Positions 1-64,000 of a stretch of 64,000 nucleotides of DNA are shown piece after piece. Under the pieces are notes generated by a model. The model did not search any database. It had not been told where the DNA came from and saw only the letters and a list, made by a program, of their open reading frames with translations. This DNA comes from Acidimicrobiia bacterium. Its GTDB lineage: Bacteria; Actinomycetota; Acidimicrobiia; Spongiisociales; ZC4RG35. The stretch's first letter is position 1; every line of letters starts with the position of its first letter. The DNA lies in assembly GCA_965203555.1 (NCBI GenBank), contig CBDBCY010000004.1, forward strand, positions 480,001 through 544,000. The letters run 5' to 3'. The position numbers and the translations under genes are program-made.

Positions 1-159
1 CGGCCCGGCCAGCACCGGGCTCCGAGAGGTCAGCAACGCTTGCTTCCTGGTCTTGTCGTCAATTATCGACGCCCAGTTGCGCACCCCGGCACCGCCATAT
101 CCCCGGGAATCCTCCAGCAGCCGTCCGTGGGGGCTTTCGTTCGCAGCCGCCATAGCCAT
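1..159 (-). CDS. rtcB: RtcB-family RNA ligase, 5' part only (continues past the window start)
   Basis: Manual translation MAMAAANESPHGRLLEDSRGYGGAGVRNWASIIDDKTRKQALLTSRSPVLAGP resembles the actinobacterial RtcB N-terminus (WASI.D..T..QA....R.P) that precedes the LMPDAH motif. Only 53 codons are visible. Confidence 0.6.
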   Translation of the reverse strand, partial: MAMAAANESPHGRLLEDSRGYGGAGVRNWASIIDDKTRKQALLTSRSPVLAGP

Positions 160-360
160 TGACGCTACCGGCCCGCTCGAAGATCACAAGAGGGTTTAGG
201 ACTTACCGGCGCGAGAGATCTTACCGGCACAAGATGGAAGCGGTTCCCGATGGATGGGATGGTCAATAGCTGAGCAAGACCGGAATCCCGGAGTCCTCCA
301 TAGGTCGGAATTTGCCGATCTCCTGGACGACCGCCGACCTTACCCACCTTGCAGGATTGG

Positions 361-392
361 CTAATAAAGCAAATATCAATAGTATTAATACC
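361..392. promoter_or_regulatory. AT-rich putative promoter/operator with perfect palindrome GTATTAATAC (382-391)
   Basis: Strongly AT-rich patch in GC-rich DNA between divergent genes. The 10-bp palindrome is visible directly. Confidence 0.3.
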
Positions 393-1094
393 ATGTCAGA
401 TCTTCCCATCTCATCGCTTGGCACAAATAGCGGGAGGCCAATTCGCGGATCTGCCGCCCGTATGGCAGGGGCCTTCCTGGTCGTGACTGCCTTGATTACG
501 GCTGTATCTGCTCTTACCCGAGTGTCCGCCCAGGCTGACTTCCAACCATCACTGCAGGAGTTCCTTGATGCCGTCTCTCTTCAGGCCGGACTTTACGGAT
601 TGGGAGGTGCAGCACGATTGGCTTCCGGGGTGACACTGGTGATAGCCGCATGGTTACTGATGAACACCTGGATAATTCGTCAGCGACTGGGGTCACCACT
701 GGTCCCAGTCTTTTTCATGATCTCCGGAGTTTTCACCGCCGTTTCCGGGCTGTGCGCCGCAATGCTGGCGGTGATCGCACCCGATACGAACACGTTCATA
801 GAGTTCATTGCACTCGTTCGATGGCTCAGCGGCAAAGTCGGGTTCGCACTGGCGGGACTTGCCCTTATCGTCGCATCCCGATTCCAGTGGAAGGTTGGAG
901 CACCCTTACGGTACATTGCGCCGGTTTCGGCGATCTTGGGTGTGGCTATGCAGTTCATCTGGATCGACTCCGCCACCATGATCCATCCCGTGGTGGGTAC
1001 TGCCTTCTTCCTCTGGCTCATCGCGGTGGGAGGCATGCTCGTCACCGGCCGCACCGAGAAGTTGTTCGCCCGGATGCTGGACTCCAAGCGCTGA
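393..1094 (+). CDS. Hypothetical multi-pass membrane protein
   Basis: ORF 312..1094, probable ATG at 393 after an AT-rich stretch. About 6 hydrophobic segments, no recognised motif. Confidence 0.7.
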   Translation: MSDLPISSLGTNSGRPIRGSAARMAGAFLVVTALITAVSALTRVSAQADFQPSLQEFLDAVSLQAGLYGLGGAARLASGVTLVIAAWLLMNTWIIRQRLGSPLVPVFFMISGVFTAVSGLCAAMLAVIAPDTNTFIEFIALVRWLSGKVGFALAGLALIVASRFQWKVGAPLRYIAPVSAILGVAMQFIWIDSATMIHPVVGTAFFLWLIAVGGMLVTGRTEKLFARMLDSKR

Positions 1095-1413
1095 ATTCCG
1101 GCCGCGATGGTTGATCCAAACCAACCCGACGGCCAGGTTCCTACCGACCTCCTGACCTGAGGCCCCTACTCCCTTGCATCTTCTCCCCAGAAGCGCTGAT
1201 GGGCACTGCCCTGTAAGCAGATGCAGTCACCATGATGACCAGGAACCCGACCGAGGCCATGACGGACTGGCAAGAAAGCGGGCGCCACGACGGGAGTCGC
1301 AGGTCAACCCCCGCAGCCCCACCGAAAGGATGATCCGATAGGTCTCGGAAACCTTATGCAGAACACCTGTCCTGGCCGTAGCTACACTTGGCAACCGCCT
1401 CCGACCGATCACC

Positions 1414-2388
1414 ATGGATTTACCCGCACCACCTCCAGACCAGCAAACCCCCGCCCCTGTCCTGCAAATCGAAGACCTTCATAAGAGCTACGGCGACATC
1501 AGGGCAGTCAAGGGAATCAGCTTTCAGATCGCCCCGGGCGAGAACTACGGGTTGTTGGGGCCGAATGGCGCCGGCAAGACCACCACCATCCAGATGATCG
1601 CCGGAGTTCTTGCCGCCGACGGCGGTCGCGTGACGGTGTGCGGAAAGGAACTGACCACCACAACCACCGCCGTCAAATCCCATATCGGCTGGGTGCCCCA
1701 GGAGATAGCCCTGTATGACCGGTTGAGCGCCCGTGAGAATCTGGCCTTTTTCGGCCGGATGCAGGGCCTTTCCGGCAAGGAATTGGCGCGACGCGTGTCA
1801 GAAGTCCTGGAATTGACCGGCCTCAGCGACCGGGCCGGAGACAAGACCATCAAATTCTCGGGGGGAATGCGCCGACGGCTCAACATCGGAATCGGGTTGC
1901 TCCACCAGCCCGACCTTCTGATACTTGATGAACCCACCGTGGGAGTGGACGTACAGTCCCGCACCAACATCCTTGATCAGGTGGCGGAGATGACCAACCT
2001 GGGGATGGCGGTGCTCTATACCACCCACTACATCGAAGAAGTGGAAAGGCTCAGCCGTAGGGTCGGCATCATCGACCATGGCGAGTTGATCGCCGAGGGA
2101 ACCAGGGCCGAACTGGTGAGAATGGTCGGCGAGCGAGACCGGGTTTTGATCACAGCTGAAGGCCGACTCGCCGATGGAACCCGACAGATCTCCACCCTGG
2201 AGGGAGTGCACGAGGCGGGTGAAACCAACGACGGAATCCAACTACTGGTTGATGATGCAACCCATCTTCTGCCGCGGATCATCGAGACGCTTACCCGGTC
2301 CCATGTTTCAGTGACCGGCGTGGAGGTGGAAGAACCCAACCTGGAGGCGGTGTTTCTTCACCTGACCGGTCGCGCCCTCCGGGACTGA
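1414..2388 (+). CDS. ABC-2 type exporter ATP-binding subunit
   Basis: Walker A GPNGAGKTT, signature FSGGM, Walker B LILDEPT, H-loop YTTH, C-terminal EPNLEAVFLHLTGRALRD typical of DrrA/LnrL-like ATPases. Confidence 0.95.
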   Translation: MDLPAPPPDQQTPAPVLQIEDLHKSYGDIRAVKGISFQIAPGENYGLLGPNGAGKTTTIQMIAGVLAADGGRVTVCGKELTTTTTAVKSHIGWVPQEIALYDRLSARENLAFFGRMQGLSGKELARRVSEVLELTGLSDRAGDKTIKFSGGMRRRLNIGIGLLHQPDLLILDEPTVGVDVQSRTNILDQVAEMTNLGMAVLYTTHYIEEVERLSRRVGIIDHGELIAEGTRAELVRMVGERDRVLITAEGRLADGTRQISTLEGVHEAGETNDGIQLLVDDATHLLPRIIETLTRSHVSVTGVEVEEPNLEAVFLHLTGRALRD

Positions 2389-2391
2389 CCC

Positions 2392-3576
2392 ATGCGGGAC
2401 ATCGCCTGGATCGTTCTCAAGGACCTTCGCCAGCAAATTCGTGATCGAACCATCCTCATCTTCGGGCTCATCGCCCCGCTGGTGATCGCCGCCGCTCTCA
2501 GCCTGGCCTTCGGAGACCTCTTCCAGAACGACGAAGCCGTGATCTTCGAATTCGGGTTGTCCAATGCCGACTCGGGAGGCGCCGTCTCGGAAGGTTTCTC
2601 CCAAGCCGTGGCGCAACTGGAAAGGGAGGGCCTGTTGGACATAACTTTCTATCGCGATCGGCCATCGTTGGACTTGGCGGTGAAGCAAAACCGCGTCGAT
2701 GCGGGATTCTTCATACCCGACGGGTTCAGCCAGGCCATCGTCGAAGGATCCGACGTGCAGATAACGGTGGTGGCCAATCCCGATTCGGCAATCATCACCG
2801 CAGTGGCAGGTTCGATCGCCGAGCAATTCATTCTGGACGTTGCCTCGGCCAGCGCCTCCGCCGCCACCGCCGCCATTCTGGCAGGATTCGGTCCCGAGCA
2901 GATGATCCAGTTGGGCATGGTCGCCTCCCAGGCCCCGCCCACCGCCCAGTTGGCATCTGTACAGGCGCAGGTTCGTCAATTGGATGGGGCCACCTACTAC
3001 TCGGCGGGGGCAGCCATATTCTTCACCATGTTCGTGGTGGGTACCGGCCTGCTCAGCCTTTTGGAGGAGCGGAAACGTCACACTCTGGCCAGACTGCTGT
3101 CCACTCCCATCTCGCCGGGTCGCATTCTGGCCGCCAAGTTCCTTCTTTCCTTCACGGTGGGGGTGGGCAGCGTGGCTTTGTTCATGCTGTTTTCCCGGTT
3201 CTTGCTGGGGGCCGACTGGGTGGACCTCCCCGTCACCGCCCTGTTGGTGATAGCCGCGGTGGCAGCGGCCTCCGGCATCGTGTCCCTGGTGGCGGGGTTG
3301 GCCCGCACCGCCGAACAGGCCCAGAACTTCCAGTCGGTGGTGGCGGTGACCATGGGAATCCTGGGGGGTACGTTCTTTCCGATCGCGGGCGGCAGCGCTT
3401 TCCTGAACGCCCTTTCCCTGGTGACTCCCCACGCCTGGTTCATGCGGGGTCTGAGAGACCTCAGTGGTGGCGGGGGCCTGCCCGAAGTAGCAATCCCACT
3501 GCTGGTGCTGGGCGGCATTGCGGTGGGGACCCTTACCCTCAGCGTCTTTGGCGCCCGGCGGAGCCTGCGGGTATGA
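2392..3576 (+). CDS. ABC-2 exporter permease
   Basis: N-terminal TM, large extracellular loop, EERKRHTLARLLSTP motif, C-terminal TM bundle with LGGTFFP. Directly follows the ATPase. Confidence 0.9.
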   Translation: MRDIAWIVLKDLRQQIRDRTILIFGLIAPLVIAAALSLAFGDLFQNDEAVIFEFGLSNADSGGAVSEGFSQAVAQLEREGLLDITFYRDRPSLDLAVKQNRVDAGFFIPDGFSQAIVEGSDVQITVVANPDSAIITAVAGSIAEQFILDVASASASAATAAILAGFGPEQMIQLGMVASQAPPTAQLASVQAQVRQLDGATYYSAGAAIFFTMFVVGTGLLSLLEERKRHTLARLLSTPISPGRILAAKFLLSFTVGVGSVALFMLFSRFLLGADWVDLPVTALLVIAAVAAASGIVSLVAGLARTAEQAQNFQSVVAVTMGILGGTFFPIAGGSAFLNALSLVTPHAWFMRGLRDLSGGGGLPEVAIPLLVLGGIAVGTLTLSVFGARRSLRV

Positions 3577-4739
3577 AAACACTGGCGATCGGCTGGGTCT
3601 ACGTGCTACGCATCCTGCGAGAGCCCGCTTCGTTGTTCTTCTTTTTCCTGTTCCCGATGCTGATGGTGTTCATAATCGGTATCCAGTTCGGAGGTCAGGG
3701 TGGGACGGTGCAGCTGGGTATCTCCGGCGACACGACCCAGGCCATCACCGGCAAGATCACCGACAACCTGGAAGGCAACGAGGCGTTGCGTCTGGTGTTC
3801 TATGAAGACGAGTCCGAGATGTTGAGGGCGGTGGAACGAGGCGTCATCACCGCCGGAACGGTTTTCCCTCCCCGGATAGCAGCCAGGGTGGCGGCAGGAG
3901 AGCCGGTGCTGATCGGCTTCGTGTCGGCGCCCACCGGCCTGGGGCCGCAAATGGAAGCCACTGTCCGGTACGCGATCACAGAGGTCCTCATTCCCTATCG
4001 AGCGGCCCGATTCGCGGTTGACATCCTGGGGGTCGAATTCCAACAGAGCTGGGCGTTGGCTACTCAGGTGGTGGAGGAGGTCGATCTGGCTACCGTCTCC
4101 ATCGAGGCGGTGGGCGAATCACTGTTTCCCCCAGACATGGGGCGGTTCGATGGAGGCGCAGCCTCCAACCTGGTGCTGTTTATGTTCCTCACCGCCCTGA
4201 CAGGGGCCACCGCCATGGTGACTGATCGAGAAACAGGCCTGGACACCCGCATCGTCTCCACCCCCACTTCCGTCGGACGACTGCTGTCAGGATATGTTGC
4301 CGGTCAATTCGGAATCACCTTCTTCCAAGGTGTCTACATAATGGTGCTCAGCTTGGCTATCTTCGGTGTCGATTGGAAGAACCCGGGTGCGACACTACTC
4401 CTGATGATGGCCCTGTCTTTGGCCGGGGCGGGCGCCGGGATGCTGTTGGGGTCCTTCCGGATGGCCGAAGCCGCCACCATCGGGCTGGGGGTGACCAGCG
4501 CACTGGTGCTGGGCGCGCTGGGAGGTGCGATGGTTCCGCTGGAGGTTTTGCCTGACGCTATCAAGACGGTTGCCAGATTCACACCCCAAGGATGGGCCAT
4601 GCTCGGCTTCCGAGATCTTCAATGGGATGGTTCGATACTCGACATCGCCGACAATGTGGCGGTGCTGGTCGGTATAGGAGTGGTCCTGGCCGCGGCCGCC
4701 TCCATTGGGCTTCGCCGGACCCTCACGCGCCCCTCCTGA
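3573..4739 (+). CDS. ABC-2 exporter permease
   Basis: ATGA overlap with the previous gene, same architecture (DRETGLDTRIVSTP, LGGAMVP, TPQGWA). Confidence 0.9.
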   Translation: MKTLAIGWVYVLRILREPASLFFFFLFPMLMVFIIGIQFGGQGGTVQLGISGDTTQAITGKITDNLEGNEALRLVFYEDESEMLRAVERGVITAGTVFPPRIAARVAAGEPVLIGFVSAPTGLGPQMEATVRYAITEVLIPYRAARFAVDILGVEFQQSWALATQVVEEVDLATVSIEAVGESLFPPDMGRFDGGAASNLVLFMFLTALTGATAMVTDRETGLDTRIVSTPTSVGRLLSGYVAGQFGITFFQGVYIMVLSLAIFGVDWKNPGATLLLMMALSLAGAGAGMLLGSFRMAEAATIGLGVTSALVLGALGGAMVPLEVLPDAIKTVARFTPQGWAMLGFRDLQWDGSILDIADNVAVLVGIGVVLAAAASIGLRRTLTRPS

Positions 4740-4784
4740 GCCTCGACTCCTGGCTTGCTCCTGATGCCCGAAGGTTGGGACAGG

Positions 4785-5678
4785 TCAGATCTTGAACCGG
4801 ATGGCCGACGGCAGGCTGGAGACTCTCATCGGGGTGTAGCCGACCATGTCCCCGTCCGCTTCCACCGGCCAGGGTGGATCGGTGTCGACCTCGAAACTCT
4901 CCCAACTCCTCCTCTGCACCCAGCGTTCCTTCAGATGCATACCCTTGACGATCTTGGGCACCACCACCGGAAGTTGGGTCTTGCGGGGAGTGAAGACCTG
5001 AACGTCCAAACGGTTGTCCACCAGATTGGCTTTGGGGGCGATATTCCACTTCCAGGCAAAGAACTGGGCATTGGCTACGATCACCGCCAGGGCGTCGCCG
5101 GTCAGCGTCCGCCGGGGACCCTGAACCCGCACCACGGCCCGGGGGAACCGGGGTAACCGGGCTGCAAAAGCCAGTCCGTAGCGGGCAGCGCCCAGCCAAC
5201 CAGGGAGCTTTCCGGCAGTCTCGGCAGCCGCGGCGCCCACTCCCGCCTCGGCGACATTGACGAAGAACCGTCTCCCCCACTCTCCTTCCAGGCATCCCAC
5301 GTCGATGTCGTACCACAGGGACGTGCCCAGCCGGGAGACAGCCTCATCCAGGCGGCGGGACAGACCGAAAGTGCGGATGAAATCACAGGCGGTGCCGCTG
5401 GGCAGCATCGCCACCCGGGGTGGGTCCGACCACTGCTCGCCGCACAGTGCATCCACGGTCAGACTGAGAGTCCCGTCACCCCCCGCCACCACCACCCTGC
5501 CTTCCGAAGAAACCACTTCCAGCACCCGGTCGGACATTTCTCGGGCCGACCGTGGCGACTCGATGCGGCCTCTCAATCCCCGGCCGATCAGCAGGTCTTC
5601 CAGAGCCTGCACGGAAACCGTCCCGCGCCCCGCTTTTTGATTGAGAAGTACGGTCCAGTCGGTGAAACTCTCCGCCAC
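4785..5678 (-). CDS. Diacylglycerol kinase family lipid kinase (YegS/BmrU-like)
   Basis: Motifs LNQKAG, AGGDGT, LPSGTACDF, IDVG, FFVN, EADGD. Confidence 0.9.
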   Translation of the reverse strand: MAESFTDWTVLLNQKAGRGTVSVQALEDLLIGRGLRGRIESPRSAREMSDRVLEVVSSEGRVVVAGGDGTLSLTVDALCGEQWSDPPRVAMLPSGTACDFIRTFGLSRRLDEAVSRLGTSLWYDIDVGCLEGEWGRRFFVNVAEAGVGAAAAETAGKLPGWLGAARYGLAFAARLPRFPRAVVRVQGPRRTLTGDALAVIVANAQFFAWKWNIAPKANLVDNRLDVQVFTPRKTQLPVVVPKIVKGMHLKERWVQRRSWESFEVDTDPPWPVEADGDMVGYTPMRVSSLPSAIRFKI

Positions 5679-5702
5679 CGGTCTGAAAGCCGCTTTGAGG
5701 CG

Positions 5703-5939
5703 CTAGGCCAAGATCCAGATGAGAGCGATGGTGGTGACGGCGAAGCCGATGACCGTTACGACGGTGAGGCGGCTGAGATTGCGTTCCGCCACGACGGAGC
5801 CTCCCATGGATGAACTCATCCCACCTCCGAATGCATCGGAGAGACCCCCTCCTCGCCCGGAGTGCAACAGGATCAATATGATCAAACCCAGCGAGAGGAG
5901 TACATGAACCGTGATCACCACAACTTGCAAGATAGCCAT
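5703..5939 (-). CDS. secG: Preprotein translocase subunit SecG
   Basis: ILLHSGRGGGLSDAFGGG...VAERNLSRLT, two TM helices, position downstream of tpiA. Confidence 0.95.
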   Translation of the reverse strand: MAILQVVVITVHVLLSLGLIILILLHSGRGGGLSDAFGGGMSSSMGGSVVAERNLSRLTVVTVIGFAVTTIALIWILA

Positions 5940-5945
5940 GACTTC

Positions 5946-6692
5946 CTATTCTATCGCGGCTTGCGCCGCCACCGCCGCCGCGGCCGCGGCCGCTGCCTCG
6001 GGGTCGCCCAGGTACCTGGAGCCGGCCGGGCGGAGGTCGCCGTCGAGGTCATAGAGCAGGGGGATCCCGGTGGGAATGTTCAACGAGGTTATTTCCTGTT
6101 CCGAAATGTCCTCCAGATGCTTCAGGAGGGCGCGAAGACTGTTTCCGTGCGCCACCACCAGAGGCGACAGTCCCCGCCGCAACTGGGGAACGATTCGATC
6201 GTGCCAATAGGGGAGAAAGCGGGCAACGACGTCCTTTAGGCATTCGGTGGCGGGAAGCACCTCGGGGGCCAGGTCGGCGTAGGCCGAATCGAAGCGGGGA
6301 TGGCGGGGGTCGTCGGATTCGAGGGCCGGTGGTTGAACGTCATAGCTGCGCCGCCAAACCTGGACCTGCTCCGCTCCGTGCCGGCGGGCCGTCTGCTTCT
6401 TGTTCAATCCCTGGAGGGCCCCGTAGTGCCTCTCGTTGAGCCGCCAGTGCCGCATCACCGGAAGCCAGGACAACCCCATCCGGGTCAGGGCTATCTCGGC
6501 GGTACGTATGGATCGCAACAACAACGAGGTGTGCACCACGTCGAGCCGCAACTCTTCTTCTTTCATGAGCCTCCCCGCCGACCGGGCCTCGGCCTCGCCC
6601 TGCGGAGTAAGGTCGACATCGGTCCAGCCGGAGAATTGATTGGAGAGATTCCACTCCGATTGTCCGTGCCTAAGCAACACCATGCGATACAT
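5946..6692 (-). CDS. gpmA: 2,3-bisphosphoglycerate-dependent phosphoglycerate mutase
   Basis: [44 protein letters not shown]. Poly-Ala C-terminal tail. Confidence 0.97.
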
Positions 6693-6741
6693 CAAGAGTC
6701 AGCCTACCGGAATCGCCCCCTCACAGAATCGAGGCGCCTGA

Positions 6742-7359
6742 TCAGGCTGAGCGGTTCGCTCGAGCACGCAGAGAGAGACCCTCCCGGATTATCGATCGAG
6801 TTTGGGCGTCGACCCTCCGGGATCGAGCAAGCCTTGATAGAGATCCGATCGGCAAGTTGACCAATGCCCAGCCGAACGCAGCCGGATCCTTACTTCGGAT
6901 CAACCGCTCTGCAACCTTGTGAGCGTCATCGGGCAGAACCAGCTTTCTCGGATTGGTATTCCAGAAGTGGCGCCAAAAGCGATGCGGGACATTTCGAGCC
7001 GACGGAAGCCGGTCACCCTCCCCGTCGGGCGGCGCACCCCGGGAGAAAGCCGGAAGCACACGCACAACCCTGGGACAGAAGTTCAAGATCCAAACTCTCC
7101 CCTCTTCCTTCCCGACAGATCCGCGAATGTCAAGTCTTACCATGTCGGCATCCAGCAGACACCTCAGAATCCGGCCCGTGGTAGTGGGGGGAATCTCAGC
7201 CGCTCTGGCCACATCGGCGATAGTGGGGAACCCGAAGGGCCTCCTGGCGAGAGCGGCCAGGACTTTCCAATCCCTGGCTGACAGGGAGTTCACGCCTTTG
7301 TCGGTTGATCCGCCCAGAGGCACCGGGTTCCAGTCACTGACCCTGTTCCCCATACTCAT
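6742..7359 (-). CDS. HTH-domain protein with C-terminal DUF6922-like (antitoxin-type) domain
   Basis: HTH-like TIADVARAAEIPPTTTGRILRCL. C-terminal RFWRHFWNTNPRKLVLPDDAHKVAERLI resembles the 'FWD....LD......IIERVL' family found beside AbiEii nucleotidyltransferases (recalled, not searched). Confidence 0.55.
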   Translation of the reverse strand: MSMGNRVSDWNPVPLGGSTDKGVNSLSARDWKVLAALARRPFGFPTIADVARAAEIPPTTTGRILRCLLDADMVRLDIRGSVGKEEGRVWILNFCPRVVRVLPAFSRGAPPDGEGDRLPSARNVPHRFWRHFWNTNPRKLVLPDDAHKVAERLIRSKDPAAFGWALVNLPIGSLSRLARSRRVDAQTRSIIREGLSLRARANRSA

Positions 7360-7515
7360 TACACCTCCTCACTCTAACGCGAGAATGATATATTTGTGCT
7401 ATTTAGGGGATTTGCCATTCACCCGCGTTGCATCACATGGGAATAATACCTTTGGGCACTCTCGATCACCGGGTGGATTCGCTACCAGGAGAATGCACCC
7501 CTGCCGTCCTCTCTC

Positions 7516-8286
7516 TCACAGCCAGTAGCGGGCAACTGCGGCGAAAGTGTCCGGATCCAGGCTGGCGCCACCGACCAAGGCGCCGTTGATATGGCGTTTT
7601 GCCATCAGCGAGGCCACGTTGCCCGGGTTCACCGATCCCCCGTAAAGAACCCGCACCTGTTCGCCCGCCCGGGGGCCGCCCATAGCGGAGACGGTATCTC
7701 TCAGCAGGCTGCACACCTCATTGGCGGTAGCGGCGTCGGCATGGCGGCCGGTGCCTATCGCCCATACCGGCTCGTAGGCAACCGTCACCTGCCCACGCTG
7801 TTCGGCAGTCATACGCCGCAGCGCCCCGCGCAGTTGGGTGGTGACCACCCGTTCGGTCTCCCCTGCCTCGCGTTCCGACAGGGTCTCCCCCACACATACC
7901 ACCGGGGTCATCCCCACCGCCAGCACCGCCCGAACCCGTTTGTTGACCATCTCGTCGGTCTCCCCGAACATCGCTCTTCGTTCCGAATGACCCACGATCA
8001 CATAGCTCACGTCCAGCTTGGCCAACATTCCCGCCGACACTTCACCGGTGAACGCTCCTTCATTTCCCCAATGGACATGTTGTGCGCCCAGCCCGAAGGG
8101 CATCCGGTCGGCCATGATCAGAGTCTGGACGGTGCGCAACGATGTAAAAGCAGGAGCGATCACCACTTCTGTGCGATCAAAGTCAGAGACGTCCAGTCGG
8201 TACCACAGCTTTTGGGTCACTGCGATGGCCTCCAGATGGGTGAGGTTCATCTTCCAGTTGCCGATAATCAAACTCTTCGAAGTCAT
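7516..8286 (-). CDS. tpiA: Triosephosphate isomerase
   Basis: IGNWKMN, GAFTGEVS, VGHSERR, AYEPVWAIGTG, LYGGSV, LVGGASL. ATG at 8286 with AGGAGA ribosome-binding site. Confidence 0.98.
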   Translation of the reverse strand: MTSKSLIIGNWKMNLTHLEAIAVTQKLWYRLDVSDFDRTEVVIAPAFTSLRTVQTLIMADRMPFGLGAQHVHWGNEGAFTGEVSAGMLAKLDVSYVIVGHSERRAMFGETDEMVNKRVRAVLAVGMTPVVCVGETLSEREAGETERVVTTQLRGALRRMTAEQRGQVTVAYEPVWAIGTGRHADAATANEVCSLLRDTVSAMGGPRAGEQVRVLYGGSVNPGNVASLMAKRHINGALVGGASLDPDTFAAVARYWL

Positions 8287-8293
8287 GTTTCTC

Positions 8294-9475
8294 CTAAGGT
8301 ACCCACTTCTTGAGGACTTCCACTCCGGGTAACGCCTTTCCCTCCAGCAACCGGAGCCCCGCCCCCCCACCGGTGGAGAGATGGGATACCCGGCTCTCCA
8401 GTCCCAGAAGCCTCATGGCCGCCACCGAATCTCCTCCACCAACCACCGAGAAGGCGTTTGAAGAGGCAACCGCCCGGGCAACCCGCTCTGTTCCGGCTCG
8501 AAAAGTCTCCCATTCGAAGACGCCCATCGGACCGTTCCAGAAAATGCTTGCCGCGTCCCGGCAAACATCGGCGATACGAGCGGAAGTAAGGGGGCCGATG
8601 TCCAACCCCATCTCCGCGTCTCCGATACTCGCCGCGGCCGTGATCCGGTGCTCGGCGTCAGCCTGGAATGATCGGGCCGCCACCACATCCTCCGGGAACA
8701 GCACCTTTCCACCATGAGGACCTCGGAGCAACTCTCCGATGGCAGGCGACATCTGCTCCTCGACCAGGCTCTTTCCCACGTTGTATCCCTCGGCCAGCAG
8801 GGCCGTGAAGGACATGCCGCCCCCGATCGCCAGCACATCGCAAATCTCAACCAGGGCGGACAGGACTCCCAGCTTGTCGGAGACCTTCGCCCCGCCCAGG
8901 ATCACGACGAACGGTCTGGGAGGATCTTCGAGCAGTCTTCCCATCGCTTCCAATTCCGACACCAGGAGGGGACCGGCGACTGATCGGACCCGGGTCGCCA
9001 CTCCAACGGTGGAGGCATGAGCCCGGTGGGCAGAACCGAAGGCGTCCTGGCAGAACAGATCGGCCAACTTCGCCAACTGATCCGACAGTTGGGGATCGTT
9101 GGAGGTCTCCTTGGAATGGAACCGCGTGTTTTCCAGGAGAAATACCTCCCCTGGCCGACCATGGCCAATCACCTCGGAAGCTTGCGGTCCCGCTACCACC
9201 GGCAGGTGGCGCACCGCAAAGCAGCCCAGCTCCTCCATGCGGCGGGCCACCGGCGCCAGGCTGAAGCGGGGATCAGGGCCCTTCGGCCGGCCCAAGTGGC
9301 TGCACATTACCACCGTGGCTCCCGCCGAACGCAATCTCCGGACCGCCCTCAGAGACGCCCGGATGCGAAAATCGTCGGCTACCCCGCCATGGGCCAGCGG
9401 AGTGTTGAGGTCAGCGCGCACCAGCACCCGGCGGCCCCCGGTATCGACATCGTCCAGAGTCAGGTAGTCGGGCAT
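8294..9475 (-). CDS. pgk: Phosphoglycerate kinase
   Basis: VRADLNTP, SHLGRP, LLENTRF, DAFGSAHRAHAS, GGAKVSDK, WNGPMGVFE, GGGDS, STGGGA. Confidence 0.98.
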   Translation of the reverse strand: MPDYLTLDDVDTGGRRVLVRADLNTPLAHGGVADDFRIRASLRAVRRLRSAGATVVMCSHLGRPKGPDPRFSLAPVARRMEELGCFAVRHLPVVAGPQASEVIGHGRPGEVFLLENTRFHSKETSNDPQLSDQLAKLADLFCQDAFGSAHRAHASTVGVATRVRSVAGPLLVSELEAMGRLLEDPPRPFVVILGGAKVSDKLGVLSALVEICDVLAIGGGMSFTALLAEGYNVGKSLVEEQMSPAIGELLRGPHGGKVLFPEDVVAARSFQADAEHRITAAASIGDAEMGLDIGPLTSARIADVCRDAASIFWNGPMGVFEWETFRAGTERVARAVASSNAFSVVGGGDSVAAMRLLGLESRVSHLSTGGGAGLRLLEGKALPGVEVLKKWVP

Positions 9476-9482
9476 TGTCCCA

Positions 9483-9846
9483 TCAGGGCCAGACCACTTC
9501 GCTATTCCAGCCTCGACCCTCATGCTGTCGGAGGGTGACTTCATCCAGGATGGAAAAAGCGGCCTCCGCAGGCCGGCGAACCTGGGGCAGGAAGAAGAGG
9601 CCTGGCATTCGCCGGCTATTTGCTATACGTTCCAAGGCACAAGGCACCATTGACTTACGATCATGTGTCAGCACCGTCCACTCGTTAGCTGCCGCCCATT
9701 CCAAAATCCCACGATCACCCATTCCCATCAATCCCACATCCTGTACGCGAAACAGCGCTATCTCTACTTCGTATTTTTTTGGCGGATTCGAGAAGTATCG
9801 TCAACACACGGGAATTGAAGTCCTCATCCGCGAGGAACCGGATCAA
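9483..9846 (-). pseudogene. DUF5615 family PIN-like toxin, frameshifted in an A7 run
   Basis: TTG start overlaps the DUF433 stop. MIRFLADEDFNSRVL...SAKK joins YEVEIALFRVQDVGLMG..D..ILEWAA....VLTHDRKSM only if one A is removed from the A7 run (T7 at 9774-9780 on +). Confidence 0.8.
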
Positions 9847-10205
9847 CGCTCGCCGCTGGCCAACTGGACCTGTGGGCGTCGCCGCTCTTGTTCCTTTCTA
9901 CGCCTGACTTCCCTGAAATACGGTTCGTATTGAGTTCTGATCTGCTCTGCCCTCTCCTCTGTCCACTTCATATAAGCGTCCACCTCCTCCCGACGGGTCT
10001 GGTACCACTCTAAAATTCGTTCCACAACCTCCACTGTCAAGGTGTCGAAGGAAGACACGATCTCTTCCGGCCTTGTAAAGCCCTTATAGTACTCACAGAT
10101 CACCGTTTCCAACTTCAGCCGGGTGCCAGGGATCCGTATCACCCCGAATTCATGGTCCATCCAAAGCGGCACGTTCTCGGCCGGGTCAATCTTCATCAAT
10201 GCCAT
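9843..10205 (-). CDS. DUF433 domain antitoxin
   Basis: GVIRIPGTRLKLETVI..Y..G..PEEIV..F.TLTV..V..IL.WY...REEVDAYM, lying upstream of a DUF5615 gene. Confidence 0.85.
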   Translation of the reverse strand: MALMKIDPAENVPLWMDHEFGVIRIPGTRLKLETVICEYYKGFTRPEEIVSSFDTLTVEVVERILEWYQTRREEVDAYMKWTEERAEQIRTQYEPYFREVRRRKEQERRRPQVQLASGER

Positions 10206-10282
10206 CTCACCCCCTTGGAGGCCGTTCGGATTTTACCTGCACGACGGGGCAAACCCACAGAGGTTCATCAAACCACAGGAAC

Positions 10283-11176
10283 TCACCCGGCGCCTGCGTC
10301 GCGGTGAAAGACCGACACCTCCACCTGATGGTCCGCCAGTCGGCGGGACAACTCCTCGGAGATCGCCACTGAGCGATGGCGACCGCCGGTGCACCCCACG
10401 GCAATAGTCAGATACGATTTGCCCTCGGCTCGATAACGAGGCGCCAGGAATCGCAGCAGTTCGACAACCCTCTGCATGAATTCCACGGAGTCGGGATTGT
10501 CCAGCACGAAGGCCGCCACCTCGGGATCGGATCCCGTTTTGGGACGCAAATCAGGTTTCCAATGCGGGTTGGGCAGGAAACGGACATCGAAAACTACGTC
10601 GGCGTCGCGGGGCAGCCCATTCTTGAAACCGAAGGAGACGACGGAGATACGCATCGTCCGGGTCTTGCCTTCGCCGCCGAACCGGGCAACTACCCTGTCG
10701 CGGAATTGGTGGATATTGAAGTCGGAAGTGTCGATGAACACATCGGCGGATTCACGCAACCCCGATAGAAGACTCCGCTCGGCGGAGATCGACGCCGGAA
10801 GGGACTCTCCCCCCAGGGGATGGGGGCGCCGGGTCTCTTCGTAACGGCGGATAAGGACGCGGTCTTCGGCATCCAGGAAAACCACGGCGGAACGGATCCC
10901 GATTTCCTTCAACCGCTCGACCGCATCGCCAATCACTCTCTCGGGACTCGGCGGCGAGTCCCATGACCGGACCACCAGGGCGAGCGGAGCGGTCTCGGCC
11001 AGCCGCCGATCCGGCGAAGCGAACTGGACGATCATCGCGGGGGGGAGATTGTCGATCACCCGATAGGACAGGTCTTCCAACACCCGGGCCATCGATCCAC
11101 GTCCGGCCCCTGACATGCCGGTGATCAGAAGGAGCTCAGGCCGGCGGTCCGACGGGGCCGGATGGGTTTCGCCCAC
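10283..11176 (-). CDS. rapZ: RNase adapter RapZ (P-loop ATPase YvcJ family)
   Basis: ITGMSGAGR, IDNLPP, RRYEETRRPHPL, SFGFKNG, DVRFLPNPHW, GCTGGRHRSV, HRD. Confidence 0.96.
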   Translation of the reverse strand: MGETHPAPSDRRPELLLITGMSGAGRGSMARVLEDLSYRVIDNLPPAMIVQFASPDRRLAETAPLALVVRSWDSPPSPERVIGDAVERLKEIGIRSAVVFLDAEDRVLIRRYEETRRPHPLGGESLPASISAERSLLSGLRESADVFIDTSDFNIHQFRDRVVARFGGEGKTRTMRISVVSFGFKNGLPRDADVVFDVRFLPNPHWKPDLRPKTGSDPEVAAFVLDNPDSVEFMQRVVELLRFLAPRYRAEGKSYLTIAVGCTGGRHRSVAISEELSRRLADHQVEVSVFHRDAGAG

Positions 11177-11182
11177 AGGCGC

Positions 11183-13009
11183 CTACTTCCCGTGTAAGAG
11201 TAGGTGAAGGTCGTCGGCCACCCCGGCAGGCACCACCTCGGCCAACTCCGCTACATCCGCCTCCCTGAGGCGACGAAGCGACCCGAACCTGCGCAACAGG
11301 GCCCGCTTGCGGACCGGGCCGATCCCGGGAGCCTCATCGAGCAAAGATTCCATCATCCCCTTGGATCGAAGTTTACGGTGATACTCCACCGCAAACCGGT
11401 GAGCTTCGTCCCGGATTTGCTGCAGGATGTATAAAGCCTCGGCCCGGCGGGAGATACGGAGCGGCTCGGCCAGATCCGGGAAGTAGACCTCCTCCATCCG
11501 CTTGGCCAGACCGATCACCGGTATGTCAAGGTCCAATTCGTCCAGCACTCGCACCGCCCTTCCCAACTGTCCGACTCCCCCGTCGATCACCACCAGGGAG
11601 GGGGGATAACGAAAGCGACTCTGCCGGTGAGCGGACTGGTCGCGGCTGGTCAGATAAGCGGTGAACCTTCTTCGGATCGCCTCTTCCATGGCAGCGAAGT
11701 CATCCTGACCTCGTACCTTGCGAATCTTGAAACGTCGATACTCGGCTTTACGGGGCAGTCCGTCTTCCATCACCACCATTGACGCCACCGTGTGGGTTCC
11801 CATCAGGGTGGAGACATCGAAAGCCTCGATACGCAAAGGCGACTCAGGCAATCCCAACACTTCCTGGAGGCTCCGAAGCGCCCGGGCGCGGGCGTTGTGG
11901 TCGGACTGGCGTCGCAAACGGTGACGACCGAACTTTTCCCGCGCATTGGCTACCGCGGTCTCCATCAACCGGCGTTTCCCACCCCGCTGGGGCACCCGCA
12001 CTTCCACCCGACCTCCGCGTCGTTGAGCCAGCCATGCCGCGAAGACCTTGGGATCGGGCGGCTGTTCGGGTATCAACACCAGCGAAGGCGGTACGCGGTC
12101 CCCGTACAACTCCCTGAGAATCGAGCCCATCAACTCCTGCTCGCTCACCTCTTCCACCCGGTCCACCACCGATCCGAGCTGGCCGACCACTCTCCCGCGG
12201 CGGACGAACAATACCCAGATGGCCGTCTCCAACTCATCCCCGTGCCGGGCAATGAGATCGAAGTCCTCCCGCCGGTCCGTCACCATCTCCTGGCGAGCCA
12301 ATGCCTTCTCGAGATCGGTCAGTCGATCGCGGTAACGAGCGGCGGCTTCGTACTCCAATGCATCGGAGGCCTGGCGCATGCTGGTCGTCAACCCATCCAC
12401 CACATGGTCCACGTCACCCTGCAAGAACGAGGACAGACCGTCGACGGCCTGGCGATACTGCTCCTCGGACACCTCCCCCACACAAGGCCCGGAGCACTTC
12501 TCTATATGAAAGAGCAGGCAGGGACGACCTTGCAGGTGCTGCCGGCGGAACAGCGAATCCGAGCAGGTTCGCACCGGGAAGGTGCGCAACACCAGGTCGA
12601 GTGTCTTGCGAATGGCGTAAGTGTGGGCGTAGGGACCGTAGTAGGCGGTTCCCTTGCGTCTTCTTCCCCTCATCACATGGGCGCGGGGCCATCGGTCGGA
12701 ACGCGTGATGGCCAGATAGGGGTAGCTCTTGTCGTCCCGAAGACGGATGTTGAAGCGAGGTCGATGAGCCTTGATGAGGGAGTACTCCAGCATGATGGCC
12801 TCCACCTCCGAACCGGCAACGATCCATTCCACGTCCCGGGCGGATTCGACCATCGCCGACGTGCGCAGATGCAGTTGCGTGCCGAAATAAGAGAGTACCC
12901 GTTTGCGAAGCGACTTGGCTTTGCCGACATAGATCACCCGGCCGTGACCGTCCCGGAAGAAATACGCGCCCGGAGAGTCCGGTATCTCAAGGGTAGGGGG
13001 ACGGTCCAA
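11183..13009 (-). CDS. uvrC: Excinuclease ABC subunit C
   Basis: GIY-YIG domain (YVGKAKSLRKRV), FNIRLRDDKSYPY, UVR domain, IEAFDVS, DGGVGQ, RDEAHRFA, C-terminal HhH. Confidence 0.98.
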   Translation of the reverse strand: MDRPPTLEIPDSPGAYFFRDGHGRVIYVGKAKSLRKRVLSYFGTQLHLRTSAMVESARDVEWIVAGSEVEAIMLEYSLIKAHRPRFNIRLRDDKSYPYLAITRSDRWPRAHVMRGRRRKGTAYYGPYAHTYAIRKTLDLVLRTFPVRTCSDSLFRRQHLQGRPCLLFHIEKCSGPCVGEVSEEQYRQAVDGLSSFLQGDVDHVVDGLTTSMRQASDALEYEAAARYRDRLTDLEKALARQEMVTDRREDFDLIARHGDELETAIWVLFVRRGRVVGQLGSVVDRVEEVSEQELMGSILRELYGDRVPPSLVLIPEQPPDPKVFAAWLAQRRGGRVEVRVPQRGGKRRLMETAVANAREKFGRHRLRRQSDHNARARALRSLQEVLGLPESPLRIEAFDVSTLMGTHTVASMVVMEDGLPRKAEYRRFKIRKVRGQDDFAAMEEAIRRRFTAYLTSRDQSAHRQSRFRYPPSLVVIDGGVGQLGRAVRVLDELDLDIPVIGLAKRMEEVYFPDLAEPLRISRRAEALYILQQIRDEAHRFAVEYHRKLRSKGMMESLLDEAPGIGPVRKRALLRRFGSLRRLREADVAELAEVVPAGVADDLHLLLHGK

Positions 13010-13079
13010 CCGTTATCTTTCGGGTTTCACGAGATTCCGTTTCATCCCACATGCTCCCCGTTCTCCCAGGTCAACAGAC

Positions 13080-13520
13080 GAATAGCCAAGACCGTGAAAC
13101 GCCCTGGAGGCTACGGCGACGGTAGAGGTGGTCACGGCCTATCCCTGCTTGTTAAACCAATAACCATCGAAGGACGCCTTTCGAAAACATGGGCCCAACG
13201 GGTCCGCATCAACCGAATCATAACCACGCTTGGACTGGGTAGTTACCCGGCGGTCACACTCGCTAAGGCACGCAAGCGGGCCCTCAAGAATCGGCGGGCA
13301 ATCGAAGAAGACCACAACCCCAGAGAAGAAAAGACACCAACGTTCGCCGAGGCTGCTGAGCAAGTGACCCAACTTCACGCCACCAAATGGAAGCCAGGAG
13401 GCAAACCAGAAGTCCAGTGGAGGGCTTACCTCTCTAACTTTGTGTTTCCGACCCCAGGCAACAAACGGGTTGACGAGACAACCAGCGCTGACGTTACGCG
13501 ATGCCCTGCTCCAATCTGGG
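13080..13520 (+). pseudogene. Truncated P4-like tyrosine integrase (arm-binding and start of core-binding domain)
   Basis: KRPGGYGDGRGGHGLSLLVKP...SKTWAQRVRIN....TLGLGSYPAVTLAKARKRA...PTFAEAAEQV...HA.KWK...QWRAYL..FVFP..GNKRVDE.TSADV. There is no catalytic domain and no clear start. Confidence 0.85.
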
Positions 13521-13550
13521 TAATGGTTCAGTTTGAACTGAGCCACTGCC
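13519..13550. repeat. Imperfect 32-bp inverted repeat at the integrase truncation point
   Basis: GGTAATGGTTCAGTT-TG-AACTGAGCCACTGCC, arms match 12/15 as DNA. Confidence 0.6.
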
Positions 13551-13684
13551 ACGCCAGGTCTTATGAGGTAGTTGGGACCAGTGTGCCGTCGGCCATGACA
13601 ATCCCCGTCCTCACAGTGGCATTCCACCAGGCCGCCGCCGAGATACGGGCTGATTCAAACCCGGGATGACCCGTCGAAACGCCA

Positions 13685-15472
13685 CTACCCGTCGGGTGCT
13701 TTAGGAAGTGCCCTAATGATGAACGACGCCGTTTGTGCTCTGGTGACCGCCCCATGAGGACAGTACAACAGAGGATCTGTGGAGCATCCTCGGGTGATGC
13801 CCGTCTGGTAGAGGCCCTCGACGACCGACCAGTGCTGTTGTGCCACGTCTTCGAACAGGCCCTGCGGGGCGTTCACCTGGTTGATGTGGTCGAACATGCG
13901 GGTCAGCCACTCGGCCATTTCCAGCCGGGTGAGCGGGTCGTTGGGGCGCCACAGCCCGCCGGCGCCGGTATCGACTCCTAACTGGGCGATCCTCAAAGCG
14001 TAGTTGGTGTACCACAGACCGTCGGCCAGGTCCTCATAGGGATTGGTGGTGGGTGTTGGGGGGTTGGGTTCCCCGATAGCGCGTAGGAGAAAAGCGGCCA
14101 CTTCCGCCCGGGTCACGGACCGGTCCGGGCAGAACAGTGGTTCCGGCTCGGTTGCGCATCCTCGGGTGATACCCAGGCTGGCGATCCGGTTGATGTCATC
14201 TTCGTGAACACTTCCGTCGTCATCGGTGAAAAGATCCTCTGCTGGGGTTTCGTCTGAGATTTCTACTTCGTAGGCGTCGCCGATGCGCCGCACCACCCGG
14301 ATGGTGGTGTCGTTCCAGGTGAACTCGTCGCCTGGTTGGGAAACATGCATGGTGGGGTCGCTGGGCCACTCCCAACCGATTTCATCGCTGCTGGTATCGG
14401 TGGAATGCGGGTAGGGTGTCGTGCGACGGTCCTGACCCGCGCACGGTTCGTCGCGGCACTCGTCCGGTCCGGAGGGCGACTTTCGGGGTCGCTGGTCAAT
14501 GACGTAGGACTCCACCCCTTCTTCGGGTATGCCACGGTCGTGATACTTCGCCACTCGAACCCCGAAGGTGAGGAAATAGCCCTGCTGTCCAGACGGCACG
14601 ACGAGCATCTGCATTCCGGCTTCCCACGTGGCATGCAAGGTGACACGATCGGTTCCTCCCCCGAAAACATGCACATCCGAGGGTGCTATCCACCCCGCGG
14701 CGTACCGGTTGGCAGCGATGGTTCCAACCGTGAGACCCTCAAAAACGTCGTCACTGTGATCCAGTCCCCCTATCAGATAGGACCCGCTCATGACGTCCAT
14801 CGGATTGTCCAGTTGATATAACCAATTGTCTTCGTGCAGAACACCGGTGAACGAAGACGGCCAGTCGAAAGTCAACCCCATAAGGTGAGCTTGATGATCG
14901 GCCCATATATGGTGCAGATCCGGCCCTGCCACAAAATCCACTTGGATGACCCGTCCGTTGGAGCCGGAAGGACCCCAGGTACGCCCGGCGGCGGGACTGT
15001 CGATCAACGCCGACCCTTCCGTAGCACCGGGAATACCGGGCGGTTGTATCACGAACCCGGCGGCATACCGGCCGGAGGCCTGTTTCTGGGCCTCGGTCCA
15101 GCACGCCGCAGTCAGAAAGCTGGTGACGTTGGTGCCTGCCACGAAACGCACCGAATACTTGCCGTTGGACACCGACGACCAGTACTCGCGAAGGCCAGTC
15201 TCGTTGTTCAGGTAATCAACGGCTTCGCCGAGGGTCGGATCTACCCGGTCGGGATGGCAGATCGAAACCTCGAAAGTGTCCGGGCGGGTCGTGTAATAAG
15301 ACGTCTCGTCCCACTCGGCGAACAGCCCCAGAGGATCAGCAGCGTAAGGACCATCGACAGCCCTGGCCGTAGCAGGCATCAACGACCCCGCCAAAACCGC
15401 CGCCACCATCGCCAACGCCCCCCAACCCCCCACAATCCAAAACCCCGCCCCAGAAACAGCTCTTCGTGTCAC
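13685..15472 (-). CDS. Secreted SLH-domain protein with a degenerate M6/M11-like metallopeptidase domain
   Basis: Signal peptide ending ATARA. DNPMDVMSG and NRYAAGWI motifs. Three C-terminal SLH repeats (GITRGC...FCPDRSVTRAEVAAFL, WRPNDPLTRLEMA, GITRGC...YCPHGAVTRAQTASFI). Start approximate. Confidence 0.8.
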   Translation of the reverse strand: MTRRAVSGAGFWIVGGWGALAMVAAVLAGSLMPATARAVDGPYAADPLGLFAEWDETSYYTTRPDTFEVSICHPDRVDPTLGEAVDYLNNETGLREYWSSVSNGKYSVRFVAGTNVTSFLTAACWTEAQKQASGRYAAGFVIQPPGIPGATEGSALIDSPAAGRTWGPSGSNGRVIQVDFVAGPDLHHIWADHQAHLMGLTFDWPSSFTGVLHEDNWLYQLDNPMDVMSGSYLIGGLDHSDDVFEGLTVGTIAANRYAAGWIAPSDVHVFGGGTDRVTLHATWEAGMQMLVVPSGQQGYFLTFGVRVAKYHDRGIPEEGVESYVIDQRPRKSPSGPDECRDEPCAGQDRRTTPYPHSTDTSSDEIGWEWPSDPTMHVSQPGDEFTWNDTTIRVVRRIGDAYEVEISDETPAEDLFTDDDGSVHEDDINRIASLGITRGCATEPEPLFCPDRSVTRAEVAAFLLRAIGEPNPPTPTTNPYEDLADGLWYTNYALRIAQLGVDTGAGGLWRPNDPLTRLEMAEWLTRMFDHINQVNAPQGLFEDVAQQHWSVVEGLYQTGITRGCSTDPLLYCPHGAVTRAQTASFIIRALPKAPDG

Positions 15473-15779
15473 CCCAAAAACGATAGACACCACCTCCCAG
15501 ACGGACAGGAAAGGGGAACTCTCTCCCCCTTCTTGCGGAGACACCACAAAGTCGTCCGGGACACCCGCCCCCCAATTCAAATGTCCCGACTCCGCAAAAG
15601 TGGGGGCACACCTACAACTCCGATAAAGCCGGGGCGGTTCAAACCCTAACATCAATATGGCCACCAAACGGGGGCAATCTCCCCAGTGTGGTAACTGTAC
15701 CGGTAAACAAAATGGAAAGTCCTTCTGACCTGCCCTTTAACCCCCCGATATTGAGGGGAGGTCCATCCCTTGTCCCGGA

Positions 15780-18623
15780 TTATCCGGCGCGGTCCAGGAG
15801 GGGGATCAGCATCCGGTTGAGATACCGACCGGTGTGGCTCCCGGAGGTGACCGCCACCTCTTCGGGAGAGCCGGTGGCCACTATCCGCCCTCCCCCGCTT
15901 CCGCCTTCCGGTCCCAGGTCGATGATGTGGTCCGCCGATTTGACGACATCCAGATTGTGCTCGATCACCACCACCGTGTTGCCCCCGTCCACCAGACGGT
16001 GCAGCACCCCCAACAGGCAGCGGACGTCCTCGAAGTGGAGACCGGTGGTCGGCTCGTCCAGAATGTAAATGGTGCGTCCTGTCCGAGCGTTTGCGCAACT
16101 CCGAAGCCAACTTGACGCGCTGCGCCTCACCGCCGGAGAGGGTGGTGGCCGCCTGTCCCAGACGGATGTAGCCCAATCCCACATCGCTCAGAGTCCGGAA
16201 GGTACGGGCGATGGCGGGATGATGCTCAAAAAGCCTCAATGCCTGGGAAACCGACATCTCCAGTATGTCGGCGATGCTCTGTCCCTTCCATAGAATCTGC
16301 AGCGTGTCCCGGTTGTATCTGCGTCCCCGGCACTGCTCGCAGGGGACGTAGACATCCGGCAAGAAGTGCATCTCGATCTTGATCGTCCCATCCCCGCGGC
16401 ACTCCTCGCAGCGACCCCCTCTCACGTTGAAAGAGAACCTTCCCGGCTTGTATCCCCTGGCCTGGGACTCGGGCACCCTGGAGAAGAGGGCGCGGATGTG
16501 ATCGAATACCTTGGTGTAGGTAGCGGGGTTCGAGCGGGGAGTGCGGCCGATGGGTGACTGGTCGATGTTTATGACCTTGTCGATGTGCTCTATCCCCTGG
16601 ATCTGCAGATGACGACCGGGCAGCACCCGGGAGCGGTAGATATTACGAAGCAGCGCCTTGTAAAGGATCTCCTCCACGAGCGTGGATTTACCACTGCCGG
16701 AAACACCGGTTACACAAATCAGCTTTCCCAACGGGAACTCCACGTCCAAATGCTGCAGGTTATGTTCGGCTGCGCCAAGCACCGCGGATGCTGTTCCCGC
16801 TGCCCGGCCTTCTCACGGCGGGAATGGGAATGGTCCGGCGTCCGGCCAGATAGTCACCGGTAATCGAAGAACGCTCCCGGCAGATAGCCTCCACCGTTCC
16901 CTGGGCAACGATCCGTCCGCCGTGCGCTCCCGCTCCGGGGCCGATGTCCACCACGTGGTCGGCACAGCGGATGGTCTCCTCGTCATGCTCCACCACCAGC
17001 AGAGTGTTGCCCAGATCCCGCAGCCTGTTGAGAGTTTCGATCAACCTTAGGTTGTCGCGCTGATGAAGGCCTATTGAGGGTTCGTCGAGGATGTACAGCA
17101 CCCCCACCAGTCCCGAACCGATCTGGGTGGCGAGCCTGATGCGCTGCGCCTCCCCCCCCGCCAGGGTGGCGGCCGATCTTCCCAGGGTCAGGTATCCCAG
17201 TCCCACATCCAGCAGAAAGGAGATGCGGGAACGGATCTCCTTGAGCACCCGCTCGGCGATGGCCATCTCCCGGTCGGTGAGCCGGAGACCGTCTATGAAG
17301 TCGAGCGACTCATCCAGCGAAAGTTCCGACACCCAGTGGATGGTCCGCCCTCCCACCGTCACCGCCCGGGAGACCGCCCCCAGCCGGGCGCCCCCGCAGT
17401 CATCGCACGGGACTTGTCGCATATATTGGCGGTAGGAGTCCCGGGCGGAATCCGAACCGGTCTCCCGGTGTCGGCGGTCCAGTTGAGGGATCACTCCCTC
17501 GTAGCGGGTGGTCCAGACTCGCCGTCTACCCCGGCGGTTGCGATAGCTCACCCGCAGTTGCCGTCCTTCGCCTCCGTGCAGGATCTCCTCTCGCACCGGA
17601 GCAGAGAGTTCCCGCCAGGGAGTGTGGAGGCTGAACCCCACATTCTGAGACAACGCGTCCAGCAGCCGGGAGTAATAGCCGCTGAACTGATATGCCCACG
17701 GAGCTATCGCTCCTTCAGCCACCGTTAAGCGATCATTGGGCACTACCAGGTCTTCGGCCACCTGGTATCGGGCGCCGATGCCTGCGCAGGTCGGGCAGGC
17801 ACCGTAGGGACTGTTGAAAGAGAAATTGCGGGGAGCGAGTTCGGAGAATGAGAACCCGCAGCGGTCGCAGGCCAGATGCTGGCTGAAGCTCAGGGTAGGG
17901 CCGTCGATGACATCCACCATCGCTTTGCCCTCGGCCAACCCCAGGGCGGTCTCGATCGACTGGGTGAGACGTTCCTCCATCCCCTCTCTTCGAACCAACC
18001 GGTCAACCACCACCTCGATGGTGTGCTGGTAGTAACGATCCAACCTGATCTCCTCATCGAGATACTGCACTTCGCCATCGACCCGCGCCCGGCTGTATCC
18101 CTGCCTTATCAGGTCCTTGAACAGGGATTGATATTCACCCTTTCGGCCTTCCACCACCGGCGCCAGCACCATGAACCGCACACCATCCTCCAGTTCCAGG
18201 ATGCGATCCACGATTTGCTGGGGAGTCTGGCGCTTCACCCACCTCCCCGTCGTTGGGGCAGTGGGGAATACCTATCCGTGCGAATAGGAGTCGCAGATAG
18301 TCATGAACCTCCGTCACGGTCCCCACCGTCGAGCGGGGATTGCGACTGGAGGTCTTCTGGTCTATGGAGATGGCGGGTGACAGCCCCTCGATGAAGTCAA
18401 CGTCGGGTTTGTCCATCTGCCCCAGAAACTGCCGAGCATACGCCGACAGCGACTCCACGTACCGACGCTGCCCTTCGGCGTAGACGGTGTCGAAAGCCAG
18501 GCTGGACTTGCCCGATCCCGACAGCCCGGTCAGAACAATAAACGCATCTCGGGGAAGTTCGACCGTGATGTCCTTGAGATTGTGCTCTCTGGCGCCGCTG
18601 ACGAGGATGGTTTCGGCAGTCAT
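15780..18623 (-). CDS. uvrA: Excinuclease ABC subunit A, interrupted by three +1 frameshifts (~18239, ~16783, ~16083)
   Basis: Four consecutive ORF pieces carry [17 protein letters not shown], the zinc fingers, [33 protein letters not shown] and [10 protein letters not shown]. Removing one base at each junction gives a colinear full-length UvrA. Confidence 0.93.
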
Positions 18624-18635
18624 CGGATTGGACCC

Positions 18636-20363
18636 TCAGGACGGGGAGCGGTCCAGACGCGCCCCGGTTGGGGCGGCGGTCCCGTCCGTCCGCACGTTGA
18701 CTCCATACGCTTTTTCCGCCTGCTCAGCCGACACATATTCATCCAGAACGTCTTGTCGTACCAACTCGATTGGGCGATCCAGAGGATCACCCCATCCTCC
18801 CCCGCCCCCTGAGAGGTTACGAAACCGATCTCCGGGATGCATGGTAAATCTCTCCATCCGAGCCCGGTGTGCCCGGTCGGTGTCGGGCCAAACCACCATG
18901 GCATTGGTCTCCGGCTCGTGCCCACCCCGCAACGCCCACGGCTTGGTCTTGGTCTTCTTCTTCATGGAAAGCACCTCGCCGGTGGCCAGGAACCTAACTT
19001 GCCTGCAGACTCCCAGACCGCCCCGCCACCTGCCGGCCCCACCCGAGTCCTGACGCAACTCCAACCGCTCATGAAAGATCGGAGACTTGTGCTCCAAGAC
19101 CTCCATCGAGGTATTCCTGACCGCGGTGGTGGAGAGATGCTGCAGCGCGTTGGCCCCGTCGTACTTGGGAGTCGCCCCCCACCCGATCCCCTCGTTGTTG
19201 CTGACCAAGAACATCTCATCGGTGTCGGGATGGGTGCCCACCGCCATGAATCCCGGCAGGTCGGAGCCCGACGATGCAGCGATCTGATCCATACCCTGGG
19301 CAAGCGCCTTGTTGATCAACTCAAAGCCGGCCATACCGGTCCAGAGAGTGTAGGTGGCGGACGGGTAGACGGCATGGAAGAGATTCCCGGGGGGACAGAT
19401 CACCCGAAGCGGCTGGTAATGGCCGTGGTTGGCAGGAGCGTGGGGGGTGGTCAGAGACTTGAAGACATTCTTGACCAGGCTCACCGTACTCCCGAAAGGC
19501 ATGTTCACCGGCCCGGGAACCGCTCCGTCGGAGTCACCATAATCCACCGTGAACGTGTCCTCTTCGATGGTGACCGTCACCGCCATCCTGATCAGGTCAT
19601 GGGAGACCCCGTCGTCATCCAGCCAGTCATGGGCCGACCACTGTCCATCCGGCATCGCCCGCACCGCATCCCGGGCCGTTTCAGCTCCGTGCCCGATGAT
19701 CAGGTCGACGGCTTCATCCACCGTGCTCAAGCCGAATTTCTCCCAGATCTGGTGGAGCCGCCTCTCCCCCACCCGTAGACAGGCGACCTGGGCATTGAAG
19801 TCCCCAATGATATTCACCGGCAACCGGGAGTTGTATCGGAGGATGGCCATCATCTGCTGGTCGATCTTGCCCCGACGGACCAACTTCACGGCCGGCAGGA
19901 TCAGCCCCTCCTGATGCACAGAGGTGGAGTCCAGAACGTAGCCGGGATCCTTGGCGCCCAGGTCCATCCAATGCGCCCGCACCGCCAGATAGCCATCGGG
20001 CACATCACTCCCATCGGCGAACACCGGAGCGAACATCATGGCGTCAGCCGCGTGCGCCCCGCTCCAGTAGGGGTAATTGAGAATCACCACATCGCCGGGG
20101 TCAAGGTTTTCTGCGCCCACTCTTTCGACACCCTCGACAATGGCGTAGTCGTTGGCGCCCAGAAAGGAAAGCAGCCCTGACGACTCGGCGATCAACCGAC
20201 GGTCCCGGTCGTACATGGAGATGCCAAAATCCAGCACCTCATAGATAACCGGATTGAACGCCGTCCTCACCAGAGTGCGGCGCATCTGCTCAGCCGTGGA
20301 GTTGAGATAGTGACGGATCACCTCCACGGTGGCGCCGTCCAGGGCGGTACTCACCTCAGCCAT
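18636..20363 (-). CDS. hyuB: Hydantoinase B/oxoprolinase family subunit (tandem copy 3)
   Basis: EQMRRTLVRTAFNPVIYEVLDF, PYWSGAHAAD, RAHWMDLG, QEGL, DSGGAGRWRGG, GGGGGWGDP. Confidence 0.93.
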   Translation of the reverse strand: MAEVSTALDGATVEVIRHYLNSTAEQMRRTLVRTAFNPVIYEVLDFGISMYDRDRRLIAESSGLLSFLGANDYAIVEGVERVGAENLDPGDVVILNYPYWSGAHAADAMMFAPVFADGSDVPDGYLAVRAHWMDLGAKDPGYVLDSTSVHQEGLILPAVKLVRRGKIDQQMMAILRYNSRLPVNIIGDFNAQVACLRVGERRLHQIWEKFGLSTVDEAVDLIIGHGAETARDAVRAMPDGQWSAHDWLDDDGVSHDLIRMAVTVTIEEDTFTVDYGDSDGAVPGPVNMPFGSTVSLVKNVFKSLTTPHAPANHGHYQPLRVICPPGNLFHAVYPSATYTLWTGMAGFELINKALAQGMDQIAASSGSDLPGFMAVGTHPDTDEMFLVSNNEGIGWGATPKYDGANALQHLSTTAVRNTSMEVLEHKSPIFHERLELRQDSGGAGRWRGGLGVCRQVRFLATGEVLSMKKKTKTKPWALRGGHEPETNAMVVWPDTDRAHRARMERFTMHPGDRFRNLSGGGGGWGDPLDRPIELVRQDVLDEYVSAEQAEKAYGVNVRTDGTAAPTGARLDRSPS

Positions 20364-22116
20364 GGCCAGGCATTAACGATGTCGGTCGATTGAGGCGCGC
20401 CCCGGTCGCAGTGGCGGTTCCGTCCGCCTCCACCCTCACCCCATACACCTTCTCCGCCTGTTCCGGCGAGACATATCCGTCCAGAACGTCTTCACGGATC
20501 AACGGGATGGGTCGGTCCAGGGGATCCCCCCAACCACCGCCGCCCCCTGAGAGATTACGGAACCGATCACCCGGCTGCATGGTGAACCTCTCCATCCTTG
20601 CCCGATGAGCGCGGTCGGTGTCGGGCCACACGATCATGGCATTGGTCTCCGGCCGGCGCCCACCCCGAAGCGCCCACGGCTTGGTCTTGGTCTTCTTCTT
20701 CATCGACAGCATCTCGCCGGTGGCCAGGAACCTAACCTCGCGGCAGATCCCCAGACCACCCCTCCACCTGCCGGCCCCGCCCGAGTCCTGGCGCAACTCC
20801 AACCGTTCGTGAAAGATGGGCGAGCGGTGCTCCAAGACCTCCATTGATGTGTTGCGGACAGCAGTCATGGCAAGATGCTGCAAGGCATTGGCCCCATCGT
20901 GGTTGGGGGTTGCGCCCCAGCCGATCCCCTCGTTATTGCTCACCGCATACATCTCTGCGGTGTCGGGATGGGTCCCCACCGCCATGAACCCTGGCTCATC
21001 GGAAGCGGAACAGGCTGCAATCTCATCCATCCCCCGGGCCAACGCCTTGTGGATCAACTCGAAAGACGCCATGCCGGTCCAGAGTGTGAAGGTGGCCGCC
21101 GGGTATACGGCGTGGAACAGATTGCCCGGCGGGCAGGACACCGCCAGCGGTCGGTAATGGCCATGGTTGGCGGGGGTGCCGGGAGTTGTCAGAGACTTGA
21201 ACACCGCCTTGGCCATGCTCAGCGTCCTGCCGAACGGCATGTTCACCGGCCCGGGTACCGCTCCGTCGGAGTCACCATAGTCCACGGTGAATCTCTCCCC
21301 ATCGATCGTCACTTTCACCGCCATCCTGATCAGGTCATAGGAGATCCCGTCGTCATCCAGCCAATCGTGCGCCGACCACTCTCCATCGGGCATCGCCCGC
21401 ACCGCCTCCGTCGCGGTTTGGGCCCCATGCTCGATGATGCGATCAACGGCGGCGTCCACGGTGGCCAGCCCGAACTTTTCCCAGATCTGACGAAACCGCC
21501 GCTCCCCCACCCGCAGCGCCGCCACCTGAGCATTGAAGTCCCCAATGATGGTGTCAGGCATCCGGGAGTTGTATCGCAGGATGTCGATTATCTGCTGATC
21601 CACCGTCCCCCGTTTGATCACCTTGATGCCCGGCATGATCAGCCCCTCCTGGTGCATGGAAGTGGAATCCAGCACGTAACCCGGATCCTTGGCGCCCAGA
21701 TCCATCCAGTGAGCCCGCACCGCCAGATAGACGTCGGGGCGGTCACTTCCTTTGGCGAACACCGGAGCGAACAACATGGCGTCGGATACATGGGCGCCAC
21801 TCCAGTAGGGATAGTTGATCATCACCACGTCGCCTGCGTGAAGATTCTCGATCCCCACCTTTTCAACGCCCTTGTGAATGGCATAGTCGTTGGCGCCCAG
21901 GAAAGAGAGCAACCCCGATGACTCGGAGATCAGCCGCCGGTCCCGGTCGTACATGGAGATGCCGAAGTCCAGCACCTCATAGATAACCGGGTTGAAGGCG
22001 GTCCTCACCAGGGTGCGACGCATCTGCTCAGCCGTGGAGTTGAGATAGTGACGGATCACCTCCACGGTGGCGCCGTCCAGTGCAGGACGGGCGTTCACCT
22101 CATCCACGACGACCAT
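20356..22116 (-). CDS. hyuB: Hydantoinase B/oxoprolinase family subunit (tandem copy 2)
   Basis: Same motifs as its neighbours, with GAHVSD in place of GAHAAD. Confidence 0.93.
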   Translation of the reverse strand: MVVVDEVNARPALDGATVEVIRHYLNSTAEQMRRTLVRTAFNPVIYEVLDFGISMYDRDRRLISESSGLLSFLGANDYAIHKGVEKVGIENLHAGDVVMINYPYWSGAHVSDAMLFAPVFAKGSDRPDVYLAVRAHWMDLGAKDPGYVLDSTSMHQEGLIMPGIKVIKRGTVDQQIIDILRYNSRMPDTIIGDFNAQVAALRVGERRFRQIWEKFGLATVDAAVDRIIEHGAQTATEAVRAMPDGEWSAHDWLDDDGISYDLIRMAVKVTIDGERFTVDYGDSDGAVPGPVNMPFGRTLSMAKAVFKSLTTPGTPANHGHYRPLAVSCPPGNLFHAVYPAATFTLWTGMASFELIHKALARGMDEIAACSASDEPGFMAVGTHPDTAEMYAVSNNEGIGWGATPNHDGANALQHLAMTAVRNTSMEVLEHRSPIFHERLELRQDSGGAGRWRGGLGICREVRFLATGEMLSMKKKTKTKPWALRGGRRPETNAMIVWPDTDRAHRARMERFTMQPGDRFRNLSGGGGGWGDPLDRPIPLIREDVLDGYVSPEQAEKVYGVRVEADGTATATGARLNRPTSLMPGHG

Positions 22117-23844
22117 TTACAAGTGTTGGTAACTCTGCCGAGCTCCGGTCGCAGTCGCCGTTCCGTCCGCCTCCACCTTTACCCCATACACTTTCTCGGC
22201 CTGCTCCACGGAGACATATTCGTCCATAACATCCTGCCGCACCAACTCGACGGGACGGTCCAGGGGATCGCCCCAGCCACCGCCGCCCGCCGAGAAGTTG
22301 CGGAAACCCTCTCCGGGCTGCATGGTGAACCTCTCCATCCTCGCTCGATGAGCCCGGTCGGTGTCCGGCCACACGATCATGGTGTTGGTGGTCTCCGGCT
22401 CATGTCCCCCGTGAAGCGCCCACGGCTTGGTCTTGGTCTTCTTCTTCATCGACAACAGTTCCCCCACCGCCAGCCACTTCACCTCCCGGCAGACGCCCAG
22501 GCCGCCCCGCCACCGGCCGGCCCCGCCCGAGTCCCGGCGCAACTCCAACCGCTCATGAAAGATCGGAGACTTGTGCTCCAGGACCTCCATGGAGGTGTTG
22601 CGGACCGCAGTGGTGGAGAGATGCTGCAGGGCGTTGGAGCCGTCGTGATCGGGGGTGGCGCCCCACCCGATCCCCTCGTTGTTGCTGACCGAGTACATCT
22701 CCCCGGTGTCGGGATGGGTGCCCACCGCCATGAACCCGGGTTCGTCGGAACCCGAGGAGGCCGCGATGTGGTCCATCCCCTGAGCCAGCGCCTTGTTGAT
22801 CAACTCGAAGGACACCATCGCCGACCAGAGCGTGTAGGTGGCGGCCGGATAGACCGCATGGAAAAGATTCCCGGGCGGACAGATCACCTCGAGGGGTTGG
22901 TAGTGGCCGTGGTTGGCGGGAGTCTCCGGCGTGGTAAGCGATTTGAAAACGTTCTTAGCCTGGCTCAAGGTGCTCCCGAACGGAATGTTCACCGGACCGG
23001 GCACGCCCGGGTCGGAATCGCCGTAATCGACGGTGAATCTGTCGCCTTCGATGGTGACCGTAACCGCCATCCTGATCAGGTCATGGGAAACCCCGTCGTC
23101 GTCCAGCCAGTCATGCGCCGACCACTGTCCGTCCGGCATTGCCCGCACCGCCTCCCGGGCGGTTTCGGCGCCATGCTCGATGATCATGTCGATGGCCGCG
23201 TCGACCTCTGCAAGCCCGAACTTCTCCCAGATCTGACGAAGGCGCCGCTCCCCCACCCGCATGGCCGAGATCTGGGCATTGAAATCCCCGATGATTGTCT
23301 CCGGCATCCTGGAGTTGTATCGCAGGATGGCCATGATCTGGGGGTCCACCACCCCCCGCTTGATCAATTTGACGGCCGGAAGGATCAGCCCTTCCTGGTG
23401 GACGGAGGTGGAGTCCAGCACGTAGCCGGGGTCCTTCGCCCCCAGATCCATCCAATGGGCCCGCACCGCCAGGTAGGCGTCAGGCAGATCGCTTCCCTCG
23501 CCGAATATCGGCGTGAACATCATGGCGTCGGCGGCGTGCGCCCCGCTCCAGTAAGGAACGTTGATTATCACCACATCCCCGGGGTGCAGGTTCTCGATCC
23601 CCACCTTCTCGACGCCCTTGTGGATGGCGAAGTCGTTGGCGCCGAGGAAGGAAAGAATCCCTGATGACTCGGAGATCAGCCGACGCTTGCGGTCGTAGAC
23701 AGAGATACCGAAGTCCAGCACCTCGTAGATCACCGGGTTGAAGGCGGTCCTCACCAGGGTGCGACGCATCTGCTCGGCCGTGGAATTCAGGTAGTGACGG
23801 ATCACCTCCACGGTGGCGCCGTCCAGTTTCGGCCGGATGCTCAC
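22117..23844 (-). CDS. hyuB: Hydantoinase B/oxoprolinase family subunit (tandem copy 1)
   Basis: Same motifs. GTGA overlap with the hyuA stop. Confidence 0.93.
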   Translation of the reverse strand: MSIRPKLDGATVEVIRHYLNSTAEQMRRTLVRTAFNPVIYEVLDFGISVYDRKRRLISESSGILSFLGANDFAIHKGVEKVGIENLHPGDVVIINVPYWSGAHAADAMMFTPIFGEGSDLPDAYLAVRAHWMDLGAKDPGYVLDSTSVHQEGLILPAVKLIKRGVVDPQIMAILRYNSRMPETIIGDFNAQISAMRVGERRLRQIWEKFGLAEVDAAIDMIIEHGAETAREAVRAMPDGQWSAHDWLDDDGVSHDLIRMAVTVTIEGDRFTVDYGDSDPGVPGPVNIPFGSTLSQAKNVFKSLTTPETPANHGHYQPLEVICPPGNLFHAVYPAATYTLWSAMVSFELINKALAQGMDHIAASSGSDEPGFMAVGTHPDTGEMYSVSNNEGIGWGATPDHDGSNALQHLSTTAVRNTSMEVLEHKSPIFHERLELRRDSGGAGRWRGGLGVCREVKWLAVGELLSMKKKTKTKPWALHGGHEPETTNTMIVWPDTDRAHRARMERFTMQPGEGFRNFSAGGGGWGDPLDRPVELVRQDVMDEYVSVEQAEKVYGVKVEADGTATATGARQSYQHL

Positions 23845-25880
23845 CTAACCACCAGGTTCCCCAAATGGTCGGGCACCGCGCTTTGGTCGCTGTGGACGAT
23901 CGTCACGCAGGTGGGCTCCCGAATGATGGCCGGACCCTCAATCTCTACTTCCGGTTGAAGAAGGCGCCGCTCGTAGAGAGGGAACAGGCGGCGCTCCCTG
24001 GTGGCGAAGTCGAAAGCGTAACGCTCCCCGACTCGACTCTCCGACCCGTCAAGCCCTGAATCCGGGTCGGCGTCGAGATGGCCGGAAGGCTTGTCCAAGA
24101 GCCCGATCGCCCTGACCCGGGCCGTCAGAATCTGGATTTCCTCGTTCAGTTCGTGACCGTAGCGCTCCCGGTGCTGGTCGTGGAATTTGGCGGCCACCGA
24201 CTGCTGGTCGTCGGCCTCTTCCAAATCGACCGACAAGGTGTGTTCCTGACCGTTGTAACGCAGATCGAGTCGTCTGAGAAAGACCCGGTTCTCCACCGGC
24301 ACGGACTGGGTCGCCAGCACCTGGTCGGCCTCCCTCTCCAGTCGGGCCAACACGCCCTCCATCTCGGCGAGAGCTGCGTCGTCCAGCATGGTCAGGACCG
24401 TCTGTCCCACGTCGTATTCCAGGTCGGACATCAGCATCCCCCAGGCGGAGAACACCGCCGGGGCGGCCGGCACCACTACCTCGGGCATTTCCATCTCCCT
24501 GGCCAGAAGCGGCGCCAGCATCGGTCCGGCACCGCCGAAGGCCACCAACGAAAACTCCCTGGGATCGAGACCCCGCTCCACCGTGATCTCCCGGATGGCG
24601 CCCACGGTACGAGCCAGCAGTACGTCGAACACCGAGGCGGCGGCCCGTTCGGCGGACATACCGAGGGGTTCGGCCAGTTTCTCGGTAACCCCCCGGACCG
24701 CCGCCTCCCCGTCAAGGCTCATCTCGCCTCCCAGGAACTCGTCCGCCGCCAGGTATCCCAGACACAGGGCCGCATCGGTGACAGTGGGCTCGGTATTCCC
24801 CCGTCCGTAGCAGATCGGCCCGGGAACGGCGCCGGCGCTCCGGGGCCCCACTCGTAGGAGTCCCTTGTCCATCCAGGCGATGGAACCGCCCCCGGCGCCG
24901 ATGGTGCGGATGTCGAACACCGGGATGCGGATGGGAAGGGCTTCGATCTCCGCCTCGTAGACCTCGGTGGGCGTCCCGTCCACGATGACGCAGGCATCGA
25001 GGCTGGTACCTCCCACATCGAAAGAGATGAGAGAGGAGCGCCCGGTGTTTCCTCCCAGACTGATGGTGCCGGCGATGCCTCCGGCCGGACCGGAAAATAC
25101 GGTGAGGAGGGGTGACAGCCGGGCGATCTCGGAAGTCATCGCCCCACCCGCCGAACGCATTATCAAAAAGGAACCGTCGAAACCTCCCTCCCGCAACCGG
25201 TCTTCCAGGTCGGTGAGATACCTTCCCAGGATTGGCCTTATGTAGGCATCGGCCACCGCGGTCGAAGTCCGTTCGTACTCGTGGTATTCCTTCACCAGAT
25301 CGATGGAAACAGAGACCGTAAGGTCGGGAAAGGCCTTGGTCAGGATGCTCTTGGCGGCCTCTTCGTGTTCGGTGTTGGCGTAGGAGTGTAAAAAACAGAC
25401 CGCCACCGACTCCACTCCCCGCTCCGACAGTTGGCGACCCGCCTCTATCACCGCCTGGTGGTCCAGTTCTGTTATTACCTTGCCGCGGTGGTCGATGCGC
25501 CCGGGAACCCCCACCGTGTGACGTCGCTTGACCAACAGTTCCGGGCGCCGGTACTGGAAGTCATACTTGGAACCGCTGGGTAGATCTCCGCGGGCAATCT
25601 CGAAAATGTCCCGGAAGCCTGCATTGGTGATTATGCCGGTCACCGCTCCCTTTCGTTCCAGAATTGCGTTGAGCCCGAGGGTGGTGCCGTGGGTGTAGAC
25701 GGAGGTTTCCTCCAGGGAGGCGTTGGTGGCCCGGGTGGCGGTAATCACGCCGTCCGCCGGCGCCGCGGGAGTGGTGGGCGCCTTACGCACCGTGATCTTG
25801 CCGCTTTGCTCGTCATAGGCGATGGCGTCGACGAAGGTTCCGCCTATGTCCACCGCCAAGCGGTGTTTGCGTTCAGTCAT
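23841..25880 (-). CDS. hyuA: Hydantoinase A/oxoprolinase family ATP-binding subunit
   Basis: AVDIGGTFVD, HGTT, EYERTST, SGPAGG, DVGGTSLD, IGAGGGS, GPRSAGAVPGP, TVTDA, AFGGAG, DLRY.GQ. Confidence 0.95.
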   Translation of the reverse strand: MTERKHRLAVDIGGTFVDAIAYDEQSGKITVRKAPTTPAAPADGVITATRATNASLEETSVYTHGTTLGLNAILERKGAVTGIITNAGFRDIFEIARGDLPSGSKYDFQYRRPELLVKRRHTVGVPGRIDHRGKVITELDHQAVIEAGRQLSERGVESVAVCFLHSYANTEHEEAAKSILTKAFPDLTVSVSIDLVKEYHEYERTSTAVADAYIRPILGRYLTDLEDRLREGGFDGSFLIMRSAGGAMTSEIARLSPLLTVFSGPAGGIAGTISLGGNTGRSSLISFDVGGTSLDACVIVDGTPTEVYEAEIEALPIRIPVFDIRTIGAGGGSIAWMDKGLLRVGPRSAGAVPGPICYGRGNTEPTVTDAALCLGYLAADEFLGGEMSLDGEAAVRGVTEKLAEPLGMSAERAAASVFDVLLARTVGAIREITVERGLDPREFSLVAFGGAGPMLAPLLAREMEMPEVVVPAAPAVFSAWGMLMSDLEYDVGQTVLTMLDDAALAEMEGVLARLEREADQVLATQSVPVENRVFLRRLDLRYNGQEHTLSVDLEEADDQQSVAAKFHDQHRERYGHELNEEIQILTARVRAIGLLDKPSGHLDADPDSGLDGSESRVGERYAFDFATRERRLFPLYERRLLQPEVEIEGPAIIREPTCVTIVHSDQSAVPDHLGNLVVR

Positions 25881-25906
25881 CTTCTTTCTCAGCGGAGACG
25901 TTGTTG

Positions 25907-27088
25907 TCAGGGCGCCGGCCGGTCGTCCCGCACCACCCGACCGGACTGCATCACGAAGGAGATATCTCTCATCGCCGACACATCCGTCAACGGGTTTCCA
26001 TCCACCGCCACCAGATCGGCCATTTTGCCCTGCTCAACAGTACCGATCTCCGACTCCAATCCCAAGAGACGGGCAGCGTTGGAGGTGGCCCCGGCCAGGG
26101 CCAGTCGGGGATGAAGCCCGGCCCCTTCCATAAGTCCCATCTCGTACACCGTCACCGACGTCCCGTCGATGGGATCGCCGGGTGGATAGTCGGTCCCGTT
26201 CACCATGGTGACTCCCGCCGCCACCGCCCGGCGGATACTGGCCAGATGCATGGGCCCCACCTGCAGAGAAGTCTCGATCTGGAACTCTTCGAACCCCTTC
26301 CAGCGCATCCACTCCTGGGAACGGGTCACGCACAACGTGGGAGTGAGGAACACACCCTTTGCCGCCATCCGCCCGGCGGTCTCCTGGTCGAGATCGTAGG
26401 CGTGCTCAAAGCAGCGTACTCCGGCATCCAGCGCCCAGTTGATGGCCTTGGACGAACCGGCGTGTGCCACCACATAGGTGTCCCGTTTGGCCGCCGCGTC
26501 CACCGTCGCCTTCATCTCCGCCTGGCTCATCTCGGGATGGTCGAAGGCTTCATTAAGGTTGGCGATCCCGCCGGTTATGAAGACCTTGATGTGCCGGCAG
26601 CCCGAGTCCAGTTCCGCCAGGGCCGCTTCCCGGAAGGCTTCCGGTCCGTCGGCGATGACGCTGCCGATCCCGTCGCCGTGACCGCCCGGCTTGGAGATGG
26701 CCCGTCCGGCGCCCACGATCCGGGGGACGTCGGCCCAACCCGCCCGGCCGGCTTCGGCCAGCAGCAGATCGGCCTGGTTCAACTCATGGACGCATCGGAT
26801 AGTGGTCACACCCGCCTGGAGGGCGTCCTTCGCCCGCTCGTAGGAGCGCAGCACGGTCAGGCCCGGGTTCTCGTTCTCGTCAGTGGCGGAGAACGGATAG
26901 ACCACCGACAAGTGGGTGTGCACCGAGATCAGACCCGGCGTGAGGTACCGTCCGCCCAGGCTCATTCGCTCCCCGGCGCCCGGGTGTTTGCGGATGGCGC
27001 CGATCCTTCCGCCCGAGATCTCGACGCTCATCCCGTCCTGTATCTTCCCTTTGACGACGTCGACCACTCTTGCGTCGGTCAACCACAT
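25907..27088 (-). CDS. Metal-dependent amidohydrolase (Amidohydro_1 family)
   Basis: PGLISVHTH, GVTTIR, GGHGD, IKVFITGG, VVAHA, FEHA, GTD, G..ADLV.VDGNPL. AAGGAGG ribosome-binding site lies inside the upstream gene's 3' end. Confidence 0.9.
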   Translation of the reverse strand: MWLTDARVVDVVKGKIQDGMSVEISGGRIGAIRKHPGAGERMSLGGRYLTPGLISVHTHLSVVYPFSATDENENPGLTVLRSYERAKDALQAGVTTIRCVHELNQADLLLAEAGRAGWADVPRIVGAGRAISKPGGHGDGIGSVIADGPEAFREAALAELDSGCRHIKVFITGGIANLNEAFDHPEMSQAEMKATVDAAAKRDTYVVAHAGSSKAINWALDAGVRCFEHAYDLDQETAGRMAAKGVFLTPTLCVTRSQEWMRWKGFEEFQIETSLQVGPMHLASIRRAVAAGVTMVNGTDYPPGDPIDGTSVTVYEMGLMEGAGLHPRLALAGATSNAARLLGLESEIGTVEQGKMADLVAVDGNPLTDVSAMRDISFVMQSGRVVRDDRPAP

Positions 27089-27090
27089 CT

Positions 27091-29790
27091 TCAACCTCCT
27101 TGTTCAAGTTTCTCCGCAACGGTGCGTGCCCTGGCAATCCAGGAATTCTCTTCTCCCCGCTGTCGCAGTCGATTTCGTATTTCGGGATTCTTGGAGTCTC
27201 CCAGAGCCAGATCCAATGCTTGGGACATTCCCTCGGCATCATCATAGGAACGGACCTCGGGAAAGGCCACCACTTCGGGCATCCGGCTGCAGACCACCGG
27301 CTTTCCCCCCGCAAAGTACTCGAAGAGTTTGAGAGGCGAGGTTGAAACCGTAATCTCGTTCACCACGAAGGGGATCATGGCCACGTCGAAGGATTGCAGC
27401 CATCTCGGAAGGTCCCCGTAGGGCTGGGCCGTTATCCACTCGACATTGGGCAGGGAGAACAGGGGACGGTTTCTGGCGCTCTGGTCGTAGGCGGGACCGA
27501 TCAGGACAAAGCTCCAGTCCCGCCGGCTTCGGGCCACTTCGGCGAGAAGATCGTAGTCCATCCACCGGGCGATCGCTCCGTAGTAGCCAGCGATGGGCCG
27601 ACCCTTCGCCAGGAATCTTTGGAGAGCGGGATGGGCGGGAGATGACACTTCCCAGTTGGCGAAATGCTCGTATTCCACCCCGTTGGGGAGGTACAGGGTG
27701 TCGGGGCGTTGCTCTCTGGCCCGCCTCAGGAGGCTCCTGGCGCTGGCCGCGGTTATTGACGCCCCGGACAGGCCCAGGCCGTGCAGTCGCTCCAGTTTGC
27801 GCGGTTCGTAACCGTCGAACACATCAAGCTCGTCTATCCAGTCATACAGGGTCCTGGTTCCCTCCGGGTAGGCGGCGGCTCTCTCCCAGTTGTAGGTGAG
27901 CGCCCACACCAGGGGGTCGGGCAGTTGATGGAGGACCTCGGGAAGGCCGTTATACAGGAACAGCCGGGATTCAATCTCTTCCCAGCCGGGCTCGCCCTGG
28001 TTGGAATTGTCGTAGACCACCGTGTAGCCCAGTCGGGCGAAGGCCTGCGCCAGTTGCTGGGGACGCTGGAACAGGTGGATGTACCACTCGATGTTCAGTA
28101 GGAAGACCACCACTCCCCTGCTCTCACCGATTCGCCCGGTCACCTCGGCGGGGATGGACGGTTTCCGCTCCACGGGACGGACAGGGTCGCCAGGGTCTCC
28201 CGGGTCGCCCGGGTCAGAAGCGGCGCTCGTCATCATGGTCCGGCGAAGCTTCTGGCGGACCCGCCAGTACTTGGTCACCAGACGCAAGGCGCGGGTCTGG
28301 CGCAGGTTGTCGAGCTCCAGTTGCAGCAAATCGCCTCTGCGCTCGGCGAACCGGTGCTGATCGTATGCCGCCTCCAGTTTCTGTCGGGCCTCCTCCCTGG
28401 TGTATTGCAACTCCTTCCTGGTGTATTGCAAATCGTTCTGCGTGTTGTGCAACTTGTCCCGGAGGGATCGGAGGGCGTCCTCGCTTCGGAGAACGCGGTC
28501 CCTGAGATCCAGGTTGTCCACTCGGCTCTCATCCAGACTGCTCTGGGTCTCCAGGAGGTTCCGGGTCAAGGCAAGAGTCATCTCCCGCTGGATCACCTGC
28601 TGATCAGTGGAGGGCGCTTCCTCGGATCCCTCCGACATCGCCTTCCTGACCATGGGCAGGACGCGGCGGGCGCCGGCTCGCATCAACTCTGCCTGGACGA
28701 ACATGAAGTGGGAGAGATCGGGATAGTTGCTCCAGACCGCCTCGAGCGCCTCCGCCAAGCGGTCCCGTGAGACCTCGCCATCGGGGATGCAATGGTCCCC
28801 CAGGCCCAGTTCATCAGCCATGCGGGTGACTTTGGGATCGTAGGAGATCGAGACAGAGGGTGTTCTGCACATCGCCGCCAGGATCGTTCCGTGCAGGCGC
28901 ATGTTGAGAGCAAGCTCGCACCGCCCGAAAGCCGTGATCAACTGTCCCGGACGCAGATCCGATGGGGCGAAAAGCACCCTTGACGTGCGCATCCTGCGGC
29001 TGATCCGCTCACAGCACGCGCGGTCGTCGAAGTCGTCGGACTCCAACTCCTGCATGGACACGAACAGCACCGATCCCCCGTGCCTTTCGCAGAAGACATC
29101 CAGTGCCTCCGCCAACCCACGCTCCCGGGTGGCCTGCGCCGAAACCGAACCCCACGACCGGGGGGCTACCGCCACGATGGGTCGAGGGGTCTCCGACAAG
29201 GCCGAATTTAGGGCGGGCGGCAGGTCGGAGGGAGCGACCAGCCAGGCGGGATCTCCCACCACCGCCGAACCCCCGATGCCGAGCGACTCCAGTTCGGCGC
29301 GGTCTCGTTCGGTGCGGACAGTGAAAGCCGAGGCGGCCTCGCCCAGCGCACTAACCCACCTGGGAGACCGGGAGTCCAGGAAAGGCCCCACCCCCACTCC
29401 CCAGACCAGGACCGGCCGCCCCGCCTCGGCTGCGGCCAGGGCCGGCCCGAGATAACCAGGAATGTCCCCCGCCTCTCTGCTGAGAGCATGTTCCGGCCGA
29501 AATCCCCACTGGTCCGACAGAAGGCCCCCGCCCCCCACTATCACCATCTTCGATTGGTAGGCCGCCGACACCACGGCAGGTATGTCAGCCCGGTCCACGG
29601 CCGACACCCCGTACCTGGCCCGGGTCTCCTGAGGGTCCCCCGACACCACCGTCCATCGGCCGCCCGGGTTCGTCTCTGCCAACAGATCCAACATCCCGGC
29701 TAGGATGGCCTCATCCCCGAGGTTTCGGAATCCGTAGTGGCCGATGATCAGCGCATCCGGAGGAGCCGGATTATCCGTCTCCCCTTTCAC
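27091..29790 (-). CDS. CsaB-like polysaccharide pyruvyl transferase fused via a coiled coil to a GT4-like glycosyltransferase
   Basis: N-terminal GHYGFRNLGDEAIL, VGGGGLL.D, GVGVGP, MRLHG, ISYDPKV. Heptad linker. C-terminal FQRPQQLA, YDWIDE, PNGV, YYGAI, SPLKLFEYFA.GKPVV. Start approximate. Confidence 0.88.
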   Translation of the reverse strand: MKGETDNPAPPDALIIGHYGFRNLGDEAILAGMLDLLAETNPGGRWTVVSGDPQETRARYGVSAVDRADIPAVVSAAYQSKMVIVGGGGLLSDQWGFRPEHALSREAGDIPGYLGPALAAAEAGRPVLVWGVGVGPFLDSRSPRWVSALGEAASAFTVRTERDRAELESLGIGGSAVVGDPAWLVAPSDLPPALNSALSETPRPIVAVAPRSWGSVSAQATRERGLAEALDVFCERHGGSVLFVSMQELESDDFDDRACCERISRRMRTSRVLFAPSDLRPGQLITAFGRCELALNMRLHGTILAAMCRTPSVSISYDPKVTRMADELGLGDHCIPDGEVSRDRLAEALEAVWSNYPDLSHFMFVQAELMRAGARRVLPMVRKAMSEGSEEAPSTDQQVIQREMTLALTRNLLETQSSLDESRVDNLDLRDRVLRSEDALRSLRDKLHNTQNDLQYTRKELQYTREEARQKLEAAYDQHRFAERRGDLLQLELDNLRQTRALRLVTKYWRVRQKLRRTMMTSAASDPGDPGDPGDPVRPVERKPSIPAEVTGRIGESRGVVVFLLNIEWYIHLFQRPQQLAQAFARLGYTVVYDNSNQGEPGWEEIESRLFLYNGLPEVLHQLPDPLVWALTYNWERAAAYPEGTRTLYDWIDELDVFDGYEPRKLERLHGLGLSGASITAASARSLLRRAREQRPDTLYLPNGVEYEHFANWEVSSPAHPALQRFLAKGRPIAGYYGAIARWMDYDLLAEVARSRRDWSFVLIGPAYDQSARNRPLFSLPNVEWITAQPYGDLPRWLQSFDVAMIPFVVNEITVSTSPLKLFEYFAGGKPVVCSRMPEVVAFPEVRSYDDAEGMSQALDLALGDSKNPEIRNRLRQRGEENSWIARARTVAEKLEQGG

Positions 29791-29854
29791 GGAAACCGAA
29801 TCGACTCTTGTCACGACAAGAAAGGCTATCACGTAACGAGGGAGGTTGGTTGCC

Positions 29855-31111
29855 ATGCCGGTTGACCTGGACGCCGCGTTGGAGTCGACCGGCCAACTGC
29901 GGGGCTACGAGCGAGACCTGCTCGATGCTCTCGTGTCGCGGAGAAGCGTGCGGGCCGAACCCTCCGATGTGCACGAGTTGTGCGCCGGGGAAGTCGAGAA
30001 GCTGGGGATGGACGTGGAGCTGGTCACCCCGGTGGTGGGCGAGTTGGAGAACCATCCCGATTGGTGCCCGCCGCAGCCGGCCACCGCCGATCCCGAGCAG
30101 ATGGTGAGCGTGCTGGGATCATGGGGCGACGGGCCGGGGATCTTCCTGTTCGCCCACACCGACACCGAGCGCCCCGATCCCACCGACGACTGGCTTACCG
30201 ACCCCTACCAGGCCACCCGGGTTGGCAACCGGATCTACGGCGTGGGGACCGCCGACGACAAGGCAGGTGTTGCATCCGTGCTGGCGGCCACCCGGGCGTT
30301 GCTTCCCCATCTGGAGGGGGTGAGGGTGGTGATGGGACTGGTGCACGGAAAGCTGGGGGGCGGGTTGGGGACCCTTCCCGCCATGGCCAGGGTGGGAAAG
30401 GTGGATGCCTCCATCTACTGCCATCCCGCCGAGACCGGCCGGGGCCTGACCCACTTCAAAGCCGCCACCCGGGGATTCTTCAACTTCCGCATCGAAACAG
30501 TGGGGCGCCGTCCCGATCCGGTGGAGATCCGCACCCCCGTCTCCGAGGACCCCCGCCAGGGAGTAAACGCATTCAGCCGCCTACGGGCAGTTCTGGATGC
30601 CGTCGACCGGTGGGCCGGCCAGGACGACTTGATTTGCTCGATGAACCGGATTTCGGCCGGAAGCGATCCGATCGTGCTGCCCGAGAGGGCGGTGGCGGAG
30701 GGCGCGGTGTGGTTCCGCCACGGGACAGTCGCCGAGGTGTATGAGAGCCTGAAGGTTGCGGCCTTGAGAGCCGGCGCCCTCTCCACCCACCTGTTCGGCG
30801 TCCGGTCCAACCCTGCCGAGATTCCCGCCGATCATCCCCTTGTCACCGCCACGACCGAAGCCATCGCCGCCGAAACCGGAGTCACCCCAACCGTGTACCC
30901 GGCCCACGTGGCCTCCGATATTCGCTTCCCGATCCGCTGCCTGAACGCCGCAACCGTGGGCTTCGGCGCCTTGGCCGGAAACTTCTACGGCCCCGACGAG
31001 TGGGTGGACGCCGAGGACATGCACCGCGCCACCCGGGTGATCGTCCGAATCGTCTCGGCCTGGGCCAACCTTGGGCGGCCCTGGCCGAGCTTAGAATCCC
31101 TGCGATGCTGA
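29855..31111 (+). CDS. M20/ArgE-DapE fold protein with atypical metal-binding residues
   Basis: FAHTDT, W.TDPY, IYGVGTADDKAG and GPDEWV indicate the M20 fold. The EE, E and C-terminal H ligand positions are substituted. GGGAGG ribosome-binding site. Confidence 0.8.
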   Translation: MPVDLDAALESTGQLRGYERDLLDALVSRRSVRAEPSDVHELCAGEVEKLGMDVELVTPVVGELENHPDWCPPQPATADPEQMVSVLGSWGDGPGIFLFAHTDTERPDPTDDWLTDPYQATRVGNRIYGVGTADDKAGVASVLAATRALLPHLEGVRVVMGLVHGKLGGGLGTLPAMARVGKVDASIYCHPAETGRGLTHFKAATRGFFNFRIETVGRRPDPVEIRTPVSEDPRQGVNAFSRLRAVLDAVDRWAGQDDLICSMNRISAGSDPIVLPERAVAEGAVWFRHGTVAEVYESLKVAALRAGALSTHLFGVRSNPAEIPADHPLVTATTEAIAAETGVTPTVYPAHVASDIRFPIRCLNAATVGFGALAGNFYGPDEWVDAEDMHRATRVIVRIVSAWANLGRPWPSLESLRC

Positions 31112-32817
31112 CGAAGTTGATCGTCCGCGACTTCAAAAGTTTGGCTGATGCTGAAGTCGAACTGGACAACCCGGTCGTTCTCATAGGCCCGAACGACTCG
31201 GGCAAGACTTCCGCCCTTCAAGCTCTCATGCTATGGGAACTCGGGCTGAGGCGATGGACACAGAAGCGAGGGGAATCAGCACCACCCCAACGGCCGGGAG
31301 TGGCCGTCAACCGCCGTGATCTCTTGGCAGTCCCTGTTCCCTCGGCTCGCTTTCTTTGGAGAGAATTGCGCGTCCGCCAGACCTACCGCGATGAGGACCG
31401 GCGGGGCACCCGGAACATCCGCATGGAGATCATAGTAGAGGGAGTTACGGGCGGCGAGCCCTGGTCATGCGGACTGGAGTTCGACTACACCAATGAGGAA
31501 AGCTTCTATTGCCGACCGCTGCGTATTACTCCTGACGGCTCGGAACGCATGCCCGTTCTGCCTCGGACGCTATGGCCAAAGATGGAACTTCTGAATCCCA
31601 TGTCAGGGTTGGCCGCCAACGAGACCCGGCTGGATCCCGGAGCTATAGATGTCCGCATCGGGGAGGGTCGCACCGCCGAGGTGCTGCGCAACCTTTGTCA
31701 TCGGGTTACGGAACTTGCTGATGGGCAAGAGCGGTGGGGTGCGCTGAAACAGCGCATCCTGTCTCTGTACGGCGTTTCACTGGACCGTCCTCGTCTGATT
31801 CCTGACAGAGGCGAGGTAGAGGTTACTTATGTAACCAGGTCGGGATCACGCTTGGACCTCTCCTGCGCCGGGAGGGGAATGTTGCAAACCTTGCTATTGC
31901 TGTCTTTTATCGATCTCAACCAGGACAGCGTCCTGTTGCTGGACGAACCGGACGCACATCTGGAGATACTGAGACAGCGTGAGATCTACAAAGTGATCAG
32001 AGAGACAGCTTCAGACAACGGCACGCAGGTGATTTGCACCTCACACTCGGAAGTGATACTGAACGAGGCCGCCCAACAGGACGCCCTGGTCGCCTTTGTG
32101 GGACACCCTCATCGGGTCGAAAAAAAGGCTCAAGTGCTCAAAGCGCTAAAGGAAATCAGGTTCGAAGATTATTACAAAGCAGAGATCACCGGTTTCGTGC
32201 TGTATGTAGAAGGTTCAACCGATGTGGATTTGTTGCTCGCCTTTGCCACGGTGCTGCAGCATGAGGCTCGCCACGTCTTGGAGCGCCCCTTCGTTCATTA
32301 CGTCGGCGACAACCTGGCCTACGCCCGCTCCCACTTCTACGGTCTGCGGGAGGCGAAAACCGATCTGGTGGGATATGCAATCTTCGATCGCCTCGACCGA
32401 GGGCGACTCAGATCAGAAGGCGAGTTGGTGGAACATATGTGGAACCGCCGCGAGATAGAGAATTACCTCCTGCCTGCGGAAACGCTACGTCGATACGCGG
32501 AGCAGAAAGGACGTGCATCCGTCAAGCCCTCCGATTCCAAACGCATCGGCACAACCCTTTTCGAAGGGCCGGAAGCCCAGCGATGGTTGGATGCCATGGA
32601 CCGCGCCATCGAAGACTTTGCTCCGCCCGTCGCCTTACGTGATCCGGACAACGAATTCTGGATCGAAACCAAGATGAGTGACCGGTTCCTGACGCCGGCG
32701 CTCAGGACTTTCTTCACCGATATGAGTCTTCCCGTCCTCCTGCGAAAGAAAAACTACTACAAACTGGCCACTATCTTGAGCCCTCCGAGTCCACCGGGAC
32801 GTGGCGGATGTGCTTGA
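31105..32817 (+). CDS. ABC-type ATPase with C-terminal TOPRIM-like domain (OLD-family-like)
   Basis: Walker A GPNDSGKT, LSCAGRG, LLLDEPDAHL, TSHS, then YVEGSTD, FDRLD, RREIENYL. C-terminus probably affected by indels (alternative end at ~32866). Confidence 0.8.
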   Translation: MLTKLIVRDFKSLADAEVELDNPVVLIGPNDSGKTSALQALMLWELGLRRWTQKRGESAPPQRPGVAVNRRDLLAVPVPSARFLWRELRVRQTYRDEDRRGTRNIRMEIIVEGVTGGEPWSCGLEFDYTNEESFYCRPLRITPDGSERMPVLPRTLWPKMELLNPMSGLAANETRLDPGAIDVRIGEGRTAEVLRNLCHRVTELADGQERWGALKQRILSLYGVSLDRPRLIPDRGEVEVTYVTRSGSRLDLSCAGRGMLQTLLLLSFIDLNQDSVLLLDEPDAHLEILRQREIYKVIRETASDNGTQVICTSHSEVILNEAAQQDALVAFVGHPHRVEKKAQVLKALKEIRFEDYYKAEITGFVLYVEGSTDVDLLLAFATVLQHEARHVLERPFVHYVGDNLAYARSHFYGLREAKTDLVGYAIFDRLDRGRLRSEGELVEHMWNRREIENYLLPAETLRRYAEQKGRASVKPSDSKRIGTTLFEGPEAQRWLDAMDRAIEDFAPPVALRDPDNEFWIETKMSDRFLTPALRTFFTDMSLPVLLRKKNYYKLATILSPPSPPGRGGCA

Positions 32818-32910
32818 TGGCATAGTGAGCCAAGCCTCCATTGCGCGCTCGGAAGCCACCCCCTGATCTCGAACCACCCGGTCCACCTGCGAACCCCTCC
32901 CGACCCGAAT

Positions 32911-33666
32911 TCAGGCGATGGTTTGGCCTGCGTCGAGGTAGACGGTGGTGCCGGTGGCCATCCTGGAGTCCTCCGAGGCTAGGAATACAGCGGCGCCCAC
33001 TATGTCCTCGGGAACTCCGATGATTCCCAGTGGAATCATGGAGAGGCGATACTGACGGAACTCCGGTTCGGCCAGATCGTGCCGGTTCATGTCGGTCTCG
33101 ATCAAGCCGGGAGCGATGGCGTTGGCGCGGATCTTGTAGGGCGCCAGTTCGAAGGCCAGTTGGCGAGTGAGCATTCGCACTCCCCCCTTGGCCACGCAGT
33201 AGTGGGTGAGGTTCTTTCCCGCCAGCGTGTCGCCCGCCGATGACATGTTGATGATCACGCCTCCGTCTCCCTGGCTCACCATCTGCTTGGCGGCCGCCTG
33301 GGAGCAAAGGAAGAATCCCTTGAGATTCACATCGAGGATCCTGTCCCACTCGGACTCTTCGATCTCCAGGATGGGAGTCCGGATCAGAATCCCGGCATTG
33401 TTCACCAGGATGTCAATCCGGCCAAAGCGTTCGACAGCGGCAGCCACCAATCCGGCCACATCCGAGGAAGAGGATGTGTCGGCTTGCACCGCAATGGCTT
33501 CCGATCCCGCTTCCTCGGCTACAGCGACCGCCGAGTTCGCCGCGCCCTCGTCACTCCGGTAGTTGATCACCACCTTTGCCCCTTCCCGGGCGTACCCGAG
33601 AGCGATGGCCCTCCCGATGGAACGGGAGGACCCGGTGACTATCGCAACTTTATCTTTGAGACGCAT
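32911..33666 (-). CDS. Short-chain dehydrogenase/reductase (FabG/glucose-1-dehydrogenase-like)
   Basis: TGSSRSIG, NNAG, NMSS, YCVAK, NAIAPG. Confidence 0.95.
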   Translation of the reverse strand: MRLKDKVAIVTGSSRSIGRAIALGYAREGAKVVINYRSDEGAANSAVAVAEEAGSEAIAVQADTSSSSDVAGLVAAAVERFGRIDILVNNAGILIRTPILEIEESEWDRILDVNLKGFFLCSQAAAKQMVSQGDGGVIINMSSAGDTLAGKNLTHYCVAKGGVRMLTRQLAFELAPYKIRANAIAPGLIETDMNRHDLAEPEFRQYRLSMIPLGIIGVPEDIVGAAVFLASEDSRMATGTTVYLDAGQTIA

Positions 33667-33680
33667 ATCGTGTTTCCCTC

Positions 33681-34721
33681 TCAGTCCAACTCGAACCCGG
33701 GTACCACAAACTGGCCCCGGTCGATGATCTGGGTGTCCCCGACCGCTATCGAGTGGTTGCGAGTGGGAATGTCGTAATGGAAATTCACCCGGTTCTTACC
33801 ACCCAACTTGTGAGTGAAATTGGCGCCGAAAGCGATCAGCATGTTGCCGTAGTAGCTCTCGGTGTCCATAACTCCCCCGCCTTCCCAGAAGCGAAGACCG
33901 AGAGCGTTCCAGTTGGCCCGGTGCTCGTAGCCCCAACCTATATGGGAAAGACCGTAGGCTCGCTTGTCCTTGGGCAATTCGAAATAGTCCTTGACCAGTC
34001 GGGCATCGGCCCCGCCCTCCATGGAGATGATGCTGCCTTCCCGCATTTCTATGCGGATAGGCTGCTCCACGTACTTGCCCATCGGAAGCAGCGCATCACC
34101 GGCGTCCACCACCAGGATCCCCTCAGCCGAGTCCTCGAGGGGGGCCACGCCGCACTGTCCCGAGGGCCAGTGATCCCACCGTCCCGGTTGATCCGTGTAG
34201 CCGTACTGGCATGTTAGGGGGCGACCGGTGTATCTGACCGTAAAGTCACTGCCGGCATCGGACCAGACCCGCATGGTGTCGGATGTCGCCAGGTATTCGA
34301 TGCTCTTCTCTCCCCGCCTGCGGATCTCGGGAAGTGGGAACATCCGGCGCAGGTGGTCTTCCGGCTCCTCGATCATCAGGCTGCGGGTGCCGGACGCCAG
34401 AGCCTCGTTGTGGGCGTCGGAATATATCCAGTGAGATCCCATGCTGGCCAGAAATCCCACCACCAGGTCGGATCCTTTCCAAGCGTCGACAATGGTGCGG
34501 GACTTCATCCAGGAGTCGTCAGCCGCCACCATGATCTGGAAGAAGTCGCCGCCCAGCACCCGGACCGCCCCCATCAGAGCGGCGATGTAGGCCGGGTTGC
34601 TCTGGGTGTTGGTGAAGGCCATCACGGTCTGTCCGGGACCGACCCCGCACAACTCCATGTGGTCTTTGAACATCGGCACCAGTTCGGCGCCGGCGGCGGA
34701 AGTGGTGGGAACTCTGCGCAA
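33681..34721 (-). CDS. 2,5-dihydroxypyridine 5,6-dioxygenase (NicX)-like / M29-fold protein
   Basis: QYGYTDQPGRWDHWPSG, SHIGWG, MDTESYYGN, FGAN, HYDIP match recalled NicX-family motifs. TTG start 7 nt after AAGGAG. Confidence 0.75.
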   Translation of the reverse strand: MRRVPTTSAAGAELVPMFKDHMELCGVGPGQTVMAFTNTQSNPAYIAALMGAVRVLGGDFFQIMVAADDSWMKSRTIVDAWKGSDLVVGFLASMGSHWIYSDAHNEALASGTRSLMIEEPEDHLRRMFPLPEIRRRGEKSIEYLATSDTMRVWSDAGSDFTVRYTGRPLTCQYGYTDQPGRWDHWPSGQCGVAPLEDSAEGILVVDAGDALLPMGKYVEQPIRIEMREGSIISMEGGADARLVKDYFELPKDKRAYGLSHIGWGYEHRANWNALGLRFWEGGGVMDTESYYGNMLIAFGANFTHKLGGKNRVNFHYDIPTRNHSIAVGDTQIIDRGQFVVPGFELD

Positions 34722-34780
34722 CGGTCATCTCCTTCTCGGTTTCAGACCTATCGTATACCGATCCTCCCCAGAAACGGGCT

Positions 34781-34813
34781 AAAAACGGACCCCCCGCTCT
34801 TCGAGGGGCATCC
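34781..34813 (-). terminator. Putative intrinsic terminator after the SLH gene
   Basis: Minus strand GGATGCCCCTC-GAA-GAGCGGGGGGTCC followed by GTTTTT. Confidence 0.45.
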
Positions 34814-34824
34814 TTTGGCGACGG

Positions 34825-37113
34825 TCACTTGATCACCACCAAGCTGAACCCGGAGGTATATACCAGGATGTCCAAGTCATCGATTCCGTTGACCTGCTCG
34901 TCCCACTTTTGCTCAAACGTCTCGAGGCTGACGACCTCGCCGTTCGCTTGGAACATGTGGTCGGCGTCATAGCTCCACAGGGTGAAGAAGGTGCGATACC
35001 TCTGCTGGCCGGCGTACAACTCGACCTCCTCGACATTCAGGCCCGGAGCCGTCGAGAAATTCCGGCCTTGTAGTACATCGAACTCTGTCTCGTCCCGTGC
35101 GGTGTGAACGATCCAGACAATCGAACGAGAGTCCACATACCTGACTTCGTTCGCGTCCAGTACGGCGTCACCATCTCTGTCGCTGAAGACCTCCACGTCG
35201 ACACTGACAAGGAACTCGTAGCCAACTCGATATTCGGACGGGATTGGAATCTCGATGTCGGCCCTTACACCTCTGCGGTTGATTCTGATGCTGGGCGTCC
35301 CTGCCGTGAGGGGAGCTTCCCCGATCATGTAGGCGCCGTCGCCATCGGAGGGGGCATGGTACAGCTGGTAACGGATTTTCGCTTCCAGTTCGGTATTGGG
35401 TCTTCCCGTGTAGCGGGAGTCCGTCCCGCGCAGCGTCCCCCCGTACTGGTCTACCAGGTCGTATCCGACGGTGAACTCAATCTTGTCACCGTCCCGCTGC
35501 TGGAAAGAATTGAAATCAGGCCGGGCGTACACCAGGACCGACTCGCCATCGCTCCAGGCGATCCGATGGACCTGTTCGGTGCAACAATCTGCTTCGATGG
35601 TTACCGTGTCCAGACGCTCTTCACGCCTCGGACCCCTCAAAGAAAAAGTGGCGCTGCCGCCCGCGTCGGTGAGCACCGTTTCGTCCTGCCTTGCGTTGCG
35701 TCCTCTGCTGACCAAGTCGGGATCGGGCCGGCCGGCGCTCACATCCTCGGATTCCACCCTGACTGCCCGGCTCTCAACTTCGATATACACCGGCACTCCC
35801 TCTCTCTCCAGGCGGGCGCCGTCCTCGTCGAGGAGTTGGATGCTGAACTCCACCGATGACCGCCGGTCCAGATCGACTATGAAGGCCCCGTCGCCGCCTA
35901 TGCGAGCGGAGTCGGCGGGCACATCGTGCCGCACCGTGAGACTGTCCGGCGCCTTTTCCGACCTTGCCCGGGCCGTGGAGAAATCCGCCGTGTCCCGATC
36001 AAATCTCTGTCCATCCCTCTCACCAACCCAGGCGTAGATGTTCATGGTCGCCCCCGGGGTTGCGTCAAAATCCTCGAAGAGATTCCCATCCGGATCGGTT
36101 ACCTCATCTTCGTCCCGGTCCCAGATGCAGTCACCGTCGCCCAGTATCTGGTCCTCGTCGCAGGTACCGTCGCTTTCCAGGCCACCACGGGGATCGTCCG
36201 TGTAGAACCAGTCCACGGCCCTGCCCTCGGCGGGAGCGAAATTGTCATCCCGAACGGAAACCATCATCAAGACCTCGAAGTCGTCGGTACCCTCGTTCGG
36301 AGTGACCTGCACCATCAACCCTCTGGGACGCAGGTTGGAATGGTCCAGGATGGCCGCCATGAATTCAGCCATGGTGGCTCTCGACATGTCTACGTCAGGA
36401 CCGTAAGTCAGACTGGTCAGTCCACTTGCCACCCCGAGTTCGTACAACTGGGTGACTGCATCGTGAACGTTGTGGGGCGCCTCCTCCAGGTCTGTGAAGG
36501 GAGAGCCCACCTCGAAGTCTCCGTCGTTGTCATTGACATCATCCGGTGTGTAACCAAAGGCTATTCGGCCGTCGGCGGCGGGGACCATCAGGTCCATGAG
36601 TCTTTGCAGGAAAAGAGCCATCTCGCCGCGGCTGACGTTACGGGCGGGCGTGTAGGTGGTGGCGCTGGTGCCCACGGTAATCCCCATCCGGTAAATCTGG
36701 CCGATGGCCTCTTGGGACTCTCGGGACAAGTCTGCGGTATCCCGGAAGGGCGTTTCAGTTGCCGGGGGAACGCGAATACCCACCAGCCTGGCCAGACGGA
36801 CCAGGAAAAGCGCCATGTGCCAGCGGGTCACCGGCCTGTCCGGCGAGTATGAAGTAGGAGAGGCGCCGTTGGTGATTCCATAGTAGGCGATGCAATCGAC
36901 GTCGCCGGCATTGGGATGGAGGACCGGGACATCGACGAAACCCGCGCTCGGAATGATCTCCTCTGGACAGGCCTCAAAAGATGGAAGATAATCGGGCGCC
37001 GGGCCACCCGCATTGGCTGAAATCGGGCTGATCGCCGAAATGCCGACCAAGAGCGACAGAGCCGCCGCCAACCCCACTGAACGGCGCCGGTGGAAGGAGA
37101 AGAGCGTTGCCAT
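34825..37113 (-). CDS. Secreted acidic S-layer-like protein with N-terminal SLH domains
   Basis: Signal peptide ending SANA. Three SLH repeats (YGITNG..PTSYSPDRPVTRWHMALFL, MGITVG...YTPARNVSRGEMALFL, LGVASG...YGPD..MSRATMA). Long Asp/Glu-rich C-terminal region. Confidence 0.85.
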   Translation of the reverse strand: MATLFSFHRRRSVGLAAALSLLVGISAISPISANAGGPAPDYLPSFEACPEEIIPSAGFVDVPVLHPNAGDVDCIAYYGITNGASPTSYSPDRPVTRWHMALFLVRLARLVGIRVPPATETPFRDTADLSRESQEAIGQIYRMGITVGTSATTYTPARNVSRGEMALFLQRLMDLMVPAADGRIAFGYTPDDVNDNDGDFEVGSPFTDLEEAPHNVHDAVTQLYELGVASGLTSLTYGPDVDMSRATMAEFMAAILDHSNLRPRGLMVQVTPNEGTDDFEVLMMVSVRDDNFAPAEGRAVDWFYTDDPRGGLESDGTCDEDQILGDGDCIWDRDEDEVTDPDGNLFEDFDATPGATMNIYAWVGERDGQRFDRDTADFSTARARSEKAPDSLTVRHDVPADSARIGGDGAFIVDLDRRSSVEFSIQLLDEDGARLEREGVPVYIEVESRAVRVESEDVSAGRPDPDLVSRGRNARQDETVLTDAGGSATFSLRGPRREERLDTVTIEADCCTEQVHRIAWSDGESVLVYARPDFNSFQQRDGDKIEFTVGYDLVDQYGGTLRGTDSRYTGRPNTELEAKIRYQLYHAPSDGDGAYMIGEAPLTAGTPSIRINRRGVRADIEIPIPSEYRVGYEFLVSVDVEVFSDRDGDAVLDANEVRYVDSRSIVWIVHTARDETEFDVLQGRNFSTAPGLNVEEVELYAGQQRYRTFFTLWSYDADHMFQANGEVVSLETFEQKWDEQVNGIDDLDILVYTSGFSLVVIK

Positions 37114-37269
37114 AAACTCTTTATAGCATCGCCAAGACCTGTCGACCGGGCCTCGGCCAATCTTTAAATGTTCAGGTTGACCACATCCCTTTGCGCAGAT
37201 TTTTCCGGTTGTGGCCGAGACTCCGGCCATCGTCTCGGAGGAATAACCCCGCTTGATTAACTCCTTCTC

Positions 37270-37405
37270 CGCCAGTTTGGCCGGCCTGATCACGAACAGT
37301 GGCGTGTGGTCGCCGATCACAAAAGCGTCAGGTGAGTAGGTGGTGACCGAAGTCCCCTTGGGTAATTCCGTATTGGGCGATGCTGTTGATGTCCAAGGCG
37401 TTGGC
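37270..37405 (-). pseudogene. Degenerate SLH-domain fragment
   Basis: Translates with one frameshift to ANALDINSIAQYGITQG/TSVTTYSPDAFVIGDHTPLFVIRPAKLA, which aligns with PNAGDVDCIAYYGITNGASPTSYSPDRPVTRWHMALFLVRLARL of the adjacent gene. Confidence 0.7.
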
Positions 37406-37555
37406 GGTTACGACCGGGCACTTTAAGCCCAGCCACCCCTACCCCTCTTGAGAGTGCTGTGTTAGGATAGCTCCGGTAAGGTATTGGATGGGTTGCCCCA
37501 ATGGGGTCGCCCGATCTATCGCTGTACCACCCAGACCCAGAAAAGGAAGGGAAAG

Positions 37556-39508
37556 ATGACCAAGATTCGTGTATGGATAACCATGCTTTCGGCTCTGGCT
37601 CTCATAGCCGCGGCCTGCGGCGGGGACGCTGCTGACGACACAGACGCTTCTGCAACGCCGCAAACCACTGCCGCCGCAGAGACGCCGGACACCACCGCCG
37701 CTATGGACGAGGAAGACGACCACATGGATGAGGAAGACGACCACATGCATGAGGAAGACGACCACATGCATGAGGAAGAGTCCATGGAGGAGGAACAGGA
37801 AGAGGAAGAAATGCCCATCGAAGAGGAAGAGGTGACTACCACCACCGTCCTCACGGGCGAGGAACTGATGGCGGGTAGTTGCGCTCCGCCACCGGAAGCC
37901 GCTCCTCCGAGAGGCGTGGAACCGGTTGATGGTTTGACGATCATCAAGGCCTACTCCGGCGACGTGCCCAACATCGATCCGAGACTCAACTTCGAGGCTC
38001 GCGGATCGGAGTTGGCTGCCAACATGTACGACCAGTTGATCACCTTCCACCTCGACGAGAACGAGGACGGAGTGCTGATTGCCGACTCTTCCCGTCCGCA
38101 GGGACTGCTGGCGGAGAGTTGGGAGTTCAACGAGGACTGCACCTCGGTGACCTTCACTCTGCGTCAAGGCGTGAAGTTCAATCACACCAAGAACGAGATG
38201 ACCGCCCATGACGTGAAGTGGAGTTTCCGCAGGGCGGCGTTGCACCAGGACCGTGTAGGCGGTTGGTTCGATCATGCGGTGATTGCCCTGTATGACTACG
38301 GTGACGAAGAGACCATTGATGATGTGATCACCGTCATCGACGACTACACCATCCGCTTCGACTTCCTCTATCCCACCCCGTTCCCCTTGCATGTGCTCTC
38401 CAACGCTGGTGTCACGGTGTACGACTCGGCGGTTCTGAGCAGGCAGGGCACAACCTCGGATCCGTGGGCCAGGGACTTCCTGCAGACCATCGACACGGGC
38501 ACCGGGCCCTTCTACCTGGAGGATGTCGACCCTGGCGTTCAGGTCACCCTGAGGCGCAACGATGACTACTTCCTCGGGCCGGCCCAGGCCGAGCGGGTCA
38601 TCTTGAGGATCATCCCCGACGAGGCCCAGCAGGCTGCATTGTTGGCGGCCGGTGAGATCGACTTCGCCGAAGCGGTGCCGGTCACGGCCATTCCCGAACT
38701 CCGGGCACAGGGCGTGAAGGTCACCACGGTGGGTGGCAACAACCAAGCGGTCATGTACATGAACCCCACCGTGCCCCCGTTTGACGATATCAAGGTACGC
38801 CAGGCGATTTCTTACGCCTATCCCTACGACGATATCCTGGAGGGCGTTTACTTCGGCGCCGCCAGTCGCGGCGGTGGGCCGATCCCGTCGACGACTCCGA
38901 CCTTCGATCCGGATGCTCCGTTCTACACCTACGACTTGGACAAGGCCCGTGCCTTGCTGGCCGAGTCGGGACATCCCGATGGATTCACCACCCAGCTTTA
39001 CATAGATGGAACCTTGGCCTTCGCTCCTGAGTTGGCCATCGTGGTGCAGGCATCGTTGGCCCAGATCGGGATCGACGTCGAGATCGTCAGGCTCAGTGCC
39101 GGTGACTTCCACGAGAATGTGTTCGCCGAGGACTCCACCAAGACCGACCCCTTGGAGGCGCGCATCAACCCGATGCCCTTCTTCCTGTTCTACTTCGGGT
39201 CCGGTTCTTGGGTGAACGAGCCCCAGTACCACATGGAACTCTTCTGGGAAGTGGATGCGTACGCCATGCGGAGCAACTACTCGAACCCCCTGGTTACCGA
39301 GAAGCTCGAAGCCGCCAAGCTCCTGAGCCCCGCCACGGAGGAGAGGGTCCAGCTCTATAAGGATGTACAGGCGATAATGCTTGAGGATGCTCCCGCGGTG
39401 TGGCTGGCCGAACCCCATCTGATCGTGGCTTCCTCGCAAGCCATCCAGGGGTTCATCTGGCGACCCGACCAGATCAACCGTTACTACTACGTGACCAAGA
39501 CTCCCTGA
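37556..39508 (+). CDS. ABC transporter family 5 (Dpp/Opp) substrate-binding lipoprotein
   Basis: Lipobox LIAAAC, acidic/His-rich linker, LAESWE, FTLRQGVKF, GTGPF, PPFDD.KVRQAI, YDLDKARALLAE. Confidence 0.93.
   Translation: MTKIRVWITMLSALALIAAACGGDAADDTDASATPQTTAAAETPDTTAAMDEEDDHMDEEDDHMHEEDDHMHEEESMEEEQEEEEMPIEEEEVTTTTVLTGEELMAGSCAPPPEAAPPRGVEPVDGLTIIKAYSGDVPNIDPRLNFEARGSELAANMYDQLITFHLDENEDGVLIADSSRPQGLLAESWEFNEDCTSVTFTLRQGVKFNHTKNEMTAHDVKWSFRRAALHQDRVGGWFDHAVIALYDYGDEETIDDVITVIDDYTIRFDFLYPTPFPLHVLSNAGVTVYDSAVLSRQGTTSDPWARDFLQTIDTGTGPFYLEDVDPGVQVTLRRNDDYFLGPAQAERVILRIIPDEAQQAALLAAGEIDFAEAVPVTAIPELRAQGVKVTTVGGNNQAVMYMNPTVPPFDDIKVRQAISYAYPYDDILEGVYFGAASRGGGPIPSTTPTFDPDAPFYTYDLDKARALLAESGHPDGFTTQLYIDGTLAFAPELAIVVQASLAQIGIDVEIVRLSAGDFHENVFAEDSTKTDPLEARINPMPFFLFYFGSGSWVNEPQYHMELFWEVDAYAMRSNYSNPLVTEKLEAAKLLSPATEERVQLYKDVQAIMLEDAPAVWLAEPHLIVASSQAIQGFIWRPDQINRYYYVTKTP
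37703..37790 (+). repeat. 21-bp coding tandem repeat, (M[D/H]EEDDH) x3 plus degenerate copies
   Basis: ATGGACGAGGAAGACGACCAC / ATGGATGAGGAAGACGACCAC / ATGCATGAGGAAGACGACCAC / ATGCATGAGGAAGAG. Confidence 0.9.
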
Positions 39509-39537
39509 TCACCCGGTAGTACCTACTTGAAAGCCGA

Positions 39538-39576
39538 ACAAGCCGCCGTGTCAGTCAATCTGGCTCGGCGGCTTGT
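39538..39576 (+). terminator. Intra-operon stem-loop after the binding-protein gene
   Basis: ACAAGCCGCCGTGTCAG-TCAAT-CTGGCTCGGCGGCTTGT inverted repeat. This position is typical of mRNA-stabilising or attenuating hairpins in ABC operons. Confidence 0.65.
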
Positions 39577-39600
39577 CCTTTACCACCAGAGGAAGCACTG

Positions 39601-40611
39601 ATGGGTTCTTACATCGTCCGGCGGCTGATAGCGCTGGTCCCAATTCTCATTGGCGTCACCATGGTTGCCTTCCTGGTATCCCGAGGACTCCCCGGAGACC
39701 CCGCCCGGCTGTACGCCGGCATGCAGGCGTCTGATTTTGAAGTCCAGGCGATCCGGGTCAGCCTGGGACTGGACAAGCCGCTCTATTACCAGTACTGGGT
39801 CTACATGCAGGGACTGGTCCAAGGCGATCTGGGGTTTTCGCTGCGTACCGGTTTCCCCGTGGCCGAAGATATCCGTAATCGCCTCCCGGCCACCGTGGAG
39901 ATGGTGATCTTCGCCTTGGCTTTTGCTCTTTCGGTGGCGCTCCCACTGGGAGTGTGGGCGGCAGTGCGCAGAGGCAAGCTGATCGACAGGTTCAGCAGGT
40001 TCATCTCCACCCTGGGGGTGGCCATCCCCGACTTTTGGGCGGCCCTCATATTGGTGCTGATCTTCTTTGTGTTCCTGGGCTGGGCGCCCCCGCCGGTCGG
40101 TCGCCTGGATCTGGGGGCGGTTTCTCCTGACGGCCCAACCGGCTTCTTCCTATTCGATTCCCTGGTGCAGGGAGACTGGGCTACCTTCCGAAACGCGTTG
40201 GCGCATCTCATCCTGCCCATGGTGTCTCTGGGGTTCCCGGCCATCGCACCTATCACGAGGCTCACCCGCAACGCCACGCTGTCCGTCCTTCAGTCTGACT
40301 ACATTGCTTTCGGAAGAGCCGCTGGTCTACGCGGCGCTCCCCTGTACCTCAAATACGTTCTTCGCAACTCCCTACCGGGCGCCATAACCATGACCGGCCT
40401 CATCTCTGGGTACATGATCGGAGGAGCGGTCCTGATTGAGAGAGTATTCTCCTGGCCCGGAGTGGGTCTTTATGCTTACAACTCCCTGGAAAGGACCGAC
40501 CATGCCGCTATCCAGGGCGTCGTCCTCCTCTCGGCCATCACCTATCTGATGGTGTTCCTGGTTGTGGATCTGCTGCAATCCATAGTCGATCCGCGGGTGA
40601 GGTTGAAATGA
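39601..40611 (+). CDS. Dpp/Opp ABC permease (DppB-like)
   Basis: LPGDPA, LGLDKPL..QY, GDLGFS, RLPAT.E, HLILP, ERVFSWPGVG, DPRVR. Confidence 0.93.
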   Translation: MGSYIVRRLIALVPILIGVTMVAFLVSRGLPGDPARLYAGMQASDFEVQAIRVSLGLDKPLYYQYWVYMQGLVQGDLGFSLRTGFPVAEDIRNRLPATVEMVIFALAFALSVALPLGVWAAVRRGKLIDRFSRFISTLGVAIPDFWAALILVLIFFVFLGWAPPPVGRLDLGAVSPDGPTGFFLFDSLVQGDWATFRNALAHLILPMVSLGFPAIAPITRLTRNATLSVLQSDYIAFGRAAGLRGAPLYLKYVLRNSLPGAITMTGLISGYMIGGAVLIERVFSWPGVGLYAYNSLERTDHAAIQGVVLLSAITYLMVFLVVDLLQSIVDPRVRLK

Positions 40612-41450
40612 CAGCCACATCCACGAAAAGAAAGTGGGACCGCCGCCTGGTGCTTGGGTTGATCATGTTCGGAGGCATGATTTGCGTGGCAATATTTGCG
40701 CCATGGATCGCCCGCAACGACCCTCTGGCAATCGACTTCGGTACCCAATTCCTGGCGCCCTCCGCGGACCACTGGTTCGGGACCGGCAGGTTGGGCTTTG
40801 ACATCTTCGCCCGGGTGGTTTACGCCGCCCGGTATGACCTGATTATCTCCATTACGGCAGTGGCTTTCTCCATAGTGATCGGCCATCCCATCGGGCTGGT
40901 CGTCGGTTATCTTGGAGGACGTGTAGATTCGCTCACTATGCGAACCCTCGACGTCATCCAGTCCTTCCCCGCCTTCGTGCTGGCGGTGGGGGTACTGGCC
41001 GCGTTGGGTGAAGGGGTTTTGAACCTGATCCTGGTGGTCGGCTTCGTGGGCATACCCACCTTTGTCAGGTTGGTGCGAGCCGAGGTCCGTTCTCTGCGAG
41101 AGCATTCCTATGTGGAAGCCGGCCGGGCGGTCGGCAACTCGCGGACCAGAATTATGCTCCGCTACATCGCTCCGGGAACCGTTGGAACAGTCGTAACCCA
41201 GGCAGCTATAAGTTGCGGCTGGGCGATCCTGCTTACCGCCGCCCTGGGATTCATCGGTCTGGGAGTCCCGCTTCCCGAGCCTGAGTGGGGAGCGATGATC
41301 GCAGAGGGCGTCGAGGAAATGGTGGTGGGAGGACGATGGTGGATCTCGGTGTTCCCCGGCATCGCCATCGCGGTCACGATCTTCTCTCTCAGCCTGATCG
41401 GAGAATCGATCGCCGACCTGGTTGAGCCCACCCGAAGGAAGTCCCGATGA
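40608..41450 (+). CDS. Dpp/Opp ABC permease (DppC-like)
   Basis: PSADHWFGT, DIFARV, YVEAGRAVG, LGFIGLG, PEWGAMI, WWIS.FPG. Confidence 0.93.
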   Translation: MTATSTKRKWDRRLVLGLIMFGGMICVAIFAPWIARNDPLAIDFGTQFLAPSADHWFGTGRLGFDIFARVVYAARYDLIISITAVAFSIVIGHPIGLVVGYLGGRVDSLTMRTLDVIQSFPAFVLAVGVLAALGEGVLNLILVVGFVGIPTFVRLVRAEVRSLREHSYVEAGRAVGNSRTRIMLRYIAPGTVGTVVTQAAISCGWAILLTAALGFIGLGVPLPEPEWGAMIAEGVEEMVVGGRWWISVFPGIAIAVTIFSLSLIGESIADLVEPTRRKSR

Positions 41451-42406
41451 GAACTGTCCTGGAGGTCACCGGCCTGGAAGTCGAGATCGAGGGTCTCCCA
41501 ATCCTCCGCGGCGTGGATCTGGAAGTCAGGCAGGGAGAAACGCTGGGCGTAGTGGGAGAAACCGGAGCCGGCAAGTCCATGACTGCCCGTTCCATCCTGG
41601 ATCTGCTCCCCGCTGCCGCCACCGTCTCATTTCAGAATTGCACTTTTGGAGGACTGGACTTCACCCCTTCCAAGGCCCGACAGCAGGCGCGAGGCCACCG
41701 GATAGGTTTCGTCCCCCAACGTCCCCGGGGAAGTCTCAACCCGGTGTTCCGGGTTGGAACCCAACTCTACGATACGATCCGCCGCCTGCGGACCGTGGGT
41801 AGGAAGGAAGCCAGGAACGATGCCCTCGAACTTCTTCGTTCGGTGCGGATCACCGATCCCGAACGAGTGTATCGCTCCTATCCACATGAGTTGTCAGGGG
41901 GGATGTGCCAGCGGGTGTGCATTGCCATCGCACTGGCCGGGGAACCTGAACTGATCATCGCCGACGAACCCACCACCGGTCTTGACGTCACCATCCAAGC
42001 CGAGATGCTCAGGCTGCTGGGCGACGTCATCTCCGAGCACAACGCGGCCGGGATGTTGATCACCCACGATTTGGGAGTGGTGGCCGACGTATGCGACCGA
42101 GTGGCTGTCATGTACGCGGGCCGCGTGATCAACCTGGGTACCACCGAAGAAATCTATCGAGAGGCTCTCCATCCCTACGCCAACCAGTTGGTCTCCATCG
42201 CCACGTCCTTGGACTCCGGGGGCACCCCCCGGGAAATCCCCGGCCGGGTACCGAACCCCGGGGACGATCTGGCCCCCTGCGCCTTCGCGCCTCGCTGTTT
42301 TCGAGCCGAGTCCGATTGCTTCGAGCAGGAACCTCCCCTGGTCAACGTGGAGGGGCAGATGGCTTTCTGCCATCATCCGATAATCACCCGGGCGGTCTCG
42401 CAATGA
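41447..42406 (+). CDS. Dpp/Opp ABC ATPase (DppD-like)
   Basis: [33 protein letters not shown]-terminal Cys cluster. Confidence 0.95.
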
Positions 42407-43371
42407 CCGGCGGTCAACACACACTGGCACTCCGGAATCTGACCAGGATCTTCAAGATCAAGACGGGCAGTTTCCGCCACGCCGATCTTAAGGCGGTGGA
42501 CGAAGTCACCATCTCAATCGCCCCCGGGAGAACCCTGGCAGTGGTGGGTGAGTCGGGATCGGGAAAGACTACCCTGGCCCGCCTCATCCTGCGCCTCTTG
42601 GAACCAACTCAGGGCACCGTGCTCCTACAAAACACCGACATAACCGCCATGAAAGGCGCCAAGTTGGAAAAGAGACGAGACCGGATGCAGATCGTCTTCC
42701 AGGATCCCTACGACTCAATTTCCCCCTGGCAGACCGTGGGGCGGACCGTGGCCGAGCCGTTGCTGCTGCATCAGAATCTCTCCAAGCAGGAAGCGGCCGA
42801 GTCGGTGGCCAGGATGCTGGAGAGGGTGGGTCTCAGCCCCGAACACGCCAAGCGTTACCCGCACGAGCTATCGGGGGGCCAGGCTCAGCGGGTGGGCATC
42901 GCCCGGGCCATGATCACCAACCCCGCCCTGGTGGTGCTGGACGAGCCCACCTCGTCGCTGGACATGTCGGTCCAGTCCCAGATCCTGCTGCTGCTGCAGT
43001 CCCTGCAGGAGGAGATGAACATCTCCTACCTGTTCATCTCCCACGACCTGACCGTGGTCCGTTACATCGCCCACGATCTGGCGGTGATGTATCTCGGTAA
43101 GGTTGTCGAATCCGGTCCGGCCCACGAAGTCTTTGCCTCCCCGCGCCACCCTTACACTGAAGCCCTGCTCAAAGCCGCTCCCCGCCCCGACCCTTCCTAC
43201 AAGACCGAACACGTCTACCTGGTGGGCGAGCAGCCCTCGGCGCTCGACAGGGCGCCGGGGTGTCCCTTGTACGGAAGGTGCCCGATCGCCGAAGAAGTGT
43301 GCGCCGACACGCCCCAGAAACTGGTGGACATCGGCGCCGGACACCGCGTCGCCTGTTGGAAGCGAACCTGA
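42403..43371 (+). CDS. Dpp/Opp ABC ATPase (DppF-like)
   Basis: [39 protein letters not shown], Cys cluster. ATG at 42403. Confidence 0.95.
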   Translation: MTGGQHTLALRNLTRIFKIKTGSFRHADLKAVDEVTISIAPGRTLAVVGESGSGKTTLARLILRLLEPTQGTVLLQNTDITAMKGAKLEKRRDRMQIVFQDPYDSISPWQTVGRTVAEPLLLHQNLSKQEAAESVARMLERVGLSPEHAKRYPHELSGGQAQRVGIARAMITNPALVVLDEPTSSLDMSVQSQILLLLQSLQEEMNISYLFISHDLTVVRYIAHDLAVMYLGKVVESGPAHEVFASPRHPYTEALLKAAPRPDPSYKTEHVYLVGEQPSALDRAPGCPLYGRCPIAEEVCADTPQKLVDIGAGHRVACWKRT

Positions 43372-45404
43372 AACTCCGAGTCGCAACCGACATAGGCGGC
43401 ACTTTCACCGACGTGGTGGTGTTCGACCCGGGTTCGCGAAGGTACACCACCGCCAAGGCCCCGAGCCAGAGCCACGACCTGGCCACCGGAGTGATGAACG
43501 CGCTGGGGCTTGTGGTGGACGACCCGACCGGAGTCGAATCTTTCGTTCACGGGTCGACGGTGGGACTCAACGCTTTCCTGCAGAGGCGGGGAGAGCGTGT
43601 CATCCTGCTGGCGACCAGGGGAGCAAGCGACATCTACCACATCGCCCGGGGCAACCGGTTGGACATGTACAACATCCGGTACCGCAAGCCCCGGCCCCTC
43701 CTCCCCCGCCGCGACATCATCCCCATCCGAGGGCGCCTCGACTGCGACGGCAATGAACTGACCCCCCTCGACTACGACGACCTTCGCCGGGCGGCGGATC
43801 GGATCCGCTCCGAGGGCGTCCGGTCGGCGGCCATCGCTTTCCTGTTCTCATATCAGAACCCCGATCACGAGGAAGCCGCCGCGAAGGCCTTGGCGGACCT
43901 GGTTCCCGGAGTCTCCATCTCCCTCTCTCACCAGGTGGCCACCGAGTGGCGGGAGTACGAGCGGACCGCCTCCACGGTGATGGACGCCTACATCGCTCCC
44001 TCGGTCTCCCGTTACATGGCCGATCTCTCGGTCCGATTGAGTGATCGGGGCATGTCGGCGCCGCTGCGGGTCATGCAGTCCAACGGGGGCGTGATCTCGG
44101 CCCGTTCGGCTTCCGAGCGTCCGCTGCAGACGCTGTTGTCCGGCCCGGTGGGCGGGGCGGCCGGGGGCGTTGCTCTTTCTGAAGTCCTCAGCCGACCCAA
44201 CCTGATCTGCATCGACCTGGGAGGGACCAGCTTCGACGTCAGCCTGGTCACCTCGGGCCAGGCCGACAGTTCCCCCTCCGCCCTGCTGGAAGGCCTGCCG
44301 GTGCTGATGCCGGTGGTTGACATCCACACCATCGGAGCGGGAGGCGGTTCACTCGCCTACCTGGAGGCCGGCGGCTTGCGGGTGGGGCCGGAGAGCGCCG
44401 GCGCTCACCCCGGTCCCGCCTGTTACGGCCGGGGCGGCACCCAGCCCACCGTCACCGACGCCAACCTGTTCCTGGGAAGGATCGATCCAAGCTACTTCCT
44501 GGGCGGCAACCTCACCCTCGACACCGGAGCGGCAGCGTCAGCCCTGGCGGACCTGGGCGCCAAACTCAGCCTGGACGCGGAGAGGCTGGCCCTGGGAGTC
44601 ATCGAAGTCATCAATGCCAAGATGTCGCAGGCCATCCGGACCCTCACCGTGGAACGCGGGATCGAGCCCCGGGAGTTCAGCCTGGTGGCCTTCGGTGGCG
44701 CGGGACCCATGCACGCTGTCGCGCTGGCGCAGGAACTGGGAATCTCCGAAGTCATCGTTCCCCCCGACCCCGGTGGCTTCTCGGCCTGGGGAATGCTGCA
44801 GTCGGCCGTTCGCCAGGACTTCAGCGAGGCCTTTTTCCGTGACTTCGCGGATCTCGACACCGGAGACCTGCAGACCAGGTTCGACCGGATCGGAGACCGG
44901 GCCCTCTCGAGTCTGCTGGAAGAGGGAGTGGCTTCGGACCGTGTGTCCCTGGTCCAGCGCCTTGACATGCGCTACCAGGGCCAGGAGCACACCCTGACCG
45001 TGACCCTTCCCAACGGCGCTTCTCCCGGCCAGGACCGTTTCGCAGCTCTGCGCCAGAGGTTCGAGGACAGCTACAAGGCCCGGTACGGTCACTCCAATCC
45101 CCAGGCGTCGCTGGAGACCGTCAACCTGAGGCTCACCGCCCTGGGAGACGTGGGGCGCCCTCTCCTGCAGGCCAACTACCAGCCCGAACAAGCCTCGGTT
45201 GTACCTTCCAAGACGACGCCGGTGCTGTTCGGTTCCGGTTCCCACCCCACCGCCCGGTACAACCGGGAGATGTTGCCGCCGGGATGCTCCATAGATGGGC
45301 CGGCCATCGTGGAGGAGGCTACCGCCACCACCGTGATTCCACCCGGAGGCTCGGCCACCATCGACCCCTACGGGTGCCTGGTGATAGGGGTCCCTCCCCT
45401 ATGA
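43356..45404 (+). CDS. hyuA: Hydantoinase A/oxoprolinase family ATP-binding subunit (second system)
   Basis: ATDIGGTFTD, HGST, EYERTAST, SGPVGG, DLGGTSFD, IGAGGGS, TVTDA, AFGGAG. Start uncertain (TTG 43356 or CTG 43368). Confidence 0.93.
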   Translation: MEANLKLRVATDIGGTFTDVVVFDPGSRRYTTAKAPSQSHDLATGVMNALGLVVDDPTGVESFVHGSTVGLNAFLQRRGERVILLATRGASDIYHIARGNRLDMYNIRYRKPRPLLPRRDIIPIRGRLDCDGNELTPLDYDDLRRAADRIRSEGVRSAAIAFLFSYQNPDHEEAAAKALADLVPGVSISLSHQVATEWREYERTASTVMDAYIAPSVSRYMADLSVRLSDRGMSAPLRVMQSNGGVISARSASERPLQTLLSGPVGGAAGGVALSEVLSRPNLICIDLGGTSFDVSLVTSGQADSSPSALLEGLPVLMPVVDIHTIGAGGGSLAYLEAGGLRVGPESAGAHPGPACYGRGGTQPTVTDANLFLGRIDPSYFLGGNLTLDTGAAASALADLGAKLSLDAERLALGVIEVINAKMSQAIRTLTVERGIEPREFSLVAFGGAGPMHAVALAQELGISEVIVPPDPGGFSAWGMLQSAVRQDFSEAFFRDFADLDTGDLQTRFDRIGDRALSSLLEEGVASDRVSLVQRLDMRYQGQEHTLTVTLPNGASPGQDRFAALRQRFEDSYKARYGHSNPQASLETVNLRLTALGDVGRPLLQANYQPEQASVVPSKTTPVLFGSGSHPTARYNREMLPPGCSIDGPAIVEEATATTVIPPGGSATIDPYGCLVIGVPPL

Positions 45405-47080
45405 GCCCCGACCCCATCACCATCGAGATCCTCCGCAACGCCTTCATCATGGCCGCCGAAGAGATGAACGCGGCATTGATCCGCTCCGCATACACGCCGG
45501 TGATCTACGAGTCCAAGGACTGCGCGGTGGCGCTGATCGACAGCCGCCACCGGGTGCTGGGACAGTCCTCGGGAGTCCCACTCTTTTTGGGCAACCTTGA
45601 AGCCTGCACCCTCGCCACCGAGGAGATGTTCGGAAGGTCGGTCTGGAACGAGGGCGACATCTGGATCATGAACGATCCCTACCTGACCGGCACCCACATG
45701 CACGACGTCACCATCTTCGCTCCCATCTTCTACCACGGAGACCTGGCCGGCTTTGCTGCCTCCCGGGCCCACTGGCTGGACATCGGCGCCAAGGACCCCG
45801 GAGTGCCGATGGACTCGACCGAAGTCTTCCAGGAGGGCGTGCGTCTGCCGCCCACCCAGGTGATGAGGGGCGGGCAACCGGTGAAGGACATCTGGTCGAT
45901 CGTGGAAAGCAACGTTCGATTTCCCAGATCGGCGATTGGCGACATGACCGCGCAGTTCGCGGTGGCAGCCATCGGCGAACATCGCCTGGGCGCCCTCTTC
46001 GACCGCTACGGGCGGGATACCGTGGAGGCAGCCGCCGAAGAGATCTTTCGGCAGAGTGAACGGCTGGACCGGGAAGCGATCAGGGCCATTCCAGACGGGG
46101 TATACGCCGCGGAGGGCTTCCTCGATTCCGACGGGGTGGGTGACGACCCGGTCCACATGAAGGTGACGATCACCGTGGATGGCGAGCGGCTGGTATTCGA
46201 CCTCACCGAGACGGACGGCCCTGGCCAGGGCCCGATCAACTGCGGGGCGGTGCAGACCCTGTCCGCCTGCCGCCTGGCTTTCAAGTATCTGTTCAACTCC
46301 CATCAGCCGGTCAACGGAGGGACTTTCCTTCCGCTGGAGGTGAAAACCAAGCCGGGTTCCATCCTGAGCGCGGTCCCACCGGCTGCCTGCCAGTTCTATT
46401 TCACTCCCCTGGGTCTGATGATTGATTTGATCTGTTCGGCGCTCTCGTCCGCCCTTCCCGACACCGTTCCGGCCGCCCATTACGGCGACGGCATGATATT
46501 CCAGTTCACGGGAATAAATCCCCGGACCGATGAACTGTTCCTGGACAACGAGCCCCATGTGGGCGGCTGGGGCGCCTCCCGCGGCCAGGACGGCCAGGAT
46601 GGCATGATCTGGACCCTGTCCGGAAATTTCCACGACATGCCCATTGAAGTGTTCGAATCCAAATTCCCCGCCCGGATCACCGACTACGGCTTCCGCCGGG
46701 ATTCGGCCGGTGCGGGCCGGTGGCGGGGCGGGAACGGCATCATAAGGGAATACCAGATGACCACCGACACGGAGTTGAGCCTGTGGTTCGAGCGGTCGGG
46801 TCACCCGGCCTGGGGCCTGTTCGGCGGCCAGGGCGGGGCGCCCCCGCGAGTGGTGATCAATCCCGGTACACCCCGGGAGATACGGCGACTCAAGACCAAC
46901 CGCATGCCGCTGCGCAAAGGGGATGTCGTGCGCTGTTACACGGGAGGCGGCGGTGGGTACGGTGATCCCCTGGAGCGCGATCCCCGGGCCGTTCTAACCG
47001 ATCTGGCGGATGGCCACATCTCTCCCGACTACGCCGAGCGCCATCATCGGATGAACTCGGAGGAACTCTCCGGGGAGTAA
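45401..47080 (+). CDS. hyuB: Hydantoinase B/oxoprolinase family subunit (second system)
   Basis: EEMNAALIRSAYTPVIYE, NDPYLTGTHMHD, RAHWLDIG, QEG, DSAGAGRWRGG, GGGGGYGDP. ATGA overlap. Confidence 0.94.
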   Translation: MSPDPITIEILRNAFIMAAEEMNAALIRSAYTPVIYESKDCAVALIDSRHRVLGQSSGVPLFLGNLEACTLATEEMFGRSVWNEGDIWIMNDPYLTGTHMHDVTIFAPIFYHGDLAGFAASRAHWLDIGAKDPGVPMDSTEVFQEGVRLPPTQVMRGGQPVKDIWSIVESNVRFPRSAIGDMTAQFAVAAIGEHRLGALFDRYGRDTVEAAAEEIFRQSERLDREAIRAIPDGVYAAEGFLDSDGVGDDPVHMKVTITVDGERLVFDLTETDGPGQGPINCGAVQTLSACRLAFKYLFNSHQPVNGGTFLPLEVKTKPGSILSAVPPAACQFYFTPLGLMIDLICSALSSALPDTVPAAHYGDGMIFQFTGINPRTDELFLDNEPHVGGWGASRGQDGQDGMIWTLSGNFHDMPIEVFESKFPARITDYGFRRDSAGAGRWRGGNGIIREYQMTTDTELSLWFERSGHPAWGLFGGQGGAPPRVVINPGTPREIRRLKTNRMPLRKGDVVRCYTGGGGGYGDPLERDPRAVLTDLADGHISPDYAERHHRMNSEELSGE

Positions 47081-47083
47081 CCC

Positions 47084-47114
47084 GCGCCGCCCGGGTCTTT
47101 GCTCCGGACGGCGC
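47084..47114. terminator. GC-rich hairpin between convergent genes
   Basis: GCGCCGCCCGGG...TCCGGACGGCGC inverted repeat right after the hyuB stop. Confidence 0.5.
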
Positions 47115-47130
47115 AGATCGTAGTCAGCAC

Positions 47131-49002
47131 CTACTCTCCCCCCGTCTCCTCCGGGGCCTCTCCGGAGGTCTCCTCCGGTGGGTTGTCCAGCAACGACTTC
47201 ACCCACTCCATAAGTTCCTGGAGGGGCAGGCTGGGGAACTGGGCCTGGATGTCCAGAGGAACACCGTCTTCCCCGACGTCGATCCCGCCCGGAGTCGTCC
47301 ACCGGATGGTGGTCAGCCTGAAGACGCCCTCATTGAATAGATGGAGCAAACTCTGCCCGGTGTTCTTCTTGAAAGTGGTCTCACCGATCACCACCGCTCC
47401 TCGGGTTTCCTGCAGCAGCCCGGCCAGCACCTCAGCGGCCGAGGCGGATTGCCCGTTCACCAGCACCGCTATCCGGGGGGCGTCGGCTGCCAACAGAGAC
47501 TCGCCAATGCCGTCGATGTCATAGGTCCTGTCCCGAGTGTGGAAGGTCATAACCGGCACCTCACCCACCAGAGACCCGGCTATTTTCTGCAGTACGTCCA
47601 CCCGTCCCCCGGGGTTGTTGCGAAAGTCGAGAACCAGCAGTTCGGTATCCACCACTTCGGCCAGCCGCCCCGCGAACTCCTCGGGGGCGCCACCCGGGGA
47701 CGCGCTGAAGCTGGTCAATTGGATGTAGGCGATGGACTGGGTGTCGTGCGACTCCGCACTGGTGTACGGAACCTCTATTTCCTTGCGAACCAGGGTGAGT
47801 GTGTACTCCTCCCCGTCCCTTTCGAAGGTGATGTCCACCGAGGTGTCGAGTTCGCCCCGGATCAGACCGGCCGCCTCCCGAAGAGTCAGACCGGAAAGAC
47901 GGTTGCCGTCCACGGCAACAATGAAATCCCACGGCAGCAAACCGGCGTTGTAGGCGGGACCGCCCTCGAAGACGTCAAGGATGAAGATCCGGCAGGTCTC
48001 CGAAAGCGGGGAACAGAACGGCTTCCACTGGTCGTCCACCGTGACCACCCGAACTCCGATACCCACGTAGCGGCCCGCCTCATCGATTGCCCTCCACTCT
48101 TCGGGATCGTGGTAGGCGCTGTTACGATCCAACGCCTTGACCATCTCCCGCACCGCGGTTTCCGCAACACTCTTGAGGGGAGTCTCGACCGCGCCCGACG
48201 CCCAGGCGCACACCGGCTCGAAGACCGGATCGGGGATGGAACAGTCAAACCGAGGACGTTTCGCAGCCGATTCCTCCGCCTCCTCCATCGCCAAGGCGGC
48301 CGCCTCGTTCACCGGCGCCGCCAACTCCTCGAGAGTGACTCCCAGCAGGTACCTGGTGTCGATGTACTCGTACACCTCGCACAGCAGCAGCCACTCGTCC
48401 GGATCCTCACAATTGGCGACCGCATAGGGAACCGCCAACGCCCTCTCTATCAGTGTGGCCGCCTCCCGAAGGTTTATGGGGTCCTCGCCACAGAACCGCA
48501 ACGGATCCTCGGCACACCCCCTGGTGATCCCGTCCGCATACAAGCCGCTAACCGCATCCGCGTAGAACGCGTCTTCCGGGATGTCGGTAAAGGACGCCGG
48601 ATCGGCCGGGTGCCGGTCATCGAAGAACGCCCGATCCAGCCAAACGGCGAACTCGCCGCGGGTGATCACCTCGTCCGGACGGAAGGTCCCATCCGGGTCT
48701 GCATTCACCACCCCCTCCAGGGCCAGGGCTTCGATGGTCCCTGCGCTCCGGCTGTTCTCCCCCACATCCGAGAACAGGCCCTGCCAAGGCTCTTCCGCAA
48801 GACTCAGGGCCTCGGCCAGCAGGACCGCCGCTTCCCGGTTGGTCAGTGCCCGGCTCCCGTCAAGGGAGATGGGGACGGGGTGCGGGGCATCGTCGGATGT
48901 GGACGGCGCCTCCTGAGCGAGGACCGGGCCTGTAAATATCAAGCCCACCGCGATAACGGACGCCAAGACCCGCTTGGCAAAGGGAACAGTAAAGGAAATC
49001 AT
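47131..49002 (-). CDS. S41 family carboxy-terminal processing protease (PDZ) with N-terminal SLH domains
   Basis: Signal peptide. SLH repeats (FRPDEVITRGEFA, GITRGC...FCGED). YVGIGV PDZ entry, LDFRNNPGG, NGQSASAAE (Ser), TFKK (Lys). Confidence 0.9.
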   Translation of the reverse strand: MISFTVPFAKRVLASVIAVGLIFTGPVLAQEAPSTSDDAPHPVPISLDGSRALTNREAAVLLAEALSLAEEPWQGLFSDVGENSRSAGTIEALALEGVVNADPDGTFRPDEVITRGEFAVWLDRAFFDDRHPADPASFTDIPEDAFYADAVSGLYADGITRGCAEDPLRFCGEDPINLREAATLIERALAVPYAVANCEDPDEWLLLCEVYEYIDTRYLLGVTLEELAAPVNEAAALAMEEAEESAAKRPRFDCSIPDPVFEPVCAWASGAVETPLKSVAETAVREMVKALDRNSAYHDPEEWRAIDEAGRYVGIGVRVVTVDDQWKPFCSPLSETCRIFILDVFEGGPAYNAGLLPWDFIVAVDGNRLSGLTLREAAGLIRGELDTSVDITFERDGEEYTLTLVRKEIEVPYTSAESHDTQSIAYIQLTSFSASPGGAPEEFAGRLAEVVDTELLVLDFRNNPGGRVDVLQKIAGSLVGEVPVMTFHTRDRTYDIDGIGESLLAADAPRIAVLVNGQSASAAEVLAGLLQETRGAVVIGETTFKKNTGQSLLHLFNEGVFRLTTIRWTTPGGIDVGEDGVPLDIQAQFPSLPLQELMEWVKSLLDNPPEETSGEAPEETGGE

Positions 49003-49049
49003 TAAGGCAAGACTAACGATCCCCGGCAGTTATGTCCCTGAAGTAGATT

Positions 49050-49167
49050 GTCCGGCGGTGACCTACTCTCCCGGGGTTTTGCAACCCAAGTACCATCGGC
49101 GCTGTCGGGTTTCACTTCCGTGTTCGGAATGGGAACGGGTGGTTCCCCAACGCTATCGCCACCGGAC
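49050..49167 (-). rRNA. rrf: 5S rRNA
   Basis: Reverse complement contains ACCCGTTCCCATTCCGAACACGGAAGTGAAAC, GCCGATGGTACT and GGGAGAGTAGGTC, with terminal helix TGTCCGG/CCGGACA. Confidence 0.97.
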
Positions 49168-49426
49168 AACCAAACTCACAACAAGCAAATCATCTGGGAT
49201 TCCCTGTCCAAGCCCTCGGCCTATTAGTACCGGTCAGCTGAACGCATTGCTGCGCTTACACCTCCGGCCTATCAACCTGGTGTTCTGCCAGGGGCCTTAC
49301 CGGGTAATACCCGTGGGAGACCTCATCTTGGGGTGGGCTTCGCACTTAGATGCCTTCAGCGCTTATCCCGTCCGTACGTAGCTAACCAGCCGTGCTCTTG
49401 GCAGAACAACTGGCACACCAGAGGTA

Positions 49427-49458
<32 letters not shown>

Positions 49459-49482
49459 CTCCCCTCAAGTCTCCTGCGCCTG

Positions 49483-49517
<35 letters not shown>

Positions 49518-49536
49518 AAACCCAGCTCGCGTGCCG

Positions 49537-49615
<79 letters not shown>

Positions 49616-49804
49616 ACGCCGTCGATATGGACTCTTGGGCGTGATTAGCCTGTTATCCCCGGAGTACCTTTTAGCCGATGAGCCATGGCGCACCCACGTG
49701 CCACCATGGGATCACTAAGCCCGACTTTCGTCCCTGTTTGACTTGTAGGTCTCACAGTCAAGCTCCCTTGTGCCTTTACACTCGTCGTCTGATTGCCGAC
49801 CAGA

Positions 49805-49845
<41 letters not shown>

Positions 49846-50127
49846 CACCGCCCCAGTGAAACTGACCGCCAGACACTGTCCCCGATCCGGATTACGGACC
49901 CGGGTTAGAAGCCCGTCGTACAAAGGGTGGTATTCCAAGGTTGACTCCACAGAGGCTTGCGCCTCTGCTTCCTCGTCTCCCACCTATCCTGCACATTACA
50001 CGCCAGACTCCAATGCCAAGCTACAGTAAAGGTTCCGGGGTCTTACCGTCCTGCCGCAGGTAGTGAGCATCTTTACTCACATTGCAATTTCGCCGAGTCC
50101 CTGGTTGAGACAGTGCCCAAATCGTTG

Positions 50128-50171
<44 letters not shown>

Positions 50172-50798
50172 CGGATGATCCCACCTGTTTCCAAGCGGGC
50201 CGGACTTTACCTTGATTGACCTCGATTCATCTGACCGGCGATCTGGCGTATCCGATCAACGCCTTCTTCGGTCAGATGCTCCCCCGCTTCCATCATCAGC
50301 AGGATGCGTCGGAACTTCTCGAACGCAATCCGCTTTCTGGTCTTCAGCGGGTGCTTGACAAAGAACGGAACGATATACCGGAGCAAATGCTCGATGCTGC
50401 GCACACGGTAGGCCATCCGGTCGCCGTGGTTCTTGCGTACCACGCCGCACCCGAAATGGCTCTTCATTGCATGCAGTACCTGTACATCGCGTTCGTGCTG
50501 CACAACGGTGAACTCAGGTAGAACCTGAAAGCCGGTCTTCATGCTGGGATGAGGGTTTATCCCGACGTGAAAGCAACCTTCACCGTCCACGAATCCTGTT
50601 ATCCATTGACTGTCAAGCTTCATCGATCAATCCTGAACGTCAAGTCTCTGAGGGTTTCCATTGCAGATTGGACCTTCCCTGCGGATTGTCCCCATGTCTG
50701 CCGGATTTTTACTGCCCGCCTGTGAGGACGGACGAGTACCGGACAGCTGTACGAGGAGTTTCCCGCATATGGTTCAGTTTTACTAAGGCTGCGATTCA
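50172..50798 (-). mobile_element. Group I intron in 23S rRNA, L1931-equivalent site, 627 nt
   Basis: The insert falls exactly at CCTAAGGT^AGCGAAA. The 5' exon ends in U and the intron ends in G. IGS GCCUUAG pairs with exon CUAAGGU (U-G at the splice site). P3 CUGAAC/GUUCAG, R element CAGAGACUU and S element AAAGUCC are present. Confidence 0.95.
50207..50623 (-). CDS. Intron-encoded single-motif LAGLIDADG homing endonuclease
   Basis: 138-aa intact ORF with WITGFVDGEGCF, F.VVQH..D..VL, FGCGVV, IVPFF.KHPL.T.K...FEKF, located inside the intron. Confidence 0.96.
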   Translation of the reverse strand: MKLDSQWITGFVDGEGCFHVGINPHPSMKTGFQVLPEFTVVQHERDVQVLHAMKSHFGCGVVRKNHGDRMAYRVRSIEHLLRYIVPFFVKHPLKTRKRIAFEKFRRILLMMEAGEHLTEEGVDRIRQIAGQMNRGQSR

Positions 50799-50842
<44 letters not shown>

Positions 50843-51721
50843 AATTCAGAGCTTCGCCCGAGGGCTAACACCTCCTCTTAACCTTCCGGCACCGGGCAGG
50901 CGTCACAGCGTATACGTCGTCTTACGACTTAGCACGCTGCTGTGCTTTTAGTAAGCAGTCGTTTGGGCCTGGTCACTGCGGCCCCCTCAAGCTTCGGAGG
51001 AAAACTCCTACACTTTACCGGGGCGCTCCTTCTCCCGAGGTTACGGAGCCAATTTGCCGAATTCCTTAACCAGGGTTAACTCGCTCGCCTTGGTATTCTC
51101 TACCTGTCCACCTGTGTCGGTTTGGGGTACGGGCGCCCTGTGAACTCACTAGAGGTTTTTCTCGGTGGCATGGGCGTTCAGCGGCTTCTCCTAGAGGCGG
51201 ATCGGCGTCACGCCTCGGGCTTTTTTCGTGGCCCGGATTTACCTGGGCCACACCCTACACGTTTACCCCGGGAACAACCAACGCCCGGGTCCGCTTACCC
51301 TTCCACGTCGCCCCATTGTTGACCTCCTCCGGTCTGGGTCGACCACATCCGAAGATGCGGTCTTAGCAAGACCGGCCTTGGTCGGGCGCGCACAGAGCGG
51401 TACGGGAATATCAACCCGTTGTCCATCGACTACGCCTTGCGGCCTCGCCTTAGGTCCCGACTAACCCTGGGCGGACGAACCTTCCCCAGGAACCCTTGGA
51501 CATTCGGCGGAAGAGATTCTCACTCTCCATTCGCTACTCATACCGGCATTCTCACTCGTGCCGTCTCCACGTCTCCTCACGGCGACGCTTCTCTGTCGAC
51601 ACGACGCTCCCCTACCGATCCCGCCCAACGGACGGAATCTCGCAGCTTCGGTGCTGAGCTTTAGCCCCGTTACATTTTCCGCGCAGCGCCACTCGACCAG
51701 TGAGCTATTACGCATTCTTTA

Positions 51722-51756
<35 letters not shown>

Positions 51757-52328
51757 TTGTGCAACTCCACATCGTTTCCCACTTAGCTCAGACTTAGGGA
51801 CCTTAGCTGGCGATCTGGGCTGTTTCCCTCGCGTCCACGAAGCTCATCCCACGTAGACTGACTGCCACGCTCTCACGCAATGAGATTCGGAGTTTGACTG
51901 AAGTTGGTAGGCTTGTGGGCCCCCTAGTTCAATCAGTGCTCTACCCCCATTGCGAAACGCGTAACGCTAGCCCTAAAGCTATTTCGGGGAGAACCAGCTA
52001 TCACCGGGCTTGATTGGCCTTTCACCCCTATCCACAGGTCATCCCCCAAGTTTTCAACCTTGGTGGGTTCGGGCCTCCACGAAGTCTTACCTTCGCTTCA
52101 CCCTGCCCATGGATAGCTCGCCCGGATTCGGGTCTAGGGCATGCGACTGGGTCGCCCTGTTCAGACTCGCTTTCGCTTCGGCTCCGGTACAACTACCTTA
52201 ACCTTGCCACATACCGCTAACTCGCCGGCTCATTCTTCAAAAGGCAGGCGGTCAGAGTTCCGTAGAACTCCTCCCACTGCTTGTAGGTCAACGGTTTCAG
52301 GTACTATTTCACTCCCCTCACCGGGGTG

Positions 52329-52370
<42 letters not shown>

Positions 52371-53054
52371 CAGGAAGTAATTAGCCTTACGAGGTGGTTC
52401 TCGCAGATTCACACGGAATATCCTCCGTGATACTTGGGAACACCGCTCAGAGAGCGACAACCTTCGCCTACGGGGCTGTTACCGTCTGCGGCCCGGCTTT
52501 CCATCCGGGTTCGGCTGATCGCCGCCTTTGTAACTCTGTGACGGCGCCGACGCACCGTCCAGCGGGTCCCACTACCCCCCCGCAGCAACGCCGTCGGGCT
52601 TTCATACACTGCAGAGGTTTGGGCTGATCCCGTTTCGCTCGCCGCTACTCAGGGATTCGCTATTGCTTTCTCTTCCTCGGAGTACTTAGATGTTTCAGTT
52701 CCACCGGTTCCCTCTACCGGTCCTATGTGTTCAGACCGGAGTGACTGGGCATGACCCCAGCCGGGTTTCCCCATTCGGACATCCCCGGGTCGAAGCTTGC
52801 TTGACAGCTCGCCGGGGCTTATCGCAGCCTGCCACGTCCTTCGTCGGCTCCTGGCGCCAAGGCATCCACCGATGACCCTTGGTAGCTTGGACAGAGAATC
52901 CAAGACAATTTGCTTGTTATGAAACTTTCAAGGTGCCAGTGGAGGTCACCCGTGCCAACGTGGGCGGCGGGCTCCCTCACAGCTGAATAGTGCGCCCGAG
53001 CCGCTTGCGCGGCCCGAGTAACCGGTGACCAAGTGAGAGCATTGTTTGCTCCTT

Positions 53055-54571
<1,517 letters not shown>

Positions 54572-54741
54572 ACACTTTTTGGGAGCGGGTCGCCCCGCTC
54601 GTGTGGTGTCAATTATGTGAGTTTGCATCCATTGTTTAAGGGGTCCCGGGCCACATGAGGTGACCCGAGCTCTTTGTGGATGCCACCGACCCATCCCAAG
54701 AGGCGTGAGGCCCAGGGGTGGATCGGCGCATACCGGCTTTT

Positions 54742-54768
54742 GGCACACTATCCAGTTGTCAAGAAGCC
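54742..54768 (-). promoter_or_regulatory. rRNA leader arm of the 16S processing stem (boxA-like)
   Basis: Leader GCTTCTTGACAACTGGATAGTGTGCC is complementary to spacer GGCGCACTATTCAGCTGTGAGGGAGC (~52971-52996). A similar pair ACAAGCAAAT/ATTTGCTTGT flanks the 23S. Confidence 0.7.
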
Positions 54769-54801
54769 CGCAGGGGTTCTCCCGAAGTATCGGGCCTCTG
54801 A

Positions 54802-54831
54802 ATGATAGACACCCCCGCTAGCAAAGTCCAA
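54802..54831 (-). promoter_or_regulatory. Putative sigma70-type rRNA promoter
   Basis: TTGGAC-18 nt-TATCAT just downstream of the tyrS stop and upstream of the rRNA leader. Confidence 0.4.
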
Positions 54832-54832
54832 A

Positions 54833-56023
54833 TCAATTTCGGAGAAAAACCGACCTTCGCTTGCCCACCGTGAGAACTTTTTTTACCAACAATTCCCGCC
54901 CGACCTCATAGCCCCGAAGTGGCTTGCCGTCAATCCTGACCGCCCCCGCGTCTATCAGACGCCTGCCCTGGCTGGCTGAGGGCGCCAGCTGTGCCGACCT
55001 GAGCAATCCCGGCAGATATACCGGATCGTCGGCGGGAAGAGTGTGAGGGGGAGCGTCCCGGGGGACTTTCCGGTACTTGAACCGGCGGTCGAAATCCGCT
55101 TCGGCGGCGTTCGCCTCCCCCTCTCCCCAGTAGAGGGAGACGATTTGTTTCCCCAACAGCCTTTTGGCGGTGGCCGGATGCAGGCGTCCGTCATCGATCT
55201 GTTCGAGGATCCCGTTCACTTGCTCAACCGGTCGATCGGCCGCCAGCCGGAACCACTCTCCTAGAAGGTGATCGGGGATGGACATGGTCTTGCCGAACAT
55301 CTCGGACGCCGGTTCCGTCACTCCTATGTAATTGCCCAGCGACTGTGACATTTTTTGGCGGCCGTCGATGCCGGTGAGAAGCGGCATGGTGAGAGCAACC
55401 TGTGGCTTCTGTCCGTAGCGGGTCTGGATGATCCGACCCATCATCAGGTTCCACAACTGGTCCGTACCGCCCAACTCCACGTCCGCTTCAACCGCCACCG
55501 AGTCGTAACCCTGCAGCAGCGGATACAGAAACTCCAGAATCGAGATGGGAGTTTGCTCCGAGAAGCGATCGGCGAAGTCGGAACGCTCCAGCATCTGCGC
55601 CACCGTCACCGTCGAGGCGAGTTCCAGAATCTCGGTCATGTCCAAGGACTCCAGCCACTCCGAGTTCCAACGGATCTCCAGGGGTTCGGGGAGCAGCACC
55701 GAGCGGAATTGGTCCAGCAGCGGTTCGGCGTACGAACGGACCTCATCGGCGGTGAGGCGGCGGCGGGTCTGGCTCTTTCCGCTCGGGTCACCCACCCGGG
55801 CCGTGAAGTCCCCCACGATCAGCACGGCGGTGTGACCCAACTCCTGGAAGTGGCGGAGTTTTCGCAGCACCACCGCCCATCCCAGGGTGACCATGGGTGC
55901 GGTGGGGTCGAGGCCCAGCTTGATGCGAAGAGGGCGGCCGCTGTCCAGCAATTCTTCAAGACCTCCCGGCGGCAAGACCGTGTCGGCGCCTCGGAAGGCC
56001 AGGTTGAGATCTCTCGAAGTCAT
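54833..56023 (-). CDS. tyrS: Tyrosine--tRNA ligase
   Basis: KLGLDPTA, VTLGW (HIGH variant), GDPSGK, YPLLQGYDS, ELGGTDQ, KMSQS, C-terminal S4-like domain. Confidence 0.97.
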   Translation of the reverse strand: MTSRDLNLAFRGADTVLPPGGLEELLDSGRPLRIKLGLDPTAPMVTLGWAVVLRKLRHFQELGHTAVLIVGDFTARVGDPSGKSQTRRRLTADEVRSYAEPLLDQFRSVLLPEPLEIRWNSEWLESLDMTEILELASTVTVAQMLERSDFADRFSEQTPISILEFLYPLLQGYDSVAVEADVELGGTDQLWNLMMGRIIQTRYGQKPQVALTMPLLTGIDGRQKMSQSLGNYIGVTEPASEMFGKTMSIPDHLLGEWFRLAADRPVEQVNGILEQIDDGRLHPATAKRLLGKQIVSLYWGEGEANAAEADFDRRFKYRKVPRDAPPHTLPADDPVYLPGLLRSAQLAPSASQGRRLIDAGAVRIDGKPLRGYEVGRELLVKKVLTVGKRRSVFLRN

Positions 56024-56213
56024 GAGTTAATCCCGAGAATCTAACCGAGAAAAGGAAACCTCCATAAAGCAGGCGGAAAGGACCACAAGAGGAAGATCCC
56101 GTTCCCATAAATCCCCCGAAACGTAACCGACCAGACAGGACCAGCAAGTCCGCGCCTTTGTGAAAGCACACAACCGCCAAGCAGCATGCATGTCAAGGCC
56201 GGGTGCTGCTTCG

Positions 56214-58868
56214 TCAGGCTGACAATCTGACCACCCTGGCATTGCCCACATGGGCGTAACGGCCGGGAGTGCAGGTCAGGATGATGATCTGGCACTGCCT
56301 GCCCGCGGCCCCTATGGCGGCGCCCATTCGTGACAGACGCTCGGGATCGCTCCACCCCAGCGCGTCGTCGACTATCACGGGAGCTCCCCCGCCGTCGGGA
56401 CTTACGATGGCCGCGCACGCCAGTCGGCTCAACAGACCCAGCTGTTCGCGGGCGCCGGCGCTCAGTTGATCGACCTCCAGGGTGACGCCGTCCAGGGTAC
56501 GGCGGACCACCTCCAGATCGTCGCCCACTTCGACCCCGAATCCGGAACCGAACACGATCCGCCCGAATTCCTCGATACGTTCGACGAGAGGGGCGTGGTA
56601 GCGCAGCCGGCTCTGTTGTCGCCGCGCCGCGAACTTGGCATAGAGCAACTTGGCGGCGTGGGCGCGCGCTTGCAGGCGCTCGTGCTGACGCTGGAGGCGC
56701 CTCATCCGGCGCTCCGCTTCACCGAGGCGCGTGTACAGTCCCTCTTCCCCCCGCAGTTTCAGGCTGGCACGCAGCTCCCTTTCTTCCTCCCGGTTGTCCC
56801 GCAGCTCTCCGACCGCCCGCCGGCTGGCGGCCCGGGCATTGTCGAGCAGCACCTGGACGGAGTCGGGATCGGCGGCCCTCAAGTCCTCTCTGGCCCGTGC
56901 CAGGGAGCCGGAAGCCCCATCGACCCGGTCCTCCGCCGACCGGAGATCACCTTCCAACTGGGAGTCCGAGCGTTCCTCCCTGGCCCGCCGGAGCAAGCGT
57001 TCGGCCTCTTCCACGGCGTGCCGACCGTCCTCGATCCGCACTTCCAGGGTGGCCTTGCGTAGTTCCTGCTCGGAGCGTTGCCCGGATGCAGACTCCAGGT
57101 CGGCCTGCAGCATCCGGTACTCATCCCGGCGTTCGGCAAGCAGGTCCTTCCTCTCCGCGGCAATCTGCTTGGCTTCCTCGTAGCTGGAGGGCAGGAGCGG
57201 ATCGGAAGGTCGCTGGGCCGCGTAGCCATCGATCCGCCGGCCAATCTCCTTGATCTTTTCCTGCATGACCTCGGGGGTGAGATCACGCAGATCGCGCCTT
57301 ATGGCATCGACCGCCTCCTGACGGGTCCGCTCGGCTTCCCTGCGGTCGGCCACCGCCCGGCGAGCCGCGGCGAGATCGGAGACCCCGCCGGAAGCGCACA
57401 GGTTGCGCAACTCTTCCCGGGCACGGTTCAACTCGGTCGCCAGGTTCCGGGACTCGGGCCCGGCCTGGATCCGCAGCTCCGCCACTCCGGGCGCCAGGAA
57501 TACCATCTCCCGGGTCACCACTCCCCTGATATCTTCGCCGGCGCCGAATGTCACCCCCTCACCGTCGATCCGCATGGAGATCTCGGACAGGGCGGTCCCG
57601 GCCAGCTGCAATCCGGCACTGTACACCGCGCTGTCGGCTCGCACCACCGCCAGATGGGCCTCTTCGATTCTGGCCAGGAGGTTTTCGTCCATCCTGGCCG
57701 ACTGCAGATGGATCTCGGCATCCCTGAGGCTGTATTGAGCGGTGATGGTTCTCTGCCAGCGTTCTCGCAGTTGTTCGTAGTCGATCAGCGAGCGATGATG
57801 CTCGTGGTCCCCGCGGGCGACGCGGTGGTCGGCCTCGGCGGCGCGCAGCGCGCTTTTAGCCTCTTCCAGCGCCCTTTGAGCTTCCTGGCCGTGTGCGATG
57901 GCCGCCTCGATCAACGGGGCGGCCCGTCGAGCCTCCGCCTCCAGTTCGGCCAGTTCGGCGTTTCGAGAGTGGTGAGCGCTCACCAGATCACCACGGCGGC
58001 GTTGCTGGCTGACAATGCGGTGCCTGAGCGCCGTGGCCTCACGGTGGGCGCTTTCGTAACGTTCCACCTCGCCGCGCAGTCGCTCGGCCGCAGCTTGGCG
58101 GTTCTCCAGGTCTTGTTCGGCGCGATCGCACTCATCGCGGATGCCCACCAGGCGGGCCCGGTCGGTGCGCAGGTAGGCGACCCTGGCGGCGTCCCGTTCG
58201 ATCTCCTGGAGTTGGCCTTCCAGTTCGGCCACCTTCTCCTGTGAGTCCTCGACCCTGCGACTCAACTCGCTCCGTGCCTGCTTCACCCGGCCGGTGGCGG
58301 TCCAGTACCTCTCGCGCTCATCGCAGATTCGTCGCCACAGGTTGTCCTCACCGTCACCGGTGGCGTCGCCACCGACCGCCATGTCCAGAGCATCGACCAG
58401 GGACCGCACGTTGAATGCCGGCATGACCAATTCACCATGCCGCTTGGCGCCGGTCCATTGCTCCACTCTCAACGCCCGCCACAGCTCATGATCGAGGGTC
58501 TCGTCGAGTATGCCCCTAACCCGATCGTGGGCCTCGCGTCCGGTGACCTGCTCTTGGCGCGGCGCCGTGATGTTAAGAGTGGTACGGGGACGTCTCAGCC
58601 ACCGCTTCCGGTACGCGAAGCGGTAGGCGCCTGTGGAGACTTCGATCTCCACCTCGGGGACCTCGTCCCGGTGCACCGGCCGGACGTTCTCAATCCGCTT
58701 GGCGCGGGAGGAGTCGAGCATTTCGAGAATCAGATCGACGGCCTCGGGTATGGAGGTCTTTCCTCTTTCGTTGGCGCCTTCGATGATCGTCACGCCCTCG
58801 GTGGGGAACTCCACGGTGTCGTCGACGACGCCGCGGTAGTTGCGCAGCCGCACCCGGTGGATTCTCAC
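56214..58868 (-). CDS. Rad50/SbcC-like SMC coiled-coil ATPase (Rv1278/YhaN-like)
   Basis: RLRNYRG, Walker A GANERGKTS, long coiled coil, signature LSAGAREQ, Walker B VIVDDALG, ILTC. Confidence 0.9.
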   Translation of the reverse strand: MRIHRVRLRNYRGVVDDTVEFPTEGVTIIEGANERGKTSIPEAVDLILEMLDSSRAKRIENVRPVHRDEVPEVEIEVSTGAYRFAYRKRWLRRPRTTLNITAPRQEQVTGREAHDRVRGILDETLDHELWRALRVEQWTGAKRHGELVMPAFNVRSLVDALDMAVGGDATGDGEDNLWRRICDERERYWTATGRVKQARSELSRRVEDSQEKVAELEGQLQEIERDAARVAYLRTDRARLVGIRDECDRAEQDLENRQAAAERLRGEVERYESAHREATALRHRIVSQQRRRGDLVSAHHSRNAELAELEAEARRAAPLIEAAIAHGQEAQRALEEAKSALRAAEADHRVARGDHEHHRSLIDYEQLRERWQRTITAQYSLRDAEIHLQSARMDENLLARIEEAHLAVVRADSAVYSAGLQLAGTALSEISMRIDGEGVTFGAGEDIRGVVTREMVFLAPGVAELRIQAGPESRNLATELNRAREELRNLCASGGVSDLAAARRAVADRREAERTRQEAVDAIRRDLRDLTPEVMQEKIKEIGRRIDGYAAQRPSDPLLPSSYEEAKQIAAERKDLLAERRDEYRMLQADLESASGQRSEQELRKATLEVRIEDGRHAVEEAERLLRRAREERSDSQLEGDLRSAEDRVDGASGSLARAREDLRAADPDSVQVLLDNARAASRRAVGELRDNREEERELRASLKLRGEEGLYTRLGEAERRMRRLQRQHERLQARAHAAKLLYAKFAARRQQSRLRYHAPLVERIEEFGRIVFGSGFGVEVGDDLEVVRRTLDGVTLEVDQLSAGAREQLGLLSRLACAAIVSPDGGGAPVIVDDALGWSDPERLSRMGAAIGAAGRQCQIIILTCTPGRYAHVGNARVVRLSA

Positions 58869-59989
58869 CGACTCTCCTTTATGAGCCGGCGCAACAGGAC
58901 CAGGGCATCACGGGCCGCCGGAGCATCCTCATCCTGCTGGGCCAACTCCCTGAGGTCCTGGACAGCCTGCCGGGCGAATCCAGAGACGCCGAATTCCTCG
59001 ACATCGGTCTCATCGGGCAATGGCAGCACACCCCGGTCGTCAACTTCGAGAGCGGCCAACGGGTCTTCATGGTCCTCCAGGAGTTCCGCGAGTCGCGCCT
59101 GCTGCTTCAGGGATACATAACCCTTCACACCCAGTCTGATGATGGTCCGCTCCTTGGGCCGCAGATCGGAGAGCCACTGGTCAAGAGCGTCGAGGTCGGC
59201 ATCGCCGGTGACTTCCCAGTCTCTGCCCAGGAATCTCCAGTCGCCCACTCTTCGGCCATCCACGTCGATCCAATCCGGACCGAGGCTGACCAGCAGAACA
59301 TGCCCCGGATCGACCTCCCTGAAGGCAGTGGGCTCCGGAGCCCCCGAATACCAAACCCGGCCGGTCTCCCCCACCTCGGTCTTGGAGTGGCGGTCCCCCA
59401 GCGCCACATAGTGAATCCAACCCGCCTCGAGTTTCTCCTCCAGTTCCGCCAGCGCTATCCGCGCCGGAAGGTGGTGACCGTGGGCAAACCGGTCGAGTTG
59501 ACCGTGACCGATGACGATTCGGATTCCTTCGGTGGGACCGAGCCTCTCGCAAGCCTGGTTCACGAGGTCGGCGCGAGGATCCTTGTTTCGCCACGGGGCG
59601 GGGATCAATTCCAACCCGGGGGAGACCTCCACCGGATGGGGATCCTCGAAAACCACCACGTTCTCGGGGCACTTGGCGGTGAACGTCGGAGACCGGAAGA
59701 CCGAAGAGGCGTCCAGGGGATCATGGTTGCCGGGCAGCAGGTAAAAGGTGACCTGGGGTGTCTCCGCCATCGCTTCAAGCGCTCGGATCACTATCTCTCG
59801 CTCCACATGATTGGACTCGAACACGTCGCCGCACACCAGAACGAACCCACACCTTTCCTCCGCGGCCAACGCGCCGATCCGCCGGATGACATCCACCCGG
59901 GCCTGGCTGAAGCGCGCCTGGGCTTCCCCCTCCAGGTAGTACCTGGTCATGCCGAGTTGCCAGTCGGCGGTGTGGAGAAACCTGATCAC
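58865..59989 (-). CDS. Mre11/SbcD-like metallophosphoesterase nuclease (Rv1277/YhaO-like)
   Basis: FLHTADWQLG, CGDVFE, LPGNHD, IGHG, ALGDRH, YSGAPE. GTGA overlap with the ATPase gene. Confidence 0.92.
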   Translation of the reverse strand: MIRFLHTADWQLGMTRYYLEGEAQARFSQARVDVIRRIGALAAEERCGFVLVCGDVFESNHVEREIVIRALEAMAETPQVTFYLLPGNHDPLDASSVFRSPTFTAKCPENVVVFEDPHPVEVSPGLELIPAPWRNKDPRADLVNQACERLGPTEGIRIVIGHGQLDRFAHGHHLPARIALAELEEKLEAGWIHYVALGDRHSKTEVGETGRVWYSGAPEPTAFREVDPGHVLLVSLGPDWIDVDGRRVGDWRFLGRDWEVTGDADLDALDQWLSDLRPKERTIIRLGVKGYVSLKQQARLAELLEDHEDPLAALEVDDRGVLPLPDETDVEEFGVSGFARQAVQDLRELAQQDEDAPAARDALVLLRRLIKESR

Positions 59990-60387
59990 AACCGATGATT
60001 GTATCTCCTGGGCCTATCCCCAGTTGATCCAATTCACCAGGCGGTTGATGCACAGCATGAGCATCTACTTCCTGAACTACAACTTGCCCGCTCCCACCTC
60101 ACGCTCAAAGGTAAACCTCCGCCATGGCCGCAGGAATAACCGACCGCCGGTGGACACAAGATGACATCATCACCAGGGTCGTAGATCCATCCTGACCCGC
60201 ATCATCACATCAAAGTCGGGTGGGGGGAACCCACCACAGATTTTTCAAAGGCGTGACAGGAGCCACCTCTGGTGCAGACGGAACTTGCCGGCTCAAGCCA
60301 TTCATTACCAGGGACACGGCTACGGAGTTGAGCTCCTGGTGGCCAGTCACTGTCCTCCACTTGCTTGCTCTCCCGAGGTCAACAGCA

Positions 60388-61920
60388 TCATTGGCGCCGC
60401 TCGGCGGATTCCACCACTCGTTTGAGCAGTTGGCGCCAGATGACCGCATGCGGGATTAGAAGCGCCCACCAGTACAGCCGGCCGGCGATACCCCGGGGAT
60501 GGAATCTGGCCCGCTGTTCAAGGGTCGTCCCGCCGTGGCCGTCCTTGGCAGGTGAGACGCGCCACTCTAGCCACGCCTTCCCCGGGAGCTTCATCTCGGC
60601 TCGCAATCGCAGCAGACCGGACGGATCGCACACCTCTACACGGAAGAAGTCCAGGGCATCCCCCACGCGCAGCTCGTCGGGGTGCCTTCGCCCGCGCCGC
60701 ATGCCCACTCCACCCAAGAGCTTGTCGACCCACCCTCGGACGGCCCAAAGGCCGTTGGCAACGTACCAGCCGCGCCTGCCCCCGATGCCCGACACGGTTG
60801 CGAACACCTCACGGGGGGAGGCGGCGGTCGACTTGGACCTGACATCCTCAAAGACCGTGCCGCCGGCCCAACTCGGGTCCTGCGGCATGGGAAGAGCCGA
60901 GGTGCCCGTCGAGGCGCTGTCCATCCAACTGGTGGACACGTTGAGATCCTTCACATGGGAAAGGGCGTTGCGCAAACCCTCGTCCAACGAGAGAGGGCGG
61001 ACCTCACTGAGAAGCGCCATGTCCCGACCGTCCCCACCGACCACCACGTCGTTGCAGAGGCTGTCAACCAAAGGGCGGGCCAGTCCGATCGGGAGAGGAG
61101 TCACCAGATTCACCCAGTGCGACGACAGGCGAGGGGTGAGCAGCGGCACGGGGATCACCACACGCCTCCTGAGACCGGCCACCGCCGCATACCGCTGCAT
61201 CATCTCCCGGTAGGTGACCACCTCGGGTCCGCCGATCTCGATGATCCGATTCCGGTCGCTCGACACCTGAAGCGCAGCCACCAGGTAACGCAGCACGTCT
61301 GCAATGGCTATGGGCTGGCACCTGGTCCTGGTGACCCAGCGGGGGCACACCATGGCCGGAAGCACCTCGACGAGGTGCCGCAGCATTTCGAACGAGGCGC
61401 TGCCCGAACCGATGATCACCGCCGCTCGCAGTTCGGTGACCGGAACGGTCCCCGAAGCCAGCACGGTTCCCACCTCGTGGCGGCTGGCCAGATGATGAGA
61501 CAGCGCATCGGGATCGTCCTCACCCAGACCTCCCAGGTATATAAGGTGTTTCACACCGGCGTTCGCAGCCGCATCCCCGGTGTTGCGGGCGCCGGTGCGA
61601 TCGGCTTCCTGGAAATCCCGGGCATGACCCATGGCGTGCACCAGATAGTAGACGGCATCCAGCCCCACGAAACCAGACTCCAGCGATCGCTGATCCAGCA
61701 CATCAGCCTCCACTACCTCAACCTCGCCTCGCCAGGGGACCTGATCGAGCTTGTCGGGTGTTCGAGCCAGGCATCGAACCCGATGACCGTCCGCCAGGAG
61801 TTCCGGCACGAGCCGTCCACCCACATAACCCGTGGCGCCGATCACGCCGACCTTCAACATGATCGGCGCCTGGGACCCGGTGTTGTCGCGCCGGCGTGGC
61901 CGGACTATTGGATCTGCCAT
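60388..61920 (-). CDS. Atypical SDR with NAD(P)-binding domain and DUF2867 (YbjT-like)
   Basis: GATGYVGGRL, YYLVHAM, LRAAVIIGSGSASFE, QPIAI.DV, GG.RGWY, LRLRAEMKLPG.AWL, G.LYW. Start may be 61860. Confidence 0.9.
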   Translation of the reverse strand: MADPIVRPRRRDNTGSQAPIMLKVGVIGATGYVGGRLVPELLADGHRVRCLARTPDKLDQVPWRGEVEVVEADVLDQRSLESGFVGLDAVYYLVHAMGHARDFQEADRTGARNTGDAAANAGVKHLIYLGGLGEDDPDALSHHLASRHEVGTVLASGTVPVTELRAAVIIGSGSASFEMLRHLVEVLPAMVCPRWVTRTRCQPIAIADVLRYLVAALQVSSDRNRIIEIGGPEVVTYREMMQRYAAVAGLRRRVVIPVPLLTPRLSSHWVNLVTPLPIGLARPLVDSLCNDVVVGGDGRDMALLSEVRPLSLDEGLRNALSHVKDLNVSTSWMDSASTGTSALPMPQDPSWAGGTVFEDVRSKSTAASPREVFATVSGIGGRRGWYVANGLWAVRGWVDKLLGGVGMRRGRRHPDELRVGDALDFFRVEVCDPSGLLRLRAEMKLPGKAWLEWRVSPAKDGHGGTTLEQRARFHPRGIAGRLYWWALLIPHAVIWRQLLKRVVESAERRQ

Positions 61921-62089
61921 TTCCATAACCCCCAATCTAAGCGTCCTCACCTGTTGACGGCTGGAGGTTGATCGCCGCGGTCCGTCAGCGTGGTCGATAC
62001 AGACCTGACGGCCCAACTCCGCGTCCGATCCGCTCTCGGGCGTCCCCCGCGGCTACAACCGCGCCCCTCGTCGCGGTAGCCTTGTGGCC

Positions 62090-63706
62090 ATGCCGCATAT
62101 GATGGACGATTTCCCGCTACTTCTCTCCACCCTGTACGATCGGGCCGTGAGGCTGTTCCCCGATCAGCAGATCGTCTCAATCGAGTCCGACCGCTCGCTG
62201 ATCCGCACCTCCTATGCCGATACGGACGAACGGATCCGACGCCTGGCCACCGCCTTGGACCGGAAGCTCGGGGTGTCGCAGGGGCAAGCCGTAGGTACCT
62301 TCGCCTGGAACAACCAGCGTCACCACGAGCTCTACTGGGCCACCGCCAACACCGGCCGCATCTGCCATACGCTCAACATCCGCCTGTTCGCAGATCAACT
62401 CGTCTACATCATCAATCACGGCGAAGATCGAGTGGTCTTCGTCGATCCAGACCTCACCGCGCTGTTGGCGCCGATCGTTTCCGAATTGAAGACCGTGAAG
62501 GCATTTGTGGTTATGGGAGACGACGTCTCCGATTGCGGACTTCCCAACGCCATTGCCTACGAGGACCTGATTGCCGACGTGGAACCCCACGGCGCCTGGC
62601 CGGAATTGTCCGAGCGGTCACCGCACATGTTCTGCTACACCTCGGGCACCACCGGAGATCCCAAGGGAGTGGCCTATACCCAGCGCTCCACCTACATGCA
62701 TGTCGTCTCCAACCTGGCCACCGTGCACATCAGCCCCGCAGACAACGTGATGCCGATCGTGCCCATGTTCCACGCCTCGGCGTGGGGATATCCCTTCATG
62801 GCAACCACCCAGGGCTCCAAACTCACCTATCCCGGACCCGACCTGACTGCCGAGGCCCTGGTGCCGCTGATAGAGTCGGAGAGGGTGAGTTTCTCCGCCG
62901 GGGTGCCCACCGTGATGTTGGGCATGAAACAGTACCTGGAGGACTATCCCGGAACGGACATCTCCTCGCTTCAGGCCTTCCTGTGCGGCGGCTCGGCGGT
63001 TCCTCGTTCCCTGATCGAGTGGTTCTGGAAAGCTCAAAGGGTGCGGGTCATCCAGGGATGGGGCATGACCGAGACCAATCCCGTCGCCAGTGTCGCCCTG
63101 CTCAAACCCCACATGATGGACTGGGACTTCGATCGCCAGTTGGACATCCTGGAGACCGCCGGGCTGCCAACCGCCGGCCTGCAGGTCAAGATCGTGGACG
63201 ACGAGGGCCACCGGCTCCCCGAGGACGGCGAGGCGTTCGGGGAACTGCTGATCCGCGGCCCGTGGGTCACCGCAGAGTACTACAACGACCCCCGCACTCC
63301 CCAGTCGTTCCTGGACGGGTGGCTGCGCACCGGGGACGTGTGCAAGATCACCCCGGAAGGATATGTGCGGATCACCGACCGGGCCAAGGATCTGATCAAA
63401 TCCGGCGGGGAGTGGATCTCCTCGGTGGACCTGGAAAACCAACTGATGGCTCATCCGGAAGTGATGGAGGCAGCGGTGGTGGGCGCCAGGCACGACAAAT
63501 GGCAGGAGCGGCCGGTCGCCCTGGTGGTGACGAGGGAAGGGTCGGTGGTCACCGAGCCGGAACTGTTGGAGTTTCTCCGCCCGCATGTGGTGAATTGGTG
63601 GTTGCCGGACCGAGTGATCTTCATAGATGAGATTCCCAAGACCGGCACCGGCAAATTCGACAAGAAGGTGTTGCGAGACAAGCATTGGGAAGTGCTGTCG
63701 GGGTGA
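62090..63706 (+). CDS. Long-chain fatty acid--CoA ligase (AlkK/FadD-like)
   Basis: [57 protein letters not shown]. Confidence 0.93.
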
Positions 63707-63712
63707 ACTCCG

Positions 63713-64000
63713 GTGCGTACCCTGGTTCAACTTCACACCTCCCTGGGTTGGTGGGTGGCCGGCGCCACCGGCCTGGTCGGTTTGTGGGGAGTGGCGCTGT
63801 CGGTCATGCGCCGGCCCCCGGGCCGCAGCTTCAACCGGGCGGTGGGGGCGGTGATCGCGGCCATGACCGCCCAGGTCCTGCTCGGCCTGGTCGCTTTGAA
63901 CCTCGACGCCGCCAGAATCGCCGGGAGCCAGCACATCTTCTACGGAGTCCTGGTGTTGTTCACGTTCGCCTTCGCATACATCTACCGGGCAACCCTGCGC
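63713..64000 (+). CDS. Hypothetical membrane protein, partial (runs off the window end)
   Basis: Open frame from GTG 63713: MRTLVQLHTSLGWWVAGATGLVGLWGVAL...AQVLLGLVAL...HIFYGVLVLFTFAFAYIY, three hydrophobic segments. Confidence 0.75.
   Translation, partial: MRTLVQLHTSLGWWVAGATGLVGLWGVALSVMRRPPGRSFNRAVGAVIAAMTAQVLLGLVALNLDAARIAGSQHIFYGVLVLFTFAFAYIYRATLR

Follow-up and report, generated by a model that had tools for sequence, protein, structure and literature searches.

The window, which is the whole stretch of 64,000 nucleotides that was analysed, carries a single rRNA operon on its minus strand, in which an Rfam scan of the window placed the 5S gene at 49050-49166, the 23S gene at 49204-52892 and the 16S gene at 53057-54571. 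No tRNA genes were found in or around the operon. The 23S gene measures 3689 nt against the 2925 positions of its Rfam model and contains an insert of 627 nt with an open reading frame of its own. The features that define the locus are the following:

49204..52892, minus strand: 23S rRNA gene, 3689 nt including the intron (Rfam LSU_rRNA_bacteria, 2728 bits, model positions 1-2925)
50172..50798, minus strand: group I intron, 627 nt, inserted after E. coli 23S U1931; empty site in six congeners; RF00028 match
50207..50623, minus strand: LAGLIDADG homing endonuclease gene, 138 aa plus TAA (417 nt), in the P8 loop
last base 50799, minus strand: end of the 5' exon, ...CGGUCCUAAGGU, read directly
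from 50798, minus strand: 5' start of the intron, UGAAUCGCAGCCUUAG, read directly
last base 50172, minus strand: 3' end of the intron, ...GGGAUCAUCCG, read directly
from 50171, minus strand: start of the 3' exon, AGCGAAAUUCC, read directly
junctions in a longer reading, minus strand: 5' exon ...ACGGUCCUAAGGU, intron UGAAUCGCAGCCUUAGUAAAACUGAACC ... GGUGGGAUCAUCCG, 3' exon AGCGAAAUUCCUUG...
ligated-exon junction if the intron is removed: CCUAAGGU-AGCGAAA

The assembly (3.42 Mb in four contigs, 95% complete) contains one LSU rRNA gene in all, and this sole 23S gene carries the intron, the copy number of which in the assembly is likewise one. The operon lies about 530 kb along its own contig (C4:529-534 kb). 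The first-pass annotation had taken the host to be actinobacterial from the letters alone, which agrees with the closest public records, those of an Acidimicrobiia bacterium. The sequencing runs that contain the intron are marine, sponge and coral metagenomes.

The insert and its site

The boundaries of the insert are fixed by three independent results. A MAFFT global alignment against the E. coli 23S gene opens a single gap of 627 nt, exactly at 50172-50798. Six genomes of the same genus have an empty site, where positions 1-402 and 1030-1401 of the query match at adjoining coordinates and the same 627 nt are absent. Finally, 78 of 80 related loci from other genomes carry 623-841 nt of extra sequence flanked by the same pair of exon words, with a terminal G in each of the 78 introns extracted (the other two loci, L021 and L055, yielded no site with the two exon motifs used).

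The last U of the 5' exon falls at position 1930 in the 2903-nt copy of the E. coli 23S gene that was used. The helix-69 uridines stand at 1910, 1914 and 1916 in that copy, and the standard numbering of the helix-69 pseudouridines is taken here as 1911, 1915 and 1917; the copy thus runs one behind, and the U of the 5' exon is position 1931 in standard numbering (L1931). This site lies between helices 69 and 71, at the ribosomal subunit interface. An insert of 627 nt at L1931, as proposed by the first-pass annotation, is therefore borne out to the base by direct reading, by the E. coli alignment and by the empty sites of the congeners.

The ribozyme core and its endonuclease

The Rfam group I model RF00028 matches the insert from end to end (model positions 1-253, E 3e-11) at 48.7 bits, which is 1.3 bits short of the curated cut-off of 50. 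The model places P1 and P2 on exon sequence because the intron is without P2 and holds an ORF of 417 nt in P8. The structure was written from the window sequence together with ViennaRNA folds of contiguous segments, and comprises these elements:

50799..50805, minus strand: 5'-exon strand of P1, CUAAGGU, the last U forming the U•G pair at the 5' splice site
50791..50794, minus strand: intron strand of P10, UCGC (intron 5-8), 4 bp
50783..50789, minus strand: internal guide sequence GCCUUAG, the 3' strand of P1 (intron 10-16)
50772..50777, minus strand: 5' strand of P3, CUGAAC (intron 22-27), with no P2 between P1 and P3
50651..50767, minus strand: P4-P5-P5a-P5b-P6-P6a domain (intron 32-148), ViennaRNA fold -46.8 kcal/mol
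50643..50648, minus strand: 5' strand of P7, GAGACU, with a bulged A (intron 151-156), within the R element
50633..50638, minus strand: 3' strand of P3, GUUCAG (intron 161-166)
50624..50632, minus strand: 5' strand of P8, GAUUGAUCG (intron 167-175)
50214..50224, minus strand: 3' strand of P8, CGA-GG-UCAAUC (intron 575-585), inside the end of the ORF
50202..50206, minus strand: 3' strand of P7, AGUCC (intron 593-597), within the S element and directly after the stop codon
50173..50201, minus strand: P9.0 (GG/CC, 2 bp) enclosing P9 (8 bp, GAAA loop), intron 598-626
50172..50172, minus strand: terminal guanosine (omega-G) at the 3' splice site, read directly
50167..50170, minus strand: 3'-exon strand of P10, GCGA (exon +2 to +5)

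The extended P5 arm, made of P5a and P5b, carries an A-rich bulge, GUAAAAAU. The guide sequence, P10, P3, P7 and the terminal G that had been named from the letters were all found in the sequence, and scanning and folding together gave a full-length match, slightly below the curated cut-off, and a complete structure for the group I core. A classical RNase III intervening sequence was also considered for the insert and was rejected, since the insert has a full group I core.

The structure could be compared across 76 distinct aligned introns, whose hosts span about a dozen phyla; they consisted of the window and 75 of the 78 loci (one duplicate and two introns of more than 720 nt were excluded). 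Standard pairs occupy 93.5% of the 5846 cells versus 27-46% after a shift of the 3' partners by 1-3 columns, a comparison in which the structure is favoured over the shifted controls as it was derived from the window's own sequence; the compensatory changes seen elsewhere are independent of that origin. Changes on both sides were present in 45 of 78 pairs, and the 806 compensatory cells observed compare with a shuffled mean of 217, with none of 500 shuffles reaching any of the observed measures. Compensatory changes occur in P3 (five of six pairs, with 100% of cells paired), P5a (7/7), P5b (7/11), P6a (4/4), P8 (all of the outer six pairs), P9 (7/8) and P9.0, where GC has been replaced by AU in 8 and 21 of the 76 sequences. 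P1, P4 and P7 scarcely vary: all seven pairs of P1 are kept in 100% of cells of the 76 sequences, with an invariant U•G, and in P7, which is nearly invariant, 99.5% of cells are paired. Of the P10 pairs, the inner three are kept in 71/75, 71/75 and 71/74 scorable sequences, and the outer U-A pair in 39/75. The pair at the base of P5 (columns 94/211) is paired in 16% and the inner three P8 pairs in 55%, and these are unsupported as features of the family. As judged from these sequences, the ribozyme core (P1 with its U•G, P10, P3 to P9, P9.0 and the terminal G) is complete and is maintained by compensatory changes family-wide.

The product of the ORF in the P8 loop matches Pfam LAGLIDADG_1 (PF00961) in a single stretch, residues 8-107 of 138 (E 1.5e-23; 84.1 bits against a cut-off of 23.1). 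The final codons of the gene form the 3' strand of P8, and its TAA stop (50209-50207) lies in J8/7 in the context AAGG-UAA-AGUCC; the intact single-motif ORF of 138 aa (50623-50207) with its stop at the S element stands as it was first described. The motif reads ITGFVDGEG, and within GFVDGEG the first two positions of each codon do not vary among the 76 copies; its Glu is presumably the catalytic, metal-binding acidic residue. The frame is open in 76/76 members of the family, being exactly 138 aa in 64 of them and ranging from 133 to 154. Seven copies, five from the genus and two others from actinobacteria, make 21 pairs, of which 20 give a dN/dS of 0.04-0.20; the value is 0.63 in the closest pair, the window versus G003, which differ by only about 15 substitutions. 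The endonuclease gene is thus under purifying selection. dN/dS cannot separate a nuclease function from that of a maturase. An AGGA 7 nt upstream of the ATG, within the P3 and P8 strands, is a putative ribosome-binding site that would be masked by folding.

The LAGLIDADG fold of the protein is not in doubt, given its match to PDB 5gkk, a 'Putative homing endonuclease' of 170 aa (chain A, E 1e-53; 80 of 135 aligned residues identical, or about 59%, counted from the alignment), and the alignment of each half of I-SmaMI with the whole 138-aa protein (E ~1e-22), as well as of the halves of I-OnuI. I-SmaMI and I-OnuI differ from it in being two-domain monomers of fungal mitochondria with other targets. 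Single-motif LAGLIDADG enzymes act as homodimers. The proposal that the gene may encode a new meganuclease stands at most for a new ortholog, as the target site is already well known.

Occurrence and movement of the intron

Among the 17 genomes of the genus, five carry the intron, six have a precise empty site, five gave no 23S match and one has only a divergent 23S. The latter is 73-80% identical and contiguous at the site, and is probably foreign. The four other intron copies of the genus sit at the same site with 90-97% identity, two of them in single-contig chromosomes, and the exons of the window share 96-99% identity with the 23S of the congeners across the 1401 nt that were compared. 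The exon tree, which covers the 11 informative genomes, requires four changes to account for the pattern of presence, and well-supported branches force at least three of these. For example, G006 (with the intron) and G009 (without it) are sisters with support of 100/100.

The exons differ by about 2-3% in all pairs, and the introns by 2.7% (window versus G003) to 11.4%. The exon topology sets (G003, G015) against (window, (G006, G007)), and window plus G003 is rejected (p-AU 0.0023). The intron data reject G003 plus G015 (p-AU 0.014) and, marginally, window plus G006 plus G007 (p-AU 0.045), these p-AU values being indicative only as the tested groups were named after the trees had been seen. 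Recombination of rRNA genes could likewise yield a conflict between intron and exon trees.

Beyond the genus, 4582 relatives of the endonuclease were found at E <= 0.001 among proteins of 75-242 aa, and the best 120 clusters of these are 77-97% identical to it, with a length of 138 aa in 114. With one genome taken per species, a relative is encoded in 165 of 281 candidate stretches. The best 80 of these 165 stretches come from Actinomycetota, Pseudomonadota, Acidobacteriota, Chloroflexota (including the cultured Bellilinea caldifistulae GOMI-1), Gemmatimonadota, Planctomycetota, Chlamydiota, Myxococcota, Nitrospirota, Deinococcota, Latescibacterota, Eiseniibacteriota and Patescibacteria. The intron and endonuclease family is present at L1931 in 78 of these best 80 genomes, from about a dozen phyla. 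On the protein tree the host phyla are clustered (21 changes versus 42.9 when shuffled), and the clade of the window holds Acidimicrobiia only, with SH-aLRT 96 for the window and three copies and 85 when L010 is added. The endonuclease is 77-81% identical to the copies in Pseudomonadota, Patescibacteria and other phyla but only 39-48% identical to those of other Acidimicrobiia genera, same-site ones included, which supports the horizontal origin put forward in the first-pass annotation.

Such elements are common in the class. A relative at E <= 1e-10 occurs in 65 of 401 sampled Acidimicrobiia genomes and in 46 of 177 genera; identity above 90% is confined to the three genomes of this genus in the sample, and the others stand at 30-48%. 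Each of the 12 best Acidimicrobiia loci falls within a 23S gene; blastn against an E. coli 23S gene mapped the inserts to, or close to, positions 1917, 1931, 1951 and 2604, with up to three per gene. The L1931 introns of other Acidimicrobiia genera, one from the same family included, are 704-792 nt long with different cores and longer ORFs, and this genus hence holds a separately acquired lineage. Phylum-wide, 50 of 401 sampled genomes gave a match, counted wherever it was located and including one genome flagged as unpublished (G545). The supposed rarity of the element has accordingly to be given up, as it is widespread across phyla and common in both Acidimicrobiia and Actinomycetota. The first-pass annotation had also named, as what would speak against it, that such introns prove common and already described in this lineage. 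They are common; as to description, a literature search, with subscription journals and supplements (which may list non-CPR hosts) outside its scope, returned no paper on such introns in Acidimicrobiia or Actinomycetota.

The patchy presence within the genus and the conflict between intron and exon trees suggest recent movement of the intron within the genus; the intron lineage probably entered the genus horizontally and then moved between its species. Either the precursor or the excised intron would serve as the template for translation of the 138-aa protein, which as a homodimer would cut intron-less 23S rDNA at CCTAAGGT/AGCGAAA. Repair from an intron-bearing copy would then insert the intron at the cut site (homing). 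I-CpaI, which is encoded by an L1931 intron of a Chlamydomonas chloroplast, should have this same conserved site in 23S rDNA as its target. Continuing mobility, as first proposed, is plausible in view of the patchy presence, the tree conflict and the purifying selection. The protein may also aid the folding of the ribozyme; maturase-like activity has been reported for the Thermotoga L1931 protein (Hausner et al., 2014; PMC3984707).

That activity also speaks for another reading, in which the intron splices but is immobile, the protein being a maturase or in decay, and the patchiness a product of vertical descent with repeated precise loss. The inability of dN/dS to tell nuclease from maturase, the value of 0.63 between the window and G003, and a single-operon genome that offers no empty target of its own are all compatible with this. 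However, the acidic E of GFVDGEG is kept in every one of the 76 copies, intron and exon histories are in conflict, the fully supported sisters G006 and G009 differ in presence, and the same endonuclease lineage recurs at about 80% identity across phyla. Immobility is on these grounds considered unlikely.

Splicing and relation to known L1931 introns

If the intron works as its parts predict, it would be transcribed within the pre-rRNA and folding would pair the guide sequence with CUAAGGU. A free guanosine bound in P7 would attack after U1931, after which the terminal G would replace it and the 5' exon would attack the 3' splice site, with P10 and P9.0 aligning this second step towards a continuous 23S rRNA.

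The RNA evidence consists of assembled contigs. The joined form (50171/50799) is found in the RNA runs X16 (one contig) and X17 (20 contigs), where the shorter side is only 23-30 nt, and a loose end of the joined form is also present in X1, the best holder of the stretch and a run whose kind is not on record. Because of these short anchors and the occurrence in X1, the joined-form contigs may derive from other, intron-less bacteria. Intron-bearing contigs are found in all three RNA runs, two of them crossing the 3' splice site with 17 and 25 nt of exon, and could represent precursor RNA, unspliced rRNA or DNA carry-over. The depth of intron contigs versus near-identical exon contigs is about 12 versus 350-640 in X14 and X16, 60 versus 130 in X17 and 4.4 versus 5.8 in X1, which gives a weak hint only since contig depths pool organisms. 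No contig spanning the whole 23S gene was found in the four runs examined. Splicing, which the first-pass annotation held to be required for ribosome function, is argued indirectly, from the conserved or covarying elements of catalysis and exon alignment, from the site at the subunit interface and from the single 23S gene.

A real intron may nevertheless remain unspliced in vivo, so that the mature 23S rRNA would keep the 627-nt insert or be fragmented there, and the ribosome would tolerate it. The 1999 report of Everett et al. on the L1931 intron of Simkania reportedly bears the title 'An unspliced group I intron in 23S rRNA...', and the intron contigs of the three metatranscriptome runs, with the two across the 3' splice site, would also fit. 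Against it, the parts that serve splicing only (the U•G of P1, P10, P9.0, the terminal G and the guanosine site of P7) are conserved or covarying across the 76 introns, which implies selection for splicing. The location of the insertion, at the subunit interface and flanked by helices 69 and 71, likewise argues against retention, and the low relative depth of intron contigs in X14 and X16 hints in the same direction, the X1 depths being nearly level. A permanently unspliced insert is thus held to be improbable. That the insert is an artefact of assembly or binning (a chimeric rRNA gene or a foreign rRNA operon) is scarcely credible: rRNA genes are often mis-assembled in metagenome bins and no single contig of the four runs spans this one, but the same-site introns of four congeners, two of them single-contig chromosomes, the position of the operon some 530 kb inside its contig, the exon identity to congeners and the contigs from independent runs that cross the intron/3'-exon junction all oppose it.

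The locus is hence read, with good though not complete confidence, as a mobile group I intron of the L1931 family, devoid of P2 and with an extended P5 arm, in the single 23S gene of an uncultured Acidimicrobiia bacterium. The intron and its endonuclease form an intact and probably active member of that family.

The bacterial L1931 introns listed by Haugen et al. (2007; PMC1995217) are those of Simkania, Synechococcus and Thermotoga. The intron of Simkania negevensis, of 654 nt with a single-motif LAGLIDADG ORF of 143 aa (PMC1995217, Table 1), resembles that of the window in insertion site, size and the length of its single-motif gene, and differs in host (Chlamydiota versus Acidimicrobiia) and in its exact dimensions (627 nt and 138 aa here), the two being compared by description. 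A copy in a Chlamydiae MAG (L040), of 650 nt and with a protein 72% identical, belongs to the same aligned family. The introns of Thermotoga (neapolitana, petrophila and naphthophila) and Synechococcus are given in the same table as 666-700 nt with ORFs of 162-167 aa (PMC1995217); by this published description they share the site and the kind of endonuclease, whereas the ORF of the window is shorter and its host is a non-thermophile of another phylum from marine, sponge and coral metagenomes. The Synechococcus intron is described by Haugen et al. as lacking P2 and having a complex P5 region (PMC1995217), and the window intron is likewise without P2 and extended in P5. The naming of the subgroup is unsettled, with the L1931 introns called IC1-like in Haugen et al. 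(PMC1995217) and archaeal LSU/1931 introns classed as IB4 in Nawrocki et al. (2018; PMC6125680).

In CPR bacteria, LAGLIDADG_1 genes are recorded at 1917, 1931, 1952, 2593, 2604 and 2657, and the study that records them treats rRNA introns as a CPR hallmark that is scarce in other bacteria (Tsurumaki et al., 2024; PMC11270868). The window intron shares with them site 1931 and the Pfam family, and a Patescibacteria copy (L015), 77% identical, is its nearest non-actinobacterial neighbour by tree path. The host here differs in being a non-CPR actinobacterium with one intron in the gene.

The mechanism is thus already known, and the novelty lies in the host lineage and in the frequency of such introns there. 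It may tentatively be proposed, and with more doubt than confidence, that Acidimicrobiia and Actinomycetota are an unrecognised reservoir of rRNA introns outside CPR (about one in six sampled Acidimicrobiia genomes with LAGLIDADG genes, and up to three introns per 23S), in which the L1931 intron is moving between species now despite single operons. The L1931 family is usually described as rare outside CPR and organelles, whereas the survey places it in about a dozen phyla. The commonness of LAGLIDADG-bearing 23S introns in Acidimicrobiia bears on rRNA-based surveys and on ideas of how such elements persist. For annotation, the 23S gene is 627 nt too long as it stands, and the endonuclease ORF should be labelled as intron-encoded. 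At 138 aa the enzyme is one of the shortest of its type, and it has hundreds of natural variants for one conserved site, which makes it modestly interesting for the engineering of meganucleases. With one intron in the sole rRNA operon, all ribosomes of the host depend on the fate of that intron. If the proposed reservoir and present movement are true, this sponge- and marine-associated genus would offer a natural system in which to follow how a homing intron is gained and lost in bacteria that are free-living or symbiotic.

A possible second intron beside the L1931 intron

The exon that precedes the L1931 intron is not the same at all related loci. At 17 of the 78 loci in other genomes from which an L1931 insert was extracted, unrelated sequence takes the place of the exon that would lie 5' of AACGGTCCTAAGGT, and the break falls 14 nt before the L1931 site (L014, L015, L020, L023, L027, L029, L031, L033, L035, L047, L059, L060, L062, L071, L072, L074 and L076). 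The unrelated sequence mostly carries G as its last base. The replacement suggests a second intron at about L1917, just 14 nt from the L1931 intron.

Variation within the L1931 intron family

The peripheral loops of some family members carry extra blocks, with the core unaltered; one intron reaches 841 nt. These introns are L017, L022, L026 (Pseudohongiella), L036 (Trueperaceae), L042, L043, L083 and L081, and the blocks are distributed as follows.

Extra blocks in peripheral loops, by place
P6a: ~80 nt
around P9 or the 3' end: ~55 nt
P5b: ~60 nt
P5: 20-30 nt

The endonuclease type is also found outside the Acidimicrobiia, in an actinomycetotal genome of a different class (G458), where contig C6 encodes a full-length copy of the 138-aa type with 78% identity (140587-141000).

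Inserts in other Acidimicrobiia genera

Other Acidimicrobiia genera (loci L114-L122) have L1931 inserts that differ from that of the window and are longer (704-792 nt), with ORFs of 179-257 aa when counted from stop to stop. Two L1931 inserts from other Acidimicrobiia genomes, of 309 and 371 nt, have no endonuclease gene. Additional 23S inserts at loci L114-L122 lie near E. coli positions 1917, 1951 and 2604, and in some cases a single 23S gene holds three inserts (genomes G129 and G226). The last base of the insert is A and C, not G, in L114 and L117, where the boundaries were placed by exon motifs; either the true site lies a few bases off or the 3' end is unusual.

The 23S gene of the window and other 23S fragments in the genus

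Additional 23S fragments, just 73-80% identical to the gene of the window, occur in two bins of the genus (G015, contigs C96 and C135; G016, contig C58), and probably come from other organisms. No tRNA gene was found in the 16S-23S spacer or beside the rRNA operon (window 47000-56500). The 23S gene of the window (reverse strand) itself has, besides the intron, extra segments over E. coli 23S:

52514-52594, reverse strand: 81 nt extra, after about position 295
51320-51399, reverse strand: 24 + 45 nt extra, around positions 1403-1414

The latter lie near the place of a known actinobacterial signature insertion.
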